DNA from: a candidate division WOR-3 bacterium
Lineage (GTDB): Bacteria > SDB-A
Assembly (NCBI GenBank): GCA_016934535.1
Contig: JAFGSQ010000024.1
Coordinates: 41,503-105,502, forward strand
Length of the DNA: 64,000 nucleotides
Direction: 5' to 3'
The notes below the pieces were generated by a model. It was not told where the DNA came from. It did not search any database and saw only the letters and a list, made by a program, of their open reading frames with translations. This document shows, one piece after another, positions 1-64,000 of this stretch. Positions within the stretch are counted from its first letter, which is position 1, and the number at the start of each line of letters is the position of its first letter. The translations under genes and the position numbers were made by a program.

Positions 1-1170
1 CCATGAAGATCCGGAAGCCGGTATTGTGTCGTTTCCGTAATTAAACCAGGCCGGAGCTGTAAATGCCTGAAGCCTTAGTGTTATCGAGTCGTTGCCGGGG
101 GTCATGTCGCCGGTCAAATAAGTTCTGACCTGAACCCGGTAAGTAGTGTCTATATCGGGAAGGAGGAAAGAATCAAAATTACAGACAAAAACATCGCTGG
201 GATTGAGAGTGGTCGTTACGGCAACCGTGTCAGCGAACAGAATTGTCGCTCCGGTTTTATTATATATTCTCAGTATAGCGTTGAAGTTTGTTTCAGGCTG
301 ATTACCGTAGTTTGTAATCTCTGCCACAGGATAATATACAGAACCCCTGTCCCTGAAAATACCGCCTGTTATGGGATTGTCTATGTACGAAATACCTACA
401 TCGTGAATCTGAAGGGTAGTTGATTCCGGCGGTATATAGGCGACTGCCATTCCATCTACAGGTCTGGCAGCGCCGGCACCTGCTGCACCGTCGCGGAAAT
501 ACTGAAGACCTATTGTTCCTGTGTTATTTTCTATACCAGCCATATCGTGTTCTGAGCCTGAATGGTTGTAAGTTCCATTCTGCGGTCCGTACTGCATGGT
601 TATGCAACTGTCAGCTTTAGTCAGAATGACCTGGAAAGTGTGATAAGTACCGGGAACAGCCCATTCCTCAACACTGTCAAATGTGACTATGAATGTATCC
701 AATGTCGCAGATGTATAATGGTAAACCGAAGGTGATCCGACTCCCGGAGAATGATCAAGGTCTCCGGTGAATATTGCCAAAAGATCGTTCGGAGGTGTAC
801 TCAAGGGTATATTGTGAAAAGGATCAGCAAGGTTCGCGTTGCTTGAAAATGACAGGTAACCATTTGAACCTATGTATACATGATCAACTGTGTACCAATA
901 GTAGGGAAAATCAAAACCGATCGGAAAAGGCCCTACTACATTGTCGTCCATAAGACCCGTCACTAAAGTCCCTGACGTCGATATGTCAATCCAGTTGTAA
1001 GTCGGACCGCCCGGGTCTCCGGATTTGACGTATACATATCCGTAAGCATCAGGCGTTCCCGAATCGGGAGAGAGGAAACTGACTCCAGAGCTCAGATTAC
1101 TCCCCGTCCACGGCATTGCCGTGATTGCCGCTGCCGCGAAAATTGCGACGACGAATAACATTTTCTTCAT
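1..1170 (-). CDS. Secreted/surface protein, partial (runs off the window start); probable T9SS-type cargo
   Basis: Not in the ORF track. I translated it by hand: ATG at 1170 behind an AGGAG RBS, signal peptide MKKMLFVVAIFAAAAITA, then PDAYGY..GGPTYNWIDIS..GPFPIGFDFPYY..IGSNGYLSF (nidogen-like beta domain) and HDVGISYI..EITNYGNQPE (CARDB/Ig-like). Frame is open for 390 codons to position 1. Confidence 0.85.
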   Translation of the reverse strand, partial: MKKMLFVVAIFAAAAITAMPWTGSNLSSGVSFLSPDSGTPDAYGYVYVKSGDPGGPTYNWIDISTSGTLVTGLMDDNVVGPFPIGFDFPYYWYTVDHVYIGSNGYLSFSSNANLADPFHNIPLSTPPNDLLAIFTGDLDHSPGVGSPSVYHYTSATLDTFIVTFDSVEEWAVPGTYHTFQVILTKADSCITMQYGPQNGTYNHSGSEHDMAGIENNTGTIGLQYFRDGAAGAGAARPVDGMAVAYIPPESTTLQIHDVGISYIDNPITGGIFRDRGSVYYPVAEITNYGNQPETNFNAILRIYNKTGATILFADTVAVTTTLNPSDVFVCNFDSFLLPDIDTTYRVQVRTYLTGDMTPGNDSITLRLQAFTAPAWFNYGNDTIPASGSSW

Positions 1171-1207
1171 AGCGCACTCCTTTCCTTATTTTTAAGGATA
1201 AAAGAAT

Positions 1208-1236
1208 ATTAAATACAATAGGTTTATATATGTCAA
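1208..1236 (-). promoter_or_regulatory. Sigma70-like promoter for the 1..1170 gene
   Basis: Minus-strand TTGACA (1236-1231), 17 nt spacer, TTTAAT (1213-1208) in an AT-rich intergenic region. Confidence 0.6.
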
Positions 1237-1293
1237 GGAAGTTATATTATTAACTAAAAAATTTTATTTAATTCATAATTATATATGATGTTT

Positions 1294-2511
1294 TCACGTC
1301 TTCAGTTCTTTCTTCTTGGCGGCAGGGAATAGGACGTTGTTGAGAATAAGCCTGTAGCCGGGCGAGTTCGGAAAAAAAGAGAGATTCGTCGGGGGATCGC
1401 CGACGTAGTGAGTGAAATCCTCGGGGTCGTGACCTCCGAGATATGCGAAACTGCCCTGTCCTATGTTGCCGCAGAGATATTTTATCTCGTCGGCGCCCGG
1501 CACGTCGCCGAGAACGGTTATCTCTGATCTGACACATGAACGCCTGAATCCGGTGCATTGACCGAGAAACTCCCTGACTGTCCCGACGTGATTCTGGACG
1601 AGCATCGTCGGAACGGGGTCCTCCTTCGCGCTGAATTCGTAGAGGGCGAAAAACACATCTTCTCCGCGCAAATGAGCCTCCTGCGAGACGTCTATCGTCG
1701 AATGTTCGTACACGTTCGGATCAGTGATTATCTCAAAACAGGTGAATGCCGGGGAGCTCGAAGTGTCCGGCGCCAGCGTTCCGACGGGATCTCCGTCGAA
1801 AGGCTCGGCTACAATGTCCCTGCCGTATGCGGCCAAAGCTATTTCCCACGTGTCCGTAGCCGAGCACATCGCGAACAGATAGCCTCCGTTTTCGACGTAC
1901 TCGTAAAGCTTTCTTGCGACTTCGTGCTTGAGTTCCCAGACCTTGGAGAATCCGAGAATCCGGGCCGTCTCTTCGTTGAGTCTGACCTGATCCATGTACC
2001 ACTCGTTGTTTCTGTACGAAGCCCAGAACTTTCCGTACTGACCCGTAAAATCCTCGTGGTGAAGATGGACCCATTCGTAATCGGAAAGCTTTCCTTCGAT
2101 CACTTCAGCGTCCCATATTCTGTCGTAACGGATACCTGCATAGTCGAGCGCGAGGACGACCGCGTCGTCCCATGGCTGTGCCGTCGGAGTCTGATAAACG
2201 GCTACTTTTGGAGCTTTAAGCAGGAGGACGACGTCGGCGTTCGTGCTCTGGATTTCGGATTTAATAAGGGCTTCTTTCTCCGGTGAAATAACCGTGTACA
2301 CTACTCCGGAAAGTTTGAGGTCGTCTTCAATTCCCGGATTGTCCTCCAATATGAAACTTCCTCCCCTGTAATTTATCAGCCATTCGACTTCCAGTCCCAC
2401 CTCCAGTGACCTGTACGCGACGCCGTAAGCTTTAAGGTGGTTGGTCTGAGCCATATCCATCGGAACAAAAATCCTCGAAGAAAGCGCCAAAAATAAAATT
2501 CCCGCGGTCAA
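1294..2511 (-). CDS. Exported class I glutamine-amidotransferase-like protein (family often labelled 'asparagine synthetase B')
   Basis: Motifs PMDxxQTNHLKAYG, WDDAVxLALDYA, WVHLHHEDFTGQYGKFW, GGYLFAMCSATD (nucleophile-elbow Cys) and NSPGYRLILNNVLFPAA. Start moved to TTG 2511, which has a GGAG RBS and overlaps the cca stop. Confidence 0.7.
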   Translation of the reverse strand: MTAGILFLALSSRIFVPMDMAQTNHLKAYGVAYRSLEVGLEVEWLINYRGGSFILEDNPGIEDDLKLSGVVYTVISPEKEALIKSEIQSTNADVVLLLKAPKVAVYQTPTAQPWDDAVVLALDYAGIRYDRIWDAEVIEGKLSDYEWVHLHHEDFTGQYGKFWASYRNNEWYMDQVRLNEETARILGFSKVWELKHEVARKLYEYVENGGYLFAMCSATDTWEIALAAYGRDIVAEPFDGDPVGTLAPDTSSSPAFTCFEIITDPNVYEHSTIDVSQEAHLRGEDVFFALYEFSAKEDPVPTMLVQNHVGTVREFLGQCTGFRRSCVRSEITVLGDVPGADEIKYLCGNIGQGSFAYLGGHDPEDFTHYVGDPPTNLSFFPNSPGYRLILNNVLFPAAKKKELKT

Positions 2512-3926
2512 ATCTGTTTCTCCGTTTCTTCTTCTAAAAGTTTCCGCGCAAATTTCAAGCCGTCTTCGAGGCAATCGAAATCCCCGTCGAGCTGAGCTTC
2601 GTAAATCCTGGACAAAATTTTTCCCATAAAAGGCGTGGATGCGACACCGAGTTCAAGAAGATGCCTTCCCATTACTATGGGTTTGAGCTGTTCACTGTCA
2701 ATCTTCATTTCCTCGACAGTATTCTCGAGCCACGATATTTCTTCCGAAACCCCCAAAACCTGGCCTCTTCCGTATTTGTCGGCAAGAAAAAGGGGCTTCA
2801 TCAGATCGAGCTCTGTCTGACTCATCAGCCGTCTCAAAGCGCCTTTTGTCACAATATCACGAGATTTCCACAAGTCGTATATCCTGTGGTGCGACATGAC
2901 CAGAGACGAAACCCGTTCCGTGACCGATTTTGGAGCCCTCCATCTGTTGAGGACATCTCTGGCTATTCTGGCCCCGAGGGGCTGGTGTCCGGGAGAGATA
3001 ATTCTGCCGGTTTTTTTACCCTCTTCAGCCTGTCTGGAAGTTACGGTCTTTCCTATGTCGTGAAAAAGAACGGCGAGCATCAGCACCAGCTTGTCTTCGT
3101 CTGATTTTATGTTTTTCCTCAACGTGGCCGCGACGTCGAGTGAAAGAACCGTGTGAATAAAAACACTCCCTTCGGGGTGCCACAAAATGTCCTGCGCACA
3201 TTCCACCATCGAAGTGAGTTCAGGCTCCCGGGAAAGAAGAAAAAGCGAGTGTGCGGTCAAAAGCCCTCTGCCCGGAAAATCGGCCTCTATTAACATTTTC
3301 TTTATCTCTCCGAACACCCTCTCTGCCGGCAGGTTAGATACATCAATCCTTCTGCAAAGCTCCATGGTTCCGGTTTCTATGGGAAAACCGAGCGTAGCCG
3401 TAAACCTCATAGCCCTGTATGCCCTCAAAGGGTCCTCGGCAAAATGCTTTGGGTCGCAGGCGCGCAGAATCCCGTTTCTGATGTCCCTGACTCCTCCAAG
3501 CGGATCTATTATCTCGCAAGTCAGAGGGTCTTTCAGAATGCTGTTTACGGTGAAGTCTCTTCTTCTGCAGGCTTCAGGAAAAGACATCCCGGGAGCGATT
3601 TCCACTTCAAATTCCTTGTGCCCTTTTCCAATGCTTCTGTCTTTTCTCGGCAAAGATATTTCAAGTGTGCCGGTTCTGTAAACAGCGAAAGATTTTCCCG
3701 TAAGGTCCACTTTTCCGAATTTCCTCATAATTTTCTCGAGCTCGTCCGCCTTGAGTCCGTAAACTTCGGCGTCCATCTCGTAGTTTTTCCTTTTCAGACC
3801 CAAAATAGAATCCCTTACAGTTCCTCCGACTTCGAAAAGCCTTCCTCCGGAAGCTTTGACTTCCCGAGAGATATTTTTTAGCAAAACCTCGTTTTCCTGG
3901 ATATTACAAGTCAAAAAAACCCTCAC
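2508..3926 (-). CDS. cca: CCA-adding tRNA nucleotidyltransferase with HD domain
   Basis: VGGTVRD, DAEV, RRRDFTVNSI, EDPLRAYRAMRF, WHPEGSVFIHT and LFHDIGK motifs. Confidence 0.9.
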   Translation of the reverse strand: MRVFLTCNIQENEVLLKNISREVKASGGRLFEVGGTVRDSILGLKRKNYEMDAEVYGLKADELEKIMRKFGKVDLTGKSFAVYRTGTLEISLPRKDRSIGKGHKEFEVEIAPGMSFPEACRRRDFTVNSILKDPLTCEIIDPLGGVRDIRNGILRACDPKHFAEDPLRAYRAMRFTATLGFPIETGTMELCRRIDVSNLPAERVFGEIKKMLIEADFPGRGLLTAHSLFLLSREPELTSMVECAQDILWHPEGSVFIHTVLSLDVAATLRKNIKSDEDKLVLMLAVLFHDIGKTVTSRQAEEGKKTGRIISPGHQPLGARIARDVLNRWRAPKSVTERVSSLVMSHHRIYDLWKSRDIVTKGALRRLMSQTELDLMKPLFLADKYGRGQVLGVSEEISWLENTVEEMKIDSEQLKPIVMGRHLLELGVASTPFMGKILSRIYEAQLDGDFDCLEDGLKFARKLLEEETEKQI

Positions 3927-4209
3927 CTTCCGGACACGAACAGGGATTCCCGCCGCAGGAAGGACACTTGCCTAAATATTTTCCGGCGGCTTTCTCTACG
4001 TCCACTCCTGCGAGATTAGCGCAGGTCATCATCCAAGCCAGCACGTCGGCGAATTCGTTTTCGCAGTCCACCAGTTTTTTCTTTCTCAGCGCCTGTGCCA
4101 ACTCTCCGACCTCTTCGACGAAATGGTTGAAGCTCTTTGAAAAACCGCGCCTTTCGTCTCTTTCACCGAAAAGATCTTTTATATTTTTCTGAAATTCCTT
4201 CACAGTCAT
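3904..4209 (-). CDS. MazG-like nucleotide pyrophosphohydrolase
   Basis: EEVGELAQA and ENEFADVLAW motifs; Cys-rich C-terminal tail CPSCGGNPCSCP. Confidence 0.85.
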   Translation of the reverse strand: MTVKEFQKNIKDLFGERDERRGFSKSFNHFVEEVGELAQALRKKKLVDCENEFADVLAWMMTCANLAGVDVEKAAGKYLGKCPSCGGNPCSCPEGEGFFDL

Positions 4210-4325
4210 TTTATTCCCTTGTTTATTGCCATGTTGATAACTTTTCCCCTTGATTGCTTGAAAAATATATTATATCTCTTTACACAAAGCGAAAAAGGAT
4301 TTTTTATTCGACGTAAAATCTTAAT

Positions 4326-5195
4326 ATGAAAAAATCAATCAAAGAAATTCTTTTCCAGATCTTCCTGACGCGCGAAGCCTGGATATTCTGGGCATCAACT
4401 TACATAATCCTCGTCCTGATGTACAGATCCGCTCCATACTGGAGCTCTCTCGTTCTCAATTACACTTATTCGACTTTCCTTTTTCTCCTTCTGCCTTTGG
4501 CAGTGGCCTCTTTCCCGGAAAAGAAAAACTTCGGAAACATCCTTTTCTGGACAGCCGCCATGACGGCCGCAATTGTTCCGCTTGCCTCAGGCGATCTTCT
4601 GCCTGAACTGAGACAGCGGCTTTTCCCGCCTTATTCGCCTCTTACAGGCCCTTTGTATCCCTTTATAACAGGCGTTTTTGTGACGGTGCCCCCCGCATTG
4701 GTGATTTTTTTCTACTGCAGGCACACAGGATTCAGTCTGCGATCTCTGGGTCTCGGTATAGGAAAATGGAAATTCTGGCTTCCGCTTATACTGTCGCTGA
4801 CCGCACTCATGACGCCCGTTCTTTTTTATTTCTCCAAAAAACCCGACTTCATAACCACTTATCCCCTGTTCAGGCACATGATAAAAACCACCGCGGATTT
4901 CTGGTCGGTTGACCTGACGTGGTTTTATTATCTGTACGTTTGGGAATTCTTTTTCAGGGGTTTTATGCTGTTTTCTCTCGCCAAAAAAATGGGACCGGTG
5001 CGCGCTATTTTCGTCCAGGCCGTAATTTTTTCCTTCGCCCATCTTGGAAAACCTGAAATAGAAGTATATTCCTCGATGATAGGCGGCGTGCTTGTCGGCG
5101 CTCTTTCCTATCTTTCGTGTTCGGTTCTTCCCGGCGCCCTCATACATTGGCTGATAGCGCTGATTATGGACATATTCGTGTTTTTCCTCAACTGA
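4326..5195 (+). CDS. CPBP/CAAX-family intramembrane metalloprotease
   Basis: Multi-TM protein with WEFFFRG, FSFAH and IHW motifs. Confidence 0.85.
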   Translation: MKKSIKEILFQIFLTREAWIFWASTYIILVLMYRSAPYWSSLVLNYTYSTFLFLLLPLAVASFPEKKNFGNILFWTAAMTAAIVPLASGDLLPELRQRLFPPYSPLTGPLYPFITGVFVTVPPALVIFFYCRHTGFSLRSLGLGIGKWKFWLPLILSLTALMTPVLFYFSKKPDFITTYPLFRHMIKTTADFWSVDLTWFYYLYVWEFFFRGFMLFSLAKKMGPVRAIFVQAVIFSFAHLGKPEIEVYSSMIGGVLVGALSYLSCSVLPGALIHWLIALIMDIFVFFLN

Positions 5196-5204
5196 ACACC
5201 TTGT

Positions 5205-5233
5205 TTGATAATATGATGAATAAGTGATATAAA
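5205..5233 (+). promoter_or_regulatory. Sigma70-like promoter with extended -10
   Basis: TTGATA (5205-5210), 17 nt spacer, TG-a-TATAAA (5228-5233), upstream of the AAGGAG RBS of 5253. Confidence 0.55.
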
Positions 5234-5252
5234 CTGACAAAAAGGAGAAGAA

Positions 5253-5654
5253 ATGATTGAATACGCGATATCGTCTAACGCCGAGGAAATCCTCGCCATG
5301 CTGGAAAGATTCGTAAAAGAGCACAATTTTGTCGAAGGAATGACAATTGCCGACAAAGACGGCCTGTCTATTGTGAGCTATTTTCACACAGAATCGCAGG
5401 AAGAGATCCTCGCGGCCATTTCTCCGGTCATCATAAAAGATCTTTCATCCCTGCCCTTGGGAGAAATAAGGTATTTCATCGCGATGGGCAAGGACGCTTT
5501 TGCAGTAGTCAAACCCCTTGACACTCAGACTTTCCTTTCAATGTTCTCCCAGCTCGATGTCTGGAACGGTCTCATGGGACAGAAGGACATAATAACGGAT
5601 TTTGAAATTCTCACGGCCCAGCTCATGAGAATGGGGTATAAAAATGAAATATAA
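5253..5654 (+). CDS. Roadblock/LC7 (MglB-like) domain protein
   Basis: About 130 aa with VEGMTIADKDGLSIVS..EEILAAISP roadblock pattern; strong RBS. Confidence 0.75.
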   Translation: MIEYAISSNAEEILAMLERFVKEHNFVEGMTIADKDGLSIVSYFHTESQEEILAAISPVIIKDLSSLPLGEIRYFIAMGKDAFAVVKPLDTQTFLSMFSQLDVWNGLMGQKDIITDFEILTAQLMRMGYKNEI

Positions 5655-8496
5655 ATATCCGGCGCCGAAAATATTTTTCGTATTTTTACCGCTTCTCTTT
5701 ATACACATCCCTATTCACTCTCAGTATTTCGGACAGAATAAACTTCAGTACAGGAGCTTCGACTGGAAAGTCACCGAGACCGAACATTTCAGGATATTCT
5801 ACTATCAGGGCATGGATGAAATAGCCGATTTCGCCTGCCAGGTGTCCGAAGACGCTTATTCAGACATGTCCGTGAATTTCGATCACGATTTCAGCGTCAA
5901 AATACCTGTTCTGATATACAGAAGCCCCAACGATTTTTCACAGACCAACGTCATTCTCGATCTGATATCGGAATCGGTCGGCGGATTCACCGAATTTCTC
6001 AAAAACAGAGTCGTCGTTCCTTTTAACGGATCTTTCTCGGATTTCAGGCACGTACTCACGCACGAGATAACCCACGCCTTTCAAAACGACGTACTCTACG
6101 GCCACACCAACATATTCATGAAAATATATTCCATGGACGTACCGCTGTGGTGGTTCGAGGGCTCGGCTGAATTTGAATCCAGCGGATGGAATTCCGAATC
6201 GTACATGTACTTGAGAGACCTCGTCTTCTCCAACAAACTCGTCAGCCTTTTCGATCTTGATTATTACGGCGGATACATAATATACAAAGAAGGGCAGTCC
6301 GTCATGTATTTCATAGCCCAGAAATACGGAAGACAGAAAATCGGAGAAATATTTCACAACATAAAAGTCACGGGCTCTCTCAGAAGAGCCATACAAAAAA
6401 CTCTGAACATAGACTACGAAACGTTCAATGAAGAATGGACAAAATTCCTTTATTCGCTGTACTGGCCCCATTACAACTCCTACGCTGAAATTGACGATTA
6501 TTCAGTGAGACTTACCGACACCAAAAAACAGTCTAATTACATTAACCTCTCTCCCGTAATTTCCCCCGACGGCCTGGACGTCGTCTTCATCAGCGACGCA
6601 GGAGTTTATCTGGACATACTGAAAATGTCTGCTCTGACAGGCAAAGTGGAAAAAAAACTCGTCGGAGGGCAGAGAACGCCTCAATTCGAAGGTCTTCACA
6701 TTCTGACAAGCCACGCTTCCTGGTCGCCTGACGGAAGCAGGATTATTCTCTCCTCACTGAGCGAAGGAAGAGATCTTTTCTGGATCATTGACGCGGAATC
6801 GGGACAAAGGATAAAGAAACTCGATTTCGACCTCGACATCGCGCGATCTCCTTACTGGTCTTACCAGAACATAATTTATTTCGTCGGCACCGTTAACGGA
6901 AAAACAGACATATACTCGACGGACCCGGAAGGCGTCCTTCTGCACAAGCTGACAGACGACATTTTTGACGACAAGGATCCCTTTGCCTCGAATGACGGAA
7001 AATACCTCTACTGGTGCAGTGACAGGAATGAGAACGATTCATGGGAATATGGCGATTACGCTGTATTCGAAATGGATCTCGAAAACGGAACTGTCAGGGA
7101 ACTGACCCCGCGCAATTCGTCAGTGTCAAATCCCTGCCTTTCTTCCTCTTCGGAAAACTCGCCTGCCAGATTGCTTTTTCTCGCATCCTACACGCCCGGC
7201 AACAACCTTTACTCATGCGATCTCGAAACCGGCGAGATAACTCAACTGACAAATCTTCCCGGAGAGATACAGAGTTTTTCTATGGACGCTAAATCAAGCA
7301 GGATGGTACTCAGCGTTTACACATCAGGCAAATGGGACATATTCACTTTACAAAATCCTCTCGAAACCCTCGAAAAACTGGAATTTTCTTTAGACAGCGC
7401 GGAGTTCATAGACGTCTATACCGAAGTCGACAGAACCCAAGACACTCTCCTTTGGAAGAAACCGGGTATTGAGATCAGCGCCGATTGGGGTCAGGCTTCG
7501 ATGGCGTATTCGAGTCTTTATGGATTCGCCGGTATTCTTACAATATACCTCAGCGATTTCATGGGAAATCACAGATTTTTGATTCAAACGGATCTCGCTC
7601 AGGACGTTCTGAAATCCAATTTCAATCTGATTTATTACTATCTGCCCAAAAGATGGGACGTCGGTTTTGGCGTCTATCAGCAAAGTTACGCCTACTGGTA
7701 CAAGGACGACACGATAAACGTAGACAAGTATCTGGGCGGAGAAATACTTTTTTTGTATCCGTTCAACAGATTTCAGAGATTCGATCTGATGATGGACGTC
7801 TATCAGATCGAGAGAAAACACTATTATTACGATTCTTTCCAGGCTGAAGCTTTTTTTTCAGGTGAGACTTCCGAGGTTTTTATCGCCCCTTCACTTTACT
7901 ACGTGTTCGACAACTCCCTCTGGGGCTACACGTCTCCTTTTCTCGGAACGAGAATGAGATTCGGAGGAGGAGTCGCACAGCGGATCTCGACCAATTCGAG
8001 ATATTACTGGGGAAGTTTTGACTTCAGAAAATACTGGCGCATAACCCCGAGAAGCAACCTGGCTTTCAGGCTCTATCTTTCCGGGATACGAGGAACAAAC
8101 CCGCCGAATCTTTATCTTGGCGGATACAACAACCTGAGAGGATACGATGTCAATGAATTAACCGGCTTCAACACCGGATTTGTTTCGATTGAAGCGCGTT
8201 TTCCGTTCGTTGATTATCTTGACGTGATCTTCCCCGTTCCATTGCTTTTAGGAGGACTCAGAGGCTGTCTTTTCATTGACGCCGGCGGAACGGCTGATTA
8301 CATAAAAGAATTCAACGTCTTTTCGGACGACCAGGAAAGAGGATTCGGCCTTGAGGACATGAAACTCGACATAGGATGGGGAATAAGGATGTTTTTTATG
8401 TCTGCAGTACTCAAGCTTGACTTCGCCATTCCCACTGACCTGCGTAATATAGACAACAGGACGAAGATACATTTTTCAATCGGAGAAGATTTCTGA
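5644..8496 (+). CDS. Omp85 (BamA/TamA)-family outer-membrane protein with N-terminal peptidase MA-like and PD40/TolB propeller domains
   Basis: Signal peptide; QYFGQNKLQY; HEITH plus WWFEGSAE zincin motif; PVISPDG and ASWSPDG propeller repeats; NLRGY, EARFP and KLDFA barrel motifs; ends with Phe. Confidence 0.85.
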   Translation: MKYKYPAPKIFFVFLPLLFIHIPIHSQYFGQNKLQYRSFDWKVTETEHFRIFYYQGMDEIADFACQVSEDAYSDMSVNFDHDFSVKIPVLIYRSPNDFSQTNVILDLISESVGGFTEFLKNRVVVPFNGSFSDFRHVLTHEITHAFQNDVLYGHTNIFMKIYSMDVPLWWFEGSAEFESSGWNSESYMYLRDLVFSNKLVSLFDLDYYGGYIIYKEGQSVMYFIAQKYGRQKIGEIFHNIKVTGSLRRAIQKTLNIDYETFNEEWTKFLYSLYWPHYNSYAEIDDYSVRLTDTKKQSNYINLSPVISPDGLDVVFISDAGVYLDILKMSALTGKVEKKLVGGQRTPQFEGLHILTSHASWSPDGSRIILSSLSEGRDLFWIIDAESGQRIKKLDFDLDIARSPYWSYQNIIYFVGTVNGKTDIYSTDPEGVLLHKLTDDIFDDKDPFASNDGKYLYWCSDRNENDSWEYGDYAVFEMDLENGTVRELTPRNSSVSNPCLSSSSENSPARLLFLASYTPGNNLYSCDLETGEITQLTNLPGEIQSFSMDAKSSRMVLSVYTSGKWDIFTLQNPLETLEKLEFSLDSAEFIDVYTEVDRTQDTLLWKKPGIEISADWGQASMAYSSLYGFAGILTIYLSDFMGNHRFLIQTDLAQDVLKSNFNLIYYYLPKRWDVGFGVYQQSYAYWYKDDTINVDKYLGGEILFLYPFNRFQRFDLMMDVYQIERKHYYYDSFQAEAFFSGETSEVFIAPSLYYVFDNSLWGYTSPFLGTRMRFGGGVAQRISTNSRYYWGSFDFRKYWRITPRSNLAFRLYLSGIRGTNPPNLYLGGYNNLRGYDVNELTGFNTGFVSIEARFPFVDYLDVIFPVPLLLGGLRGCLFIDAGGTADYIKEFNVFSDDQERGFGLEDMKLDIGWGIRMFFMSAVLKLDFAIPTDLRNIDNRTKIHFSIGEDF

Positions 8497-8501
8497 AACG
8501 G

Positions 8502-9434
8502 GTGTTTTTTAAAAATAAATCCCACTGGCTTTATCTCCTACCCGCTCTTTCTGTGCTCGTCGTGTTCAAGGTTTTTCCGATAGTCCTGTCATTCATCGTC
8601 AGCTTTTTCAAATGGAACATGGCGGGACCGAACGCGTTCATATTTTTAGGTAATTACGTTTCCGTTCTTACGGACTCTCTTTTCTGGCAGTCTTTCATCA
8701 ACACGGTTTACTATACTCTTTTCAGTCTTCCTTTTTCGATAGCTATTTCAATGCTTTTCGCCGTTTTATTAAATTCAGTTACGAGAGGCAGGGCATTTTT
8801 CCGCGTCGTCTATTACCTACCTGTCGTAACTTCCATAGTCGCCGTCTCAGTCATCTGGAAATGGATATATCATCCGAGAGTCGGGCTCATAAATTCTTTT
8901 CTCTCTATTTTCGGCATAACGGGTCCGGCCTGGCTCGGAGAATACAGGGGCATTTTCGAGATCGCGGCTGGACGGAACCTGCCTTATCTGATAAAAGGTC
9001 CTTCTCTCGCTCTTGTCAGCCTAGCCGCGATGTCCGTCTGGAAAAATCTGGGTTACGACGTTCTGATTTTTCTGACCGGGCTTCAGGGAATTCCACAGGC
9101 ATATTACGAAGCCGCGAGATTGGACGGAGCAGGCGCATGGCGCACTTTCAGGCACGTCACTCTGCCTCTTCTGTCTCCGACTACTTTTTACGTTTTCATA
9201 ATGTCCACGATCGGCTCTTTTCAGGTCTTCGCTCCCGTCTGGCTCATGACCGGGCCTCCCGCCGGAGGACCCCTGGACAGCACGAATGTAGTTGTTTTTT
9301 ATCTTTACGAAAAGGCTTTTCAATTTTTCAAATTCGGAGCGGCCAGCGCCACTGCGTTTATTTTGTTTTCTCTACTTCTCGTTCTGACGGCCGTTCAAAA
9401 AAAATATTCCGAAAGAAAGGTATTCTACGGTTAA
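8502..9434 (+). CDS. Carbohydrate ABC transporter permease 1
   Basis: EAA loop YYEAARLDGAGAWRTFRHVTLP; six TM segments. Confidence 0.9.
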   Translation: MFFKNKSHWLYLLPALSVLVVFKVFPIVLSFIVSFFKWNMAGPNAFIFLGNYVSVLTDSLFWQSFINTVYYTLFSLPFSIAISMLFAVLLNSVTRGRAFFRVVYYLPVVTSIVAVSVIWKWIYHPRVGLINSFLSIFGITGPAWLGEYRGIFEIAAGRNLPYLIKGPSLALVSLAAMSVWKNLGYDVLIFLTGLQGIPQAYYEAARLDGAGAWRTFRHVTLPLLSPTTFYVFIMSTIGSFQVFAPVWLMTGPPAGGPLDSTNVVVFYLYEKAFQFFKFGAASATAFILFSLLLVLTAVQKKYSERKVFYG

Positions 9435-9483
9435 AGCTAAAACCATTATCGTTTACACTGTTTTAGCCGCAGGGGCAGTTTCC

Positions 9484-10245
9484 ATGGTTCTGCCTTTTTA
9501 CTGGATGATAGTGACCGCTTTTAAAACACCTTCCGAAGCCATAACCGTCCCTCCGACATGGATCCCGTCGGAATTCACTCTCTCCAATTTCAGGGAAGCA
9601 TGGACCAAGGTCCCATGGATAAGGTATTTTTTCAACACCGCGCTCGTCGCATTCCTGATACTGGCGGGAAATCTTATCACGTCTGTCATGGCGGGATACG
9701 CATTTTCCAATTTTGAATTCAAGAGCAAGGAAAAAGTCTTTCTTCTTTTTCTGGCGACAATGATGATTCCCATGCCGGTTTACATAATTCCAGGCTACCT
9801 GATACTTACTTACATGAAGTGGATTGACACTTACGCCGCTCTCATCGTCCCCTGGACAGTCAGTGTATTCTCCGTCTTTCTGATACGCCAGCACATGAAG
9901 ACGATACCTTCAGAACTTTGGGACGCCGCGAGAATGGACGGCTGCGGAAGGTTCGGCTACCTGTGGAAAATAGTCGTTCCTCTTATCAAGCCGGCTTTGG
10001 CTACGGTTTCAATATTCTCCTTAGTCAGTTCATGGAACAGTTTCCTCTGGCCTCTCGTCGTTACCAATTCGAAAAATCTGCGCCCCATCCAGGTCGGACT
10101 GGCTTATTTCACACAAGAACAGAGCACCGACTACACTCTTCTTTCCGCCGCCGCGGCTTTCACGGCATTACCGCTGATAATACTTTTTTTGTTCGCTCAA
10201 AAACACATAATAAACAGTTTTACGAGATCCGGACTTAAAGAATGA
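9484..10245 (+). CDS. Carbohydrate ABC transporter permease 2 (true start probably upstream, near 9427)
   Basis: [13 protein letters not shown] loop and SWNSFLWPL. The frame stays open upstream through a hydrophobic helix to a stop at 9385. Confidence 0.9.
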
Positions 10246-11492
10246 AAAAACTATTTTTCATCATTTGTCTGCTCACCGGGATTTCCTGTACAAACGGTTC
10301 TCGCGGCAGGGTCACAGTCACTTTCTGGCATGCCATGGGAGGTAGACTGGGAACGGTTCTCGACAGCCTCGTTGAGGATTTTAACAGCAGACACGCGGAA
10401 ATAAAAGTCGTCGCGTCTTCAGTCGGCAATTACGGCGCTCTCGCTCAGAAATTAATGGCTTCCGTTATGGCCGGTAAACCTCCGGTCATGGCTCAAAGTT
10501 ACGAGTCGTGGACCGACCAGTTCAGGCAAGCGGGTGCAATAGTCCCGTTTAACGCTTTTATTAATTCCGACGCCGGCTATTCGCAGAGTGAAATTGAAGA
10601 TTATTTCGCGCCCGTATGGATCAACAACACATGGGGAGACACTGTTTGGAGCATGCCGTTCAACAAAAGCCTTGGAGTCCTGTTTTACAATCTGGATTAT
10701 TTCGACTCTCTAGGCATTCCTTTTCCTTCAACATGGGAGGGACTACTCGGCGTCTGCTCTCTCTATACATCCCCAGAAGAAGGACGCTACGCTTTTGCCC
10801 TGCCTTCGAACACGTGGTTTTTTGAGACCGCCCTTTTTCAAAGAGGCGGAGCGCTTTTTGACGAAAGCACAGGTGCGGTCCTTTTCGACAACAGCACGTC
10901 GGTTGACCTTTTGTCACAACTCGTCCGGCTTCTCGACGACTCCGGGACTTGCTATCTGGGAACCGGATACGAGGGTCAGGACGAATTCGTAACGGGTAGA
11001 GCGCTCATGATGTGGGGAAGCGTGGTCTCGTATTCTTTCATGGCAAAAAAGGCGCCTTCTTTCAGAATCGGAATTTCAACACTTCCCCCTCCTTCCGGAG
11101 GCAATGACGTCAGCGTGATATCGGGAACCAACATAATAATATTTTCAGGAGCCTCCCCGGAACAACAAGTCGCTGCGTGGGAATTCATAAAATGGTTCAA
11201 TTCCCCTGAAGTCCAGGCGGTTTGGTCCGTAAACACAGGTTACATTCCAACCCGCGAAAGCTCGCTCGAAACAGACGAGATGAAAGCTTTCCTGTCGGAA
11301 ATTCACGGCGCCGAATCGGTTTACCGTAAAATGGCCTCTGCCGTGGCTGAACCAAAAACAGGCGCGTGGTTTTCCGGAAGGATATATCTGTCGCAGTCTA
11401 TTGAATACGCCCTGAGAGGAGTTGCTTCTCCCGAAAAGAGCCTTCGTACCGGTGCCGACAAGCTGAGACATGACCTTCTCGAGGATTTTTAG
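10242..11492 (+). CDS. ABC transporter substrate-binding lipoprotein (family 1, UgpB/sugar-like)
   Basis: Lipobox LTGISC; TFWHAMGG, SMPFNKS, SGTNIIIF and NTGYIPTR motifs. Confidence 0.88.
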   Translation: MKKLFFIICLLTGISCTNGSRGRVTVTFWHAMGGRLGTVLDSLVEDFNSRHAEIKVVASSVGNYGALAQKLMASVMAGKPPVMAQSYESWTDQFRQAGAIVPFNAFINSDAGYSQSEIEDYFAPVWINNTWGDTVWSMPFNKSLGVLFYNLDYFDSLGIPFPSTWEGLLGVCSLYTSPEEGRYAFALPSNTWFFETALFQRGGALFDESTGAVLFDNSTSVDLLSQLVRLLDDSGTCYLGTGYEGQDEFVTGRALMMWGSVVSYSFMAKKAPSFRIGISTLPPPSGGNDVSVISGTNIIIFSGASPEQQVAAWEFIKWFNSPEVQAVWSVNTGYIPTRESSLETDEMKAFLSEIHGAESVYRKMASAVAEPKTGAWFSGRIYLSQSIEYALRGVASPEKSLRTGADKLRHDLLEDF

Positions 11493-11509
11493 AGCTTAAC
11501 TGTTTCATT

Positions 11510-11537
11510 TTTACAGACGGCTAAATAATGATATAAT
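11510..11537 (+). promoter_or_regulatory. Promoter for tRNA-Leu/tig/clpP/clpX
   Basis: TTTACA (11510-11515), 16 nt spacer, TG-a-TATAAT (11532-11537), 10 nt before the tRNA 5' end. Confidence 0.65.
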
Positions 11538-11547
11538 TCATTTCTCT

Positions 11548-11629
11548 GCGAGAGTGGCGGAACTGGCAGACGCGCTGGACTTAGGATCCAGTCCTTTTCG
11601 GGGTAGGGGTTCGATTCCCCTCTCTCGCA
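11548..11629 (+). tRNA. tRNA-Leu (anticodon TAG); CCA not encoded
   Basis: Acceptor GCGAGAG/CTCTCGC with discriminator A; D arm GCG..CGC; anticodon arm CTGGA-CTTAGGA-TCCAG; long variable arm; T arm AGGGG-TTCGATT-CCCCT. Canonical position upstream of tig. Confidence 0.97.
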
Positions 11630-11656
11630 ATTGTTTGATCCATCTCTTTTTGAAAA

Positions 11657-12943
11657 ATGGAGGATATGTTGAAAGTTGTAGTTGAAAAAGCGTCTTCGGT
11701 TAAAAGAAACCTTCAAATCGAGGAATCTTCCGAAATAATAGACAGGGAAGAAAAAAAGATAATAGCCGAAATAGCAGCGAACAGGAGCTTCCCCGGCTTC
11801 AGAAAAGGAAAGGTTCCGCTGTCAATAGTCAGAAAAATGTTCGGTGACGACATAGCCGAGACGAGTCTTAACAGCGCCATAGAAAATCTGTCGCGCAATG
11901 CGATCGAGCAGGAGAATCTCAAACCCCTCGGCAGAATAGAAGAAAAAAACGTCAAAATCGAAAACGGCATGCTCAGTTTCACTATTACTTTTGAAGTCCT
12001 GCCGGAAATTGAAGAAGTCCCTCTTGAATCAATCGAAGTTGATAAACCTGTCTATTCGGCTTCCGAAATGCTTGTCAAGGAAAGACTAGACCTGATAAGA
12101 GAAAGATCTTCTTTTCTCTCATCCGTGGAAAGAGTTTCAAAAAAAGACGATTTCGTCCAGTGCGATTTTACAGTCCGGGATGAAAGCGGAGAAACGGTTT
12201 CCGAACTATCCTTCAAAGACAGAATGATAGGGCTTAACGAAAATGCCTTCTGGAAAGGTTTTTACGAAAATCTGACTGACAGAAAAAAGGGCGAAAATTT
12301 CACTTTTGAGTTCACTGTCCCGGAAGATGACTCTAAATACGGAGGGAAAAAACTGGTTTTCGGAGTCGAAATCAAAGAGATAAAAGAAAAAACTCTGCCC
12401 GAACTGGACGACGACCTCGCGAAAGAGTTTAATTATTCAGACATTGCTGAAATGAAAAACGACGTCGAAAAAAAACTTGAAGAGGATGTGGCAGTTAAAA
12501 GCGAGGCTGACTTCGAAAACAACATACTGAAAATCCTCGAGGAATCATATTCTTTTGAGGTTCCCTCAACTCTCGTCGAGAACGAGATCGAAAACATGCT
12601 GGACCTGCTGACAAAACATCTGAAAATCGACAAAAGCAGGGAAACCCTTCGGTCCGAAATAGAAGATTCGGCGAGAAAAAGAGCGAAACAAAACATAATC
12701 CTCGATCATTTGTCAGAAAAACACGGCATAGAAATTCCTGACGAAGAACTGAGGGAAAACCTGATAATGGCTATATCAAATGAAGTCGGTTACGATAAAT
12801 TGAGCAGACCGGCAATCAAGAACAAACTCGACGATCCGGAATTTGTCAAAGACGTATACTGGAAAGTCAAGAGAAGAAAAACGCTCGAAAAAATAAAAGA
12901 ACTAATAACGGTCAAGGAGGTTCGCGAAAATGAACCGGAATGA
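11657..12943 (+). CDS. tig: Trigger factor
   Basis: PGFRKGKVP signature, FKBP-like middle domain, [10 protein letters not shown]; sits in the tig-clpP-clpX context. Confidence 0.93.
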
Positions 12944-13580
12944 AAACCAATCATATGTCATCCCCCTTGTCATAGAAAGGACTTCGAGAGGAGAACAGGC
13001 TTACGACATATACTCGCGCCTTCTCAAAGACAGAATAATATTCATAGGATCCCCCATTGATGACAACGTGGCGAACGCAGTGGTCGCTCAGCTTTTGTTT
13101 CTCGAAGCCGACGATCCTGAAAAAGACATAAATCTCTACATAAATTCCCCCGGAGGCAACATCTCCTCGGGGCTTGCCATCTACGACACGATGAGATTCA
13201 TAAAACCCGACATTTCAACAACTTGCCTTGGACAGGCTACGAGTATGGCTGCGGTTCTGCTTGCTACAGGCAAAAAAGGCAAAAGGTACGCCCTTCCTCA
13301 TTCAAGAATAATGATACATCAGCCGTGGGGCGGTGTTCAGGGACAGGCGGTGGATATTGAGATCGAAGCGAGAGAGATACTGAAACTCAGAAAAGAACTC
13401 GAAAACATCCTCTCCTATCACACCGGACAGCCTAAGGAAAAAATATCCGTTGATTCGGACAGAAATTACTGGATGAACGCCGAAGAAGCCAAAGATTACG
13501 GCATCGTCGACGAAGTGATCCTCTCAAGAGCAAAAGAACTCGAGAACAATAAAGAGCCCAAAGATGAAAAAGAGGGTTAA
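12930..13580 (+). CDS. clpP: ATP-dependent Clp protease proteolytic subunit
   Basis: [23 protein letters not shown] (Ser) and IMIHQP (His). The third triad position reads DSDRNY, i.e. Asn. Confidence 0.97.
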
Positions 13581-14850
13581 AGACGATTTCGGCAAGACAT
13601 GTTCTTTCTGCAATTCCAGAGAGAACATAGGAAATTACCTGATTCACGGAAAGAACGCTTACATTTGCGTAAATTGCGTAAAACTTCTGTACGAATCTAT
13701 TTTTAAAGCCCGTGAAAAACAGCCCGCGTTCGGCGCGGGGCACATCGAATTACCGCTTCCGGCAGAAATAAAATCCCAACTGGATGAATATGTAATAGGT
13801 CAGGACTACGCCAAGAAAGTAATTTCAGTCGCGGTTTACAACCATTACAAAAGAATAGTCAGCGCAATGCGAGAGTCGGAAGTGGAAATCGAGAAAAGCA
13901 ACATAATACTTATAGGACCGACAGGTTCCGGAAAAACACTCATAGCTAAAACCCTCGCCAACATCCTACATGTCCCATTCGCCATTTCCGACGCAACAAC
14001 CCTGACGGAAGCGGGTTACGTGGGAGAAGACGTAGAAAATGTCATAACAAGACTCCTTCAAGCCTGCGACTACAACATCGGCGAAGCTGAAAAAGGCATC
14101 GTCTACATAGACGAAATAGATAAAATCAGCAGACTCAGCGAAAACAGATCAATAACCAGGGACGTGTCTGGAGAAGGCGTACAGCAGGCACTTCTGAGAC
14201 TTGTAGAAGGGACCATAGCCAATATCCCGCCGTACGGAGGAAGAAAGCATCCCGAACAGCAGTTCCTTCCTGTCAATACTTCCAATGTCCTTTTTATATG
14301 CGGAGGTACTTTTGACGGAATTGAAGGAATAATTGAAAAGCACATGGGTAAAAACACTCTTGGTTTTATGAAAAACAAACAAAGTTCCGGATTCTCTCAC
14401 GAGATCTACCCGGACGCTTCAAATTCCCTCGGCGCGAGAGCTTTCGTAGAACAGGACGACTTAGTCAAATACGGAATGATACCTGAATTTGTAGGAAGAT
14501 TTCCAATAATAGCGCCTCTTCAGGACCTCGACAAGGAAACCATGAAAAAGATACTGCTCGAACCAAAAAACGCCGTCTTGAAACAGTACAAAGAACTCGC
14601 AAAAATCGAAAACGTGGAACTTTCTTTCACGGACGACGCAATTGAGGAGGTCTGCGACATGGCCGTAAAAAAGAAAATAGGAGCCAGAGGTCTTAGATCG
14701 ATAATTGAACAGACCATGCTCGATATAATGTTCGATATTCCAAACCTTAAAAAAAACAAAAATCTGAAAAGATGCCTGATAACTAAAGACGTACTGACAA
14801 AGAAAACCGCTCCCGTGTATTCTTTCACCAGAAAGGCTTCTTCTCAGTGA
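13564..14850 (+). CDS. clpX: ATP-dependent Clp protease ATP-binding subunit
   Basis: CSFC..CxxC zinc finger, [30 protein letters not shown] loop and GARGLR. Confidence 0.97.
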
Positions 14851-14878
14851 AAAAAAAACCGGCAACTCTTTTCCTGCA

Positions 14879-16327
14879 ATGAAAAAATCATTTACAAGAA
14901 AAACGGCATACCTTCCTTTCGCTCTCAGAGTAACGCTTTACGTGAAAAAACACCTTACTCCAAACCGCGCTCTTCTGTCCGGCTTCGTTTTTTTTATCTT
15001 TCTGGGAGCTTTCCTCCTCAGCTTCCCGTTTTCTCACTTCGGTGACGGAACTTCTTTCATCAATTGTGTCTTCACTTCCACATCCGCGCTTTGCGTAACA
15101 GGACTGATAGTCGAGGACACCGCAGTCAAATGGACCCTTTTCGGAAAAACAGTAATTTTACTACTCATTCAGATCGGAGCTCTCGGTTACATGACTTTCG
15201 CCAGTTTTTTGATTATTTCACTCGGAGGCAAAGTTACGGTTTATCCAAGACTGATAATGAAAGAATCCCTTGCCAGTCAAAACATATACGGACTCGGAAG
15301 ATTTTCTAAAAGAGTAATCCTCATCACTTTGTTTTTCGAATTCCTTGGAACCCTCGCTCTCTCATTCGTGTTTGTCCCAAAATTCGGATTCGTTCGAGGC
15401 TTGGGTCACGCTCTTTTTCAAAGTGTCAGCGCTTTCTGCAATGCCGGATTCTCTTCTTTTTCAGACAGTCTCGTAGGATTCAGGGCAAACCCGGCTGTTG
15501 TTTTCACCGTTTCCGCCCTGGTGATTGCAGGAGGCGTCGGCTTTGTCGTGCTTCTCGACCTCAAAAAATATTTATATCTTAAGTTCATGAAACTGTTTTC
15601 AAGAAATGATAAACTTCCCAGACCGGTTCTTATTCCATACACGAAACTCATTCTTTTTGCTTACGTCGTCATGATTGCCGTTCCTTTTATTTTTTTCTTT
15701 CTTCAGGAATTCTGGATCAGCCAATTCTCCTTTTCTGAAAGGTTTCTTTCGGCATTTTTCCAATCTGTCACACCCAGGACCGCGGGTTTCAATTCGATCG
15801 AACTGAACATATTTTCGAACACTTCACTTATCATAATCATGTTGCTCATGTTCGTGGGCACCGGTTCAGGAAGTACCGGCGGCGGTGTAAAAATTTCAAC
15901 AGTCGCTTTGGCTATCTCCACGTTGATAGCTTCTCTTCAGGGACGTGAAAAAATTTCAATAATGAAAAGAAACATACCTTCCGTTCAGATATTCAGGGCT
16001 TTTTCCCTGATCACTCTGTCTATTCTCTGGATAATCATTATTTTTATTTTGATACAGCTTTTCAATCCGAGTTTCTCGAGCGAAAGAATCATTTACAAAC
16101 TGGTGTTCGAGATAATTTCAGCTTTTGGAACCGTAGGTTTGTCACTCGGATCAAAAATTTATCCCACTTGCTCTTTTTCGGCTGATCTCTCCGGTGTGGG
16201 TAAGCTATTTCTAGTGGCGACAATGATAATGGGCAGACTCGGTCCTCTGACTTTCGGAGCCGCTCTCGTCAAAAGAACGAAATCGAAGAACATAAATTTC
16301 GTTAAAGGATTCATGCCGATAGGCTGA
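14879..16327 (+). CDS. TrkH/KtrB potassium uptake membrane subunit
   Basis: Four pore-loop motifs: SALCVTGL, SAFCNAGF, TPRTAGF and SAFGTVGL. Confidence 0.92.
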   Translation: MKKSFTRKTAYLPFALRVTLYVKKHLTPNRALLSGFVFFIFLGAFLLSFPFSHFGDGTSFINCVFTSTSALCVTGLIVEDTAVKWTLFGKTVILLLIQIGALGYMTFASFLIISLGGKVTVYPRLIMKESLASQNIYGLGRFSKRVILITLFFEFLGTLALSFVFVPKFGFVRGLGHALFQSVSAFCNAGFSSFSDSLVGFRANPAVVFTVSALVIAGGVGFVVLLDLKKYLYLKFMKLFSRNDKLPRPVLIPYTKLILFAYVVMIAVPFIFFFLQEFWISQFSFSERFLSAFFQSVTPRTAGFNSIELNIFSNTSLIIIMLLMFVGTGSGSTGGGVKISTVALAISTLIASLQGREKISIMKRNIPSVQIFRAFSLITLSILWIIIIFILIQLFNPSFSSERIIYKLVFEIISAFGTVGLSLGSKIYPTCSFSADLSGVGKLFLVATMIMGRLGPLTFGAALVKRTKSKNINFVKGFMPIG

Positions 16328-16395
16328 ACCGGATTTTTTATCTATCAAAAAATTATGTGTTGAAATTGATATATCTTGCTATTAGAATAGACGCT

Positions 16396-17064
16396 ATGGA
16401 TAATGCAGGGAATTACAAGTATTTCGGTGTAATTGGAATAGGGCGTTTCGGATTTTCAATTGCCGAAAGCCTTGTTCGCAATGGCGCGAGGGTTATCGCT
16501 CTCGACAAAAGCGAGGAATCGTTGACTCCTCTTCAGAATCTCGCCGAAGCCGTAGTCATCGGCGACGCCACCGACCAGAAAACGCTCATGGAATCGGGAT
16601 TTCAATACACGGACATAGTCATCGTCAGTTTCGCGCAGGAACTGGCCACCAGCATTTTAACGACCATGCTTTTGAAAGAAATTGGCGTCAAAAAAATAAT
16701 CGCAAAAGCAAGAAACTTCACTCACGAAAAAATACTCAAGAAAATCGGTGCCGACGAAGTGGTTCTTCCGGAAATAGATTCCGGCCGGAGACTCGCGAAC
16801 AAACTATCATCTCCGGGTTTTCAGGAGATCATAGAATTCACTCCGGGTTACTCCATTGTAGACGTAAGGACACCTAAATCTTTCATCGGCAAAACCATAA
16901 AAGAACTAGGTCTTCGAAACAATTACAACGTCAATGTCCTGGCGGTCAAAAAACCCGACAAATCGACAAACATTTCGCCGGATCCCGAAACCGTCTTCGA
17001 TAAAAACGATACCGTGACGCTTTTGGGCAAGGACGAAGATTTACAGAGCTTCTCGAGGATATAA
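16396..17064 (+). CDS. TrkA/KtrA RCK regulatory subunit
   Basis: VIGIGRFG Rossmann motif, GDAT and RCK_C domain. I prefer ATG 16396 to the track start at 16357. Confidence 0.92.
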   Translation: MDNAGNYKYFGVIGIGRFGFSIAESLVRNGARVIALDKSEESLTPLQNLAEAVVIGDATDQKTLMESGFQYTDIVIVSFAQELATSILTTMLLKEIGVKKIIAKARNFTHEKILKKIGADEVVLPEIDSGRRLANKLSSPGFQEIIEFTPGYSIVDVRTPKSFIGKTIKELGLRNNYNVNVLAVKKPDKSTNISPDPETVFDKNDTVTLLGKDEDLQSFSRI

Positions 17065-18536
17065 TGCCGAAAACAAACAAAGTTCTTGTTGTAGACGACG
17101 AAGAAACACTGGCATCTTTCCTTTCAAAGATAATCGAAAACGACCCTCTTCTCGATTGCCAGGTCAAAACCGTCTTTACGGGAGAAGACGCTCTTGAAGT
17201 GATAAAAACATTCAAACCCGATATAGTCGTTTGCGACATAAAACTTCCTAAAATGAACGGTATAGAAGTCCTTTCAAAAGCCAAATCAATAGATCCCCAG
17301 ATTTATTTTGTCATGATGACGGGTTTCACGTCAGTGGATTCAGCCATTGCTTCCCTCCGGGAAGGAGCTTACGATTACATAAACAAACCTTTCGACGCAA
17401 ACGAAATGAAAGTCGTTGTCAGAAACGCCCTCGATCAGCGAAGATTCAAGGCCGAAAAAGAATGGCTCCTGAAGGAACTGCAGGAACGCAACGAAACACT
17501 GGTCAGGCAGAAGAATCTTCTCGAAACAAATCTCGAAATCAGAATAGAAGAGCTGAATAAACTACAGAAACTCTCCAACATCCTCAGTGAAAGCTTCGGT
17601 ATCGCTTCGCTGATAAAGGTCATTCCTAAAATCCTCGCCATGACCCTAGACGCCGACGGAGCTTTTCTTTCCTGGTTCAGTGAATTCGACAACACTCTGA
17701 CGGTCAGAAACGCCCATCAAACCGAAGAAGCGTTCCCAAAAGGCATGAATCTGGACCTTTCTTCTCCTCCTTTCGACATCATTTTTAAGGAAAAACAGTC
17801 CCCCGTGGTTGTTTTTGACTACTCTCCCGGATCCGGCAGAAAAATTTCAGTTCTCGCCGTCGCTCAGCTTCTTGGCGCGGACAAACCCTTCGGACTCGTC
17901 GGCGTCTTATACAACGAAAAGAAGGTCGATACGGACATGAAATTTATTTCTCTCGTATCCACGGCATCGAGCATTATATCTCTCTCAATAAAGAATTCTC
18001 AGTTCTTTGAGACGATCAAGAAAAAAGATCTCGAAATCATGTCCTTTGTTCTGTCGCTGACGGAGACTTTCGGCATCAGTAAAAACTTTCAGCAGAAATC
18101 GGCAAACATTGCCGTAGACATAGCGCGAGAACTTTCGGTCGACGAAAAATGTCTCCGTCAGCTCAGATACGCAACGCTTTTCATGCTGTTCGGCATTTCC
18201 ATTCCGGGTCTTTCAAATCTCAATCAGGCGACAGACAAATTAATAGGCCTGATATCCAATCTTGAATTTCTGTCCGAACCTCTCAGCTACATACTTCTCT
18301 GCCAGGAAAACTTCGACGGAACCGGAAAAAATAAAATTAAAGGGAGTTCCATACCGGAGACTGGAAGAATATTGCGTGTGGTTTCCGATTTCGTCCTCTA
18401 CATGAAAAGATACACTATGGAAAAATCAATTTCGGCAATCAAAGACGGTGCCGGAAGATTTTACGACCCGAAAATTGTAAACATGTTCGTATCGCAAATA
18501 TCCAATACAAAGTTATCCGAAAATCTCAATGCATAA
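17064..18536 (+). CDS. Response regulator: REC, coiled coil, GAF-like and degenerate HD-GYP domains
   Basis: VVDDE, CDIKLPKMNG and KPF receiver motifs. The C-terminal ENFDGTG..KGSSIPETGRIL..GRFYDPKIV is an HD-GYP-like scaffold lacking HD and GYP. Confidence 0.8.
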   Translation: MPKTNKVLVVDDEETLASFLSKIIENDPLLDCQVKTVFTGEDALEVIKTFKPDIVVCDIKLPKMNGIEVLSKAKSIDPQIYFVMMTGFTSVDSAIASLREGAYDYINKPFDANEMKVVVRNALDQRRFKAEKEWLLKELQERNETLVRQKNLLETNLEIRIEELNKLQKLSNILSESFGIASLIKVIPKILAMTLDADGAFLSWFSEFDNTLTVRNAHQTEEAFPKGMNLDLSSPPFDIIFKEKQSPVVVFDYSPGSGRKISVLAVAQLLGADKPFGLVGVLYNEKKVDTDMKFISLVSTASSIISLSIKNSQFFETIKKKDLEIMSFVLSLTETFGISKNFQQKSANIAVDIARELSVDEKCLRQLRYATLFMLFGISIPGLSNLNQATDKLIGLISNLEFLSEPLSYILLCQENFDGTGKNKIKGSSIPETGRILRVVSDFVLYMKRYTMEKSISAIKDGAGRFYDPKIVNMFVSQISNTKLSENLNA

Positions 18537-19368
18537 AAAAATCAGGGAACCATCCGTCGCCGGCCAGTTTTACCCTGGTGACAAACCGTCGCTGGAAAAA
18601 ACTCTCTCCGAGATTTTCTCCGGCGCAGGCTCCTCCAGACAAAAGGGCAAAGTTTTGGGTCTCGTCCTGCCGCACGCGGGTTATCCTTTTTCAGGTTCGA
18701 CAACGGCCAAGGCAGTAGACGAGATAAATCCCAAGGAATACAAAAATCCTTCCGTTATCATTCTCGCTCCTTGCCACCGATTCGCATCCAAAAAAGCTTC
18801 CGTGTTCAGCTCCGGCTCGTGGAAAACTCCGTTAGGTCTGGTATCCGTGGACGAAACGCTCGCTCAATCTCTTCTGGAAAACGCTTCAATTTTTGACGAC
18901 AGTGAACTCCCGCATCTTACCGAACACAGCATAGAAGTCCAATTGCCTTTTTTTCAGCACATATTTAAAAATCAATTCAGCTTGGTTCCTGTCGCCGTTG
19001 GTAATCAATCTCCTGAATTCTGCGCGGCTTTAGGTGAAACGTTGCAGCCTTTCGCCGGAGAGGACAGAATATTGGTAGCCAGCAGTGACCTTTATCACGG
19101 CTATTCGCTTTCTGAATGCCTGAACAGCGATTCAGAACTGATCCAGGCAATTTCAGAATACAATCTGACTCTCGTCTCTGAAATACTGGCGAGGGGCACA
19201 AAAGCTTCCGAGCACGCCGGTTGCGGCATAGGCCCGATTTTAGCTGTGATGAAAGCTCTCGAAAGCTCAAAACAAGAGATATTTCTTGCCGGAAAGGCAA
19301 ATTCGGCAGAATCGCCTTTTTCTTCGGCGGGATACGTCGTCGGCTACTCCTCTTTTGTAATAAAATGA
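18529..19368 (+). CDS. amrB: AmmeMemoRadiSam system protein B (MEMO1 family)
   Basis: IREPSVAGQFYP, PHAGY, APCH, EHSIEVQLPF, SSDLYH, GCG and VVGY motifs. Confidence 0.9.
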   Translation: MHKKIREPSVAGQFYPGDKPSLEKTLSEIFSGAGSSRQKGKVLGLVLPHAGYPFSGSTTAKAVDEINPKEYKNPSVIILAPCHRFASKKASVFSSGSWKTPLGLVSVDETLAQSLLENASIFDDSELPHLTEHSIEVQLPFFQHIFKNQFSLVPVAVGNQSPEFCAALGETLQPFAGEDRILVASSDLYHGYSLSECLNSDSELIQAISEYNLTLVSEILARGTKASEHAGCGIGPILAVMKALESSKQEIFLAGKANSAESPFSSAGYVVGYSSFVIK

Positions 19369-19928
19369 ACGAATACAGTTTTCTCTGTTCCAAAGAACAG
19401 ACAATTCTTCTGAAAGCGGCGAGAGCCACGCTGGAAGCTTCCGCGCAGGGTGAATCAATACCCGCCTTTCCCGAACCGTTGGGGGAGCTTTCTGAAAAGA
19501 GGGGCATTTTCGTCACTTTACGCAAAAATGGCGAACTCAGGGGCTGTATAGGATACGTAATCGGCGTCGCTCCTCTCAATAAGGCAGTTGTTGAAATGAC
19601 TTTGGCAGCATCGCGGGAAGACCCCAGATTTCATCCTGTTACTAAAGAGGAGACAGACTCCATTGAAATTGAAATATCAGTTTTGACCCCGCCTGAAATA
19701 ATCTCAGACCCCGGCGATGTGACTGTCGGCAAAGACGGATTGATAATAAAAAAAGGACTTCGTCAGGGGCTGCTTCTCCCTCAAGTAGCCGTAGAATGGT
19801 GCTGGGACAGAGAAACCTTCCTCGATCACGCCTGTATGAAAGCCGGACTCCCTGCCAAATCATGGAAATCTCCCGGCGTCGAAATTTTCAAATTCAGCGC
19901 TCAGGTTTTCAGTGAATCCGGTAATTGA
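19365..19928 (+). CDS. amrA: AmmeMemoRadiSam system protein A (AMMECR1 family)
   Basis: GIFVTL..LRGCIG, DPRF, EISVL, GLLLPQVA and CMKAG. ATG 19365 overlaps the amrB stop (ATGA). Confidence 0.92.
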   Translation: MNEYSFLCSKEQTILLKAARATLEASAQGESIPAFPEPLGELSEKRGIFVTLRKNGELRGCIGYVIGVAPLNKAVVEMTLAASREDPRFHPVTKEETDSIEIEISVLTPPEIISDPGDVTVGKDGLIIKKGLRQGLLLPQVAVEWCWDRETFLDHACMKAGLPAKSWKSPGVEIFKFSAQVFSESGN

Positions 19929-21747
19929 CAGGAGAAACCAAAAATGCATCGTCCGGGTTCGTTTTGATGCCTTCTGAAATCATACGGCGAACCAGCTCGC
20001 TGTTACCTGTCCTTTGAGCAATATAAGCTCCGAGCAACCATGCGCTCGAAGATCCAACGTTTACTTCACGGTATTTTTTCAGGTAAAAGACTGCCATATC
20101 CACCTTCTCCTCCTGAAGAAAAAGGCGTGATTTTTCATAACACGTCAAATCGTAGCTGTCGTTTCCTGTTAAATAAAGCGTGTAGCAGTCGCCTCCAACC
20201 ACAAATGGTCTCAGCACGAGAGCGCTGCGCGAAAGATAATCCGAAAGACCAGATGAATCAAAACTGCCGACAATCACGTGTGTCACTCCGTATTCTTCGA
20301 TAAGACCGCTGTCGATCATCCATTCAAACGCGGCCAAAGATTTAATCTCTGTTCCAAGTGTGAGAGCCGGCGCCAGAGAACCGGCAATGAGAGCTTTTTC
20401 TCCGGTTATGGATTCAATTTCAAATGACGCGCCTTTTGCAGATCGCATCGGAGACAACAGCCACGAAAAGAGCCGGCAGTTGTCGCAGAAAATATGAAGA
20501 AGGCATATCAATGCTATCAAATACGGCATGAACCTAACAGACTTTCTGTTTGAATAGCGCGTCAAAATAACAATTGCCCCCGACATGGCTATTGACACTA
20601 TCAGAAGAGGTAATTTTACAATCCTGAGAGAAAAGGCCATGAACTGATACGAAAAAAAAAGTGAAAACAGTAAAACAGGAACCGTGCATAGTTTACCTTT
20701 CGATATCCCCTCTTCCCGATGCTCCCCGAATGAGGAAACCAGAATAGCCGCAACATAAACGAAATAGAGAAGAAATCTCGCCGGCCTGTACGAGCTGAAT
20801 ACGGCGTAAAACGATATGAGAGATGCTATCCAGCACAAGGTCAGAAACTGCATGTCACCTATCCGTTTTTGTCGGGAAATGAAAGCAGCCGCCAAAAATC
20901 CCGAAAATATGACGAACGGAGTTGAAAAAGTCAGGTCGGGCATTCCCGTCCCCAAAAGTCTGTAAAAAAACAGATAAACGTCCGTTTTTTGATTTTCGGC
21001 GACGGATCTCAATCCTGACAGAAAATATGAATTGAACATTTCTTTAAACGGTAAATACAGGAAAACAAACCAAAGAGCTGCGACGACAGTCAGGCCTGCT
21101 GAATAATTTATGAGCGATTTTTTGTCTTTAACAGCTAAATAAACAAGCGCGGCGGGCAAAAAACTTACGGCGTGTATTTTAGCAAATAAAAAAGCGGCGG
21201 AGGTGAAAATTCCCGCCAATAAATATTTTTTATTTACCAGAAAAAGTACTGCAAACATCAAAACACAAGTTGAAGCATTTTCGGCCACCGGCGTCCTGCC
21301 GTATATTGCCAGAGGGTATGAAAACAATACGAAACAGGACGCGACGAAGCCCCTCATCGTCTTTCTGAAAGTAAGAAATATTGCAAGCGCTGACAGCAGA
21401 CTGAAAGACAAACCCGGTAAAACTGCTGAAAAAGAGTTTGTACCTGCTATTTTGTATAATAAAAATGATACAAACCCGTTAACCGGCGAAAAAAGAAATC
21501 CTGAAAAAGGCGGTTTTTCAACGTAAGGATAAATTCGTCCGAACTGCGCCAAATTCCGCGAGTCCAGAGTATAAGCCTGCCCGTCCGAGTATACAGCCCT
21601 GCTTTCGTGGGGTATCCCGGGAGCCAGGAAAGGCGGAGGGTCGGCGTCCGCCTTGAATGTTTTAGGAAAAACCGATATGACGGACACCGCCAAAAAAAGG
21701 AAACACGGCAGTGCCCGGTCGATGTTTTTTCCGCCGAAAAACCTCAA
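19909..21747 (-). CDS. GT-C/ArnT-like (glycosyltransferase family 39) multi-pass membrane protein with short TPR-like C-terminus
   Basis: Many TM helices; N-terminal loop SDGQAY; YGRTPVAE, AKIH and YRPARF motifs typical of GT-C. Confidence 0.6.
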   Translation of the reverse strand: MRFFGGKNIDRALPCFLFLAVSVISVFPKTFKADADPPPFLAPGIPHESRAVYSDGQAYTLDSRNLAQFGRIYPYVEKPPFSGFLFSPVNGFVSFLLYKIAGTNSFSAVLPGLSFSLLSALAIFLTFRKTMRGFVASCFVLFSYPLAIYGRTPVAENASTCVLMFAVLFLVNKKYLLAGIFTSAAFLFAKIHAVSFLPAALVYLAVKDKKSLINYSAGLTVVAALWFVFLYLPFKEMFNSYFLSGLRSVAENQKTDVYLFFYRLLGTGMPDLTFSTPFVIFSGFLAAAFISRQKRIGDMQFLTLCWIASLISFYAVFSSYRPARFLLYFVYVAAILVSSFGEHREEGISKGKLCTVPVLLFSLFFSYQFMAFSLRIVKLPLLIVSIAMSGAIVILTRYSNRKSVRFMPYLIALICLLHIFCDNCRLFSWLLSPMRSAKGASFEIESITGEKALIAGSLAPALTLGTEIKSLAAFEWMIDSGLIEEYGVTHVIVGSFDSSGLSDYLSRSALVLRPFVVGGDCYTLYLTGNDSYDLTCYEKSRLFLQEEKVDMAVFYLKKYREVNVGSSSAWLLGAYIAQRTGNSELVRRMISEGIKTNPDDAFLVSPVNYRIH

Positions 21748-21759
21748 TAAGAATTTCTT

Positions 21760-22485
21760 CTATTTAAGTTCAAAAGAGACGGATATACTTGAATAGACAC
21801 TTACCTGACCCGGGGCTATCGGGCTCTGATCTGCCCTTACATCGTTGCCGTAATAAGCATAATTTTGCGAATTCGACGCCCAGTTCATACCCCATGAATT
21901 TGCAGCGTTCCACGACCAGTAGTTCGTCTGGTTTTCATAAATATATATAGCGTCACCGATTTGACATCCAAGTTCTCTCGCTATCAATTCAGCTTTTTCC
22001 TTCGCCGCTCTGATTGCTTCTGTCCTCGCCTGATTTCTCAGTTCTATAATCCTTGAAGTCTGGAAATCGATGCCGTGAATGTAATTCACTTCAGCTTCGA
22101 GTGCCAGAGATAACACCGCGTCGAGTTTTGAAACGTCTTTGAGAGTGGCAACTATCGTTTTTCTCGCGAAATATCCGTAAACGGTTTGTTGGTCGTAATA
22201 ATCATAGTTCGGTTCAACGCTGAGATAGTTGGTCTGAATGTCTCTTTCGCTGATGCCTGAGTTTTTGAGTGCACTTATCAGGTTTCTGACAACGGCGTCA
22301 TTTTCGTTTTTTGCCGACCTGAGATTTTCTCCCTGAGTCTCAACTCCGAAAGTTATCACCACTTCATCGGGTTCGACGTCTATCTGGGCGTTGCCCGTGA
22401 CTGTTATCGTTCTCTGATATTGATTTTCCTGAGCCGTCAACGAAACGGCCGCAATCAGAAAGACTGCAAGAATCATTTTTTTCAT
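21760..22485 (-). CDS. SIMPL (DUF541) periplasmic protein
   Basis: Signal peptide; RTITVTG..VEPD, IQT..LSVEP, AIRAAKEKA..A and IAPG motifs. Confidence 0.9.
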   Translation of the reverse strand: MKKMILAVFLIAAVSLTAQENQYQRTITVTGNAQIDVEPDEVVITFGVETQGENLRSAKNENDAVVRNLISALKNSGISERDIQTNYLSVEPNYDYYDQQTVYGYFARKTIVATLKDVSKLDAVLSLALEAEVNYIHGIDFQTSRIIELRNQARTEAIRAAKEKAELIARELGCQIGDAIYIYENQTNYWSWNAANSWGMNWASNSQNYAYYGNDVRADQSPIAPGQVSVYSSISVSFELK

Positions 22486-22501
22486 TTTTCCTCCTTTTTT
22501 T

Positions 22502-23671
22502 CTACTTCTGCATCGCTTTTTGAATACTGTTTAAAGCATTCTCCAAAATCCCGGCGGAACACGCAAAGTTCAAACGCTTGAATTTTCCGCATCGCGAACT
22601 GAATTTTCTTCCCGGATCGAGAGCGACTTTTGCTTTGTTTATGAGCAGATCGTCGAGCTCCGATTCCGAAAAACCTGTCTTTTCGAAATCTATCCACGCC
22701 AGATAAGTTGCCTCCGGGGAATAGACAAAAGCATTATCCATTTTTGTGTTGACGAAATCCACGACCTTTTCTCTGTTTGCCGAAAGGTACTTTCTGGCGT
22801 AATTGTACCAGCCGTCCGATCGTGAATAAGCCGCTTCAAATGCGGTCGTTCCGAAAATGCTCGAGATGTTGAGACCCAAAGTATAAATCTGTTTTGCCAA
22901 TCTTTCTCTGAAATCCGGATTTTCAGTAATCGCGGCGGATTCCTGAAGACCAGCGATGTTGAAAGTCTTTGCCGGTGAAATAAGAGTCACAGAATTCATC
23001 GAGTGTTCCTGCGACAATGAAGCCAGCGGAATGTGCCGGAAACCTTCGTAAACGAGATCACAATGTATTTCGTCTGATAATATTATGACGCCGTATTTCC
23101 GGCACATTTTCGACATTTCCCGAAGTTCGTTTTCCGTCCAGACCCTTCCGACAGGATTGTGGGGGCTGCAAAGAATGAATATCTTCGCTCCCTCCCTGCA
23201 TAATCTTTCAAAACCTATAAAATCGGGCGTGTATCTGCCGTCTTCTCCCCTCTCAAGATCGTTTGTCAGCAGTTTTCTTCCGTTTAGTTCTACGACTTCG
23301 TAGAACGGATGGTAAACGGGAGGCTGAATAATCACTCCGTCTCCCGGTTCAGAAAATTCTCTTATGCAAAGACTCAACGTGGTTATCAGAGAAGGACTGC
23401 GCAGGCACCATCCGGGATCGGGCGCCCAGTTGTGCCTTCTTTCAAGCCAGTTGCAAAGAGATATAAAATGACTTTCAGATCTTAATGTGTATCCGTAAAC
23501 AGGATGTTTAGCTCTTTCGGTCAAGGATTTAGCAATTTCGTCACAGCACGGCAGATCCATGTCGGCTACCCAGAGAGGCAAAAGCCCCGGTTTTCCGAAC
23601 AGCTTTTCGGCGTAATCCCACTTGTATGAGCCCGTGTTGCTTCTTTCAACAGGTTCGTCGAAATTGATCAT
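22502..23671 (-). CDS. MalY/PatB-family PLP-dependent C-S lyase/aminotransferase
   Basis: LPLWVADMD, LCSPHNPVGRVW, SDEIH, SPAKTFNIAGL (PLP Lys), EATYLAW and RLNFAC. Confidence 0.92.
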   Translation of the reverse strand: MINFDEPVERSNTGSYKWDYAEKLFGKPGLLPLWVADMDLPCCDEIAKSLTERAKHPVYGYTLRSESHFISLCNWLERRHNWAPDPGWCLRSPSLITTLSLCIREFSEPGDGVIIQPPVYHPFYEVVELNGRKLLTNDLERGEDGRYTPDFIGFERLCREGAKIFILCSPHNPVGRVWTENELREMSKMCRKYGVIILSDEIHCDLVYEGFRHIPLASLSQEHSMNSVTLISPAKTFNIAGLQESAAITENPDFRERLAKQIYTLGLNISSIFGTTAFEAAYSRSDGWYNYARKYLSANREKVVDFVNTKMDNAFVYSPEATYLAWIDFEKTGFSESELDDLLINKAKVALDPGRKFSSRCGKFKRLNFACSAGILENALNSIQKAMQK

Positions 23672-25992
23672 CTGATCTCTATTCCGTCCAGGTATTCGTC
23701 GTAATACATAATTGTATTTCCGTTTCCGTTTATGTTTCCGAGGTCGATTCTGAAAATGGATAAAGCGCCGCCCAGATCCATTATGCCGAACGACCCTTGA
23801 CCAGGATTGATAACCACTTCTGTTTCGAGCCAGTCGTCCTTACCGACAGATTTTGCGGCGTATATCATGGCTTCGTCAATCCCTCCTATCTCGTCAGCTA
23901 GTCCTATATCCACGGCGTCTTGTCCCGACCATACCCTCCCCCTGGCAATGACGTTCAGTGAATCAAAAGACAGCTCTCTCTCGGCGGCGACTTTGAGAAC
24001 GAAATTTTCGTAAAAATCTCTGACCTCTTCCTTGTGTAACATCTTTTGCTCTTCGGTCATCGGAACTAATCCCGACCACATGAAGGCGTTTTCCGACGTG
24101 GAAACAGTGTCAAAAGTGACGCCTATGTTTTCCAGCATTCCTCCGAACGATACTTTGAGGCTTACTACGCCAATTGATCCGGTCAGTGTTCCGGCATCGC
24201 AGAATATCCTGTCGGCTCCGCAGGATATATAATATCCTCCGCTGCCGGCGACACCTCCCATGGAAATTATGAACGGTTTTTCCCGAGCGCACAAATAAAC
24301 TTCTCTCCAAATCAGATCGGAAGCGAGAGCGTCTCCTCCGGGTGAATTCACTCTCATAACAACCGCTTTAATATCATCGTTCAATCTTGCCGATCTGATG
24401 ATTCTGACAAGGGTTTCCGATCCGAGAACTTTCCCTCCTATAACAGGCAGCGGATTCACGCCGCTTTCACCCGTATTGATGGCTCCGTCAGCGATTATCA
24501 AAGCTATTCTCGGTTTGTATTCCCAACTTTCTTCTCTGTATTGAATACCCGCAAGACATACAGCGTCGACGAATCTCCCTCCGAAATCATCTTTCAACAT
24601 TTCGGTAAATTCGTCTTCGTATAAAAGACCGTCTACAAGACCAGCCTCCAAAGCCTTTCTCGCGCTGAACGATCCCCTTTCAACAATAGAAAGAACTGAA
24701 TCAGAAATAATGTTCCTTGATGTCACGATTGCTGTTTCGTACAGCCCCCAATTGTCGTTGATGATTTCAGTGTACTGTTCCCTGCAGGCTTCTGACATCC
24801 TTTCGTTGACGAAGACTTCGCCTGCGGATTTGTATTCTCCTATGTATTCTACGTCGGCCGTCAAATGATATTTCTCGAAACCCCTCGCTAAAAACGGAAA
24901 AGCTATGCCTAATCCGTTTATCTGTATGTAGCCTTCCGGATATATGTATACCTGGTCCGCCGCACATGCCATGTAATAACTCAGATCGTCATAATACCTC
25001 GCGTAGGCAATAACCTTGGTCCCTTTCATTTTGTAAAGCTCAACCAAAGCTATTATCTCCTCTGTCTGGGCAATATCGAGCGTATAGCCGTCGAGTTTCA
25101 TGACAATGCAGGAAGGCGGTTTTCCTTCGAGCCCTTTTCTGAGGGATTCAACCAGCGTCCAGAACCTCTCTTTTTTCGGCATGAAAAACAAAAAAGATAC
25201 CGGGTCTTCCGGGTATTCTCTCCCCAGGTCAAGTCTTATATTTGGCGCCGGCAGAGGGAGAATCGAGTACTGATTCCTCGAGTCGAGTCTGACGTATGAG
25301 AATCCGCCTGAAATCCTCTCATCCTCGTCCATTAATTGCGAAGTCCCCGCAGTGACGTTTCCGAAAGAAGTTTCAAAACCCAGCGAAAATGTTTCGTCGC
25401 GATCGTAAAAAGCGGACAATCTCAATCCCCTGACAGGCTCGACGAGAATTCCCGCTGAAAACGGGATGCTGTCCGATTCGGTATCTTTTTCATAAATGCC
25501 TCCGGCCGCAAGGGTGAATCTTTCATTGCCTCCGAAAGGCCTTAGCGCCGCTCCGAACCTGTAAGAAGGATCATATTGATCTTCCGTGGAAAAGACGTCA
25601 TTCACTGTCGCTCCCAGGGAAATCCATTTTTGCGGTCTCGACAGGAACCCAATGTCTATGTGGTTTTCTCCCTCGCTGTTCCGGAAAGTGGTTCCGGCCA
25701 TGAGTCTGTAACGGCTCAATATTCCGGTTCCGTATGAGACATGGTATTCTCTGCCGACGTCACCCCAGCAGCCGCCACCTGAAAGGCTTCCGGCTCTCAG
25801 ATAGAAATCACCGTAATTCTTGACTGCAGAATCTGTGTTCGCGACGTCGAACCTGAAAGTCGCCCCTTTTTGGGCGGCGAGTCCGGCAGGATTAACAAGA
25901 CCTGCGTCGGGACCGTCCGGAACAGCTGTGAAAGGCAGATAAAAATTCTCCCCGAACAACGATGCCACAATCATAATAAACGTCAAAAGCAT
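23668..25992 (-). CDS. sppA: Signal peptide peptidase SppA (long form) with an extra N-terminal beta-rich domain
   Basis: Tandem S49 domains with YKSAGE (Lys), RVNSPGG, SGGYY (Ser), GSIGV and RGRVWSG. The first ~250 aa are beta-strand rich and start with NPAGL. Confidence 0.88.
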   Translation of the reverse strand: MLLTFIMIVASLFGENFYLPFTAVPDGPDAGLVNPAGLAAQKGATFRFDVANTDSAVKNYGDFYLRAGSLSGGGCWGDVGREYHVSYGTGILSRYRLMAGTTFRNSEGENHIDIGFLSRPQKWISLGATVNDVFSTEDQYDPSYRFGAALRPFGGNERFTLAAGGIYEKDTESDSIPFSAGILVEPVRGLRLSAFYDRDETFSLGFETSFGNVTAGTSQLMDEDERISGGFSYVRLDSRNQYSILPLPAPNIRLDLGREYPEDPVSFLFFMPKKERFWTLVESLRKGLEGKPPSCIVMKLDGYTLDIAQTEEIIALVELYKMKGTKVIAYARYYDDLSYYMACAADQVYIYPEGYIQINGLGIAFPFLARGFEKYHLTADVEYIGEYKSAGEVFVNERMSEACREQYTEIINDNWGLYETAIVTSRNIISDSVLSIVERGSFSARKALEAGLVDGLLYEDEFTEMLKDDFGGRFVDAVCLAGIQYREESWEYKPRIALIIADGAINTGESGVNPLPVIGGKVLGSETLVRIIRSARLNDDIKAVVMRVNSPGGDALASDLIWREVYLCAREKPFIISMGGVAGSGGYYISCGADRIFCDAGTLTGSIGVVSLKVSFGGMLENIGVTFDTVSTSENAFMWSGLVPMTEEQKMLHKEEVRDFYENFVLKVAAERELSFDSLNVIARGRVWSGQDAVDIGLADEIGGIDEAMIYAAKSVGKDDWLETEVVINPGQGSFGIMDLGGALSIFRIDLGNINGNGNTIMYYDEYLDGIEIR

Positions 25993-26001
25993 TTTTTCTC
26001 C

Positions 26002-26460
26002 TTAATCATTGGTTTGTTTCTGCGGCGCCGATCTGTTTTCTCCGATCTCAGAAATATCGAGACGACCCCAGTGCTTTTCGTGCAGTTTCTTCGCTTCATC
26101 CATTTCATATTCTGAATTGCCGTAAAGGTATATGTGTGAGCAGATTTTTTCGCTGATTTTTTCAATTCTGATGTTGAATTTTTCGAAAATTTCTTTCCGT
26201 AAATAAAGGGTGCTGAGCGACCTGAAAAGACCGGTGAATATCTCATCCCCGGAAATAACAAGCCTATCACCTCTTTTAAGATTGAAATGAATCTTATCGA
26301 CGGCTTTGAGTACCGACTTGACGAAATTTTTCACATCTTTGAATTTCTCCTGCGCGATTGTCTTGTCTGCTTCGAGGTTTTTTAGGATTTCTATGAGAAG
26401 AGCGAGCTCATCTCCTGAAAATTCAATGTCCTTCTCGTTCAACGTGACCTTTATTGGCAT
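26002..26460 (-). CDS. Hypothetical protein
   Basis: 152-aa ORF with GGA/AAGG RBS, co-oriented between two real genes; no motif recognised. Confidence 0.65.
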   Translation of the reverse strand: MPIKVTLNEKDIEFSGDELALLIEILKNLEADKTIAQEKFKDVKNFVKSVLKAVDKIHFNLKRGDRLVISGDEIFTGLFRSLSTLYLRKEIFEKFNIRIEKISEKICSHIYLYGNSEYEMDEAKKLHEKHWGRLDISEIGENRSAPQKQTND

Positions 26461-26504
26461 TTTTGGATTTTCCTTTCACTGTTGACTCTGTGTACCATTC
26501 AACT

Positions 26505-28205
26505 TCAGTTTATTTTTATCATTTTTGACGTCGCATAAAAAGTCCCGGCTTCGAATCTGTAAAAGTAAAGACCGGGGGCAAGTTTCCATCCGTCGTACAC
26601 AACTGTATGCCTGCCAGGGGACATATTTTCCCGCGAAATCACTTCGTCCACTTTCTGGCCCGTTGCATTGAAAATCTCTATACTGACCAAAGACTCCTGC
26701 GGCAAATCGAAGGAAAAAGATGTGAAGGAGCAAAAAGGATCCGGATAATTCCGGAAGACTTTGAATTGAGAGAAAGGAACAGGAACCGGGTTTTCTACTT
26801 GAGTTGGTCCTTCGCCGGTCGAAAAGCAGAAAACCTGTCCGTTGTCGAGGCCGACGAGTATTTCGTCGCCCGGTATTCCGTCTATGGAACCCATGTTTTC
26901 TACAGTGTAAATCCTGCTTGGAAGATCATCGTAATATATCAGTGAATCCCCTGCTCCGGAGTAAATGTAGATCCTTCCCGACTGGTCGCCTGCAAGAGCT
27001 TCGTGGATTCCGTCGCCGTCTATGTCGGATATAGCAACGACTCCGTAACTCCTGTAATCCTGAGTCGGCATGAACCAGACAGTCGAACCGTCCTTGCCTT
27101 CGAGGCAGAATATTCCGGAAGCTGAAGAAAAATTCGCGACGAGTATGTCGTCATAGCCGTTTTGATTGACGTCAGGTATCATTTCGATCTGGATCACTCC
27201 TGCCGTTCCGGCTCCAATTGACTGGTGCCACACCAGCGCTCCCGTTTCGCCGTCTATCCTGTAAATGTCGCTCCAGTAATTCGCTACGATCACGTCAGGT
27301 GTGCTGTCGGGAATACCGAGTTCGAGCAGTTCTTTGGCGCCGGATGCAGTTTGATTGAATTCCCACAAAAATGAACCGTCCGCGCCGTTGAGAGCTCTTA
27401 CAAATTTTGTCGAACCATCACCTCCAAATCCGGCTACAACTTCAGGCAAGCTGTCTCCGTTCACATCATCTATGGATATTACCGAATATCCCGAAGACAA
27501 TCCCGCTATGTTAATGTAATGGCGCCACAAACTGTCACCCGTGCTGCCATTAAAAAGGAAGACAGATTTATATCCGTTGCCGTCCTGATTAGAGCTCGCC
27601 ACTGCGGCCACGTCCGTAATTCCGTCGCCGTTAAAATCCCTCCTCGCGTCGACGGCGCCGAATCCTCCCAGGTAAGGATTGTAATCGTCGCCGAACGACC
27701 AAATAACACTGCCGTCGTCGCCCGATAAGGCGTAGACGTGTTCGTTGCCGCCGTCCGTGCATATTACGACATCACAGATGCCGTCGCTGTTGAGGTCTCC
27801 CGTCATCCGGACGGCTTTTTGAGCCGAGAACATTCCGTTCAGGCTGATGGATCCGGTGTTGTTGTCGTCAACTCCGGTGTTAAAAGACCACAATGTGTCT
27901 GCGTAACCTGAGCTTGCGCCGTTTAGGCAAATGGTCCAGTAATTCTCCGTGCAGGCTATTACGTCAGAAACCCCGTCCCCGTTTACGTCGTCTATCCTTT
28001 TCAATCCTTCGACCTTTTTGTCGTTATAACTCGTGTATGGATTGTCTGGTATTAGAAACTGCCAGAACATGTAGCCCAGTAAGTAATTTTCTGACAGACA
28101 TTCTCCGTCAAAGGCTAAACCGTAAGGATAGTCGGGGGCCGGGATTGTTTTAACAACTCCTCTGCCGCCGTTTAATGATAAAAGTACTAAAAACGCCAGT
28201 AACAT
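26505..28205 (-). CDS. Secreted FG-GAP/PQQ-like beta-propeller protein with T9SS type A C-terminal domain
   Basis: Signal peptide; seven D-x-N/D-G-D-G-type repeats; C-terminal NYPDPF..EIFNATGQKV..APGLYFYR..KMIKIN; AGGAGG RBS. Confidence 0.85.
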   Translation of the reverse strand: MLLAFLVLLSLNGGRGVVKTIPAPDYPYGLAFDGECLSENYLLGYMFWQFLIPDNPYTSYNDKKVEGLKRIDDVNGDGVSDVIACTENYWTICLNGASSGYADTLWSFNTGVDDNNTGSISLNGMFSAQKAVRMTGDLNSDGICDVVICTDGGNEHVYALSGDDGSVIWSFGDDYNPYLGGFGAVDARRDFNGDGITDVAAVASSNQDGNGYKSVFLFNGSTGDSLWRHYINIAGLSSGYSVISIDDVNGDSLPEVVAGFGGDGSTKFVRALNGADGSFLWEFNQTASGAKELLELGIPDSTPDVIVANYWSDIYRIDGETGALVWHQSIGAGTAGVIQIEMIPDVNQNGYDDILVANFSSASGIFCLEGKDGSTVWFMPTQDYRSYGVVAISDIDGDGIHEALAGDQSGRIYIYSGAGDSLIYYDDLPSRIYTVENMGSIDGIPGDEILVGLDNGQVFCFSTGEGPTQVENPVPVPFSQFKVFRNYPDPFCSFTSFSFDLPQESLVSIEIFNATGQKVDEVISRENMSPGRHTVVYDGWKLAPGLYFYRFEAGTFYATSKMIKIN

Positions 28206-28290
28206 GATTCCTCCTTGCGTTTATTTTGCATATAATATAAAACATTTTACATCATAAACAGCTCATTTCAAAATGCGGTAAAGGTAGAAA

Positions 28291-29208
28291 TTGAAAATTC
28301 TTGCGGTAAGGACCGATGGGCTCGGCGATCTCATACTTACTCTGCCGGCTTTCGAAGCGCTTAAAAAAGCGTTTCCATGCTCCAAAATCGACGCTCTCGT
28401 AAGAGACGATTTATGCGTGTTAACAGAAAATTTCCCTTTCCTGGATAAAACTGTTCCTCTTTCCTCAGCATTCGACAGATCTTTAAAAGAAACAAAATAC
28501 GACTTTTCCGTCATGTTCCACTTTGACGCAAAAACAGCCTTTCGAATATTTAAAACATCAAAAAAAAGATACGGCAGATTTTCCAAGCCATTTTCTTTCA
28601 TCATTTTGAACAAAGGGCTCAGGCAGAAACGATCGCACGCAGAAAAAAATGAAGTCCAGTACAACATTGACCTGGTAAGACACGCCCTCGATTCCCCTTT
28701 CGACGAAGAACCGAAGCCGCGCGTTTATTTCAATTTGAAAGAGACGCCTCTCCCTTTTGACGATTATGTTGTGATTTCGCCTCAGATGAAAGGCAGCGCC
28801 AGGAATTTCGACGATTCAGTATATGAAAAAGCTGCCTTGATTCTGCGGGACATGGACGAAAATGTCGTTTTGACAGGCTCTGAATCCTGCGGGACATCCG
28901 ATAATCTTAAAAAAATTCTAGGAAAAAAATGCTGCGATCTGACCGGAAAAACATGCCTGCGCGAGCTCGGATATGTCCTTGCAAAATCAAAACTCGTCAT
29001 TGCCCCGAGCACAGGCACATTGCATCTTGCAAACAGTCTCGGAAAAAATGTTTTTTCTGTCTACCCAAGCTTCGGTTCCACCTCTTTCAAGAGATGGCAC
29101 CCGTGGAAATACAACGGGATAATTCTGACGTGCGATAAAAATAATTGTCCCACGCTTACGGTTCCGGAAAAAACACTGACGGAATCTCTGAAAAGGCTGT
29201 TAGAATAA
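28291..29208 (+). CDS. Glycosyltransferase family 9 (heptosyltransferase-like)
   Basis: KILAVRTDGLGDLILTLP, DLTGKT and STGTLHLA motifs. Confidence 0.9.
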   Translation: MKILAVRTDGLGDLILTLPAFEALKKAFPCSKIDALVRDDLCVLTENFPFLDKTVPLSSAFDRSLKETKYDFSVMFHFDAKTAFRIFKTSKKRYGRFSKPFSFIILNKGLRQKRSHAEKNEVQYNIDLVRHALDSPFDEEPKPRVYFNLKETPLPFDDYVVISPQMKGSARNFDDSVYEKAALILRDMDENVVLTGSESCGTSDNLKKILGKKCCDLTGKTCLRELGYVLAKSKLVIAPSTGTLHLANSLGKNVFSVYPSFGSTSFKRWHPWKYNGIILTCDKNNCPTLTVPEKTLTESLKRLLE

Positions 29209-29240
29209 AAAACGGCCGCCTCAAACAGGCGGCCATTTCA
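29206..29240. terminator. Probable bidirectional intrinsic terminator
   Basis: GGCCGCCT-CAAAC-AGGCGGCC hairpin (29214-29234) with an A run before and T-rich bases after, between convergent genes. Confidence 0.75.
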
Positions 29241-29260
29241 TTTCACGCCAGATTATTATT

Positions 29261-30313
29261 TTAATCTGTCTGCCAGAGTATCAAAATGTGCTTATGTTTT
29301 CCGGGATCTTCCCAAACCACCGGTTTGCCGTCTGCCCCGAAAGAAATCATGCAATATCTCGGAGGCAGGATGAAAACAGCCACATCGCCAGGATTTGACG
29401 TTCTGTTAGCGATCCAAGAAGTGTCGCTGTCGTCATCTTTATCAATGAAAGAAGGCTTGAAACTGTTCTCAGGGTATTCGTAATATGTATATTGCAAGTA
29501 GGGCTTCTCTACGTCAGCGCTGTCTCTCTGCGTCGGTCTTCTTTGTCCTCTGCGCGTCTCGAGTTCGGGTGGATTGGGCCATACATACTTTAACAATATT
29601 GTCCCGGTTATGTCGAAATTGCCCGGAATCTCAGGTTGATTTGACAGCACATAACTGGCCACAGTGTAATTGTAAAGCCATCCGGAGAACTGGTCTTCGG
29701 CTTCGGGAGGAATTGTGTCCATGTGAACGATCTTTTTGTCCGGGGTCATGGAAAACAGAAGAGAGGGGGTTTTGTCTCCGCTTTCCCAGGCGTCGTACCT
29801 TACTCTTCCTGAGGAAGGGTCAATTGAAACGACTGTAGAATCGTCGAGAAATCTGGGAACATTTGTTTCCAAACCCGCTCTTTCCCACATTGAAATTATT
29901 TCCTGAGGTGTTTCAATCACCCACATTCCTCCATCTGCCGTGTCCCACACAACAGGCAGAGGCAGTCTCTTTTCCACGCCGGAAGATTCCGCTTTATAAA
30001 GCATGATTTCGGAGGTTCCCTGATGGAAAGGATTCTGAATTCCACCGTTTATGTATTGGCTGAAATCATCGACGGATTCAGGCAGTTCGGAAGTATATAT
30101 CCAGCTTTTTTTCTCTTCGTCCCAAAACGAAACTGATTTAGCATACATGAAATGTTCGACAGCCTTCCTAACTGTGTACAGATTCGTTCTCGACTCACGG
30201 AATTTCATTTCCGCCCGGAGAGCTTTTTGCTGGGGAAATACGAGGACTAAAACGAGCATCACACCTAAAATTACGATGGCTAAATCAAGCAGCAACTTAT
30301 AAGCTTTTCCCAT
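29261..30313 (-). CDS. Hypothetical protein with pilin/pseudopilin-like N-terminus
   Basis: ATG 30313 behind GGAGG; N-terminal hydrophobic helix continuing into an amphipathic helix (ESRTNLYTVRKAVEHF) and LPESVDD..YI..NPF; no canonical prepilin cleavage motif. Confidence 0.6.
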   Translation of the reverse strand: MGKAYKLLLDLAIVILGVMLVLVLVFPQQKALRAEMKFRESRTNLYTVRKAVEHFMYAKSVSFWDEEKKSWIYTSELPESVDDFSQYINGGIQNPFHQGTSEIMLYKAESSGVEKRLPLPVVWDTADGGMWVIETPQEIISMWERAGLETNVPRFLDDSTVVSIDPSSGRVRYDAWESGDKTPSLLFSMTPDKKIVHMDTIPPEAEDQFSGWLYNYTVASYVLSNQPEIPGNFDITGTILLKYVWPNPPELETRRGQRRPTQRDSADVEKPYLQYTYYEYPENSFKPSFIDKDDDSDTSWIANRTSNPGDVAVFILPPRYCMISFGADGKPVVWEDPGKHKHILILWQTD

Positions 30314-30446
30314 TTTCCCTCCATTTCTCAGACCAAAACCAAGAGTTTGCACTAAGCGAACTGATATTTTTTAGCAGTTTTTACTGATTCAAAGAAAAGT
30401 ATAGCTCATTTATTCCCGAAAATCCATACAGCCCACCCCATATCTG

Positions 30447-32744
30447 TCATTCCGTGAAATTTATCGGAATAACCGTCTGCGATTCGACCGGGGTGCCGTC
30501 TTCCGTAGCCGGTTGAAATCTCGCGCCCATGGCGGCGTTTCTCGCCTCGGCGTCGGCAACCGGATTTCCCGAAGAACCGACCACTTCAGCTGAGATAACC
30601 GATCCGTCGGCTCCGATGTTCACCCTGACAAAAGCTCTCGTTATACCCATGCCCTGAACTGCCGCGGGCAAAGTCGCAACAGGAAGTCTGACCGGCGTGG
30701 GATTCGTTCTCACTATCTCTCTTGCCGGCTGAGTGTCAACCGGCGCCGTTACAGAAACCGTTGTATCCTCGACGTTTGTTTCAATAAGTGCTCCTGCGAC
30801 TGTCACGGTTGAAACCGTGTCTATAATTTCGGCGGTTTCCGTGGTGTCTTCCGGTTCGGGTGTTGTCGCCGTGTCAACGACGGCCTCTTCTCCAGCAGCT
30901 AAAGCTTCTTCCAGCGCTTCTCCGGCGGCCTCGAGTTCCAGAATCCCCGAGTCAATAACCGACAGATTTCCGGACGAACCCAACGAAGCCAAGGCTGAAG
31001 AGTCGGCAAGTGTAAGGGCTGTTGTAGAAGAAACGCCTCCGGAGTAATACATTTCCTGAATAGACAGCGCAGCAATTTTATCGCCGCTTTCAATACCTTT
31101 CAGGTTATTTTCCGCTACGTTCAATTCATAAGGCGCAAAAAGAAACGTGTAGGGCTGTTCGTCCAGTAATATTTTCTGAAATTTATCCCATGCTTTTTTC
31201 GCCTGTCTTCTGTCCAGTATCACTGTCGCTTCGCTCAGAAGAGAATCAACTTCCGGGGAAGAGAAAGAAGAGAAGTTGATAGACCCTCCGCTGCCAAAAG
31301 CTTCTTTGGGGTGTATGACTCCTTCGTCTACAAAAGCATAGTCGAGGATATATCCGCTATATCCGCCGAACCGCAGTTGCGATCTCAGATAATTCTGTGT
31401 GTAGCTGAGGTTTATGCCCGTTGTGACGTAAACCGAACAGACAAGTCCGACACTGCCGAGATCTTCGGCCACCCTTTCGAGAATTGTCTTTCCGGATTGG
31501 TCAAAAGCCATGAGTCTTATGACAAATATTTCTCCGCTGTATTTTCTGGCAAAAACAGAATCTGAAGGAACAATCCGGGTCTCGAATCTTCCAGGTCTCA
31601 CTTCGAATTCCTTTGCGGCGTAAGAAGTATATATCCATTGCCTCTCTTTAAGTCCTAGTGAATCAAGTATCGTGTTTGCCAACGCTTCGTCATAAGGCAC
31701 CGGATCCAAACTGGAATTAAGAGCCCAAAATTTTGTAGAAAGAGGAGTCGCCGGAACTCTGCCCTGCCCTCCCAGAAACTCGTCAATTATTTTTTCCCTG
31801 TCTATGGCGGCCGTTAAGGCATACCTGAAGCGGGGCAGATTGAAAGGTTCGGCGCTGGTCGACCATCCTATGGCATAATACCTTTTTCCCGTCTGGTCAA
31901 TTTGCAGAGACACTCCTTCGTAAGCGTTCAGCCTCGAAGCGTATGAAGGATAGACGTTCATGGCAAGGTTGATGTCGCCTCTTTCGAACGCTCTGACCAT
32001 TTCTCCCGAGGTCCTGAAAAAAAGGAAATCGATGGAATCGAAAGCAGGTCTTCCTCTGTAATAATCTTCGTAATACGCCAGGACTACACCTGAGCCGGCA
32101 GTTCTCTCTATCAACAGGAAAGGTCCGTTTGTCACAGTCGCATCAGGGTTCAACCCGAATTCTGTATTTTGAAAATCAGCCCAGGTCTTCACTCCTGAAA
32201 ACAGGTGTGAAGGAAGCGGATAAATATCGCTGTCTATGAGCTCGTTGGCGTAGGGCTGTTTGAAATTAACTTTTACGACATATTTGCCGAGGACTTCAAC
32301 GGACGAGATGTTTTCGAGAAATACCCTGTAGGGAGTTTCAATGTCTTTGTTGTCTTTAATAAAATCGTAGGTAAACTTGATGTCCAGGGCGGTGACTTCC
32401 TCTCCGTCCGACCATTTGATCCCTTTTCTTATGTAATAAACTATCGCGCCCAGGTCTTCAGAAAACTCCCATCTTTCGGCGAGAGCCGGTATGAGCTTTC
32501 CGTCAGGATTTCTCGTAATTAAAGGAAGGTAAAGCTGTTCGGACACCGGATTTCTGCCCGTGAACATAGGATGCAGGGGCTGATTTGGCCTCGGTATGTC
32601 ACTGCCGGTTAGTCCTATTTTCAATGTGCCGCCTTTGTCGCCCGTGAGGTTTTTCACGGGACTTTTTGTGCATCCAGCCGTCACAGTCACGGCTAACAAA
32701 ACAGCGCATAAAACCGGGAAACAAACTAATCGGAAGTTTTTCAT
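30447..32744 (-). CDS. Family-5 (OppA/DppA-like) solute-binding lipoprotein fused to a TonB C-terminal domain
   Basis: Lipobox TAGC; PALAERWEFS, IRKGIKWSDG, VTNGPF, AIDREKI and FQKILLDEQPY SBP5 motifs; acidic Thr/Ala linker; TonB_C motif VRVNIGADGSV..VVGSSG..ADAEA..A..ARFQPA..DG.PV. Confidence 0.85.
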   Translation of the reverse strand: MKNFRLVCFPVLCAVLLAVTVTAGCTKSPVKNLTGDKGGTLKIGLTGSDIPRPNQPLHPMFTGRNPVSEQLYLPLITRNPDGKLIPALAERWEFSEDLGAIVYYIRKGIKWSDGEEVTALDIKFTYDFIKDNKDIETPYRVFLENISSVEVLGKYVVKVNFKQPYANELIDSDIYPLPSHLFSGVKTWADFQNTEFGLNPDATVTNGPFLLIERTAGSGVVLAYYEDYYRGRPAFDSIDFLFFRTSGEMVRAFERGDINLAMNVYPSYASRLNAYEGVSLQIDQTGKRYYAIGWSTSAEPFNLPRFRYALTAAIDREKIIDEFLGGQGRVPATPLSTKFWALNSSLDPVPYDEALANTILDSLGLKERQWIYTSYAAKEFEVRPGRFETRIVPSDSVFARKYSGEIFVIRLMAFDQSGKTILERVAEDLGSVGLVCSVYVTTGINLSYTQNYLRSQLRFGGYSGYILDYAFVDEGVIHPKEAFGSGGSINFSSFSSPEVDSLLSEATVILDRRQAKKAWDKFQKILLDEQPYTFLFAPYELNVAENNLKGIESGDKIAALSIQEMYYSGGVSSTTALTLADSSALASLGSSGNLSVIDSGILELEAAGEALEEALAAGEEAVVDTATTPEPEDTTETAEIIDTVSTVTVAGALIETNVEDTTVSVTAPVDTQPAREIVRTNPTPVRLPVATLPAAVQGMGITRAFVRVNIGADGSVISAEVVGSSGNPVADAEARNAAMGARFQPATEDGTPVESQTVIPINFTE

Positions 32745-32762
32745 GCCTCCCCCTTGAAAGCG

Positions 32763-32975
32763 TTATGATTTTTTTTGTTTAGAACTATATTTTTTCATAA
32801 ATCTTTCAACTCTTCCTGCGGTATCAACAAACTTCTGTTTGCCTGTGAAATACGGATGACACGCCGAACAAATTTCAACGCCGAAAGAAGGTCTGGTTGA
32901 GAAAGTCTCTATTATGTTTCCGCATGCACATGTTATCGTACATTTCTGATATTTCGGATGAATCCCTTTTTTCAT
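32763..32975 (-). CDS. rpmE: 50S ribosomal protein L31 (zinc-binding type)
   Basis: [23 protein letters not shown] and DTAGRVERF. Confidence 0.97.
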
Positions 32976-33090
32976 CTCTCCTCCTGATCTTTATACCAAT
33001 TCCGATACATTATTTATTCCAAACAATTCAAAAATATTTGGCTCATTTCAAAGCTTATACCTTTTTTTTTGATAAATCAAACGGCAAAAA

Positions 33091-34563
33091 TCAGCCGTTC
33101 ATGGAACCCAGAAACTCGTCGTTGGTTTTTGTTTTTCTTATTTCTTTTATCAAAGTTTCCATCGCTTCAACGGGTGTCAGGTCGTTGAGGAACTTTCTGA
33201 TGACCCAGACTCTCTTGAGTTCTTTCTCGGAAAGCAGCAGTTCCTCTTTCCTGGTTCCCGATTTGTTAAGATCTACGGCGGGAAAAATCCTTTTGTCGGC
33301 TATTTTTCTGTCCAGGACTATTTCCATGTTACCCGTTCCCTTAAACTCTTCGAAAATCACTTCATCCATTCTGCTTCCGGTGTCTATCAACGCCGTGGCA
33401 AGAATCGTCAGGCTTCCTCCCTCCTCCACGTTTCTCGCGGCTCCGAAAAACCTTTTCGGTTTGTGCAGGGCCAGAGAATCTACTCCTCCGGAGAGAGTTT
33501 TCCCGGAATGGGGAATTACGGCGTTGTGAGCCCTTGCGAGCCTCGTTATTGAATCGAGGAGAATTACCACATCATGTTTCATCTCGACGAGTCTTCTCGC
33601 TTTTTCGAGGACTATATTGGCGACCTGAGTGTGATGTTCTGAAGGTTCGTCGAAAGTCGAACTTATCACTTCGGCATTGACCGACCTTTTCATGTCCGTA
33701 ACTTCTTCGGGTCTTTCATCAATAAGAAGGACGATGAGTATGCATTCTGGCTGATTGGCGAGTATGGAGTTTGCTATCTGCTGTAAAAATATTGTTTTTC
33801 CGGCTTTCGGAGGAGATACTATCAGTCCTCTCTGCCCTTTTCCGATAGGCGCGAGAAGGTCTATTATTCTCATGGAGACATTGTCTTCGGATTCATCATT
33901 CCTTTCGAGGACAAGTCTTTTTGTAGGGTACAAAGGAGTCAGATCGTCGAACATCGTTCTGTCGCGGGACACCGTGGGTTCTTTGAAATTAATGAGTTCG
34001 ACGGATACCAGGGCGTCATTCTTTTCGTTAGTTTTTGGAGGACGGGCATATCCGAGGACTGTGTCCCCGATTTTGAGGTTGTATTTGTCTATTATATTCC
34101 GCGTCACATAGACATCGTAGGGGCTGAGTGTATAATTGTATCTGGAAAACCTTATAAAACCGTACCCGTTAATTACGTCGAGTACGCCTTCGACTTTTCT
34201 AAGAGTGTCTTTAAGGATCATTCTCGGTTTTTCTTTCTGATACTCTACCGCGGGTTCTTCTTCCTGCGCCTGATATAAAGTTGGTTCAGTCACGGCATTT
34301 ATACTCACCTGTTCGCAATCTGCCGACGCAGTGTTGGACCCGCCGTTTTTTTGTTCTTGGGGATCTTTCTCCTGCGATATCTTAAGGGATTCGTTATTTT
34401 GCGGCGCTTGATCATCCGTCTCGCTTTCGGGCAGCGAATCCTGTGCTTTTTCTTCTGTCAAGACTGCGGTTTTCTTCGTAGTTCGGGGTCTTCTTTTTTT
34501 TACCTTAATTTCTTCCGCGGCTGCCGTTCCGGCGGTTTCTTGAGTGTTATCCGCTGTATTCAT
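33091..34563 (-). CDS. rho: Transcription termination factor Rho with a disordered N-terminal extension
   Basis: GYGFIR RNA-binding domain, [36 protein letters not shown] and SGTRKEELL. Confidence 0.97.
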
Positions 34564-34714
34564 AATTCTGCGTTGTCTCCTTTTTTTGTGAAAATTTCAA
34601 ATATTGAAAAAAAATCAGTTATAAGAAATAAAACTCGAGAACGGGATTTTCAAAGTTTTGATAATACATTTTTTATGATTATCATCCGCTTGTCAATAAA
34701 TATTTTTTTGGATG

Positions 34715-35470
34715 TTAATTTCCTTCGAGAATTTCAATTATTTTTGACGCCATGCCGTATATAGTTGAAAGTTCCGCAAAATAAGGCGAATCCCTGTCTA
34801 TGTCTCTTTGAAGGGATTCGGCATGTTTCTTTATGAAAGCGGCTTTTTCGGCGATTTCATTATCGCAGTCAATTTTACCCGGGCTGATTTTTTTTCCGTA
34901 TGCTTCTTCGCACGGCAAAAGAAAAGGGCTTTCTATTTTTTTCATGCTTTTTTGTTCACGGGAAAAATCCTCGGCGGACAGGTCCAGAAAACGAGCTGTT
35001 TCCTGGGCGTTCCCTTTTATTACAGCAGGAATCTCATCAGCCAAAACCACTACGTCGTATTCTGAAGCTCTTATTATCTCCCGTCTGTAGAGAAAAAGCA
35101 TTTTGTAGAAAAAGGACATCGTCTGCCACATTCCCTTGTTATCGTTGACATTATTAAGAAGTATCAACGCGTGCGGGATCAAAGGTTCATCACAAAGCAA
35201 ATAGAAATAAAACGGCGGATTTTCAAAGAAAAAAACCCCTTCGCACAGTTTTCTTGAAAGTTCCCTCAAAGAAGTGTTGGGTAAGAGCTTTCTGGGGACC
35301 GAGTCGGTGTTTGATTTGCACAGATAAAGGCTTCCGTTCAAGGTCATGAGATATATGCCGAATTTTTCTGAAGACGAATTAAGCAGAAACTCAGAAAAAT
35401 ATCCGTTCACCGCGAACGGTTTTTCGTTAATTTGGGCTGAGCTCTTCAAAGCGACATCAATGTAGTTCAA
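34715..35470 (-). CDS. Hypothetical protein, possible degenerate HisKA-like C-terminal hairpin
   Basis: 251-aa ORF with a TTG start and GGAAAGAG RBS; TTGACA-N18-TAATAT candidate promoter at 35529-35500. Confidence 0.6.
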   Translation of the reverse strand: MNYIDVALKSSAQINEKPFAVNGYFSEFLLNSSSEKFGIYLMTLNGSLYLCKSNTDSVPRKLLPNTSLRELSRKLCEGVFFFENPPFYFYLLCDEPLIPHALILLNNVNDNKGMWQTMSFFYKMLFLYRREIIRASEYDVVVLADEIPAVIKGNAQETARFLDLSAEDFSREQKSMKKIESPFLLPCEEAYGKKISPGKIDCDNEIAEKAAFIKKHAESLQRDIDRDSPYFAELSTIYGMASKIIEILEGN

Positions 35471-35562
35471 AATTCTCTTTCCTTAATTTGCATTTACTTA
35501 TATTATTTCCTAATGCGATAACGTGTCAAGACAGTACTTGTTTTTTTCAATAAGGAGGAAAT

Positions 35563-36081
35563 ATGAGCGATCTCGGCAACACAATAAGAAATGCCGGAGA
35601 CTGGCTGGCAAAACATATACCCGGATTCGCCGGCTACATAAAAAGAGAGGAACGAAGAGGAGCCGACAAATTGTACAGAGACTATCTCGCCTCTCAGCTC
35701 ATCCAAAGCCGCGCTCATTTGTCCAGGGCAACGGTAACTCTCACAGATTCTCAGGATTTCGCATCTTTGAAAACGTTGTCGAGAATAGACGCCAAACTGG
35801 AAACCAACACCGACAGGATAAGGCTCGCCGATTACGGTTATACCGGGTGGTTCGACCTCGTTCAGATAGACCAGGAACAGCTGGCCCAGCTCTATGAATA
35901 CGACGTCAATCTGGCGAGATTCGTCGATGATATTTCCGAATCCGCCAAAAAAATGGAAACTGCGGGCCCCGAAGAAGTATCGTCCATACTTGTGCAGTTG
36001 AACCTGTCCATTGACGCGCTCGAAGCTAAACTCAAAGAAAGAGACAATCTTTTCATAAACGGCATTAACAGAGGAGAATGA
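35563..36081 (+). CDS. Conserved-looking helical hypothetical protein
   Basis: AAGGAGG RBS; IPGFAGY..REERR.ADK..R and ADYGYTGWFD motifs; overlaps the SPFH gene start. Confidence 0.75.
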   Translation: MSDLGNTIRNAGDWLAKHIPGFAGYIKREERRGADKLYRDYLASQLIQSRAHLSRATVTLTDSQDFASLKTLSRIDAKLETNTDRIRLADYGYTGWFDLVQIDQEQLAQLYEYDVNLARFVDDISESAKKMETAGPEEVSSILVQLNLSIDALEAKLKERDNLFINGINRGE

Positions 36082-37211
36082 TAATGGCTCTAAAACTGAT
36101 GGACATAATCGAATACCACGACTCTACGGGTGAGATTATGGTACACAGGGTCCCTGAATCGGGATCCGCTGAAACAAAACTCGGCAGTCAGCTCATAGTC
36201 AGAGAAGACCAAAAAGCAGTCTTCTTCAGGGACGGACAAGCTCTGGACGTTTTCGGTCCCGGTAAGCACACGCTGACTGCGGCGAATCTTCCGGTACTGA
36301 CAAATTTTATAGGCAAGCTTTTCGACGGCAGAAGCCCATTCAGGACAGAAGTAGTATTTGTAAACACAAAAACATTCACTAATTCCAAGTGGGGGACTCC
36401 TGAACCTATTCCTTTCAGGGACAAAGAACTTAAATTCGTAAGGATAAGAGCTTTCGGGGCTTATTCGATGCGGATAATTGAATCTCAGCTTTTTGTCAAC
36501 AAAGTTGTCGGATCTCAGGGAAGATATTCCAGAGAGCAAATAGAAGATTTCCTGAGGAACATAATTATTGCGAGATTTGCCGATTTTCTGGGAGAAGTAG
36601 CTTCCAAAGGAGTTTCCATATTCGACCTTGCGAGCAACTATGATGAAGTTGCTATAGGAGCGAAATCAAGAGTACAGGGAGATTTTGAAAAATACGGCCT
36701 TGAACTGACTGATTTTCTCATTAACGCAATAAGCCTGCCTGAAGCCGTCCAGAAAATGATAGACGAAAGAGCTTCCGTGGAGGCGATGGGAGGCCTTGGA
36801 GGTTTCACACAGTATCAGGCGGCCAGCGCCATGAGAGACGCCGCAAAGAATGAAGGCGGAGGAGCTGGAACCGGAATGGGTATGGGAGCCGGCCTCGGCA
36901 TGGGAATGATGATGCCGGGTATGATAAGCCAGGCCATGCAGGGAAACATGCAATCTCAACAGACCAAACCCTGCCCTCACTGCAACGCGGCCATACCGGC
37001 CACAGCGGCTTTCTGTCCCAATTGCGGAAAACCGACTCAGACTACGAAGGCCTGCCCTCACTGCAGCAATCAGATTCCTGCCGATGCCAAATTCTGTCCT
37101 AATTGCGGCAAAGAAACGACTCCTCAAAAAGTCAACTGCCCTCATTGTAAAAAACCGATACAGGCGGGCGTTAAATTCTGTCCTGAATGCGGAAAACAGA
37201 TATCGGAATAA
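36078..37211 (+). CDS. SPFH (YdjI/virion-core-like) domain protein with Gly/Met-rich segment and three CxxC..CxxC zinc ribbons
   Basis: GSQLIVREDQKAVFFRDG, KWGTPEPI and RAFGAYS; GMGMGAGLGMG segment; CPHC..FCPNCG repeated three times. Confidence 0.85.
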   Translation: MIMALKLMDIIEYHDSTGEIMVHRVPESGSAETKLGSQLIVREDQKAVFFRDGQALDVFGPGKHTLTAANLPVLTNFIGKLFDGRSPFRTEVVFVNTKTFTNSKWGTPEPIPFRDKELKFVRIRAFGAYSMRIIESQLFVNKVVGSQGRYSREQIEDFLRNIIIARFADFLGEVASKGVSIFDLASNYDEVAIGAKSRVQGDFEKYGLELTDFLINAISLPEAVQKMIDERASVEAMGGLGGFTQYQAASAMRDAAKNEGGGAGTGMGMGAGLGMGMMMPGMISQAMQGNMQSQQTKPCPHCNAAIPATAAFCPNCGKPTQTTKACPHCSNQIPADAKFCPNCGKETTPQKVNCPHCKKPIQAGVKFCPECGKQISE

Positions 37212-37227
37212 TTTTAAAACAGGATAA

Positions 37228-37746
37228 ATGATGAGAAAAATAAAATTGCTGACGATAGCTATTGCGTTGTTTTTAGCTGCAGGACTCGATGCTTACTCGG
37301 TATCGCTTTCACCGGGGATATCGGTCCTGTCTTCAAAATATTTCGACAACGGAAGAGTTCTGACAGTAGGAACGGAAAGCGGGAAAAAATTCGCCGGTTT
37401 CTCTCCTTTTGCTGACTTTTCCCTGATTCAGGCCAGGGGCAGCAGCAGAGACGATCTGACTTTGAGCGTCTTTCTTCTCAAAACCGGTTTAAGAAGACGC
37501 CTTTTCAATGTCACACCGAGAAACGAGATTTCGTTTTCTTTATCTTACGGAACTTCCATGACTGAAATATCTACCGACAACACTTCAGAAAGTTCTTACA
37601 TATCCTGGATTTTTCCTTCCGCGAAAATGACTTTTGAACTTACACAATCTCTGGGTCTGACTGGAGATTTTTCTTACGGTTATTCATTAGACGAATCACA
37701 TTCTTCCATGATAATGCTCGGTTTGGGCATTGAGATAGTGAGGTAA
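37228..37746 (+). CDS. Small outer-membrane beta-barrel-like protein
   Basis: Signal peptide, alternating amphipathic strands and C-terminal LGLGIEI. Confidence 0.6.
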   Translation: MMRKIKLLTIAIALFLAAGLDAYSVSLSPGISVLSSKYFDNGRVLTVGTESGKKFAGFSPFADFSLIQARGSSRDDLTLSVFLLKTGLRRRLFNVTPRNEISFSLSYGTSMTEISTDNTSESSYISWIFPSAKMTFELTQSLGLTGDFSYGYSLDESHSSMIMLGLGIEIVR

Positions 37747-37749
37747 AAA

Positions 37750-38391
37750 GTGAAAAACTCGATAATCCTTATTTTGACAGTTCTGATATCGGGATGTTCG
37801 GGAGATTCCAACCTTTCGCGCATTTCAAACGAGTATTTTCCTCTTCCTGACACGGGAAGTTTTTGGACGTTTTCCGACACCCTTAACAATACAGCTTCGA
37901 TTTCCGTATCTTCAGTTAATTATCTGCATCAGGGCAGATATTGTTCGGTTTGGGATTTTAACGGCACATACTTTTACGTTTGGAAAGATGACGGAAGCGT
38001 CAAAACCTACAGAACTTTCACCAGAAATTTCGGAGGCTCATCCTATGTCGTTGAAAACCGCTGGGCGGATTTAATAAAACTGCCGCTCATAGACGGAGAC
38101 AGATGGTCTGAACGGTACACGAACAGCATCAATATTGCGGGTGTTCCATATGCAATAGAAATCACGACTGACGTATCGGTAACAAAGAAAGATGTTTTTA
38201 CCGTACCTTTGGGCTCCTTCTCTGATTGCTACCGAGTTGAGATAACAGAGAACGTAAAGGAGACTTCGTCTCTGATGGGGAATCAGAGTTCGACGACACG
38301 CATGTCTTACGTCCTGGCTCCTTCGAAAGGTATTGTCTTTTTTAAAGATTCCACGGGTGAATACTATCTGACGGCCATTGAACTCAATTAG
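37750..38391 (+). CDS. Hypothetical lipoprotein
   Basis: Lipobox LISGC; YFPL..GSFWTF, G+WS Y, VPLGSFSDC and LAPSKGIV beta-rich pattern. Confidence 0.7.
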   Translation: MKNSIILILTVLISGCSGDSNLSRISNEYFPLPDTGSFWTFSDTLNNTASISVSSVNYLHQGRYCSVWDFNGTYFYVWKDDGSVKTYRTFTRNFGGSSYVVENRWADLIKLPLIDGDRWSERYTNSINIAGVPYAIEITTDVSVTKKDVFTVPLGSFSDCYRVEITENVKETSSLMGNQSSTTRMSYVLAPSKGIVFFKDSTGEYYLTAIELN

Positions 38392-38399
38392 CTTATTCT

Positions 38400-39866
38400 A
38401 TGCCCTTTTTCTCAGTTGCGCTTCTGACGGTCTGGGAATTTTTATATTTTTTTTCCGTTTTCCTCGCGCGTAAAAAAAACAGACGTATATTTCTGATCTT
38501 ATCAGGCGCTTTTTTAATTGTTGTTTCTTTCTTTCTCAGCCGCGCGGGTACCAGCGCCGTTCTCTTTTCTTCCTTCGTTTTTCTCAACATCTACTTTTAT
38601 TTCGTTATGTTCGATAAGAACAGAGCCGCCGCGTCGTGGACAGGTGTCGCCTCTCTTTTATCGTTCGGCATTTTAGATCTTAAGTCGTCTTTCGGCTTTG
38701 TGCTTAACGAAAGCGAGATATCATACAATGGTGTCAATTGGAACATAGTCGGAATTTTCGCTGGAACGATGATACTTGCCGATCTTTTCATGAAATCCCG
38801 CGCTCCCGAGTTTATATCTGAAAAAATCACTAAAAAAGCCAGTACCGCAGGGGTGGCGATAGTCCTCGTTTCTGTTTTTTCAGGGGCGATTTCGATTGTC
38901 TGTGAAAATGTCGCGGCTCTGCTGATAGTCGCTCCTGTAGCTTTCAGTGTGGCTGACAAACTGAAGATATCCCCTGTGCCCTTTCTCGTTTCTTCGGCAA
39001 TATTTTCCAATCTCGAAGGGGCTTCGACTCTCATCGGCGATCCGCCGAGCATCATCCTGGCAGCAAACACCGGAATGAATTTTAACGACTTTTTTTTCTA
39101 TCACGGCAGACCCGGTATGTTCTTTGCCATACAGGCTGGAGCTCTGGCGGGATTCGCTTTCTTGTTTTTTTATTTCAGAAAACTCAGACAGCCCATTGAG
39201 ACCGTCGAAGTTACAAAAGTTTTGTCCTGGTTCCCCGCTTTCCTGCTTTCTTTTCTGACTCTGGGTCTGGCTCTTTTGTCGGTTTTCAAACTCGGCTTCG
39301 ATTTCACGGGCGGTATTTTCTGTTTGCTGACAGCAGCCTTTGGTCTCTTTTGGTGGAAGTTAAAACAAAAAAAAGGGGGCACGTTCAGAAAGACGCTGGG
39401 TGAATTCGACTTTGAAACGGTTTTTCTGCTGATGGGTATATTTATTTTGGTCGCCGGTTTGAGCAAAACCGGCGTAATAGACAAACTTGCCGCCTTTCTG
39501 GGAGAAAAAACAGCCGGAAATTTCCCCGCTTCCTTTCTTTTTTTCACTATCACCAGCGTAATATTCTCGGCCTTCATTGACAATGTCCCGTTTGTTACGG
39601 CTATGGTTCCGATCTGTCTTTCGATGGCCTTAAAAACCGGCCTTGGAGAAGTTCAGACTCTGTCACTCGCTTTCGCAGTGACACTGGGAGCGTCCATCGG
39701 AGGAAACATCACGCCTATCGGAGCGTCTTCCAACATAGTCGCGGTGGGACTTTTGAAAAAAAAAGGTCTCAAAGTTACGTTTTTCGACTTTCTTAAAATC
39801 GGCCTGCCATTCACTTTATTTTCAACTGCCGCAGCTGCGGGATTTATTTTTTTTTTCTGGCGTTAA
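38400..39866 (+). CDS. ArsB/NhaD/SLC13-family (IT superfamily) transporter
   Basis: SNLEGASTLIGDPP, SAFIDNVP and GGNITPIGASSN motifs; many TM helices. Confidence 0.88.
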   Translation: MPFFSVALLTVWEFLYFFSVFLARKKNRRIFLILSGAFLIVVSFFLSRAGTSAVLFSSFVFLNIYFYFVMFDKNRAAASWTGVASLLSFGILDLKSSFGFVLNESEISYNGVNWNIVGIFAGTMILADLFMKSRAPEFISEKITKKASTAGVAIVLVSVFSGAISIVCENVAALLIVAPVAFSVADKLKISPVPFLVSSAIFSNLEGASTLIGDPPSIILAANTGMNFNDFFFYHGRPGMFFAIQAGALAGFAFLFFYFRKLRQPIETVEVTKVLSWFPAFLLSFLTLGLALLSVFKLGFDFTGGIFCLLTAAFGLFWWKLKQKKGGTFRKTLGEFDFETVFLLMGIFILVAGLSKTGVIDKLAAFLGEKTAGNFPASFLFFTITSVIFSAFIDNVPFVTAMVPICLSMALKTGLGEVQTLSLAFAVTLGASIGGNITPIGASSNIVAVGLLKKKGLKVTFFDFLKIGLPFTLFSTAAAAGFIFFFWR

Positions 39867-39976
39867 TCATTAACATGGTCAAATAATCACGAATCTTTTT
39901 ATTGCTATACTTCAGTTAATATCTTAAAATCCTGAATATCGGAATTTGCTACAAACTTTATAAACCAGGAGGGTGC

Positions 39977-41935
39977 ATGAAGAGCAAATCAGTATTGTTA
40001 TTGTTGGTTGCGGCGGCTTTTCTGATTCCGCTCTCGACGCTCAGCGGAAGAGTGAGCCTCGACGGATCAGGCGGTTGGTTCAGAATCCCGTCAGCTTACA
40101 ACCTCGGCAAAGGAACTTTCACGATTGGCTCAAGGTTAATGCTCAATTATTACGCGTTCGAGGATTCTTTTCCGACTACCCTGATTTACTACGACACGAC
40201 TTGGGTGGGACCGGTTTTCACTGTCGACACGACGACCAGAGACACGGTGGTCAGTACTGGAGACGCTCTTATGTGTATTACAGTTCCATTCGGAATCTCT
40301 TACGCGATTACAGATTTCGACGAATTCGGGATTTCGGGCGTTTTTTATTATGACCGTTTCATCGCCCAGCACATACACATAAGACCTGACAATCCAGGAA
40401 TAATCGAAAACGACTCACTCGGCACTTTCCAATATTTCGGAAGGAACAGTATTGTCAGCTCCGCTATTGGCGATATTTCTGTGTTCTACAAAAGAACCAT
40501 TCCAGTCAACGAAAAATTTACAATGGGCGGATTAATTCAGATAATATTCCCTACCGGTCCTGAGAGAGAGGATTCTTTCGTCAGAAGGACGACCCCGGAC
40601 AGTCTCAGGGTCAGCGAGGACGACATAACATGGAACGGAGGCCTGTTCAGGACTTTCAGACAGGGATTCGGCGGCGGAGTCAGCCTGATAGGCTCTTTCA
40701 AACCTATCCCTGAATCTCCGTTCTCTCTCGGAGGAATAGTCGGTTACAATTACTTGGGCTACAATGAATATCAGACATTGCTCGTCGGCATTGGCGCTTC
40801 TTTCAAAGGAAAGTATTTCGAGCCTTTCGTAGAAGCGACAGGAACTTTCGTACTTTCTCCCGACAGCATTGCAAGCCCTCTGAGACTGACTCCCGGACTC
40901 CGCTTCACATCTCTGCCGGGGCTTTATCTTGACATAGCTTACGATTTCAGGCTGACTTCGAACGACAAGTACAACGTCGAAAGTTACGCATTCAGCCCGG
41001 ACTGGCTCGCTTCAGTTGGATTCGGCTGGTCATACGATTTCATCCCGGACCGCCCGAAACTCGCCTGGATTGCCGGAACAGTGATGGACTCCAAAACAAT
41101 GACAGGCATATACGGAGCGAGCGTCGCGTTTGAAGACACAACGGCCGACGGATTTCTCTTCCCCACGCTGGCCACGGACGATTACGGTGCATGGTTCGTA
41201 GCCGACATACCTGCTCCCAGGTATATCGAGGTAACGGCAACTGCTCCCGGTTATTCATCAGTAAGTCCCAGACCCGTTTACGTTTCTCCGGGCGATTCTG
41301 TGACCGGCCTCGATTTCGTTCTCGAGCAGAATCTCGGCATTATAAAGGGCGTAGTCTATGAGATCAAAACCGACGCTTCAACGGCGCCCATAGCCGCCAA
41401 CATTAACATTACGGGAGACACGACCCTGTCGATTTCGACTGACGAAAACGGCAGATTTGAAATCACTCTTCTTCCCGGTACATTCAATTTTGAAGCTTAC
41501 GTAGCCGGATATATTCCGTCGAAAAAGGAATTCAGTCTCGAAAGCAAACAGGTTTTGGTCGCGGAGTTCAATCTTCTCAAAGAGAAAGCCGAACTGGTGT
41601 TCCACAACATAAACTTCGAAGTCAACAAAGCTGAACTTCTGCCGGAATCCTATCCCATCCTCGACCAGCTCGCGAGACTTCTCAAAGAAAATCCCGACGT
41701 AAAGATAGAAATACAGGGACACACTGACAGCGACGGAAGCAACGCTCACAACCAGCAGCTTTCCGAAGCGAGAGCCGGTTCTGTTCGGAACTACCTGATC
41801 AACTCTCACGGAATCTCCCCTGAAAAACTCATCGCCATAGGTTACGGCGAGTCGAGGCTCATGATTTCACCCGAGAGATCGAGAGAAGACAAGAGAATGA
41901 ACAGAAGAGTGGAATTCCACGTCATAGATAACTAA
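39977..41935 (+). CDS. OmpA-family protein: N-terminal barrel, two carboxypeptidase-regulatory-like Ig domains, peptidoglycan-binding domain
   Basis: Signal peptide; GSGGWFRIPSAYNLGKG; TDDYGAW and TDENGRF CarboxypepD_reg-like motifs; INFE, IQGHTDSDG, LSEARA, GYGE and NRRVEF. Confidence 0.88.
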   Translation: MKSKSVLLLLVAAAFLIPLSTLSGRVSLDGSGGWFRIPSAYNLGKGTFTIGSRLMLNYYAFEDSFPTTLIYYDTTWVGPVFTVDTTTRDTVVSTGDALMCITVPFGISYAITDFDEFGISGVFYYDRFIAQHIHIRPDNPGIIENDSLGTFQYFGRNSIVSSAIGDISVFYKRTIPVNEKFTMGGLIQIIFPTGPEREDSFVRRTTPDSLRVSEDDITWNGGLFRTFRQGFGGGVSLIGSFKPIPESPFSLGGIVGYNYLGYNEYQTLLVGIGASFKGKYFEPFVEATGTFVLSPDSIASPLRLTPGLRFTSLPGLYLDIAYDFRLTSNDKYNVESYAFSPDWLASVGFGWSYDFIPDRPKLAWIAGTVMDSKTMTGIYGASVAFEDTTADGFLFPTLATDDYGAWFVADIPAPRYIEVTATAPGYSSVSPRPVYVSPGDSVTGLDFVLEQNLGIIKGVVYEIKTDASTAPIAANINITGDTTLSISTDENGRFEITLLPGTFNFEAYVAGYIPSKKEFSLESKQVLVAEFNLLKEKAELVFHNINFEVNKAELLPESYPILDQLARLLKENPDVKIEIQGHTDSDGSNAHNQQLSEARAGSVRNYLINSHGISPEKLIAIGYGESRLMISPERSREDKRMNRRVEFHVIDN

Positions 41936-41947
41936 GCGAGGTGAAAG

Positions 41948-42751
41948 ATGAAAAAATATTCGATCGCACTTATATTTCTCCTCGTCTCTACGGCTCTGTC
42001 AGCTGTTCTTCCCACGAGGACTCTCAGCGTCGAGACGGGCTACATACTGCCGCACAGAGATTCTAAAATCGGCATCGGCGACGTTGCGGTAGGACTTTAC
42101 GATTACACTCAAATAGGCTCGAACTCTCTGCTTGACGTTTTCCTTATACCGAACGTCAAGATCAAAGGCGGCGGTTTCATAGGAGAGCTTCCTATTTCAG
42201 TTTCTGCGGGAGCATACTACTGGGATTTTCTGGGATACTCTCCTATTCTCTCTCAGTCAACCAATGAAGTTCTCACCGATGAACTCACCGGCACCCTGAC
42301 GGGCAAGCTCTACGGTTACGGTTTCTTCTTCGGTGCAAGCTATTTGATATCCGAAAAACTCGGTTCCATTCACATTGGATACGAAATTGACAAAGTGATA
42401 ACCGACATCCGCGGTATCGGCGATTTCTCAATTGACCCCAGAGAGTACGTTGAAAACACGGACATTTATCTCATAAGCCCGAGAGTCTGGGGCGAAGTCG
42501 ATTCCTGGCATCAGACGGTGACGGCCGCCAACGATTTTTCGTTCGGAGTTGTGAAACTTTACACCGAGTTGGGTTACGACTTCCAACTTGAAAAAATGAA
42601 GTGGGGCGCCGGATTCGGCATTAACGCCGCTTCGAACTGCGAAATCATACTCGGAGTCCTCGGCCCAGGCGTAGAGATGGATGACGTCAACACAGGCGTA
42701 GTACCGGTTGTTCAGGCAATATGGAACTTCGACTTCAGGGAGGAAGAATGA
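41948..42751 (+). CDS. Hypothetical outer-membrane beta-barrel protein
   Basis: Signal peptide, Gly/aromatic amphipathic strands, C-terminal WNFDF. Confidence 0.6.
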   Translation: MKKYSIALIFLLVSTALSAVLPTRTLSVETGYILPHRDSKIGIGDVAVGLYDYTQIGSNSLLDVFLIPNVKIKGGGFIGELPISVSAGAYYWDFLGYSPILSQSTNEVLTDELTGTLTGKLYGYGFFFGASYLISEKLGSIHIGYEIDKVITDIRGIGDFSIDPREYVENTDIYLISPRVWGEVDSWHQTVTAANDFSFGVVKLYTELGYDFQLEKMKWGAGFGINAASNCEIILGVLGPGVEMDDVNTGVVPVVQAIWNFDFREEE

Positions 42752-43389
42752 ACAGGAAATTGATTTTTATCGCGATCGCGCTTGCCGCCGTCACTGTTAT
42801 CGGCTGCAACACGATAGTTCACATCACCAGCCGTTCCGACCCGAAAAGTCTCGACACCAGTGTCGGCGGCAGAATAAACAAACCGTACGATTACGAAAAA
42901 GTCTCCGGCCTCGACATCCCGGAAGACATCTCCATGAAACTGGTTCGCGCCCATTTTTACGGGCACGTTGCTCTCAGCGTTGACTCAGGAGCAGTCGATT
43001 CACTGAGACCGAGCAAAATTTATGTCTTCCTGAGCAAAACCGAACCCACGGACGTCCCCATGGACACTACTTTATCAGTCCCTCCTGTCAATCCGGTTTA
43101 CAACAGGGACAACCACAGATTGATAGTGACCATAGAATTTGAACCTCTCAGTCCTCTCGGTGATTCCGCGGACTTCACTTTCAACGCCGAACTTAACAAA
43201 GACGATCTTTTGTGGGCAGACGCGATATTCAAATCGAGAACAGACTTTTACGTCAAAGCCATACTGATACCGCCCATCACAAATGTATCAGTTAACACGG
43301 ACGTCACCGCGTTTGTAGACGATGCTTATTTCGAAGTTGATTTCGAAAAAGAAACAGGGGGACTTTTCCCTCTTCTTTTCTGGTTCTGA
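42748..43389 (+). CDS. Hypothetical lipoprotein
   Basis: ATG 42748 overlaps the previous stop (ATGA) behind GGAGG; lipobox VIGC. Confidence 0.7.
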   Translation: MNRKLIFIAIALAAVTVIGCNTIVHITSRSDPKSLDTSVGGRINKPYDYEKVSGLDIPEDISMKLVRAHFYGHVALSVDSGAVDSLRPSKIYVFLSKTEPTDVPMDTTLSVPPVNPVYNRDNHRLIVTIEFEPLSPLGDSADFTFNAELNKDDLLWADAIFKSRTDFYVKAILIPPITNVSVNTDVTAFVDDAYFEVDFEKETGGLFPLLFWF

Positions 43390-43437
43390 TTAACTTTGAG
43401 GGGAGGCTTTTATTAGCTTCCCCTCTTCAAAAAACCG

Positions 43438-44451
43438 ATGAAATATTCCGATTCCGGCGTTGACATAGAGAAAGCCGAAAGAGCGCTCGGAAGAATTAAA
43501 GAACTCGTTAAATCCACTTTCAACGAAAGAGTCGTGCAGGACATCGGCAATTTCGGAGCGGTCTTCTCATACCGGGAAAACAGATACCTGGTGTCATCCG
43601 CCGACGGTGTCGGAACCAAGCTCAAGATAGCTTTCGCCACGGGAGTTCACAGCACTATCGGTCAGGATCTTGTAAACCACTGCGTCAACGACATATTTGT
43701 TCTCGGAGCAAGCCCGATGTTTTTTCTCGACTACATAGCGTCGGGAAAAATCGTGGAAGACACTTACGAGAGAATAATTGACGGCCTCTCTCGGGCATGC
43801 AAAACCAATTCATGTTGTCTGATAGGCGGCGAGACGGCCGAAATGCCCGGCTTTTACATGGAAGGCGAATACGACATAGCAGGTTTCATTGTGGGCGAAG
43901 TAGGAAAGGAAGACATCCTCGGGTCACAAAGAGTATCTGCAACTGACATAATATACGGAATAGAATCCTCAGGTCTTCACACAAACGGATATTCTCTGGC
44001 GAGAAAGATACTCGAAAACAAAAAAATAGATTTGTCGGACTACCAGCAGGATATCTCTTCTTCGTGGGGCGAGGCTCTTTTGAAAATTCACAGGACTTAC
44101 TACCCTCTTCTCAGGGAAGCCGTTCAGGAAAAAAAACTCGTTTCGGCAATGGCTCACATCACGGGCGGCGGTATAGGAAAGAATCTGAAAAGATCAATTC
44201 CGGCAGATTTGAACGCCGTCATTGAAATGAACTGGCAGATACCGGCCGTTTTCAGCGCTCTGAAATCTCTCGGAAATGTTGACGAATCGGAAATGATGCT
44301 GGCATTCAACATGGGGATGGGAATGATTTGTTCGGTTCCGCAGAACAAATGCCGGGAATTCGAAACCTACCTCGGTTTAAAAGGCGAACCCGTCCACAGA
44401 ATAGGTTTCTTCGAAAAAGGGTCGGGAGATGTCAGGTTTGCGGGATCTTAA
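43438..44451 (+). CDS. purM: Phosphoribosylformylglycinamidine cyclo-ligase (AIR synthase)
   Basis: YSDSGVDIE, DGVGTKL, CVND, GGETAEMP, SSGLHTNGYSL, HITGGG and FNMGMG. Confidence 0.95.
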   Translation: MKYSDSGVDIEKAERALGRIKELVKSTFNERVVQDIGNFGAVFSYRENRYLVSSADGVGTKLKIAFATGVHSTIGQDLVNHCVNDIFVLGASPMFFLDYIASGKIVEDTYERIIDGLSRACKTNSCCLIGGETAEMPGFYMEGEYDIAGFIVGEVGKEDILGSQRVSATDIIYGIESSGLHTNGYSLARKILENKKIDLSDYQQDISSSWGEALLKIHRTYYPLLREAVQEKKLVSAMAHITGGGIGKNLKRSIPADLNAVIEMNWQIPAVFSALKSLGNVDESEMMLAFNMGMGMICSVPQNKCREFETYLGLKGEPVHRIGFFEKGSGDVRFAGS

Positions 44452-44713
44452 AAAAGACAATCGCTCGGAATTTTTTTTGTTTCTGTTAAAAAAAAGAAAA
44501 CCTCACGACGCACTTTCTCTTATCAAAGCGACTGTAAAAGAAGCCGGAACTCAGTGGGGATTCGCCTCACCGGCTGTATTCAGGCATTGGAACATGAGCT
44601 CTTTAAAAGACATCTTCGATTTCACAGGATCTCTTCCCGAATACTCAGAAATGGATTTTTCATATCCCCCCTCGCTAGGCATCATCAGAATTAATGATAT
44701 TTTTTCTTTTTGA
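44429..44713 (+). CDS. Small hypothetical protein
   Basis: 94-aa ORF overlapping the purM end and filling otherwise empty space; no motif. Confidence 0.4.
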   Translation: MSGLRDLKKDNRSEFFLFLLKKRKPHDALSLIKATVKEAGTQWGFASPAVFRHWNMSSLKDIFDFTGSLPEYSEMDFSYPPSLGIIRINDIFSF

Positions 44714-44893
44714 CTTGTAAAATTTCATAAAACTCTTATATTTTCTTTAGACCTCACGATTAACGCCTTCCGTCTTTACCTTAAGTGTTTTATGCGTTAA
44801 TATTGTTGTTAATCTTTTTACAACGTCGTTGAGAATAGTCAAAACAGCGTGTTTTAGGCAAATAAAACAATAGAGTTTTGGGAGAAAACTTCA

Positions 44894-45232
44894 ATGTACA
44901 AGATTCACGATGAAAGCCCTTTGATGGATATTATCGTAAAAAAAACGTCAGTGGTTTTGACGGTGGAAGTTCCCGGTCTCAAAGCCGAAGACATAATAAT
45001 TCAGCTGAACGAGGACAAGATCACGCTGATTTCAAAGATTCCTCCGGCCTTAACAGTCGAGGGTAAATACGTTTTAATGGAAAGATGTCACAGACCGTTT
45101 AACAGGACAATTTCTCTTCCTCATAAAATCGATCCTGATTCTATTAAGACAAATCTATCGGGAGGAATTCTCACGATTCATCTGTCAATATTAAAGGAGG
45201 TTCGTTCTGCAAGGACAATCCAGCTACTCTGA
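44894..45232 (+). CDS. Hsp20/alpha-crystallin small heat-shock protein
   Basis: PLMDI, EVPGLK, ER..PF.RTISLP and L.GGIL.I motifs; directly upstream of lon. Confidence 0.85.
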   Translation: MYKIHDESPLMDIIVKKTSVVLTVEVPGLKAEDIIIQLNEDKITLISKIPPALTVEGKYVLMERCHRPFNRTISLPHKIDPDSIKTNLSGGILTIHLSILKEVRSARTIQLL

Positions 45233-45275
45233 AAAAAAACCGCTGCCCGCGATCCCTCCGGTAATTTTACCTCTT

Positions 45276-47579
45276 TTGGTGCTTGACAAGCAGATAATTT
45301 ACCCAAATCTCCCGTTAGTTGTAATTGTGTCGGGTCAAAAAGACATTGACATGATTAACGAAATCCTCAAATCCAGAGACAAAACGCTGGTCGCGGTTTT
45401 GAAAAAGGAAAACAACGAAGAAGGATTGCCCCTCGAAAACTACGTATACGAAACCGGAGTCATTTCTCTAGTGACAAAACTCATGAATTACGACGACAAT
45501 TACAGGATCATAATTCAGGGAAGAAAAAGAGTCAGACTTCAGAAAATATTCGACAAAGACACATACTCAAAAGCGGAAGTCGTATCGATTGATGACACAA
45601 ACGAAACGGGCGTGGAAACAGACGCCTTGCACAGATCCCTTCAAAACACTTTTATAGATCTGATAGAAGAAACTCCCGCAATACCCCAGGAGCTGAAAAT
45701 CGTCATCAAAGAGATAGACAAACCCGGAAGCCTTGCGGACTTTGTATCCATGCACATAAACATGGACATAACAGACAGGCAGAAAATACTGGAAACCCCT
45801 GACGTCAGAGAGAGAATAAGATTCGTTCTCGAAAAAGTAATAGATGAACTGGAGATTGCAAAAGTTGCATCAAAAATAAGGAAAGACGTTGAAGAAAAAG
45901 CCGAAGACAGCAGAAAAGAATATTTTTTAAGAGAACAGATGAAAGCCATAAAAAAAGAACTCGGTGAAAAAGACGATTCTGCGAGAGAGATCGGCGAAAT
46001 TCAGGAGAAGATGCAAAAAACGCTTCTCACTGAAGAGGCAAAAAAAGCCTGTGAGAAGGAGATTGAAAGAATAAATCAGATGCCTCCTGCCTCCGCAGAA
46101 TACTCTGTTTCGAGGACATACATTGACTGGATACTCGATCTTCCATGGGGAGTTTACACCAAGGACAAAGCAAACATACGCAATGCAAAAAGCATTCTCG
46201 ATTCCGACCATTACGACCTGAAAGACGTAAAAGAAAGAATACTGGAATTCATAGCAGTCAGAAAACTAAAGAACGACGTCAAAAGTCCGATAATTTGCTT
46301 TTTAGGTCCTCCCGGAGTCGGAAAGACTTCACTCGGTCAGTCAATAGCCAAAACCCTGGGAAGAAAATTTGTCAGGTTTTCTCTTGGAGGGATCAGGGAC
46401 GAAGCGGAAATAAGGGGTCACAGAAGAACATACGTAGGCGCGATGCCGGGAAGGATAGTCCAGGGAATCAGAAGGGCTGAGTCTGCTAATCCGCTGTTCA
46501 TGCTCGATGAGATAGACAAGCTCGGCGTCGATTTCCGGGGTGATCCCGCTTCGGCTCTTTTAGAGGTGCTGGACCCCGAGCAGAATTCAGGTTTCAGGGA
46601 TCATTACCTGGATCTGTCATTCGATTTGTCGAAAGTCCTTTTCATCATGACCGCCAACACAACTGCAACCATACCGCCTGCGCTGTTAGACAGAATGGAG
46701 ATAATAGAACTCTCTGGTTACACCACCGAGGAAAAAATTGAAATAGCCAGGATACACCTGCTCCCCCGGCAATTGAAAGAAAACGGATTAGACGGTAAAA
46801 ATATAAGTTTCAGTAATGAGGCGATTGAAACCATAATATCCAACTACACTTTCGAAGCAGGGGTCAGAAATCTTGAGAGGAACATTTCAAGAATATGCAG
46901 AAAAATAGCGAAAAAAATAGCTTCCTCATCCGCTCTCGAAACAACCGCTTCTGAAATTACAAAGCAATCAATCACGAAATTCCTCGGTCCTCCTAGGCAG
47001 ATTCATGAGAAAAAACTGCCCGTTCCCCAGGTAGGCATTTCCACAGGCCTGGCTTGGACGCCAAACGGCGGGGAGATTCTTTTCATCGAATCAATATTCA
47101 TGCCCGGGAAAGGCAATCTCATTCTCACCGGCCAGCTCGGAGACGTCATGAAAGAATCCGCTATGGCGGCTCTGACATATCTGAAAGCGACCGTCGTAAA
47201 AAAAGACGGAAGTCAGGACTTTTTTAAAGACAAAGATTTCCACATTCATGTTCCGGCCGGAGCCATACCTAAAGACGGACCGTCTGCCGGAGTGGCTATT
47301 GTTTCAGCTTTGTACAGCAGAATCAACAACATCAAATTGAAAAATGAAGTAGCCATGACGGGAGAGATTACGCTTTCCGGAAGAGTTTTGCCCGTCGGCG
47401 GAATAGAGAACAAAGTGTTGGCTGCGAAAAGGTCCGGTGTTAAAACAGTAATACTCCCGAAAGACAACGCCGCTGATTTTTCTCAAATACCGGCAGAAAA
47501 GAAAAAGGGGATAAAACCCATTTTCGTCGAAAGCATTGATAAAGTCCTGAAATACGTAATTCATACAAAGGGAGAATGA
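45276..47579 (+). CDS. lon: Lon (La) ATP-dependent protease
   Basis: GPPGVGKT, LDEIDK, DGPSAG (Ser), MTGEITLSGRVLPVGG and KVLAAKR (Lys). Confidence 0.96.
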   Translation: MVLDKQIIYPNLPLVVIVSGQKDIDMINEILKSRDKTLVAVLKKENNEEGLPLENYVYETGVISLVTKLMNYDDNYRIIIQGRKRVRLQKIFDKDTYSKAEVVSIDDTNETGVETDALHRSLQNTFIDLIEETPAIPQELKIVIKEIDKPGSLADFVSMHINMDITDRQKILETPDVRERIRFVLEKVIDELEIAKVASKIRKDVEEKAEDSRKEYFLREQMKAIKKELGEKDDSAREIGEIQEKMQKTLLTEEAKKACEKEIERINQMPPASAEYSVSRTYIDWILDLPWGVYTKDKANIRNAKSILDSDHYDLKDVKERILEFIAVRKLKNDVKSPIICFLGPPGVGKTSLGQSIAKTLGRKFVRFSLGGIRDEAEIRGHRRTYVGAMPGRIVQGIRRAESANPLFMLDEIDKLGVDFRGDPASALLEVLDPEQNSGFRDHYLDLSFDLSKVLFIMTANTTATIPPALLDRMEIIELSGYTTEEKIEIARIHLLPRQLKENGLDGKNISFSNEAIETIISNYTFEAGVRNLERNISRICRKIAKKIASSSALETTASEITKQSITKFLGPPRQIHEKKLPVPQVGISTGLAWTPNGGEILFIESIFMPGKGNLILTGQLGDVMKESAMAALTYLKATVVKKDGSQDFFKDKDFHIHVPAGAIPKDGPSAGVAIVSALYSRINNIKLKNEVAMTGEITLSGRVLPVGGIENKVLAAKRSGVKTVILPKDNAADFSQIPAEKKKGIKPIFVESIDKVLKYVIHTKGE

Positions 47580-47580
47580 A

Positions 47581-48045
47581 TTGATAAGCGATTTGTTGAA
47601 ACCCGAAAGCGTTATTATTAGCAATGAAAAATTTAACTTCGAGAATGCTCTCGAAGCACTAATCGAAGTCATCGAAATAAATCCCGAATCCAAACCCGCT
47701 CTCAAAGATCTGCTCATAAAACGGGAAGAACTCATTTCCTCAAGACTCGGAAAAGGAGTCATGATTTTCAGAGCCTGGCCTGTCGAAGCCGACAACGCAT
47801 ATTTTTCTCTCGGAATTTTTCCCGAAGGCCTCGACGTAGAGACTTTCGACGGAGAAGACATAAAAATCGCCGGGCTTTTGGCCGCGCCTAAAAACAGGGA
47901 ACACGATTACCACGAAAATCTCGTCTCTGTTTTGAGGCTTTTCAACGAAAATTCACTCAGGGACGATCTGCTGCTTTGCGAAGACGCTTCAAAAATCATT
48001 GAGTTGATAAAGGAAGAGGAGACAGAATTTGAAAAGTCAGTCTGA
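47581..48045 (+). CDS. PTS EIIA (PtsN/fructose-type) fold protein lacking the phosphoacceptor His
   Basis: LLKPESV, LIKREELISS..GKGV and PEGLD..TFDGEDI. IFRA stands where IPHA is expected. Confidence 0.7.
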   Translation: MISDLLKPESVIISNEKFNFENALEALIEVIEINPESKPALKDLLIKREELISSRLGKGVMIFRAWPVEADNAYFSLGIFPEGLDVETFDGEDIKIAGLLAAPKNREHDYHENLVSVLRLFNENSLRDDLLLCEDASKIIELIKEEETEFEKSV

Positions 48046-49780
48046 TATGACAAAATTCGCGACCTCTTACAGGACTTCTCTTTGCGGGGAAATCCGCGGC
48101 TCCATGACCGGCAACAATGTAAGGCTTTGCGGCTGGATAAACAGCCTCAGAAAACACGGAGGCATTACATTCATTGATCTTCGCGACAGATCCGGGATCG
48201 TTCAGATAGTAGTTCATCCTGAAAATATCACGGAGACCTCCTTCAGGCTCGAATCAGCGATATCAATTGAAGGATCTGTAAGAAAAAGACCCGAAGACAT
48301 GGTCAACAGGGATATCTCTACCGGCGAAATCGAGATAGAAGCCGCGTCAGTTTCTCTTGTCTCCGACACCATTCCATTACCCTTTCTGCCTGAAGAAGAA
48401 GTTAAAGCTTCAACCGAGCTCCGACTCAAACACAGATACCTGGACCTTAGAAGGAACGTCATGTTCAGAAATCTTTGGACCCGCCATCTCACAGTTCAGG
48501 CCATAAGGGATTTCCTTGCGAAAAACGGCTTCATCGAAATCGAAACACCATACATGACGGCTCCGACACCCGAAGGCGCGAGAGATTACCTGGTCCCCAG
48601 CCGGATTCACCCGGGGAAATTTTACGCTCTGGCACAGTCCCCTCAGCTCTACAAACAACTGCTAATGGTGTCCGGCGTTGATAGATATTTCCAGTTCGCA
48701 AGATGTTTCAGGGACGAAGATATGAGAGCTGACAGACAGCCCGAACACACTCAGATAGACATTGAGATGAGTTTTGTCTCCCAGGAGGACGTACTTGCAA
48801 CGGCCGAAAACCTTTTCAGCCACATTTTCAAGACCGTCCTTGGAAAAGACATACCTGTTCCGTTTACGAGGCTCACCTACGAAGAAGCTCAGTCGAGGTT
48901 CGGTTCAGACAAACCTGACAACCGTTTCGGCACCGAGCTTTTTGAAATCACTGACGCAGTACGGGATTGCGGCATGCGCATTTTAGACGGCTCTCCTTTC
49001 ACCGTCAGCTTATTCGCGGAAAATTTCCTTCCTTCCCGAAAAGAAATCGAAGAACTCGAAAAAACAGCCAAAGATAATTCTGCCGGTGGACTGCTGTGGG
49101 TGAAATTTGAAGGATCAAGCGAAAGCGGCCCCATGTCAAAATACCTGAATCCCCGGCTCAGATCCGCGATCAATCCCGATAATAAAAATGGATGCGCATT
49201 AATCGTTGCGGGAGAGAAAGACCGGAGCAGAAAAGCTCTCGGCGCCGTAAGACTTGATGTTGGCAAAAGGACCGGAGCAATAAAAGATTCTTTCAATTTT
49301 CTCTGGGTAACAGATTTTCCTCTATTCGAAAAGGACGAAAACGGGGTATGGACGCCGTGTCATCACATATTCACCATGCCTAATCCCGAAGATATAAATC
49401 TCCTAGAAGAAGACCCGGGAAAAGTTAGAGGCCTGCAATATGACCTGGTGTTAAACGGGGTCGAACTCGCTTCCGGAAGCATAAGAAATCACAATCCCCG
49501 ACTTCAGGAAAAGTGCTTTTCCATATTGGGATTTACTCCGGAACAGATTGAAAAAAGATTCGGATTCCTGATTCACGCTTTTGAATACGCGCCTCCGCCT
49601 CACGGAGGAATAGCGCCGGGTATTGACAGGCTGGTCATGATGATGACAGGTTCGAAAAGCATCTCCGACGTCATTGCTTTTCCGAAAACCCTTCAGGCGA
49701 CAGGTCTCATGGAAGACTGCCCTCGCGAAATTGAACAGGAACAATTAAAAGAACTCGGGCTCAAAAAAGAGCAACAATGA
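48029..49780 (+). CDS. aspS: Aspartate-tRNA ligase
   Basis: FIDLRDRSG, RYLDLRR, GARDYLVPSR, QSPQLYKQ, FRDEDMRADRQPEH and PPHGGIAPGIDR. Confidence 0.96.
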   Translation: MKSQSDMTKFATSYRTSLCGEIRGSMTGNNVRLCGWINSLRKHGGITFIDLRDRSGIVQIVVHPENITETSFRLESAISIEGSVRKRPEDMVNRDISTGEIEIEAASVSLVSDTIPLPFLPEEEVKASTELRLKHRYLDLRRNVMFRNLWTRHLTVQAIRDFLAKNGFIEIETPYMTAPTPEGARDYLVPSRIHPGKFYALAQSPQLYKQLLMVSGVDRYFQFARCFRDEDMRADRQPEHTQIDIEMSFVSQEDVLATAENLFSHIFKTVLGKDIPVPFTRLTYEEAQSRFGSDKPDNRFGTELFEITDAVRDCGMRILDGSPFTVSLFAENFLPSRKEIEELEKTAKDNSAGGLLWVKFEGSSESGPMSKYLNPRLRSAINPDNKNGCALIVAGEKDRSRKALGAVRLDVGKRTGAIKDSFNFLWVTDFPLFEKDENGVWTPCHHIFTMPNPEDINLLEEDPGKVRGLQYDLVLNGVELASGSIRNHNPRLQEKCFSILGFTPEQIEKRFGFLIHAFEYAPPPHGGIAPGIDRLVMMMTGSKSISDVIAFPKTLQATGLMEDCPREIEQEQLKELGLKKEQQ

Positions 49781-50262
49781 AAATTCTTCATTATCCGGAC
49801 CCCGTTCTGAAAACCAAAACACCCGACGTCGAATCGTTCGATTCGGACCTGAAAGAGATCATTGAAAATATGGTTCCGGTGATGAAAGAACTCGACGGAG
49901 TAGGCCTCGCTGCAAATCAGGTAGGAATCTTGAAAAACATCTTCATAGTCCAGATACCAAAAAAAGAACTGCTCGTTGCCGTCAATCCCAGAATAATATC
50001 TTTCTCGGACGAGGAGTTTTTGATGGAAGAAGGATGCCTGAGTTTACCGGGCGTATACATCGAGATCGCCAGACCCAAAACCGTAACCCTCGAGGCTTAT
50101 GATGCCGAGGGAAATAAATTTGTTTTAGAAGGCAAAAATCTGCTCGCACGGGCTTTCTGCCATGAAACCGAGCACCTGAAAGGCAAAGTCATTCTCGATC
50201 ATCTCGATTTTGACGAAAGGCTTAAATTCGAGACCCAGTTGAGCTCGAGAAAGATTTTCTAA
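49777..50262 (+). CDS. def: Peptide deformylase
   Basis: GVGLAANQ, EGCLS and HETEH motifs. Confidence 0.95.
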   Translation: MKILHYPDPVLKTKTPDVESFDSDLKEIIENMVPVMKELDGVGLAANQVGILKNIFIVQIPKKELLVAVNPRIISFSDEEFLMEEGCLSLPGVYIEIARPKTVTLEAYDAEGNKFVLEGKNLLARAFCHETEHLKGKVILDHLDFDERLKFETQLSSRKIF

Positions 50263-50442
50263 AAATCCATATATAAAATTTAATATTTTTCTGCCTGAAT
50301 CATCCTCGGATAAATTACAGTAATATTATAATCACCAATAATGAAAGTTGTTCCATGGCTGGTCAGAATTTAATTGTTTTTTAATACTCTTCCCATATAA
50401 TTTAGATCATGTGAGAAAAATAATAATAGAAAAGGAGGTTCC

Positions 50443-51198
50443 ATGCCTTGTTTGTTGATTTTCATCGCGTTTTGGGCTGTATTCTTTTTCTTTTACATTC
50501 TCAGGGGAATCAGGATCATTTATCAATACGAAAGAGGCGTTGTATTCACTCTCGGCAAATACAGCCACATCAAAGAACCTGGCATCCGCTGGGTCTTTCC
50601 CATTATTCAGACGATGAGAAGAGTTGACATTAGAATCAAAACCGTAGACGTTCCCAGGCAGGAAGTCATAACCAAAGACAACATTCCCATTTTAGCCAAC
50701 ACGGTCGTATATTTCAAAGTTGAAAATCCTGTCAATGCCATAATAAAGATTGACGATTACGTTTACGCAGTCAGGCAGTTCACTCAAGCAGCCCTCAGAG
50801 ACATAGTCGGAAACAACGAACTTGACTTCGTCCTGACAGAAAGAGTCCAGGTAGCCGAGAGCATCCAGAAGATCGTGGACACGGAAACAGCGGAATGGGG
50901 TGTAGACATTGAGTCAATTAAAATCCAGGAAATTGAACTCCCCGCGGAAATGAAGAGAGCAATGGCAAAACAGGCAGAAGCCGAAAGAGAAAGAAGAGCC
51001 GTCATAATCGCATCAGACGGTGAATTGAAAGCTTCTGAAAACCTCCGCCAGGCCGCCGAAACTTTGTCTAAAAATCCCGCCGCTCTGCATTTGAGAACTC
51101 TCCAGACTATAAGGGACATAGCCGCGGATCCCTCTGAAAAGATAATCCTTTACCTTCCTTCGGACATTGCCGACATAATAAAAAAAATCACCCCGTAA
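50443..51198 (+). CDS. Stomatin/SPFH (slipin) family protein
   Basis: One N-terminal TM; YERGVVFTLG, QEVITKDN, WGV..IKIQE, AMAKQAEAERERRA and LRTLQT. Confidence 0.92.
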   Translation: MPCLLIFIAFWAVFFFFYILRGIRIIYQYERGVVFTLGKYSHIKEPGIRWVFPIIQTMRRVDIRIKTVDVPRQEVITKDNIPILANTVVYFKVENPVNAIIKIDDYVYAVRQFTQAALRDIVGNNELDFVLTERVQVAESIQKIVDTETAEWGVDIESIKIQEIELPAEMKRAMAKQAEAERERRAVIIASDGELKASENLRQAAETLSKNPAALHLRTLQTIRDIAADPSEKIILYLPSDIADIIKKITP

Positions 51199-51213
51199 CG
51201 GACACGAACTAAA

Positions 51214-51879
51214 ATGCTCAACAGCAGGAAAAGATATCTTCAAATAGCTTTCAATTACGACTCCGATCAGGTTTCGAGAATCCTTCCTCACATTCCGAAA
51301 AACGGCAGAATTCTCATTGAAGCCGGAACGCCCTACATAAAGAAAGAAGGACTGAACGGAATAAAGCTGATAAGGCAGATGTGGACGGGTATAATCGTCG
51401 CTGATCTCAAGACCCTCGACGGAGGGTCTTCCGAGGTCAGGTTCGCTTTTGGCGCAGGCGCAAACGCAGTCACCGTACTCGGAAGCGCCCCTGTGGAAAC
51501 GCTCAATTACTTTGTCGAGATGTGTTCAAAACTTAGGGTATATTCGATGATAGACATGCTCGGCGTCGAAGACCCTCTGAAGGTAATGCTCAAGCTGAGA
51601 ACGCCCCCGGACGTAGTAGTAATACATAGAGGAAGAGACGAGGAAACTACTCGCGGAAAGGTCATCAAATACAAACAGATAAACAAGATACGCAGTAAGT
51701 ACGACGTCTTCATCTCTGCGGCCGGCGGCATAGACCTGAGAGAAGCCAGAAGCGCGATTTTCAACGGAGCGGACATTGTCGTCGCGAACATAGTCACGCC
51801 GAACGATCCATGGGTCGGTATAAGCACTTCCGCCGACGTCAGCCGAATGGCCCGTGAATTTTTGACGACAATAGAATAA
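51214..51879 (+). CDS. 3-hexulose-6-phosphate synthase-like (OMPDC/HUMPS family) enzyme
   Basis: LQIA, IEAGTPYIK.EG, VADLKTLD, HRGRDEE, AAGGI and GADIVV, resembling archaeal Hps domains. Confidence 0.75.
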   Translation: MLNSRKRYLQIAFNYDSDQVSRILPHIPKNGRILIEAGTPYIKKEGLNGIKLIRQMWTGIIVADLKTLDGGSSEVRFAFGAGANAVTVLGSAPVETLNYFVEMCSKLRVYSMIDMLGVEDPLKVMLKLRTPPDVVVIHRGRDEETTRGKVIKYKQINKIRSKYDVFISAAGGIDLREARSAIFNGADIVVANIVTPNDPWVGISTSADVSRMAREFLTTIE

Positions 51880-51986
51880 CGGCCTGAAGACTGATCTGAT
51901 TAAAGGTAATAACAATAAGGGATCGGCGCGATCAAAGACACATAGCTCGTAAGAAAAATCGAATTCATTGTATGCTGATTTACAAT

Positions 51987-52709
51987 TCAGTCGAAGACAA
52001 TGAATCCGCAGGTGCTGAATTCTGGTACGAGCTGGTATCCCTCAGTAAGTTTGATCCCAATTTTTTCTGCCTCAAGCAGTTTTAATATCTTGTACTGCTG
52101 CAACAAATCAGGACAACCCCTGTATCCTAACCCGTAACGCCTGCTTTTGGGGACTCTGCACTCACTCTCAACTCTTCTGCTGACGTACTTAGCACAAGCC
52201 TCCGTCAACTCACAGGCAAAACCGTTTAGTAGAAAATACTCAAGATACATGTCGTCGTTCAAAAGATTTTTAAGTTCACCCGAGAACGAATCTCCCGCTG
52301 TAACTGCGAACAGGCACCCGTTATCTTTCCCGAATTTATTTCTGAAAAAAAAACCGATTTCCGGGTCTTTTTGAGATTTTTTCGTTGGAAATACCAGTTC
52401 TTCTCTTTTTTCTCCGTTTACATCTATTAAATCGACCTTGTTCCCTCTTTTTCCAAACTTGAAATAAGCAAAGGAGCATCGCATGTCAGCGAGGTTTTTA
52501 TCAGAGACGGTTCTGACAATTTTCTCGAAGCTTTTTTCCGCATCGAAACCGAATCTTTCTCTTGTCCCTGCGTTTTTAAGATCCCACCTGACGTTGAAAA
52601 GTGCGTCCTTATCGAGGTGCTTGAGAATTTCACCCAAATGTAAGCTTTTTATTATTGTCAGTCGATCTGCAAACTGTTCTTGCGATTCAGCTCTTTTCGA
52701 ACCGCCCAC
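51987..52709 (-). CDS. Stand-alone B12-dependent methionine synthase activation domain
   Basis: FAVTAG, LTEACA, RYGLGYRGCPDL and LTEGYQLVPEFST; own GGAGG RBS and GTG start. Confidence 0.82.
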   Translation of the reverse strand: MGGSKRAESQEQFADRLTIIKSLHLGEILKHLDKDALFNVRWDLKNAGTRERFGFDAEKSFEKIVRTVSDKNLADMRCSFAYFKFGKRGNKVDLIDVNGEKREELVFPTKKSQKDPEIGFFFRNKFGKDNGCLFAVTAGDSFSGELKNLLNDDMYLEYFLLNGFACELTEACAKYVSRRVESECRVPKSRRYGLGYRGCPDLLQQYKILKLLEAEKIGIKLTEGYQLVPEFSTCGFIVFD

Positions 52710-55221
52710 GTCTTTCCTCCATAATCTTCATAGCCGCAAAAGCATCCCTGGCATAAAAGACCTCACTTTGAACGGCTTCTTTCACTTCTTTGACGTAACT
52801 TTCGCTAAGTGCTGCTCCTCCGCAGATGACAGCTACCCCCGGAGATGAATTTTTTAGTTCTTCGATCACTTTTTTCATGTACTGTGCAGAACTGATCAAG
52901 AGACCGCTCAAACCAACGAAATCCGGCTTCATCCCTTTTACTGATGCCGCTATCTCTTCGGCAGATTTGTCGACCCCAATATCTACGACTTCTATCCCGC
53001 TGTTCTCCAAAATTACTCTTACTATGTTTTTGCCTATGTCGTGAATGTCACCTTTAACGGTTGCGAGGATTATTTTTATTTTTTCTCCGTTGTTTTGCGC
53101 GCATTTTAAATGAGGTCTGAGCTTTTCTAACGCCTTGTGCATCGTCTGAGAAGAGCACAAGACGAAAGGTAGATGGGTTTCTCCCCTTTCAAACCTATCA
53201 CCGACGCTTTTCATCGCAGGAAGAAGGATATTCACGAGTATATCTTCGGCCCCAACTTTTTTAAGCAAATGGGATAAAACATCTTCTAATCCCTCTTCTC
53301 TCCCTCCAATTATATGAAACGTCAATTTATCTTCGTCGCTTTCAAAATCATTTTCAGTCGCTTTTGTGAAATGTTTTTTTTCATTTTTCCGCTCACCGAG
53401 GAACTCGGCCAATACATCACCCGGATCCTTCGTGCCGGAAAATATAAGCTCTTCAGCGCTAATCCTCGCTTTTTCCGGTATTTCATGTATCGGTCTGACT
53501 GAGGTGGTGTCTATTATTGCCGCATCGAGACCCGCCTTCAAAGCGTGATACAAATATACGGAGTTCAGCGCCGTCCGATGATTTTTGTCAAATCCGTGGG
53601 ACACATTGCTGATGCCGAGAATAGACTTGGTCCCGGGAAACATTTCCTTTAATAATTTCAGGGATTTTATGGCGGATTCTGCGCTTTTTCGCGTGAGGCA
53701 ATCCGCCGAAGCGAGAGAAAAGGTTAAAGGATCGAAGAAAATATCCTGAACCTTTATTCCGTGTTCGACAACGGCGAAGTCGAAAATTTTTCGGGCAATC
53801 TCGATTTTTTGTTTTAAATCAATGGCGTAACCTTTTTCATCGGCAAGAATACAGACCACAGCCGCACCGAATTCTCTGACTGTCTTCAGGATTCCTGAAG
53901 CTTTTTCCATGTTTTCAAGGCTGACTGAATTTACAAGCGTTTTTCCCGGATACGCCTTGAGGAATTCATTTACGGATTTTTCATCTGTAGTGTCCGCGCA
54001 GACAGGAACCTCCAATATTTTTCCCATCGATTTTCCGATTTCGGCGAAATCTCTGCTCTCGTTCCTTCCTGTAACAGCAAGGCTCAGATCCAAACAATGC
54101 ACGCCATTTTTTTGCTCGGCGAGAGCTAGGTCCAACACTTTCTTGATATCACCTCCGACAACAGCTTTTTTGAACTCCCTGCTTCCGGAAGCATTGGTTT
54201 TTTCAGAGATGATCAGCGGTTTCGGGAACATATCAGTCGACACGGACGAGTACAATGAGGCGAGTGAAGGTACGAATATTTTTTTGTTTTCACAGAAAGT
54301 CAGGCTCTCCGTCCTAATCACCAGTTGGCGTATATGTTCAAAAGAAACTCCGCAGCAGCCGCCCATCATCCTGAATCCGTGTTTCTTCGCCTGATTCACT
54401 ACTGTTTCGGCGAACTCTTCCGGACCGCAGTCGTAAGTAATGCTGTTTCTAACAACTCTCGGCATGCCGGCATTTGGCAGATACAGGAAATCGAAAGGTG
54501 AACTTTTCAGGAAATCTCCTATGGGGGCGTCAAATTGTTTCGGTCCGAATCCGCAATTCAGTCCGGCTGCGAGAAAGTCATAGGACTGAAACGTCCCGAG
54601 GAATGATTTGCACGACATACCCGCAACTGTCCTTCCTTTCTCTCCTATTGTTATAAGAACCGAAACGGGAATTTTTACCTGCCTCTGTTCAGCCACTTTG
54701 GCGGCGGCAGCAAGAGCGGCTTTTACCTGAATCGGATCCTGGCACGTCTCTATCTGAAGCATGTCCACCCCTCCCTCGGCAAGCCCCTGTATCTGCATTT
54801 CGAAAGATTTGAATAATTCGTCAAAAGTGATCTGACCCAGAACCGGAAATCTTCTTCCTGGACCTATGGAGCCTGAGACGTATCTTTTCTTTTTCCCTTT
54901 AGAATGTTTTTTTGCAGCCTTTTTTGCTATCCTTGCACCTTCAGCGTTGATCCTGCGGCAGAAGTCTTCCGCCCCCTCATCGTCAAGCGTCAGAAAATCC
55001 CCTCCAAAAGTGTTGGTTTCTATAACATCGCATCCTGCCTCGAGGAATCCCTCATGTATACCCGTTACCATATCGGGATTGTTCAGATTGAGCATTTCGT
55101 ATATTTCTCCGTCTTTTTTCGCAATACCGCGTTCGCTGGCGACAGACGCCAGTGAAGTGCCCATTCCGCCGTCAAAAATAACGGCGTTTCTTTTTATAAA
55201 ATCATCAAAATGTATCGCCAT
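52687..55221 (-). CDS. metH: Cobalamin-dependent methionine synthase (Hcy-binding, pterin-binding, cap and B12-binding domains)
   Basis: FDGGMGT, ETNTF, GLNCG and GGCCG (Zn ligands), SEKTNASGS, GISNVSHG, GDIHDIGKN and GLSGL. Confidence 0.92.
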   Translation of the reverse strand: MAIHFDDFIKRNAVIFDGGMGTSLASVASERGIAKKDGEIYEMLNLNNPDMVTGIHEGFLEAGCDVIETNTFGGDFLTLDDEGAEDFCRRINAEGARIAKKAAKKHSKGKKKRYVSGSIGPGRRFPVLGQITFDELFKSFEMQIQGLAEGGVDMLQIETCQDPIQVKAALAAAAKVAEQRQVKIPVSVLITIGEKGRTVAGMSCKSFLGTFQSYDFLAAGLNCGFGPKQFDAPIGDFLKSSPFDFLYLPNAGMPRVVRNSITYDCGPEEFAETVVNQAKKHGFRMMGGCCGVSFEHIRQLVIRTESLTFCENKKIFVPSLASLYSSVSTDMFPKPLIISEKTNASGSREFKKAVVGGDIKKVLDLALAEQKNGVHCLDLSLAVTGRNESRDFAEIGKSMGKILEVPVCADTTDEKSVNEFLKAYPGKTLVNSVSLENMEKASGILKTVREFGAAVVCILADEKGYAIDLKQKIEIARKIFDFAVVEHGIKVQDIFFDPLTFSLASADCLTRKSAESAIKSLKLLKEMFPGTKSILGISNVSHGFDKNHRTALNSVYLYHALKAGLDAAIIDTTSVRPIHEIPEKARISAEELIFSGTKDPGDVLAEFLGERKNEKKHFTKATENDFESDEDKLTFHIIGGREEGLEDVLSHLLKKVGAEDILVNILLPAMKSVGDRFERGETHLPFVLCSSQTMHKALEKLRPHLKCAQNNGEKIKIILATVKGDIHDIGKNIVRVILENSGIEVVDIGVDKSAEEIAASVKGMKPDFVGLSGLLISSAQYMKKVIEELKNSSPGVAVICGGAALSESYVKEVKEAVQSEVFYARDAFAAMKIMEERRGRFEKS

Positions 55222-55235
55222 GATTCATACCACTT

Positions 55236-56201
55236 TCACGAAAAACATCCCCGGAATCTTTCAAGTAAAAGATTCGTCGAAAGGGCTTTTCCCATAGTAA
55301 AAAGATGAACGCACGGAACCTCAAAGTCCAACAGTTTTTCTATCAACCCTGCCATGTATTTCGCGGCGGTTTCTCTTTCCTTTTCAGGAGTTTTCGCTTC
55401 TTCCATCCGCTTCAAAAATACATGGGGAACGGTCGCTGAAAAAATCCTCGGCACTGCTTCGAGTCCTCTTCTGCTCAACAGAGGTTTCAATCCGGGTATG
55501 ACAGGTACGCATATCCCTTTTACCCTCATTATTTCGACGAATCTCTTATAGACTCCGAAACCGAAAAATGCCTGGGTAATTGTGAATGATGCGCCTGCCG
55601 ATATTTTTTTTACGAAATTCTTTATATCCTCTTCGCGGTTCAAAGACTCGCGGTGCTTTTCTGGATAGCCTGCCGCACCAATACAGAAATCTGTACTCAC
55701 TGTCTCTCTGCCTCCTGCAGGCTCGGTGTAAATTCCCCTGTTGAGTCCGGATATCTGCTTTATCAGCTGAAACGCATATTTGTGCCCCTCTTCTTCATAT
55801 TTGAAGGCTCCTCGAGCGTCCATCGGGTCTCCTCTCACAGCAAAGACATTGTCGAAACCGAGAAAACTCAGATCTATAAGAAGATCTTCTGTTTTAAAAC
55901 GATCGAGTCCGGCGCAGACAACATGCGGAACGGTTTCTACGCCGAATTCCTTCCTTATGGCGGAGCATACGCCTATCGTTCCAGGTTTCCTGTTGTTGCT
56001 GGCCACGGAAATCTTTCCGTCTTTGCATGTGTACTCGAGGGAACATCCCTTGTTGGTAACGCTGACGAATCTGGGATTGTGAGCGATTATTTTGTCCATT
56101 GTCTTAAAAATTGAATCGATAGACGATCCCCTCTCGGGCGGTACAACTTCAAAAGACAGAGCAGGTTTCGCTCCTGGTTTCAGACAATCTGTAATTTTCA
56201 T
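55236..56201 (-). CDS. metF: Methylenetetrahydrofolate reductase
   Basis: SFEVVPP, VPHVVC, AVRGD, AGYPEKH, GASFTITQAFF and HLFTM. Confidence 0.88.
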   Translation of the reverse strand: MKITDCLKPGAKPALSFEVVPPERGSSIDSIFKTMDKIIAHNPRFVSVTNKGCSLEYTCKDGKISVASNNRKPGTIGVCSAIRKEFGVETVPHVVCAGLDRFKTEDLLIDLSFLGFDNVFAVRGDPMDARGAFKYEEEGHKYAFQLIKQISGLNRGIYTEPAGGRETVSTDFCIGAAGYPEKHRESLNREEDIKNFVKKISAGASFTITQAFFGFGVYKRFVEIMRVKGICVPVIPGLKPLLSRRGLEAVPRIFSATVPHVFLKRMEEAKTPEKERETAAKYMAGLIEKLLDFEVPCVHLFTMGKALSTNLLLERFRGCFS

Positions 56202-56962
56202 CTTGTAGATGCTCCTGACAGCGACAAGTCAATACCTTCAAGGCTTTTTATGCACAGCTTGTTTTCAAAAACACCGACGGCGCAGAGTATTTCCTCATCT
56301 CTTTCAGCTAAGGCTATCGCTTTTTCGAGGCCCTCAAAGCTTTTTACTTCATTGCTCAAAGCTGTGGCGTACATGTCAGCCAGAACAGGATCACGGCATA
56401 CGACCGTGAAAGAATCAGCCCAGCCAAAATTAAGTGAATGTCCGATTTTTCCCGATGAAGTGCAAATCCCGCAGGGAGTCAAATAAGGCTCCAGAGACAA
56501 CACCAGATCAGAACCGAAGCGGGCGCTTCCTGTTTCAATTATGACATTTACAGGTTTATTTGTTTTAAGATATATGTCTCCTCCGTTTTCTATAATGAAT
56601 TCCTTGACCGAATATCCGCTTTCAAGCAAGTTACCGATGATATTGGTAAAATATCCGGCAATGCCGGCCATAGGTCCGACTCCGGTTTTTTTTGAGTGTT
56701 CATAAAGTATCCTGAATTTGTCGATGCATTTATCGGGGTATTCAAGTGCGCTCAACGAGCTTAGAAAAATCGGGTTTTCAGATATGTGCTCATCAAACAG
56801 TTTTCTTGTTTCAATTATCTCCCCCAAAACGGCCTCAGGAAGAGACAGATCATAACTCAACGGATCTAATCCTATCCAAACGTCAGTGTCCAAAAATCCT
56901 GCTTCGAAATACCAGAATCTGTCCTCTCTGATTTTTTTTCTGTATGACCTCAGGGTAAACAT
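56198..56962 (-). CDS. UPF0280/COG2122 ApbE-like protein
   Basis: GVGPMAGIAG, IENGGD, GICTSSGKIGHSLNFG and ADMYAT. Confidence 0.85.
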   Translation of the reverse strand: MFTLRSYRKKIREDRFWYFEAGFLDTDVWIGLDPLSYDLSLPEAVLGEIIETRKLFDEHISENPIFLSSLSALEYPDKCIDKFRILYEHSKKTGVGPMAGIAGYFTNIIGNLLESGYSVKEFIIENGGDIYLKTNKPVNVIIETGSARFGSDLVLSLEPYLTPCGICTSSGKIGHSLNFGWADSFTVVCRDPVLADMYATALSNEVKSFEGLEKAIALAERDEEILCAVGVFENKLCIKSLEGIDLSLSGASTR

Positions 56963-58167
56963 ATTTCCTCCAAAAAAAACTTGTCCGTCCGTTTCGTATT
57001 TTTTCTTGTTTCGTCTCCGACAAAACTTTCAGGCCTGAGTGATTTCAATTTTCCGCCTTCCGGAAGGGGAGCAGAATATCCGGTTACTTCGAATTCTCCT
57101 GTAAGTATTCTGTCTTTCAAAACGCAAGCGATGTTTCTCGATTTGTGTATGCCGGATATGAGAAAAGTTCGCACTGTTCTGCCGAAGAGTTCAACTTTTC
57201 CTGAGGCGAGTTCGGAATAAGTGAAAAAGCAAAGTCTTTCTTTGTCCTTTGTCGAAAAATCCGCGATAGGCACTTCGATGTCTCTGTTTCTCACCGATGC
57301 GTAAAAAGCACTATCTTCGTCTGTTATCGGGACAGGCACTCCTATACCGACAAAAAGGCTCACTCCATAATTCCTGAAATAAGCAGGGCCGATGAATTCC
57401 GTGTCCATTTTTTTCAAGTCGCCGATGACTGATATTGACGCAGCGTTTTTCAGCGGTATTCCACGGGAATTCCTCTCGGTGACTGTCTCGTGCTGAGTTC
57501 CGTTCCAGCAGATAAATCCCTGAGCGCCGCATAGAAATATTTTTGTACCTATACCTATATTTTTGAGATAAGGGTCGTTTATAAGAGGGCTAAGTTCCCC
57601 CGTCGTGCAAAAATTAATATTGCCGGCTTTTTTCCGAAGAGTGCCCATGTATGTGTGTATGTCTTTTTCTGAAAGATTGAGCGCTGCAGGATAGTTTTGA
57701 TAGGCGTTTCTCGGATTGAAAAGAAATGCTTCGTTTATTTCATATTTGGAAACTTGCGTCGCAAGTTCTTTTTTCGGATAACAATCCGTCCCCTTCGCTT
57801 TCGCTTCTAGTAAAATCTTTTCACCCTTGACTAGAGAAAAGATCACGTTTGCCCCTCCGTATTTAGGATCTTCCTCAGATGTTTGTGCGGCTCCTATGTA
57901 AGCGTCTGCGGCGGCTATTCCTCCGTGCGCTCTGACTTTGTTCAAAAATATCTCTTCCATTCTTATCGGCGGAGAACAGTTCCCGAAATTCAAAAAAGCT
58001 CCGCTGGAACACATTGGAGAAAAAGTGGCTGTCGTGACAACGTCAACTTTCTCCGCGAGCTCCTTAGGTGATTTTTCGCATGCCATTTTTTTGAATTCTT
58101 CGGCTGTAAGCACTACCCCTTTTCTGTTTTTTATTTTTTCACGGATTTCTTCCAATGATTTGTTCAT
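56950..58167 (-). CDS. Homocysteine biosynthesis protein (DUF39; aspartate-semialdehyde sulfurtransferase-like)
   Basis: VDVVTTATFSPMCSSG, NPRNAYQNY, TYMG, GELSPLINDP, IGIGTKIFL.GAQG and GIGVPVP; AAAGAGG RBS. Confidence 0.87.
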   Translation of the reverse strand: MNKSLEEIREKIKNRKGVVLTAEEFKKMACEKSPKELAEKVDVVTTATFSPMCSSGAFLNFGNCSPPIRMEEIFLNKVRAHGGIAAADAYIGAAQTSEEDPKYGGANVIFSLVKGEKILLEAKAKGTDCYPKKELATQVSKYEINEAFLFNPRNAYQNYPAALNLSEKDIHTYMGTLRKKAGNINFCTTGELSPLINDPYLKNIGIGTKIFLCGAQGFICWNGTQHETVTERNSRGIPLKNAASISVIGDLKKMDTEFIGPAYFRNYGVSLFVGIGVPVPITDEDSAFYASVRNRDIEVPIADFSTKDKERLCFFTYSELASGKVELFGRTVRTFLISGIHKSRNIACVLKDRILTGEFEVTGYSAPLPEGGKLKSLRPESFVGDETRKNTKRTDKFFLEEICLP

Positions 58168-58229
58168 TGTTTACCTCTTTACGCGCGCGAAAACGCGCAG
58201 AAATAAATTTTGTGTGTAACTTTGTTTTG

Positions 58230-58262
58230 AAAAAAAAGACTTACACGCGCATTCGCATGTAA
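58230..58262 (-). terminator. Terminator-like hairpin (candidate attenuator) in the met operon leader
   Basis: Minus strand T-TACATGCG-AATG-CGCGTGTA-A (9 bp, one G.U pair), then GTC and T8; overlaps the last codons of the leader peptide. Confidence 0.6.
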
Positions 58263-58369
58263 TGGGAGGGCATAATGCTTTTGGATGACTGCGTGCTGAA
58301 ATCCGGCGATTCGACAGCACCGCAGAAGATCACGCCGGCCTCGCTTGTCTGGGCGAAGATATTTTTCAT
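58241..58369 (-). CDS. Putative leader peptide (42 aa, Met at 33/38/40)
   Basis: AGGAGG (58380-58375), 5 nt, ATG 58369; MKNIFAQTSEAGVIFCGAVESPDFSTQSSKSIMPSHYMRMRV*. Confidence 0.65.
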   Translation of the reverse strand: MKNIFAQTSEAGVIFCGAVESPDFSTQSSKSIMPSHYMRMRV

Positions 58370-58395
58370 CCTGACCTCCTTATTAAGATTTCGGA

Positions 58396-58423
58396 ATGAT
58401 AAGACTTTTTTAAAAAAAAGCAA
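58396..58423 (-). promoter_or_regulatory. Promoter for the met leader and operon
   Basis: TTGCTT (58423-58418), 16 nt spacer, TATCAT (58401-58396), just upstream of the leader RBS. Confidence 0.55.
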
Positions 58424-58457
58424 GCCGTTTTTTAAAGCATGCTACTTCAAAAAAAAA

Positions 58458-59744
58458 TCACGAAAAAGAGACGTCTTTTATCAGCACGTAAGGGGATCTC
58501 GCATTTCCGTAATCTGTCGTCTCTTTTGAGACCGCATCTATGTTCAATAGCATTTCAGCGGTGTTCGCCGTCATCATGATTTCTTTTACCGGACATTTTA
58601 TTCTGCCGTTTTCTATGTAATAACTGTTTTTACACACGCCGGATATCTCTCCGCCGACGCTGGGAGAGCCGCCTGAAAATCTATCGAGAAATATTCCTTT
58701 TTTAACGTTTTGAATCATAGACTGTAAATCTTGATCCCCGGGAAGTATTTCGGTGTGATTGCCGCTCAGATTTTTGGATCTTGGAAGTCCCGTCTTCCTC
58801 GATCCGTAGTAAGAAATAAAATAACTCTTTAAAATACCATCTTTAATTACGTCCATATCTTCAGTCAAAAATCCGTCAAAAGTAAAATAATCCCTGAAAA
58901 CAGACTTGTCTGAGAGGGGCGAGATTTTAATATTCAGGAGAGGCGAAGCTATTTTTTCCCCGAGTTTGTCGCTGTAAATACTCGTTCCGGTTATTAGTCT
59001 GTTTTCGTGCAGGGGATACAATAAATCATCCGACATTTCGAGCATTGCTTTGGGAGTGACTATGAGATCTCCTTTGAATTTTTCATTCAAAGCTATGCTT
59101 TCGATGTGTTCCACCGAGTTTTTAAGCAATGAATCCAGTCCGCATTTGTCAACAATATGTCCATTGATCTGATCTAAATCGAGTGAAAAATAATTGAAAG
59201 AAGAAATATTTTTGTCTCTTTTTGCAGTAAAGAAAAGCCATACATTGTAAAACGAACGATCTTGGGTGAAATAACATCCGTTGGTGTTTGCGTATGCTAT
59301 TTCGCTTTTTTTGTGAGAAAAAAAACTGTCTGAAAAAATCACTTCGGGATATCTTGACTTTGCTTCGTCTAAAAACTCCTGGAAGGCGTCATTCATTTTT
59401 TCTATGTCGGGTTCGCTCGAATTTCCCATAAATCTTCTTACTGAATTTTCGGGACTGATGTCGTTTGCTTCATCAGGAACTGCAGACATACACATATCAA
59501 GAAGAAGTTCTGCGGTATTCTTTATGTCTTCATTTGAAAAGTTATTAAGCGTAATATCGGCTTTTCTGTTATCGCAATATGCTTCTATCTGAATTTCGTT
59601 ATTCTGAGTTGACCTGAAAAAATTTATTTTATCCTTCTCGACGTTCAATTCGGCTATTTCTCTTTTGAAACTTAACAACGCGCTTTTTTGAGCGCCTTTC
59701 TTGACGACCTCATTTAATATTTCTCTCGACTTTTTCTCATCCAT
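58458..59744 (-). CDS. PmbA/TldE-family protein
   Basis: Adjacent to tldD; FDGF..VIKDGILKSY, RSKNLSGN, ISGVC..SYYIENG..PVKE..T and SPYV; no HExxGH. Confidence 0.85.
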   Translation of the reverse strand: MDEKKSREILNEVVKKGAQKSALLSFKREIAELNVEKDKINFFRSTQNNEIQIEAYCDNRKADITLNNFSNEDIKNTAELLLDMCMSAVPDEANDISPENSVRRFMGNSSEPDIEKMNDAFQEFLDEAKSRYPEVIFSDSFFSHKKSEIAYANTNGCYFTQDRSFYNVWLFFTAKRDKNISSFNYFSLDLDQINGHIVDKCGLDSLLKNSVEHIESIALNEKFKGDLIVTPKAMLEMSDDLLYPLHENRLITGTSIYSDKLGEKIASPLLNIKISPLSDKSVFRDYFTFDGFLTEDMDVIKDGILKSYFISYYGSRKTGLPRSKNLSGNHTEILPGDQDLQSMIQNVKKGIFLDRFSGGSPSVGGEISGVCKNSYYIENGRIKCPVKEIMMTANTAEMLLNIDAVSKETTDYGNARSPYVLIKDVSFS

Positions 59745-59745
59745 C

Positions 59746-61122
59746 TTAATTTCCTCCGATGTTCACTCTGCATTTTATAGCGGGGCCTCCCATTCCGACC
59801 GGCATTGGCTGTTTTTTCCCGCACATGCCGGAGCTTTCCCATCTCAATTCGTCCGAAATCATAGTTACAGTTTTCAATAGCTCAATAGCCACACCTGATA
59901 TAGTAGTGTCTTTGATAGCGTTTCGGAGCTTGCCTCCTTTAATTTCATAACCGTAAGTGACGGAGAACATAAACTCACTCGTCGAGTCCGCCTGGCCGTT
60001 TCCGGGATTTTCTAAAAAATAACCGTCTTCGATAGACGCTATCAAGTTTTCCAGTTTTTCATTGCCGGGCAAAATGCACGTATTTCTCATTCTTATAAGA
60101 GGCTCGTCGTCAAATTTATAAGCTCTCGCGTTACCAGTCGGTTCAATCTGGAAATATTCCGCAGACCTTCTGTTGTGCATGTAACTTTTTAGTATTCCGT
60201 TTTCTATCACGACTGCGTCCTTCGCCTTGATGCCTTCGTCATCGTAATAAACCGGCGAAGGACAGGTCTTTCCGAACGCTGTGTTGGCGAAATCAGTAAG
60301 ATTTACGATTTCGGAAGCGACCTTTTGATCAAGAAGATCAGCCGCAACCGAACCACCAAAGACAAAATCTGCTTCAGTTGTATGCCCCATCGCCTCGTGC
60401 GCCAGTATACCGGCTAAGTCAGCGCCGAGAATAACTTCTTTTACACCTGCATCGGGGACTAATCCGTTGCATTTTTTAATCAGTTTATCATAAAGCATGT
60501 CTATACCGCTGAAAACATCATCAGGGGAACCGTAAATATCCTCTATGTCACCTAAGCCTCCGAAAGAATCGCTGAGGTTTATCGGGTGTGAATCTGTTCC
60601 TGATGACAGAGTTATCCTAAGTAAAGATCTCGGTATAATTTGACTCACGTGAGCTCCTTCTGAAGTCAGAAGTTCTTTGTTCATTTTCAAATGATAATAT
60701 GTGATTTGTCTGCTCTTGAGATCGGGATATTTTTCCGCAACGTAAGTGTCAATTTCTTTGACGAATTCCATTTTCTGTTTTCTCGTGAGTTTTTGCTTTT
60801 TTGTCGAAAGATTTATTTCGAAATCTTCATGTTTCGGATCTGTGAAAATTTTATCGCTGCTTTTTACGCGTGAAGAAATGAAAGCGGCATTTTCTTCTGC
60901 TTTTTTTAGAATTTTTCGAATGTTTTCTTCATCTTGTTCGGGACAAGACGCGAAACCCCAGAGGCCATTTTTGAAAACTCTTGCACTGACTCCGCTCTCT
61001 CTTTTTTCATAGTTTGTCACGCAGTCACCGTTTATGAGAACAATTATTTCGTTTTTGTTTTCCTGAAGCCGCAATTCAGTATAATTTTTGAAACACTCAT
61101 TAAATTTTTCAAGTTCAGTCAT
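59746..61122 (-). CDS. tldD: TldD-family metalloprotease
   Basis: HEAMGHTTEAD, YDDEG, PTGNAR, IRMRNT and CGKKQPMPVGMGGP. Confidence 0.92.
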   Translation of the reverse strand: MTELEKFNECFKNYTELRLQENKNEIIVLINGDCVTNYEKRESGVSARVFKNGLWGFASCPEQDEENIRKILKKAEENAAFISSRVKSSDKIFTDPKHEDFEINLSTKKQKLTRKQKMEFVKEIDTYVAEKYPDLKSRQITYYHLKMNKELLTSEGAHVSQIIPRSLLRITLSSGTDSHPINLSDSFGGLGDIEDIYGSPDDVFSGIDMLYDKLIKKCNGLVPDAGVKEVILGADLAGILAHEAMGHTTEADFVFGGSVAADLLDQKVASEIVNLTDFANTAFGKTCPSPVYYDDEGIKAKDAVVIENGILKSYMHNRRSAEYFQIEPTGNARAYKFDDEPLIRMRNTCILPGNEKLENLIASIEDGYFLENPGNGQADSTSEFMFSVTYGYEIKGGKLRNAIKDTTISGVAIELLKTVTMISDELRWESSGMCGKKQPMPVGMGGPAIKCRVNIGGN

Positions 61123-61382
61123 AATTCCTCCTGTTGAAAAATGATACTATCATAAATTATTAAATTTTGCAATGTTCATTGGGGTCGTGCTGAAAGATGG
61201 AAATAAAATACAATAATCCGTCAAACATCTATAAACTTCATAACATCATATTTTAAGAAAAAATATACATATTACTGCGACGATTTTTACCAATTATCTG
61301 GGAAAAATATGAATTTTAAGACGAATCTTATTTTTTTTTATAATAATTTCATTGATTTTGTGCTATAATCATACATTAAAAT

Positions 61383-62390
61383 ATGAAAAGATACTCAGAC
61401 AACAAAAAAGAATACATCTCCAGAATAAACAGGGCGATGGATTTCATACAAAGCAATCTGCAAAATTCTCTCACTCTAAAAGAGATAGCAGGGGTTTCAA
61501 ATTTCTCTCCGTATCATTTCCACAGAATTTTCAGTTCAATTGTCGGCGAAACTCTCAACAACTTCATAAACAGATTGAGAATTGAAAAAGCCGCCTCGCT
61601 GCTTTTATCAAAAAAAGACAAATCCGTGACAGAAATCGCATACGACTGCGGATTTTCTAGCTCATCTTCTTTCGCCAGAGCTTTCAAGGAGATGTACAAA
61701 ATGAGCGCCAGCGATTGGCGAGGAGGCGGACACGCCGTCAACAGCAATATTCGCAAATCAAACAGCAAAAACTGTAAAACGGAAAGCAAGAACGGGAAAG
61801 AAAATAATTCCTCATTGTCATACAATGACGAAGCGATGAACTCCGTAGAAAAAAAATCGCTTCAACTTCAAACAATGAGGAGGAAAAAAATGCCGAAAGT
61901 AAAAGCGAACAAAATCAGCGTCGAAGAACTTCCAGAAATGTGCCTGGCTTACGTCAGACACATAGGACCTTATAAAGGCGACGACGCTCTTTTCAGAAGC
62001 CTTTTCGAAAAAATAATCCGATGGGCTGGTCCAAGAGACATTCTCTCAGGTCCTGACGTAAAATTTCTTTCTGTTTATCACGATGATCCTGAAATAACTG
62101 AATCAGATAAACTTAGAGTCAGCGTAGGCCTGACGGTTTCTCCCGAAACAGAAGTGGCGGGAGAGATAGGAAAAATGACAATACCTTCGGGCAAATACGT
62201 CCTGGCTAATTTCGAAATTGAACAAAACCAGTACCAGGATGCATGGGACACAGTTTTCGCCGACTGGTTCCCTAAAAGCGGTTACGTATGCGACGACAGA
62301 CCTTGTTTCGAATGGGCGCTAAACGACCCTGATGAGCATCCTGAAAAAAAACATATAATCAATATTTGCGTTCCTGTAAAACCTTTATAA
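61383..62390 (+). CDS. AraC-family transcriptional regulator with GyrI-like effector domain
   Basis: FSPYHFHRIF, CGFSSSSSFARAFK, YVRHIGPY, YHDDPEIT and DDRPCFE. Confidence 0.92.
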   Translation: MKRYSDNKKEYISRINRAMDFIQSNLQNSLTLKEIAGVSNFSPYHFHRIFSSIVGETLNNFINRLRIEKAASLLLSKKDKSVTEIAYDCGFSSSSSFARAFKEMYKMSASDWRGGGHAVNSNIRKSNSKNCKTESKNGKENNSSLSYNDEAMNSVEKKSLQLQTMRRKKMPKVKANKISVEELPEMCLAYVRHIGPYKGDDALFRSLFEKIIRWAGPRDILSGPDVKFLSVYHDDPEITESDKLRVSVGLTVSPETEVAGEIGKMTIPSGKYVLANFEIEQNQYQDAWDTVFADWFPKSGYVCDDRPCFEWALNDPDEHPEKKHIINICVPVKPL

Positions 62391-62393
62391 CAT

Positions 62394-62520
62394 TTCGGAG
62401 GTCGGGCTGAAAAATCGGAATAGATCAAATTTGTTCTCGAAGCCTCCATTTGAGAAAATCGATCATCCCGCGCACAGCAAACCGGTGATTCCGTTTTTCG
62501 GCCCGACTCTGAAGTTTTTT
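62394..62520 (+). repeat. Long imperfect inverted repeat / stem-loop followed by T6
   Basis: 62394-62421 TTCGGAGGTCGGGCTGAAAAATCGGAAT pairs with 62488-62513 ATTCCGTTTTTCGGCCCGACTCTGAA (about 26 bp, two bulges, G.U pairs); inner TTCTC/GAGAA hairpin. Confidence 0.7.
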
Positions 62521-62577
62521 CCCATTTACAATTTCTGAACTATTGAGCGTTGCATTTCTTTGGGGTAATATAACTTC

Positions 62578-64000
62578 ATGAAATGCAGTTCGTGCGGTTT
62601 TGAAAATTCGGAAAAATCTAATTATTGCTGTAATTGCGGCTCAATACTTTTCAAATCGACGACTCAGGAGGAAAGAAAGCTTTCGTCGATATTATTCGCC
62701 GACTTGTCTGGTTTTACCGGACTTTCACACGATCTGGAACCGGAAGAAGTCGCGGAAATAGTAACCGCATATTCAGGCATCATCAATCCAATAATCATCC
62801 GAAACGGCGGTTTTATACGTGGTTATCAAGGTGATTCTGTAATCGCGCTGTTCGGAATTCCAAAGGCGGCGGAAGATGATCCAGAAAGATCAGTCAAGTG
62901 TGCCAATGAAATATTACAAGCCGTCCCGTCGATAAATGCAAAAATATTCGAAATAACCGGTAAGTCCTTTAACATCGGAATTCACGCAGGGATTAACAGC
63001 GGAATAATCGCCTTGAGCGAAACCCGCAGTCCGATTAAAAAGGAACAAACTGTACTTGGAGATGCCGTAAACATAGCTTCGAGAATAATGAACCTTGCCC
63101 AGAAAAACGAAATTTATGTTGCAGAACATGTTTTCAGGCAGACCAAGCATTTTGCCGAATACGGAATTTTAGAAGACTTCTTTGTCAAAGGTTTAAAAGA
63201 CAAAATTCGGGTCTGCAAATTTATAGGTTTGAAAGAAAAACCTTCGCAAAAAAGACTTCTCATGGAATCAGATCAGTGCTTTGTCGGAAGAGACGAATCA
63301 CTCGGGAAATTATTTCAATTCGTTAAAAATGCTCCTGAAAACAAGATATCAGCTCTTTTCATAACGGGAGACGCGGGTATAGGGAAAACCAGGTTGATCA
63401 TGGAGTTTAATAAAAGCCATATTAATATTAAAAGAGATTTGCTGGTTTTTTCACAGTGCCCGCCCATGGGTGAAAATTTTGTAAACTACACTCTCGTAAA
63501 AATTCTGGAAAAAATATTCAGCATTGATAAAAAGGATACGGTTGAAGATAAAAAATCAAAAATTATGTCCAAATACACATTGTCATCCAAGAACAGAGGT
63601 CTTGAGGGATTGAGATTTATCTTCTATTTAATGTCTATCGCGCCGGAAAAGGGATTGCCGATTCCTGAATATATAGACCCAAAATCATTAAAACTTGAGA
63701 TATATTCAGCAATACAGGAAATATTGATCAATTTATGCTCAACAAAACGAGTCTTTTTGATCATCGACGATTTTCATTGGATCGACAGATCATCCGCGGA
63801 TTTTTTTATTTATCTTTCTGAAATGCAAAAAGATATCCCGCTGATTATGATTTTTTTATCGCGTATGGAAAAAAGAGGCCCTCATAAAGATTTCAGCGAC
63901 GTCATTCAAAAGAATTGTTACAAGAAATTTTTCGACATTGAACTTCTACCCCTTGATTACTCGCAGAGCAGGGAAATCTTTAACTTCCTTGTTTCAGACA
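62578..64000 (+). CDS. Zinc-ribbon, class III nucleotide cyclase and AAA(16)-type ATPase protein, partial (runs off the window end)
   Basis: Not in the ORF track. Hand translation from ATG 62578: MKCSSCG..CCNCG, LFADLSGFT, QGDSVIALFG, TVLGDAVNIASR, FVGR, GDAGIGKT (Walker A) and LIIDDFHW (Walker B); no stop before 64000. Confidence 0.9.
   Translation, partial: MKCSSCGFENSEKSNYCCNCGSILFKSTTQEERKLSSILFADLSGFTGLSHDLEPEEVAEIVTAYSGIINPIIIRNGGFIRGYQGDSVIALFGIPKAAEDDPERSVKCANEILQAVPSINAKIFEITGKSFNIGIHAGINSGIIALSETRSPIKKEQTVLGDAVNIASRIMNLAQKNEIYVAEHVFRQTKHFAEYGILEDFFVKGLKDKIRVCKFIGLKEKPSQKRLLMESDQCFVGRDESLGKLFQFVKNAPENKISALFITGDAGIGKTRLIMEFNKSHINIKRDLLVFSQCPPMGENFVNYTLVKILEKIFSIDKKDTVEDKKSKIMSKYTLSSKNRGLEGLRFIFYLMSIAPEKGLPIPEYIDPKSLKLEIYSAIQEILINLCSTKRVFLIIDDFHWIDRSSADFFIYLSEMQKDIPLIMIFLSRMEKRGPHKDFSDVIQKNCYKKFFDIELLPLDYSQSREIFNFLVSD

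Follow-up and report, generated by a model that had tools for sequence, protein, structure and literature searches.

The window, a 64-kb stretch of DNA (64,000 nucleotides) from a candidate division WOR-3 bacterium, contains a gene whose 765-residue product joins, in one polypeptide, a family-5 solute-binding domain, a disordered acidic linker and a genuine TonB C-terminal domain. In uncultivated bacteria of the WOR-3/TA06 type this gene is strongly conserved; the fusion is ancient and monophyletic and has long been retained under strong selection. Our preferred reading, to which we give a probability of about 0.4, is that of a motor-less, lipid-anchored binding protein which, we infer, docks through its TonB C-terminal domain (TonB_C) on outer-membrane transporters that bear a TonB box. 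Nutrient capture may in this way be wired directly to the import channels of the outer membrane.

Lipoprotein signal and solute-binding domain of the fusion protein

The gene, its translation signal and the parts of its product are located as follows.

30447..32744 (-): whole fusion gene, encoding a 765-aa lipoprotein with solute-binding body, linker and TonB_C; stop codon at 30447-30449
32746..32753 (-): strong Shine-Dalgarno sequence GGGGGAGG, read directly from the sequence
32670..32744 (-): signal peptide (residues 1-25) that ends in the lipobox T-A-G-C, Cys25 being the predicted lipidation site; assigned solely by sequence pattern
31041..32639 (-): family-5 (cluster C) solute-binding domain, residues ~36-568; from Pfam, PDB sequence search, AF2 and Foldseek
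31539..31643 (-): long two-stranded beta-hairpin insertion in the solute-binding domain, residues 368-402; AF2 strands 368-383 and 386-402
30720..31040 (-): disordered acidic linker, residues 569-675, ~107 aa; from pLDDT ~25 (AF2, over 569-679), composition and omega
30885..30947 (-): conserved linker motif GILELEAAGEALEEALAAGEE, residues 600-620; low-confidence predicted helix
30450..30719 (-): TonB C-terminal domain with conserved N-terminal extension, residues 676-765; from Pfam, NCBIfam, AF2 and Foldseek

Translation of the reading frame revealed zero internal stops, and a single base separates the end of the Shine-Dalgarno sequence, which begins 9 nt past the rpmE stop codon, from the ATG at 32744. 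The N-terminus MKNFRLVCFPVLCAVLLAVTVTAGC corresponds to a lipoprotein signal, with His absent, and the lipobox that the sequence-only reading had noticed in this single frame occupies residues 22-25 after a hydrophobic signal segment. Its Cys is kept in all 39 full-length family members of our alignment, and the product is predicted to be a lipoprotein of the signal peptidase II substrate type. Inspection of the translation showed neither the N-terminal transmembrane helix nor the SHLS motif of TonB-type proteins. Since these constitute the motor-binding (ExbBD) feature of TonB (PMC12204202), the fusion protein has no known way to engage ExbBD. The source study's metatranscriptome run yielded no contig across the fusion gene and is therefore uninformative on expression.

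The OppA/DppA-like domain proposed earlier proved to be full. Pfam SBP_bac_5 (PF00496) matched with an E-value of 7.4e-57 and 193.6 bits (gathering cutoff 32.4) over profile positions 1-297 of 368, and the relative P0242 scored 315 bits with full profile coverage. A PDB sequence search with the solute-binding body led to B. subtilis AppA (E 2e-35) and also retrieved the murein-peptide binder MppA. In the AF2 model this body has a pLDDT of 70-95, and Foldseek matched it to AppA (1xoc, 2e-37) as well as to NikZ, NikA and CtaP, with E-values of 1e-30 to 1e-37 and TM-scores normalised to the target of 0.78-0.89. The model thus predicts a complete bilobate binding-protein fold, and this fold is nearest to the oligopeptide binders AppA and Opp4A and to the nickel/metallophore binders NikA and NikZ. 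The best NCBIfam and PDB matches were Opp4A and AppA, respectively; the scores of the fusion are far under every NCBIfam equivalog cutoff.

Like family-5 solute-binding proteins such as AppA, OppA/DppA, NikA/NikZ and CtaP, the fusion has the full bilobate fold and a lipoprotein signal of the kind found in many of them. In contrast to them, it carries the C-terminal linker and TonB_C, OppBCDF-type genes adjoin it in none of 20 loci, and the subfamily of the window displays two peculiarities: the beta-hairpin insertion of ~35 residues, which is longer than in relatives with a Pro-rich linker (compared with P0242), and a divergent version of the W..D..DP segment that is usual in family-5 proteins. 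D468 was considered as the ligand-amine-binding Asp of OppA/DppA and was rejected, as it is not in the W..D..DP column of the 39-sequence alignment.

The C-terminus is a TonB C-terminal domain under strong constraint

The C-terminus is a genuine TonB C-terminal domain, as had been read from the sequence: it scored above the curated cutoffs of Pfam TonB_C (PF03544; E 3e-11, 44 bits, cutoff 24.6) and of NCBIfam tonB_Cterm (TIGR01352; 43.7 bits, cutoff 27.1), and it models as such, with a pLDDT of 71-86 within the whole protein and of 86-94 when modelled alone. The top 15 Foldseek matches were all TonB C-terminal domains, including those in complexes with TbpA, FoxA, BtuB and FhuA, and TolA ranked below them.

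TonB_C is also the most constrained part of the fusion protein. Amino acid identity amounted to 71-100% for TonB_C as compared to 52-97% for the solute-binding domain, and omega was 0.036 for TonB_C, 0.073 for the solute-binding domain and 0.141 for the linker, at an unsaturated dS of ~0.45. Between the window and the X2 strain, 16 nucleotide differences are listed for positions 30450-30719, yet TonB_C is 100% identical in amino acids to that of P0002. The edge strand at the terminus, TVIPINF, does not vary, and such very strong constraint on it points to a specific partner strand. TonB C-terminal domains bind by beta-strand addition (PMC12204202). In the subfamily of the window the 'YP' motif, which is kept in the Pro-rich clade, has lost its canonical Tyr and reads LP (as in the window) or VP, and this subfamily forms a long branch in the tree. 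Both features count against docking on a TonB box.

BlaR1/M56, TPR and multi-TonB_C proteins contain the TonB_C domains closest to that of the fusion. These proteins, together with TonB1/7/8/10/11 of B. thetaiotaomicron, resemble the fusion in that TonB_C is a module placed at the C-terminus of a non-TonB body, but none of them has a solute-binding domain and most keep membrane-spanning N-termini. TonB variants with extra N-terminal modules are functionally uncharacterised (PMC10350073). Among single-domain proteins the closest relative, with 46% identity to the TonB_C of the fusion, is the WOR-3 protein P0076 (133 aa, labelled 'energy transducer TonB'), which is likewise lipobox-anchored (LVAAGC) and devoid of a transmembrane helix but differs in that it lacks a binding domain and that its linker is just a short Pro-rich one; its gene context contains no ExbBD.

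Such promiscuity of the module lends some weight to a different function, in which TonB_C would act solely as a generic beta-augmentation device or as an anchor to peptidoglycan or outer membrane and would fix a family-5 peptide binder in the periplasm, with no specific link to a TonB-dependent transporter (TBDT). The binder might then assist unfolded envelope proteins as a chaperone, or it might bind peptides from the cell wall or from degradation. This explanation, which we consider possible but somewhat unlikely, is in line with MppA being among the PDB relatives, with the existence of a family-5 domain fused to a peptidoglycan-binding domain (P0176, PF01471) and with P0076 as a stand-alone lipoprotein TonB_C in WOR-3, as well as with the housekeeping-like position of the gene in the window, after rho and rpmE and beside LPS/envelope genes, and the absence of an ABC permease nearby. 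However, the top structural matches are TonB domains on the TonB boxes of receptors, with TolA lower, the invariant edge strand points to a specific partner, and a peptidoglycan-binding motif was not identified in the fusion.

The fusion is real and not rare in its lineages

In an unrelated wastewater study, a 24-kb contig with ~93% identity runs collinear with the window apart from an in-frame loss of 3 nt within the linker, and P0003 was found on at least 24 independent contigs; the linker is therefore spanned independently, as the earlier proposal of a check for chimerism had called for. In the source run itself, the Logan contig over the gene extends for just 2.8 kb. Omega is far under 1 in the solute-binding domain, the linker and TonB_C alike. 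Collinear independent contigs and purifying selection on all three parts exclude a chimeric assembly. The broader suspicion of an artefact, be it a chimera, a frameshift-joined gene pair or a decaying pseudogene, has no supporting evidence and a practically negligible probability, given also the absence of internal stops and the number of homologues described below.

Initial homology searches yielded 6 relatives and a search of 50% representatives 1 cluster, the family being under-sampled; a metagenome scan followed by a search seeded with distant members added at least 33 further clusters. The family now counts at least 39 full-length clusters, in which the parts follow one another in the same order, from sources named WOR-3, TA06 and Edwardsbacteria, and database labels of the members read 'TonB family protein' or 'peptide/nickel SBP'. 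In the tree, the 39 fusion proteins group in a single clade with support of 100/99, separate from unfused family-5 proteins, which is consistent with a single fusion event. Long-span matches in Halieaceae were rejected as further fusions, for they proved to be OppA genes in tandem with a permease gene behind them. Our literature search, which included the MBE 2025 survey of force transducers, found no published description of this architecture. The initial impression of an uncharacterised arrangement holds in so far as no paper was found, although with at least 39 full-length clusters the arrangement is not rare within its lineages. The fusion offers a defined envelope feature for three almost unstudied candidate phyla.

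The linker acts as a spacer and contains a conserved motif

Position, length and acidity of the linker were as first described (~110 aa, acidic, rich in Thr/Ala/Pro), but its prolines are few (4/109) and it is no Pro-rich TonB rod. With 20 D+E, 1 K+R and 4 Pro it has a net charge of -19 and is rich in Thr, Ser, Ala and Val; it does not show the character of the proline-rich, periplasm-spanning domain II of TonB, which is found in the relatives with Pro-rich linkers (21-29 Pro). Tandem repeats were not detected in the linker DNA. Across the 39 members the linker measures 75-141 aa while its composition switches between Pro/Ala-rich, acidic and K/E-rich. Length held with varying composition indicates that the linker acts as a spacer.

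Within these otherwise free linkers a short motif is conserved. Its family-wide form is NPQD(I/L)L(V/A)A, and the version of the window's subfamily is GILELEAA, for which AF2 predicts a helix at 602-617 with low confidence; in the motif as it stands at residues 600-620, E603, L604, G608, L611, E612, A614, G618 and E620 are invariant. By regex the motif was detected in 29 of 39 members, as compared to about one in shuffled sequences, and it is visible in most of the others. It is proline-flanked, and beta-branched and hydrophobic residues are abundant. The D-box of TonB (QPISVTMVTPAD) is described in the same terms (PMC10907165). One might therefore suppose that a motif of the NPQDILVAE-TP type is captured by ExbD like a D-box, so that the protein would be an energised alternative TonB, pulling receptors with a binding domain on board. 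We regard this as very unlikely: the D-box adjoins the membrane anchor of TonB whereas the motif lies 60-85 residues into the linker, behind a domain of ~530 residues; torque or force from ExbB would not be transmissible through a lipid anchor; in the subfamily of the window the motif is predicted as helix and not as strand; and it is at least as similar to a TonB box as to a D-box.

A motor-less docking model and its relation to known systems

The handover of cargo from a TBDT to a periplasmic binder is a poorly understood step. In the model that we prefer, lipidation of Cys25 would hold the binding domain at a membrane surface and the spacer would give TonB_C the reach to the periplasmic face of outer-membrane proteins. 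There, TonB_C would add to an exposed beta-strand motif, most likely the TonB box of a ligand-loaded TBDT. The binding domain would thereby be stationed under the channel, or else a binder anchored in the inner membrane would be tied to the outer-membrane import site, and cargo leaving the transporter could be caught at once and handed onward to a permease encoded elsewhere or to periplasmic enzymes such as an exported M19 dipeptidase. Docking without proton-motive force, which the sequence-only reading had put forward, would fit the lack of a transmembrane helix and of SHLS, the constraint on TonB_C, the kept tether length and the occurrence of TBDTs in related lineages. It is an argument against docking that a motor-less TonB_C would compete with the real TonB for the same TonB box, a competition that the model offers no means of avoiding.

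With E. coli-type TonB the fusion shares the C-terminal beta-beta-alpha-beta domain, which superposes on the BtuB-, FhuA-, FoxA- and TbpA-bound domains, and a long periplasmic spacer in front of it, which in the Pro-rich clade is a TonB-like Pro/Ala rod. It differs in its anchor, a lipid plus a binding domain of ~530 residues in place of the transmembrane helix with SHLS, and, in the window, in an acidic spacer with few Pro, the change from YP to LP and the lack of exbBD nearby. Non-covalent contacts of TonB with FhuD and with BtuF have been reported for E. coli (Carter 2006, James 2009, as cited in PMC3813593). The idea behind those contacts likewise has the C-terminal region of TonB and a periplasmic binder meeting beneath a TBDT, but they are transient and involve separate proteins, cluster-A binders and a motor-coupled TonB, whereas the fusion is a single polypeptide with a family-5 binder and no motor link. 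The reported contacts have so far been hard to interpret, and an ancient fusion of binder and TonB_C without motor anchor provides a 'Rosetta-stone' clue to a connection between these two functions. Also, if TonB_C docks as proposed, its use as an independent docking module by proteins with a lipid anchor would broaden the sense of 'TonB family protein' labels. The fusion construct is compact and soluble and thus amenable to testing.

The linker motif resembles PEIVVTA, the TonB box found on a receptor of the lineage itself. An extended form of the docking model, unlikely in our estimation, would be a covalent version of the debated scheme in which TonB scaffolds a binder under the transporter, provided with a built-in latch. 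Here the motif would be an internal pseudo-TonB-box that occupies the protein's own TonB_C or recruits the real TonB; exposure of the TonB box by a loaded transporter would cause TonB_C to swap partner, and the binding domain would come to lie where cargo leaves the channel. If true, this motor-independent, self-gated trans-envelope relay would be specific to WOR-3, TA06 and Edwardsbacteria.

Gene neighbourhoods

In the window, three features flank the fusion gene.

32763..32975 (-): rpmE (ribosomal protein L31; Pfam 7e-32), upstream, with a gap of 18 nt between its stop and the fusion ATG
29261..30313 (-): gene for a 350-aa membrane protein, downstream; N-terminal hydrophobic helix, bitopic
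29209..29239 (-): strong intrinsic terminator with a 13-bp stem, closing the rpmE-fusion-350aa string

The 18-nt distance to rpmE agrees with the sequence-only reading, and the same is true for its statement that permease, ATPase, ExbBD and TBDT genes are not adjacent; among the ORFs scanned in the 64-kb window there was none. The rpmE-fusion synteny persists at 49% identity and no terminator lies between the two genes, which are therefore probably co-transcribed. This would suggest constitutive housekeeping expression rather than nutrient-regulated expression and counts against the docking model. So does the lack of transport genes nearby: no TBDT, ExbBD or TonB gene lies near the fusion in the window or in the loci of its subfamily, exbB/exbD are absent from the window and from the flanks of related loci, and tblastn gave no OppB-like match in 342 kb from 20 fusion loci, so that there is no Opp-type permease near the fusion in these.

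Neighbours differ by clade, with rpmE and the 350-aa gene in that of the window, M19 dipeptidase in the Pro-rich clade and a BtuB-like TBDT in the clade nearest to the window's. In five Pro-rich-clade loci the divergently oriented neighbour encodes the exported M19 dipeptidase. Together with the Opp4A/AppA best matches, this hints at peptides, our best guess for the cargo, with a metal chelate as a possible alternative. In loci L117 and L120 of the nearest clade, a TBDT gene with the canonical TonB box PEIVVTA divergently adjoins the fusion, and no other adjacency to a TBDT gene was found. This receptor is BtuB-like, which speaks against docking, and a cobalamin riboswitch (Rfam) lies on its own strand; family-5 solute-binding proteins are not known to bind B12. 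As L117 and L120 share further synteny, the adjacency amounts to one evolutionary event and is possibly due to chance; with the receptor under its own riboswitch, it was dropped as strong functional evidence.

The 350-aa protein has no Pfam or NCBIfam match. Its gene follows the fusion in 9 of 9 fetched loci of the subfamily (window counted), with no terminator in between, and is a possible partner there; it is absent from other clades and cannot be a family-wide one. A sequence GGAGGG serves as Shine-Dalgarno ahead of its ATG at 30313, and a possible promoter of its own precedes the gene. These data bear on the idea, unlikely in our view, that the fusion is a sensor or regulator that carries no cargo and reports periplasmic ligand (through the solute-binding domain) or receptor occupancy (through TonB_C on exposed TonB boxes, an alternative already raised by the sequence-only reading) to an envelope component, which in the window's subfamily could be the 350-aa protein. 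Its constant presence downstream would suit this role, yet its absence from other clades and the possible separate promoter do not, and a signalling domain is found in neither the fusion nor the 350-aa neighbour. Reuse of family-5 domains as sensors does occur: in P0227 such a domain is joined to a class-3 cyclase and in P0230 to an MCP signalling domain. The gene for P0276 adjoins a response regulator and histidine kinase pair.

Structure and integrity of the fusion protein

The sequence-only reading had assigned window 30447-32744 to a solute-binding protein (SBP) lipoprotein fused to a TonB C-terminal domain (TonB_C), and coordinates and description proved correct on the basis of the open reading frame, Pfam and NCBIfam matches, AlphaFold2 and Foldseek. 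The minus-strand frame 30447-32744 is stop-free and encodes 765 residues that include lipobox, SBP domain, linker and TonB_C. A strong Shine-Dalgarno sequence (GGGGGAGG) ends 1 base ahead of the ATG, which lies, as had been stated, 18 nt past the stop codon of rpmE. The protein starts with a lipoprotein signal (MKNFRLVCFPVLCAVLLAVTVTAGC), and Pfam detected SBP_bac_5 (7.4e-57) and TonB_C (3e-11; 44 bits vs a cutoff of 24.6). Similarly, the NCBIfam model tonB_Cterm scored above its cutoff, and the top SBP models were Opp4A, NikA and CntA, all far under their equivalog cutoffs.

AlphaFold2 predicted a confident SBP body, which in Foldseek matched AppA, NikZ, NikA and CtaP with E-values down to 2e-37 and TM-scores, normalised to the target, of 0.78-0.89. 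Residues 569-679 were unstructured (pLDDT about 25) apart from a single weak helix at 602-617, and the C-terminus formed a folded beta-beta-alpha-beta module. When residues 590-765 were modelled separately, the domain reached a pLDDT of 86-94 and, in line with the earlier assignment, the top 15 Foldseek matches were all TonB C-terminal domains, among them TonB bound to TbpA, FoxA, BtuB and FhuA, with TolA ranking lower. The linker is acidic and Thr/Ala-rich as had been described, but not proline-rich, being a Thr/Ser/Ala/Val-rich segment with only 4 prolines. An insertion in the SBP is present in the subfamily of this window (acidic linker, rpmE and a neighbour of ~350 residues) and absent from relatives with Pro-rich linkers:

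31539-31643 (-), residues 368-402: two-stranded beta-hairpin insertion of ~35 residues (AlphaFold2)

The usual W..D..DP segment is divergent in the SBP of this subfamily (GYILDYAFVDEGVIHP).

An assembly chimera joining two genes at the linker had to be considered, and we regard an artefact as practically negligible. An unrelated study of wastewater yielded a 24-kb contig, about 93% identical, that is collinear along the whole fusion gene and spans the linker; the sole indel in the coding region removes 3 nt of the linker without shifting the frame, in agreement with the related protein P0002 (764 aa). A 77%-identical orthologue (P0003) occurs on at least 24 independent contigs, and no tandem repeat was found in the linker DNA. 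A comparison of two orthologues at a dS short of saturation (about 0.45) gave omega values of 0.073 (SBP), 0.141 (linker) and 0.036 (TonB_C); at the protein level, too, TonB_C is the most conserved part (71-100% identity).

Distribution and linker of the fusion family

Initial searches for the architecture returned six clusters, one 50% representative and three species genomes of about 185,000. A metagenome scan yielded two proteins that are 28-29% identical and align over their full length (loci L038 and L039); one of them, P0242 (SBP_bac_5 8e-94, TonB_C 1.4e-20), has a Pro/Ala-rich, TonB-like rod as linker and a canonical YP motif. A search seeded with these two proteins led to at least 33 further clusters with both Pfam domains, labelled TA06, Candidatus Edwardsbacteria, 'TonB family protein' or 'peptide/nickel SBP'. 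In a maximum-likelihood tree 39 full-length fusion proteins formed one clade (support 100/99) that excluded the closest proteins lacking the fusion (~34% identity, 'peptide-binding protein' by annotation); most simply, therefore, the fusion would have arisen once, anciently. The subfamily of this window sits on a long branch and groups, with the caveat of long-branch attraction, with P0274, P0275 and P0276; by BLAST its closest outside relatives are P0274 and P0275 (31% identity), which are 65% identical to each other. Two metagenome-assembled genomes with close orthologues (L005, L007) are labelled Desulfuromonadaceae or 'Desulfuromonas sp. SDB', probably a taxonomic mislabel; their gene order matches that of WOR-3 loci.

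The lipobox cysteine is kept in 39/39 full-length members. Linker length is 75-141 residues in all 39 and composition is free, Pro/Ala-rich in most, strongly acidic in this window's subfamily (net charge -19 to -42) and K/E-rich in P0275, as expected of a spacer. A short motif stands out within these otherwise free linkers (those of P0243-P0276 and of this window). In most members it is NPQD(I/L)L(V/A)A between prolines, as a rule with T/A-P after it, and in P0274 and P0275 it reads NPE(V/E)LLEKK. The subfamily has its own version:

30885-30947 (-), residues 600-620: linker motif (I/L)xEL..G..LEEA, here GILELEAAGEALEEA

A regular expression found the motif in 29/39 linkers vs about 1 in shuffled linkers, and 9/10 of the misses visibly bear NPQD(I/L/V)LAA. 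In sequence the motif resembles PEIVVTA, the TonB box of a receptor neighbouring the family, and loosely also the proline-flanked, strand-prone D-box of TonB, which is bound by ExbD (PMC10907165).

Gene context

In this window's subfamily the order rho, rpmE, fusion gene, ~350-aa membrane protein is maintained down to 49% identity. No terminator was found between rpmE, the fusion gene and the last gene of this series, after which a strong terminator follows:

29261-30313 (-): conserved 350-aa protein with an N-terminal hydrophobic helix, without Pfam or NCBIfam match

This gene follows the fusion in every fetched locus of the subfamily and is absent from loci of other clades. After its helix comes a segment (…FPQQKALRAEMKFRESRTNLYTVRKAVEHF…) reminiscent of the N-terminus of pilins or pseudopilins, but lacking the cleavage motif (G-F/E5) usual there. 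Elsewhere in the window, 39977-41935 (+) encodes a 652-aa protein in which two CarboxypepD_reg-like domains are combined with an OmpA domain at the C-terminus. L001 and L003 conserve it in the same neighbourhood, and it may be an outer membrane-peptidoglycan tether.

The only ABC genes of the window are a sugar-type set 20 kb from the fusion, and no OppB-like permease was found in 342 kb comprising 20 fusion-bearing loci. Thus, the protein shares the fold of classical SBPs but departs from them in operon context. In the Pro-rich clade (TA06-type relatives) the gene next to the fusion, in divergent orientation, encodes in five loci an M19 dipeptidase that bears a signal sequence at its N-terminus:

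L039 8783-9805 (-): M19 dipeptidase; also in L119, L124, L125 and at the edge of L038

Directly past the dipeptidase, L124 and L125 carry an MlaE/MlaF-type pair, and the genes scanned beyond it in L039 encode an ABC ATPase and a PrsW-family protease.

In the P0275 and P0274 loci the divergent neighbour is a BtuB-like TonB-dependent receptor (TBDT) of 653 aa with the textbook TonB box PEIVVTA:

L117 1366-3575 (-) and L120 3-1489 (-): BtuB-like TBDT, riboswitch ahead, fusion divergent

In both loci a cobalamin riboswitch (RF00174; 92 and 90 bits) shares the strand of the receptor gene; a 142-aa frame called over it in L120 is probably spurious. Because the receptor has its own riboswitch and the fusion gene of this clade its own promoter-like site, we take the adjacency, as read from sequence, to prove the presence of TBDTs with normal TonB boxes in these lineages, and not a partnership. 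The remaining fusion loci have different contexts again.

Proposed function and alternatives

The protein combines a signal for lipid anchoring with a complete binding fold, a spacer and a genuine TonB_C. TonB and TolA are coupled to their motors by a transmembrane helix with an SHLS motif, and their C-terminal domains bind by beta-strand addition (PMC12204202). The fusion protein shares the C-terminal fold of TonB but lacks the motor anchor, with neither transmembrane helix nor SHLS motif found in it, and a motor-coupled variant of TonB is very improbable.

Tentatively (probability about 0.4), we suggest that TonB_C would pair, through beta-strand addition, with a strand that an outer-membrane protein exposes, a TonB box being the most plausible candidate, and that this docking would position the binding domain or tether it across the periplasm. 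Peptides are the best guess for the cargo because of the AppA and Opp4A matches and the exported dipeptidase neighbour; oligopeptide import via a TBDT has a precedent in RagAB (bioRxiv 10.1101/755678). Weak points of this docking proposal are the competition for the TonB box with real TonB, the onward route of the cargo, the tyrosine missing from the YP motif in this subfamily and the housekeeping-like operon position. A sensor role for the protein seems unlikely.

The main rival, which we rate as less probable than docking, is that TonB_C merely anchors a peptide binder or chaperone in the envelope. It draws on the promiscuity of TonB_C, found on M56, TPR and multi-copy proteins, on the existence of an SBP family-5 protein joined to a peptidoglycan-binding domain, and on a stand-alone lipoprotein, at 46% identity the nearest relative of this TonB_C among single-domain proteins:

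L035 10001-10402 (WOR-3 genome CP070680.1): P0076, annotated 'energy transducer TonB', 133-aa lipoprotein with lipobox LVAAGC, short Pro-rich linker and TonB_C

P0076 has no transmembrane helix and no ExbBD genes nearby; therefore, lipid-anchored, motor-less TonB_C proteins exist without a binding domain too.

We would describe the fusion as a combination of two known modules that is new and uncharacterised. In keeping with the sequence-only reading, no paper on the architecture was found. Common in its phyla, the fusion would, through its putative function, make an open step of outer-membrane import accessible to clean tests. The nearest published idea is that of non-covalent TonB-FhuD and TonB-BtuF contacts, as cited in PMC3813593. 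Other family-5 SBP fusions among distant matches (P0176, P0227, P0230) have as partners PG_binding_1 (PF01471), a class-3 adenylate cyclase with AAA_16, and an MCP signalling domain. Proteins with 3-7 tandem TonB_C, some with TPR or M56 modules (P0024 with 1080 aa, P0025 and many others), predominate among the nearest TonB_C relatives.

Follow-up and report, generated by a model that had tools for sequence, protein, structure and literature searches.

Attenuation by a translated leader peptide is the textbook mode of control for tryptophan, histidine, leucine, threonine, phenylalanine and isoleucine/valine operons, and the textbook regulators of methionine genes are SAM riboswitches, T-boxes and protein repressors. 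In pyrBI and pyrE of Escherichia coli, the leader is translated into the terminator, and UTP is sensed via polymerase pausing at U-rich sites. In ermC and cat, a ribosome stalled in the leader ORF by an antibiotic, via the nascent peptide, frees the downstream ribosome-binding site (RBS). No documented case of leader-peptide attenuation for methionine was found in the literature. A published precedent for regulatory codons placed within a terminator is given by the actinobacterial ilvB leaders, in which Ile, Val and Leu codons overlap the terminator hairpin and parts of the classical attenuator are lacking; in the cys leaders, runs of Cys codons lie near the stop codon (Seliverstov et al. 2005, PMC1262725).

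We examined the leader of a predicted methionine operon in a window of 64,000 nucleotides (the whole stretch of DNA that was analysed) from a candidate division WOR-3 bacterium. A first-pass annotation had proposed that this leader is a methionine-sensing leader-peptide attenuator. Our analysis indicates that this is a real, attenuator-like leader-peptide element and that it probably senses methionine. That a leader read by ribosomes, and in this broad sense a leader-peptide attenuator, gates the HcyBio-AbpE-metF-metH operon is a reading we hold with about even confidence. The features discussed below are listed in Table 1.

Table 1. Features of the leader and of the operon downstream, in window coordinates
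Feature	Coordinates	Strand	Basis or detail
Putatively controlled operon	51987..58167	-	Pfam matches
HcyBio/DUF39	56950-58167	-	Pfam
AbpE-like protein	56198-56962	-	Pfam
MetF (MTHFR)	55236-56201	-	Pfam
MetH	52687-55221	-	Pfam
MetH activation domain	51987-52709	-	Pfam
-35-like hexamer TTGCTT	58418..58423	-	Read from sequence
-10-like hexamer TATCAT	58396..58401	-	16-nt spacer from TTGCTT
SD1, leader Shine-Dalgarno AGGAGG	58375..58380	-	5 nt upstream of ATG
Long-range helix, 5' strand GGAGG-n-CA-GGAUGA (SD1 and start codon)	58366..58379	-	RNAalifold
Leader ORF, 42 codons and TAA	58241..58369	-	ATG 58369, TAA 58243-58241
Mid-ORF hairpin GC(G)GUGCUG...CAGCACGC	58291..58323	-	Folds
UCAUCC (codons 28-29), complement of GGAUGA at leader start codon	58283..58288	-	Invariant
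Met codons of leader ORF	M33 58273-58271, M38 58258-58256, M40 58252-58250	-	
AUG(Met33)-CCCUCC, anti-SD	58265..58273	-	Pairing predictions
Intrinsic-terminator hairpin, 9 pairs	58241..58262	-	Terminator scan and consensus fold
T8 tract	58230..58237	-	GTC (3 nt) between stem and T8
GC hairpin GCGCG-UUUU-CGCGC and GCGU	58181..58198	-	Arms H5 and H3; no T-tract after
SD2, HcyBio RBS	58165..58178	-	AGAGG 58178-58174, ATG 58167-58165

The anatomy described in the first-pass annotation was recovered on the minus strand: the promoter-like hexamers TTGCTT-N16-TATCAT, the perfect AGGAGG RBS, the 42-codon ORF with internal Met limited to codons 33, 38 and 40, and, by terminator scan, the 9-bp hairpin with GTC-T8 formed by the Met codons and the stop. 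The predicted leader peptide is MKNIFAQTSEAGVIFCGAVESPDFSTQSSKSIMPSHYMRMRV, for which a protein search gave no called homologue. Among 457 small ORFs (12 to 60 amino acids) in the whole window, one has three Met within its final 10 codons, and it is the leader ORF. The terminator hairpin reads TTACATGCG-AATG-CGCGTGTAA at 58262-58241; as RNA, the 5' arm (T5) is UUACAUGCG, the loop AAUG and the 3' arm (T3) CGCGUGUAA. It is built from codons 36 to 42 and the stop codon, with the TAA forming part of T3 and with Met38 and Met40 falling in the 5' arm and loop (Met40 in the loop).

The comparison set consisted of related uncultured lineages with HcyBio proteins 97, 73 and 69% identical to that of the window (L001 is the 97% relative), and the conservation base was four distinct sequences from three independent lineages. 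The gene order tldD-pmbA, leader, HcyBio, AbpE-like, metF, metH is kept in the relatives. The leader ORF is open in all of them with unchanged start and stop positions, and its sole indel is 6 nt and in frame; the non-coding spacer 3' of the ORF contains several indels whose lengths are not divisible by three. The AAGGAGG at SD1 is the same in each of the four distinct relatives. The central part of the ORF is free to diverge, and its substitutions fall evenly across codon positions; the final 11 codons give IMPSHYMRMRV-stop in every sequence, with four changes there, all third-position synonymous. Alignment of the relatives thus revealed what the first-pass proposal had called for, a conserved upstream ORF with Met codons and a divergent middle ahead of orthologous operons. 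Judged from these sequences, the leader ORF is very probably translated. The T-run after the terminator stem is retained in all relatives, and the covariation for which the proposal had looked was seen at the outermost terminator pair, where the window has U-A, L005 has U.G and L006 has C-G (RNAalifold). Wider searches added nothing to this set: an HcyBio single-protein search for related loci gave no match, the degenerate pattern M-x2-HYMRMRV-stop found no lineage in GTDB genomes beyond two already known, and a looser pattern gave two chance matches in JGI metagenomes, with TGG for the stop and HcyBio absent nearby.

Both promoter hexamers are conserved in the relatives. At the -35-like position, L005 and L006 both have TTGATT, and the surrounding GCTTGNTTTTT is conserved; the -10-like hexamer is TATCAT or TATTAT in all relatives; an invariant TTCCGAA 3' of it is, on sequence, the probable discriminator and transcription start. 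A generic promoter scan left the leader hexamers unflagged because TTGCTT fits the consensus at 3 of 6 positions. Between the terminator and HcyBio no promoter-like sequence was seen by eye and the scan flagged nothing, so that a promoter in this stretch was rejected and the operon must be transcribed through the terminator. The conserved terminator thus separates the met operon from the one promoter that could be recognised. The same observation bears on a reading to which we give the slightest probability of all, that the hairpin and T8 terminate the tldD-pmbA operon or an independent small-protein gene, with the met operon regulated elsewhere. In the sequence, the pmbA stop at 58458 has no terminator after it, and an RNA contig of one relative reaches further upstream than the predicted start, as this reading would have it. 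However, besides the lack of a promoter-like sequence, the stretch from the T-tract to HcyBio is little conserved, the leader owns conserved promoter-like hexamers, and all relatives share the layout. The metatranscriptomes of the window's own study contained zero reads of the leader locus. A conserved stretch of the window matched RNA contigs, at low depth, from the lineage of L006, which is present in sludge metatranscriptomes. One of these contigs extends 399 nt beyond the stop codon; all that follows is that in a relative the terminator is crossed by transcripts or by contaminating DNA.

We searched the leader with Rfam covariance models, and there was no match at gathering thresholds or at E values up to 10, SAM riboswitches and T-boxes included, which bears out the first-pass statement that no SAM-I or T-box motif is present. 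The leaders of the three relatives likewise gave no Rfam match, SAM-I and other SAM/SAH aptamers included. As a positive control, SAM-I was detected at 71 to 80 bits in L019, L022 and L023. Control by a SAM riboswitch or T-box was rejected on these results.

The leader RNA folds better than shuffled sequences (z = -3.2), and the SD1/AUG region forms a long-range consensus helix of 13 pairs in which every paired base is invariant (RNAalifold). The 10 nt after UCAUCC (codons 30 to 32) are variable, non-synonymous changes included. Such a helix with a terminator behind it, an arrangement found in many riboswitches, would fit an undescribed riboswitch or protein-binding leader RNA in which SD/AUG with UCAUCC…CCCUCC is the closing stem and the ORF is incidental. 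To this we assign a very slight probability: the interior differs between lineages in sequence and structure, and the perfect SD at optimal spacing, the fixed start and stop and the in-frame indel point to translation. Within the interior, the GTGCTG/CAGCAC stem at 58320-58293 noted in the first pass is present. L005 and L006 have a hairpin at this mid-ORF position from other sequence (CCGGG/CCCGG), and RNAalifold reported compensatory pairs there. It is possibly a pause hairpin.

The first-pass annotation had further suggested that CACGC (58295-58291) could pair instead with the terminator 3' arm. This did not hold beyond the window and its 97% relative: the pairing GCACGC:GCGUGU (-8.0 kcal/mol) is limited to these two, is missing in the two distant lineages, and is replaced in L005 and L006 by different, non-homologous weak partners. 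Folds computed before terminator completion leave the terminator 5' arm unpaired. No conserved antiterminator was found across the window, L001, L005 and L006, and a trp-type antiterminator was rejected because its pairing is not conserved. The SD1:anti-SD helix extended into the terminator base was also rejected as an antiterminator, as minimum-free-energy folds keep the full terminator. Because no conserved antiterminator was found, the sequences do not support a trp/his-type switch. With the antiterminator not conserved and the stop codon inside T3, any effect must be by direct ribosome occlusion and covering of the anti-SD. Rho-dependent (tna-like) control was set aside; the spacer is rich in A, not in C, and the leader has a canonical terminator.

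In the mechanism we propose, transcription would start about 10 to 15 nt upstream of the strong RBS and the 42-codon ORF would then be translated. Its last ten codons, with Met33, Met38 and Met40, and the stop would double first as the anti-SD CCCUCC and then as the terminator. When codons 33 to 42 are free of ribosomes, the terminator hairpin would form, the anti-SD would bind an RBS (the leader's own in the window lineage, that of HcyBio in two relatives), and the operon would be off. A ribosome on codons 33 to 42 would hold both the 5' arm and the anti-SD in single-stranded form; read-through would be favoured, as would HcyBio translation, the latter at least in the relatives. Scarce charged Met-tRNA would prolong this occupancy. 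The leader would have no antiterminator step, unlike trp or his.

The timing of such a sensor is less comfortable. As it was put, the first-pass idea of a stalled ribosome covering the 5' arm is kinetically questionable. By standard ribosome and RNA polymerase footprints, the P site of the nearest ribosome would be at about codon 35 to 37 when polymerase is in the T-tract, so that Met38 and Met40 would be decoded after the termination decision; by the time a first-round ribosome reached them, polymerase would have come to the T-tract or passed it. Waiting at Met33, a ribosome would cover about the first two hairpin bases and leave the hairpin almost free. In a simple coupling model, methionine shortage would raise termination, which is the wrong sign, and the timing and sign of a first-round Met sensor are doubtful. 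Furthermore, the Met codons could be by-products of RNA pairing, because the helix complementary to SD/AUG or the terminator also accounts for each of the conserved codons at the 3' end.

In a pyrBI/pyrE-like reading, unlikely in our estimate, the leader is a translation-coupling attenuator that is not Met-specific. A ribosome close behind polymerase would suppress the terminator; the signal would be the leader translation rate, polymerase pausing or a factor at the leader RBS, and the Met codons would reflect the hairpin and anti-SD. The ORF enters the terminator and an antiterminator is absent; conservation at the 3' end is at the nucleotide level, with almost no synonymous change; every Met codon is in or beside a helix; and the geometry, by our reckoning, would favour read-through in the coupled state. 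Pause-like G-10/Y-1/G+1 positions were also found by eye inside T3. However, there is no U-rich pause tract of the pyrBI kind upstream of the terminator hairpin, and Met40 is invariant though it lies in the hairpin loop. Met clusters also recur in unrelated leaders of HcyBio operons, two of them textbook attenuators, and L019 and L022 retain Met codons by the stop in another nucleotide context.

The anti-SD is conserved as CCCUCY across lineages, and its predicted partner differs. In the window lineage it is SD1, with duplex energies of -15.8 (window) and -17.4 kcal/mol (L001) and shuffle P values of 0.018 and 0.006; overall, SD1:anti-SD pairing is modestly above shuffles (P = 0.006 to 0.16). 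In L005 and L006 the partner is the HcyBio RBS (-15.4 and -19.1 kcal/mol; shuffle P of about 0.004). The second hairpin reported in the first pass, GCGCG-TTTT-CGCGC at 58198-58185, is present and has five conserved pairs, one of them compensatory. Its 3' half, CGCGCGU, is invariant and is complementary to T3 and the terminator loop (-10.7 to -13.7 kcal/mol). In RNA free of ribosomes, SD2 is predicted to be paired for the most part; its unpaired probability is 0.06 in the window, 0.35 in L001, 0.02 in L005 and 0.00 in L006.

An ermC/cat-like translational attenuation was considered on this basis: the strand from the anti-SD to T3 would mask SD2, ribosomes on codons 33 to 42 would unmask it, and the terminator would set a basal level only. 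Its sign would be correct and tight timing unnecessary. The bipartite duplex [anti-SD…T3]:[H3…SD2] reaches -24.1 and -28.0 kcal/mol in the L005/L006 pair, with 0/1000 shuffles as good in either case, and in silico masking of L005 by a ribosome at codons 29 to 39 raised the unpaired probability of SD2 from 0.02 to 0.4-0.6. In L005 and L006, the downstream RBS is thus masked in silico by the anti-SD strand. For the window and L001, however, SD2 is predicted to pair locally (UUUAUUUCU with AGAGGUAAA), the duplex is weaker (-17.6 kcal/mol in both; shuffle P = 0.026 and 0.019, respectively), and ribosome masking had no effect on SD2 in either, its unpaired probability in the window staying at 0.06 throughout. 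On this thermodynamic model, SD2 unmasking by a leader ribosome was rejected for the window itself. The conserved T-tract and the covarying basal terminator pair would also be left unexplained, and we regard control mainly by translational attenuation as quite unlikely.

The proposal that the leader reads Met codons gains from other phyla, in which Met-rich leader ORFs independently precede orthologous HcyBio operons. The L014 leader ORF contains …SMMQVMAMCG… and that of L018 …EMFMAMQTM…, each with a terminator and an antiterminator whose 5' strand overlaps the stop codon. In modelled folds, masking a ribosome at the Met codons allows the antiterminator to form, and masking it at the stop abolishes the antiterminator; these two leaders are textbook attenuators. 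The L022 leader (MNIF…QSSMYMRGMR-stop) and that of L019, the cultured Puteibacter caeruleilacunae (…FMHFSNMCMR-stop), encode peptides that resemble the window peptide in beginning, end or Met spacing. In L019, L022 and L023, SAM-I lies upstream of HcyBio, and in L019 and L022 the Met-rich ORF follows the aptamer, which suggests that aptamer and ORF can work in series.

L022 shares YMR…MR-stop with the window, with synonymous differences in the Tyr and Arg codons. Together with the 11 invariant C-terminal residues beside a variable middle, this shared end in a Bacteroidota-type leader would suit a ligand-sensing arrest peptide of the TnaC/SpeFL type, in which methionine, SAM, SAH or homocysteine would cause IMPSHYMRMRV to stall the ribosome on the terminator. 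We consider this highly unlikely, since the nucleotide-level conservation is fully accounted for by RNA pairing, the end of the L019 peptide differs (SNMCMR), and the sign would be hard to square with end-product repression.

A tentative reading, less probable than our main one, places the window leader in an ancient family of Met-sensing leader peptides that spans phyla and guards sulfide-dependent homocysteine/methionine operons; its members would lie immediately 3' of SAM-I in Bacteroidota-type genomes and would have replaced the riboswitch altogether in the window lineage. The traits of such a family would be an A/U-rich start M-x-IF, M-x4-M-x-M or M-x-M-x2-M before the stop, and a hairpin formed from those codons. 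If this is true, control of the Bacteroidota type would have two inputs, SAM via RNA and Met-tRNA via the ribosome, and the tandem of SAM-I aptamer and Met-rich ORF would be a natural two-signal system. With L014 and L018 included, ribosome-mediated methionine attenuation would be a widespread regulatory class, so far undescribed. For the window leader itself, a Met-reading function would mean that bacteria monitor charged Met-tRNA directly, apart from SAM, and would explain how the DUF39/HcyBio route is controlled in lineages without SAM riboswitches.

Compared with the known systems, the window leader is similar to the trpL, hisL, leuL, thrL, pheL and ilv leaders of E. coli and Salmonella in having a short ORF with a strong RBS before a biosynthetic operon, a cluster of putatively cognate codons (here three Met in the last 10) and a terminator before the first structural gene. 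In contrast to these classical attenuators, it has no conserved antiterminator and no 2:3/3:4 switch, its terminator overlaps the ORF, with the regulatory codons and the stop inside the hairpin, and the amino acid proposed to be sensed is methionine. Placing sensing codons and stop within the terminator, beside an anti-SD, would be a compact design outside the trp paradigm. From the actinobacterial ilvB and cys leaders it differs in amino acid and phylum. As in pyrBI and pyrE, the ORF runs into the terminator, no antiterminator is needed and a close ribosome would block the hairpin directly; unlike in those leaders, no U-rich pause region is evident, and pyrBI and pyrE lack a cognate-codon cluster. 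In L005 and L006, a leader ribosome is predicted in silico to free the downstream RBS, as in ermC and cat, although the stall would here come from Met-tRNA shortage and an intrinsic terminator is also present. The C-terminal motif is invariant, as might be expected of a TnaC- or SpeFL-like peptide, yet so are its nucleotides, all of which are paired or in the terminator. Finally, the leader occupies the same position, ahead of the same target operon, as SAM-I (the S-box), and differs in that the aptamer is absent from the window and the three relatives.

All of the elements that the first-pass annotation had described in the leader, which precedes the HcyBio operon, were found at the positions that it gave on the minus strand. 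The hairpin and T-run were detected as a terminator. The promoter scan did not flag the two hexamers, because TTGCTT agrees at only 3 of 6 positions. The leader fold beats shuffled sequences (z = -3.2), and 1 of the 457 small ORFs (12 to 60 amino acids) of the window, the leader ORF itself, has three Met codons in the last ten. The annotation had seen no SAM-I or T-box motif, and Rfam likewise matched no part of the leader, whether the whole window was scanned at gathering thresholds or 58100-58520 at E values up to 10. The genes 3' of the leader encode HcyBio/DUF39, an AbpE-like protein, MTHFR, and MetH with its activation domain; those 5' of it encode PmbA and TldD. The pmbA stop codon has no terminator after it (window 58424-58460), and tldD-pmbA transcripts may therefore run on into the leader.

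Features of the leader in the window
Feature	Coordinates	Strand	Remark
Promoter-like -35, TTGCTT	58423-58418	minus	read in sequence
Promoter-like -10, TATCAT	58401-58396	minus	16-nt spacer after TTGCTT
AGGAGG (SD1, Shine-Dalgarno of the leader ORF)	58380-58375	minus	read in sequence
42-codon leader ORF, product MKNIFAQTSEAGVIFCGAVESPDFSTQSSKSIMPSHYMRMRV	58369 to 58241	minus	
Stem GUGCUG/CAGCAC	58320-58293	minus	
Terminator hairpin UUACAUGCG-AAUG-CGCGUGUAA	58262-58241	minus	9 pairs in terminator scan
GUC, then U8	U8 at 58237-58230	minus	directly 3' of terminator hairpin
GC hairpin	58198-58185	minus	just ahead of HcyBio ribosome-binding site

Relatives were gathered by an HcyBio protein search and then through the contigs encoding the closest matches. 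Three lineages, with HcyBio identities to the window protein of 97, 73, and 69%, share the order tldD-pmbA, a leader of ~290 nt, HcyBio, AbpE, metF, and metH. A pattern scan of GTDB genomes returned the same two more distant lineages (L005 and L006) and no others; the MAGs concerned carry the labels WOR-3 and Desulfuromonadaceae. The invariant blocks of the leader alignment are the promoter-like hexamers, TTCCGAA immediately 3' of the -10 hexamer, AAGGAGG-n-CAGGATGA, and the 45 nt from CATCC to the stop codon. The leader ORF is open in 4 of 4 distinct sequences with identical start and stop positions, and its length differs among relatives by exactly 6 nt, whereas the spacer 3' of the T-tract contains several indels of lengths not divisible by three. 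Mid-ORF substitutions show no preference for any codon position (5/4/4 for L005 versus L006), indicating that the middle of the peptide is not conserved. The last 11 codons encode identical residues, with changes only at Ile32, Ser35, His36, and the stop, all of them third-position synonymous. A frame that stays open while only its ends are constrained is what a leader peptide would be expected to show. The earlier proposal of a leader-peptide attenuator is consistent with the alignment of orthologous leaders, in which the terminal Met codons are kept, the peptide middle diverges, and the outermost terminator pair covaries. Two short invariant motifs lie in variable stretches outside the predicted helices: TTCCGAA (window 58391-58395) could be the discriminator and transcription start, and CACA-AA (window 58211-58216) could be a protein- or RNase-recognition site.

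RNAalifold recovered the terminator, with U-A, U.G, or C-G as its outermost pair across lineages, together with a 13-pair long-range helix in which GGAGG-n-CA-GGAUGA (SD1 and the start codon) pairs with UCAUCC (codons 28-29) and UG-CCCUCY (codons 33-35). Every paired base of this helix is invariant, and its 10-nt internal loop (codons 30-32) varies, nonsynonymous changes included. Through its pairing with SD1, CCCUCY is a predicted anti-SD element. In the window lineage the duplex with SD1 (-15.8 and -17.4 kcal/mol) beats shuffles by only a modest margin; for L005 and L006, SD2, the HcyBio ribosome-binding site, is the better partner of the anti-SD (-15.4 and -19.1 kcal/mol; p ~0.004). In the four sequences, the strand from the anti-SD to the terminator 3' arm can pair with that from the invariant 3' half of the GC hairpin to SD2, with energies of -17.6, -17.6, -24.1, and -28.0 kcal/mol (shuffle p = 0.026, 0.019, 0/1000, and 0/1000, respectively). 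RNA pairing also accounts for every conserved codon at the ORF end, which weakens the argument from peptide conservation. The GC hairpin (window 58181-58198) is conserved, lacks a T-tract, and is separated by 2 nt from the HcyBio SD that follows it; the sequence of its 3' half, CGCGCGU, does not vary and also complements the loop and 3' arm of the terminator (-10.7 to -13.7 kcal/mol).

Methionine sensing is still favored because Met-rich leader ORFs recur in HcyBio operons sampled from other lineages, namely in about 5 of 9, compared to a background of <1% per small ORF. L014 (2328-2475) has a textbook Met-codon attenuator before HcyBio-NIL/Fer4-AbpE, with the leader MRYTNKIQKNNNSMMQVMAMCGAIYSG followed by a 12-bp terminator and U8 and with an antiterminator, GCUGACGCUCU:AGAGCCGUCGGC, that overlaps the stop codon. 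L018 (797-1082) has two tandem leaders before an aspartate kinase-HcyBio operon. The first, MRCTGLTLNTEMFMAMQTMLINLQRCSG (…EMFMAMQTM…), is classical and is followed by a terminator; the second consists of two ORFs, each with MIMS, that overlap via ATGA (…PMIMSLSP-stop; MIMSVCHTF…), the latter crossing a terminator and ending in an ATGA shared with the kinase start. The 5' strand of the antiterminator overlaps the stop codon in both L014 and L018 (-16.6 and -13.4 kcal/mol), and the antiterminator forms with a ribosome masked at the Met codons and is lost with one masked at the stop. L019 (Puteibacter caeruleilacunae; 2163-2370) and L022 (1108-1330) carry a SAM-I riboswitch (71-72 bits), a Met-rich ORF within 12-14 nt after the aptamer, and then HcyBio; no expression platform was identified in these two leaders, which may take two inputs, SAM plus Met-tRNA. 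The L019 ORF ends in …FMHFSNMCMR-stop, with the M-x4-M-x-M spacing of the window, and that of L022 (MNIF…QSSMYMRGMR-stop) shares with the window the MNIF start, QSS, and the YMR…MR-stop ending. The candidate in L020 (…RAMMY…) is weak, and L016, L017, L021, and L023 have no Met-rich leader ORF before HcyBio. Cys codons are frequent in the leader ORFs of the window, L005, L006, L014, L018, L019, and L020 (~10 in 260 codons), and in the window clade one of them, immediately 5' of the mid-ORF hairpin, keeps its position; these codons may reflect secondary cysteine or sulfur sensing. A NIL-ferredoxin gene follows HcyBio in L014, L016, L018, L019, L022, and L023 and is absent from the window operon (56198-58167), L017, L020, and L021. 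Downstream of HcyBio-NIL/Fer4-AbpE, L016 has a cobalamin riboswitch (5029-5154; 72.7 bits), presumably preceding a B12-independent methionine synthase or transporter.

How a ribosome would act on the terminator was considered from helices and geometry. All helices involving the terminator were listed for each lineage. The alternative pairing proposed in the first-pass annotation, in which an upstream strand pairs with the terminator 3' arm (GCACGC:GCGUGU, -8.0 kcal/mol), is present only in the window and its 97% relative, L001; L006 and L005 have other, nonhomologous partners, and a trp-type switch was rejected. The terminator 5' arm is unpaired in folds ending before the 3' arm. Since the stop codon lies within the 3' arm, a ribosome can block termination only by sitting on the hairpin. 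Assuming that the ribosome shields ~15-16 nt of mRNA 3' of the first P-site base and that its P site comes no closer than ~27-34 nt to the polymerase active site, a ribosome awaiting Met-tRNA at Met33 would touch only the first one or two hairpin bases, and Met38 or Met40 would enter the A site only once the polymerase is at or past the T-tract. A simple first-round model would give read-through under tight coupling and termination with a lagging ribosome, the reverse of what sensing of Met starvation at Met33 would need. The annotation's mechanism, a ribosome stalled on Met codons that allows read-through, is plausible only under one of three conditions: losing the two basal U-A pairs suffices to disable the terminator, in which 3 nt already separate stem and T-tract; the polymerase pauses in the 3' arm, which has positions resembling G-10/Y-1/G+1; or the main effect is post-transcriptional, an option that modeling supports to some degree. 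With a ribosome masked at codons 29-39 of L005, a stretch that includes its three Met codons, the HcyBio SD became more accessible, its unpaired probability rising from 0.02 to 0.4-0.6; the SD of the window is paired locally, and its value stays at 0.06.

The metatranscriptomes of the window's own study contained no reads of the locus. Sludge metatranscriptomes yielded low-depth contigs of the L006 lineage, one of which runs from mid-ORF across the terminator to 399 nt beyond the stop codon, indicating that read-through RNA or DNA carry-over exists. An RNA contig of this lineage reaches ~30 nt farther 5' than the predicted start.

We conclude that the element is genuine and conserved and that its position is that of an attenuator. 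The most apt description is a variant of the leader-peptide attenuator that fuses sensing codons, stop codon, anti-SD, and terminator. Gating of the operon by a translated leader and a terminator is highly probable, and we lean somewhat toward the Met codons as what is read. The explanation as a whole, a ribosome-read leader gating the HcyBio-AbpE-metF-metH operon, we hold to be evenly poised; the particular model that combines ribosome occlusion with SD unmasking is tentative and rather doubtful. A full-text literature search found no methionine leader-peptide attenuator, and for actinobacterial methionine operons it has been stated explicitly that no conserved RNA structure lies upstream (Seliverstov et al. 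2005, PMC1262725). The same study describes cys leaders in which Cys runs lie close to the stop, and ilvB leaders in which the regulatory codons and the terminator hairpin overlap; these leaders are the nearest published geometry to that of the window leader.
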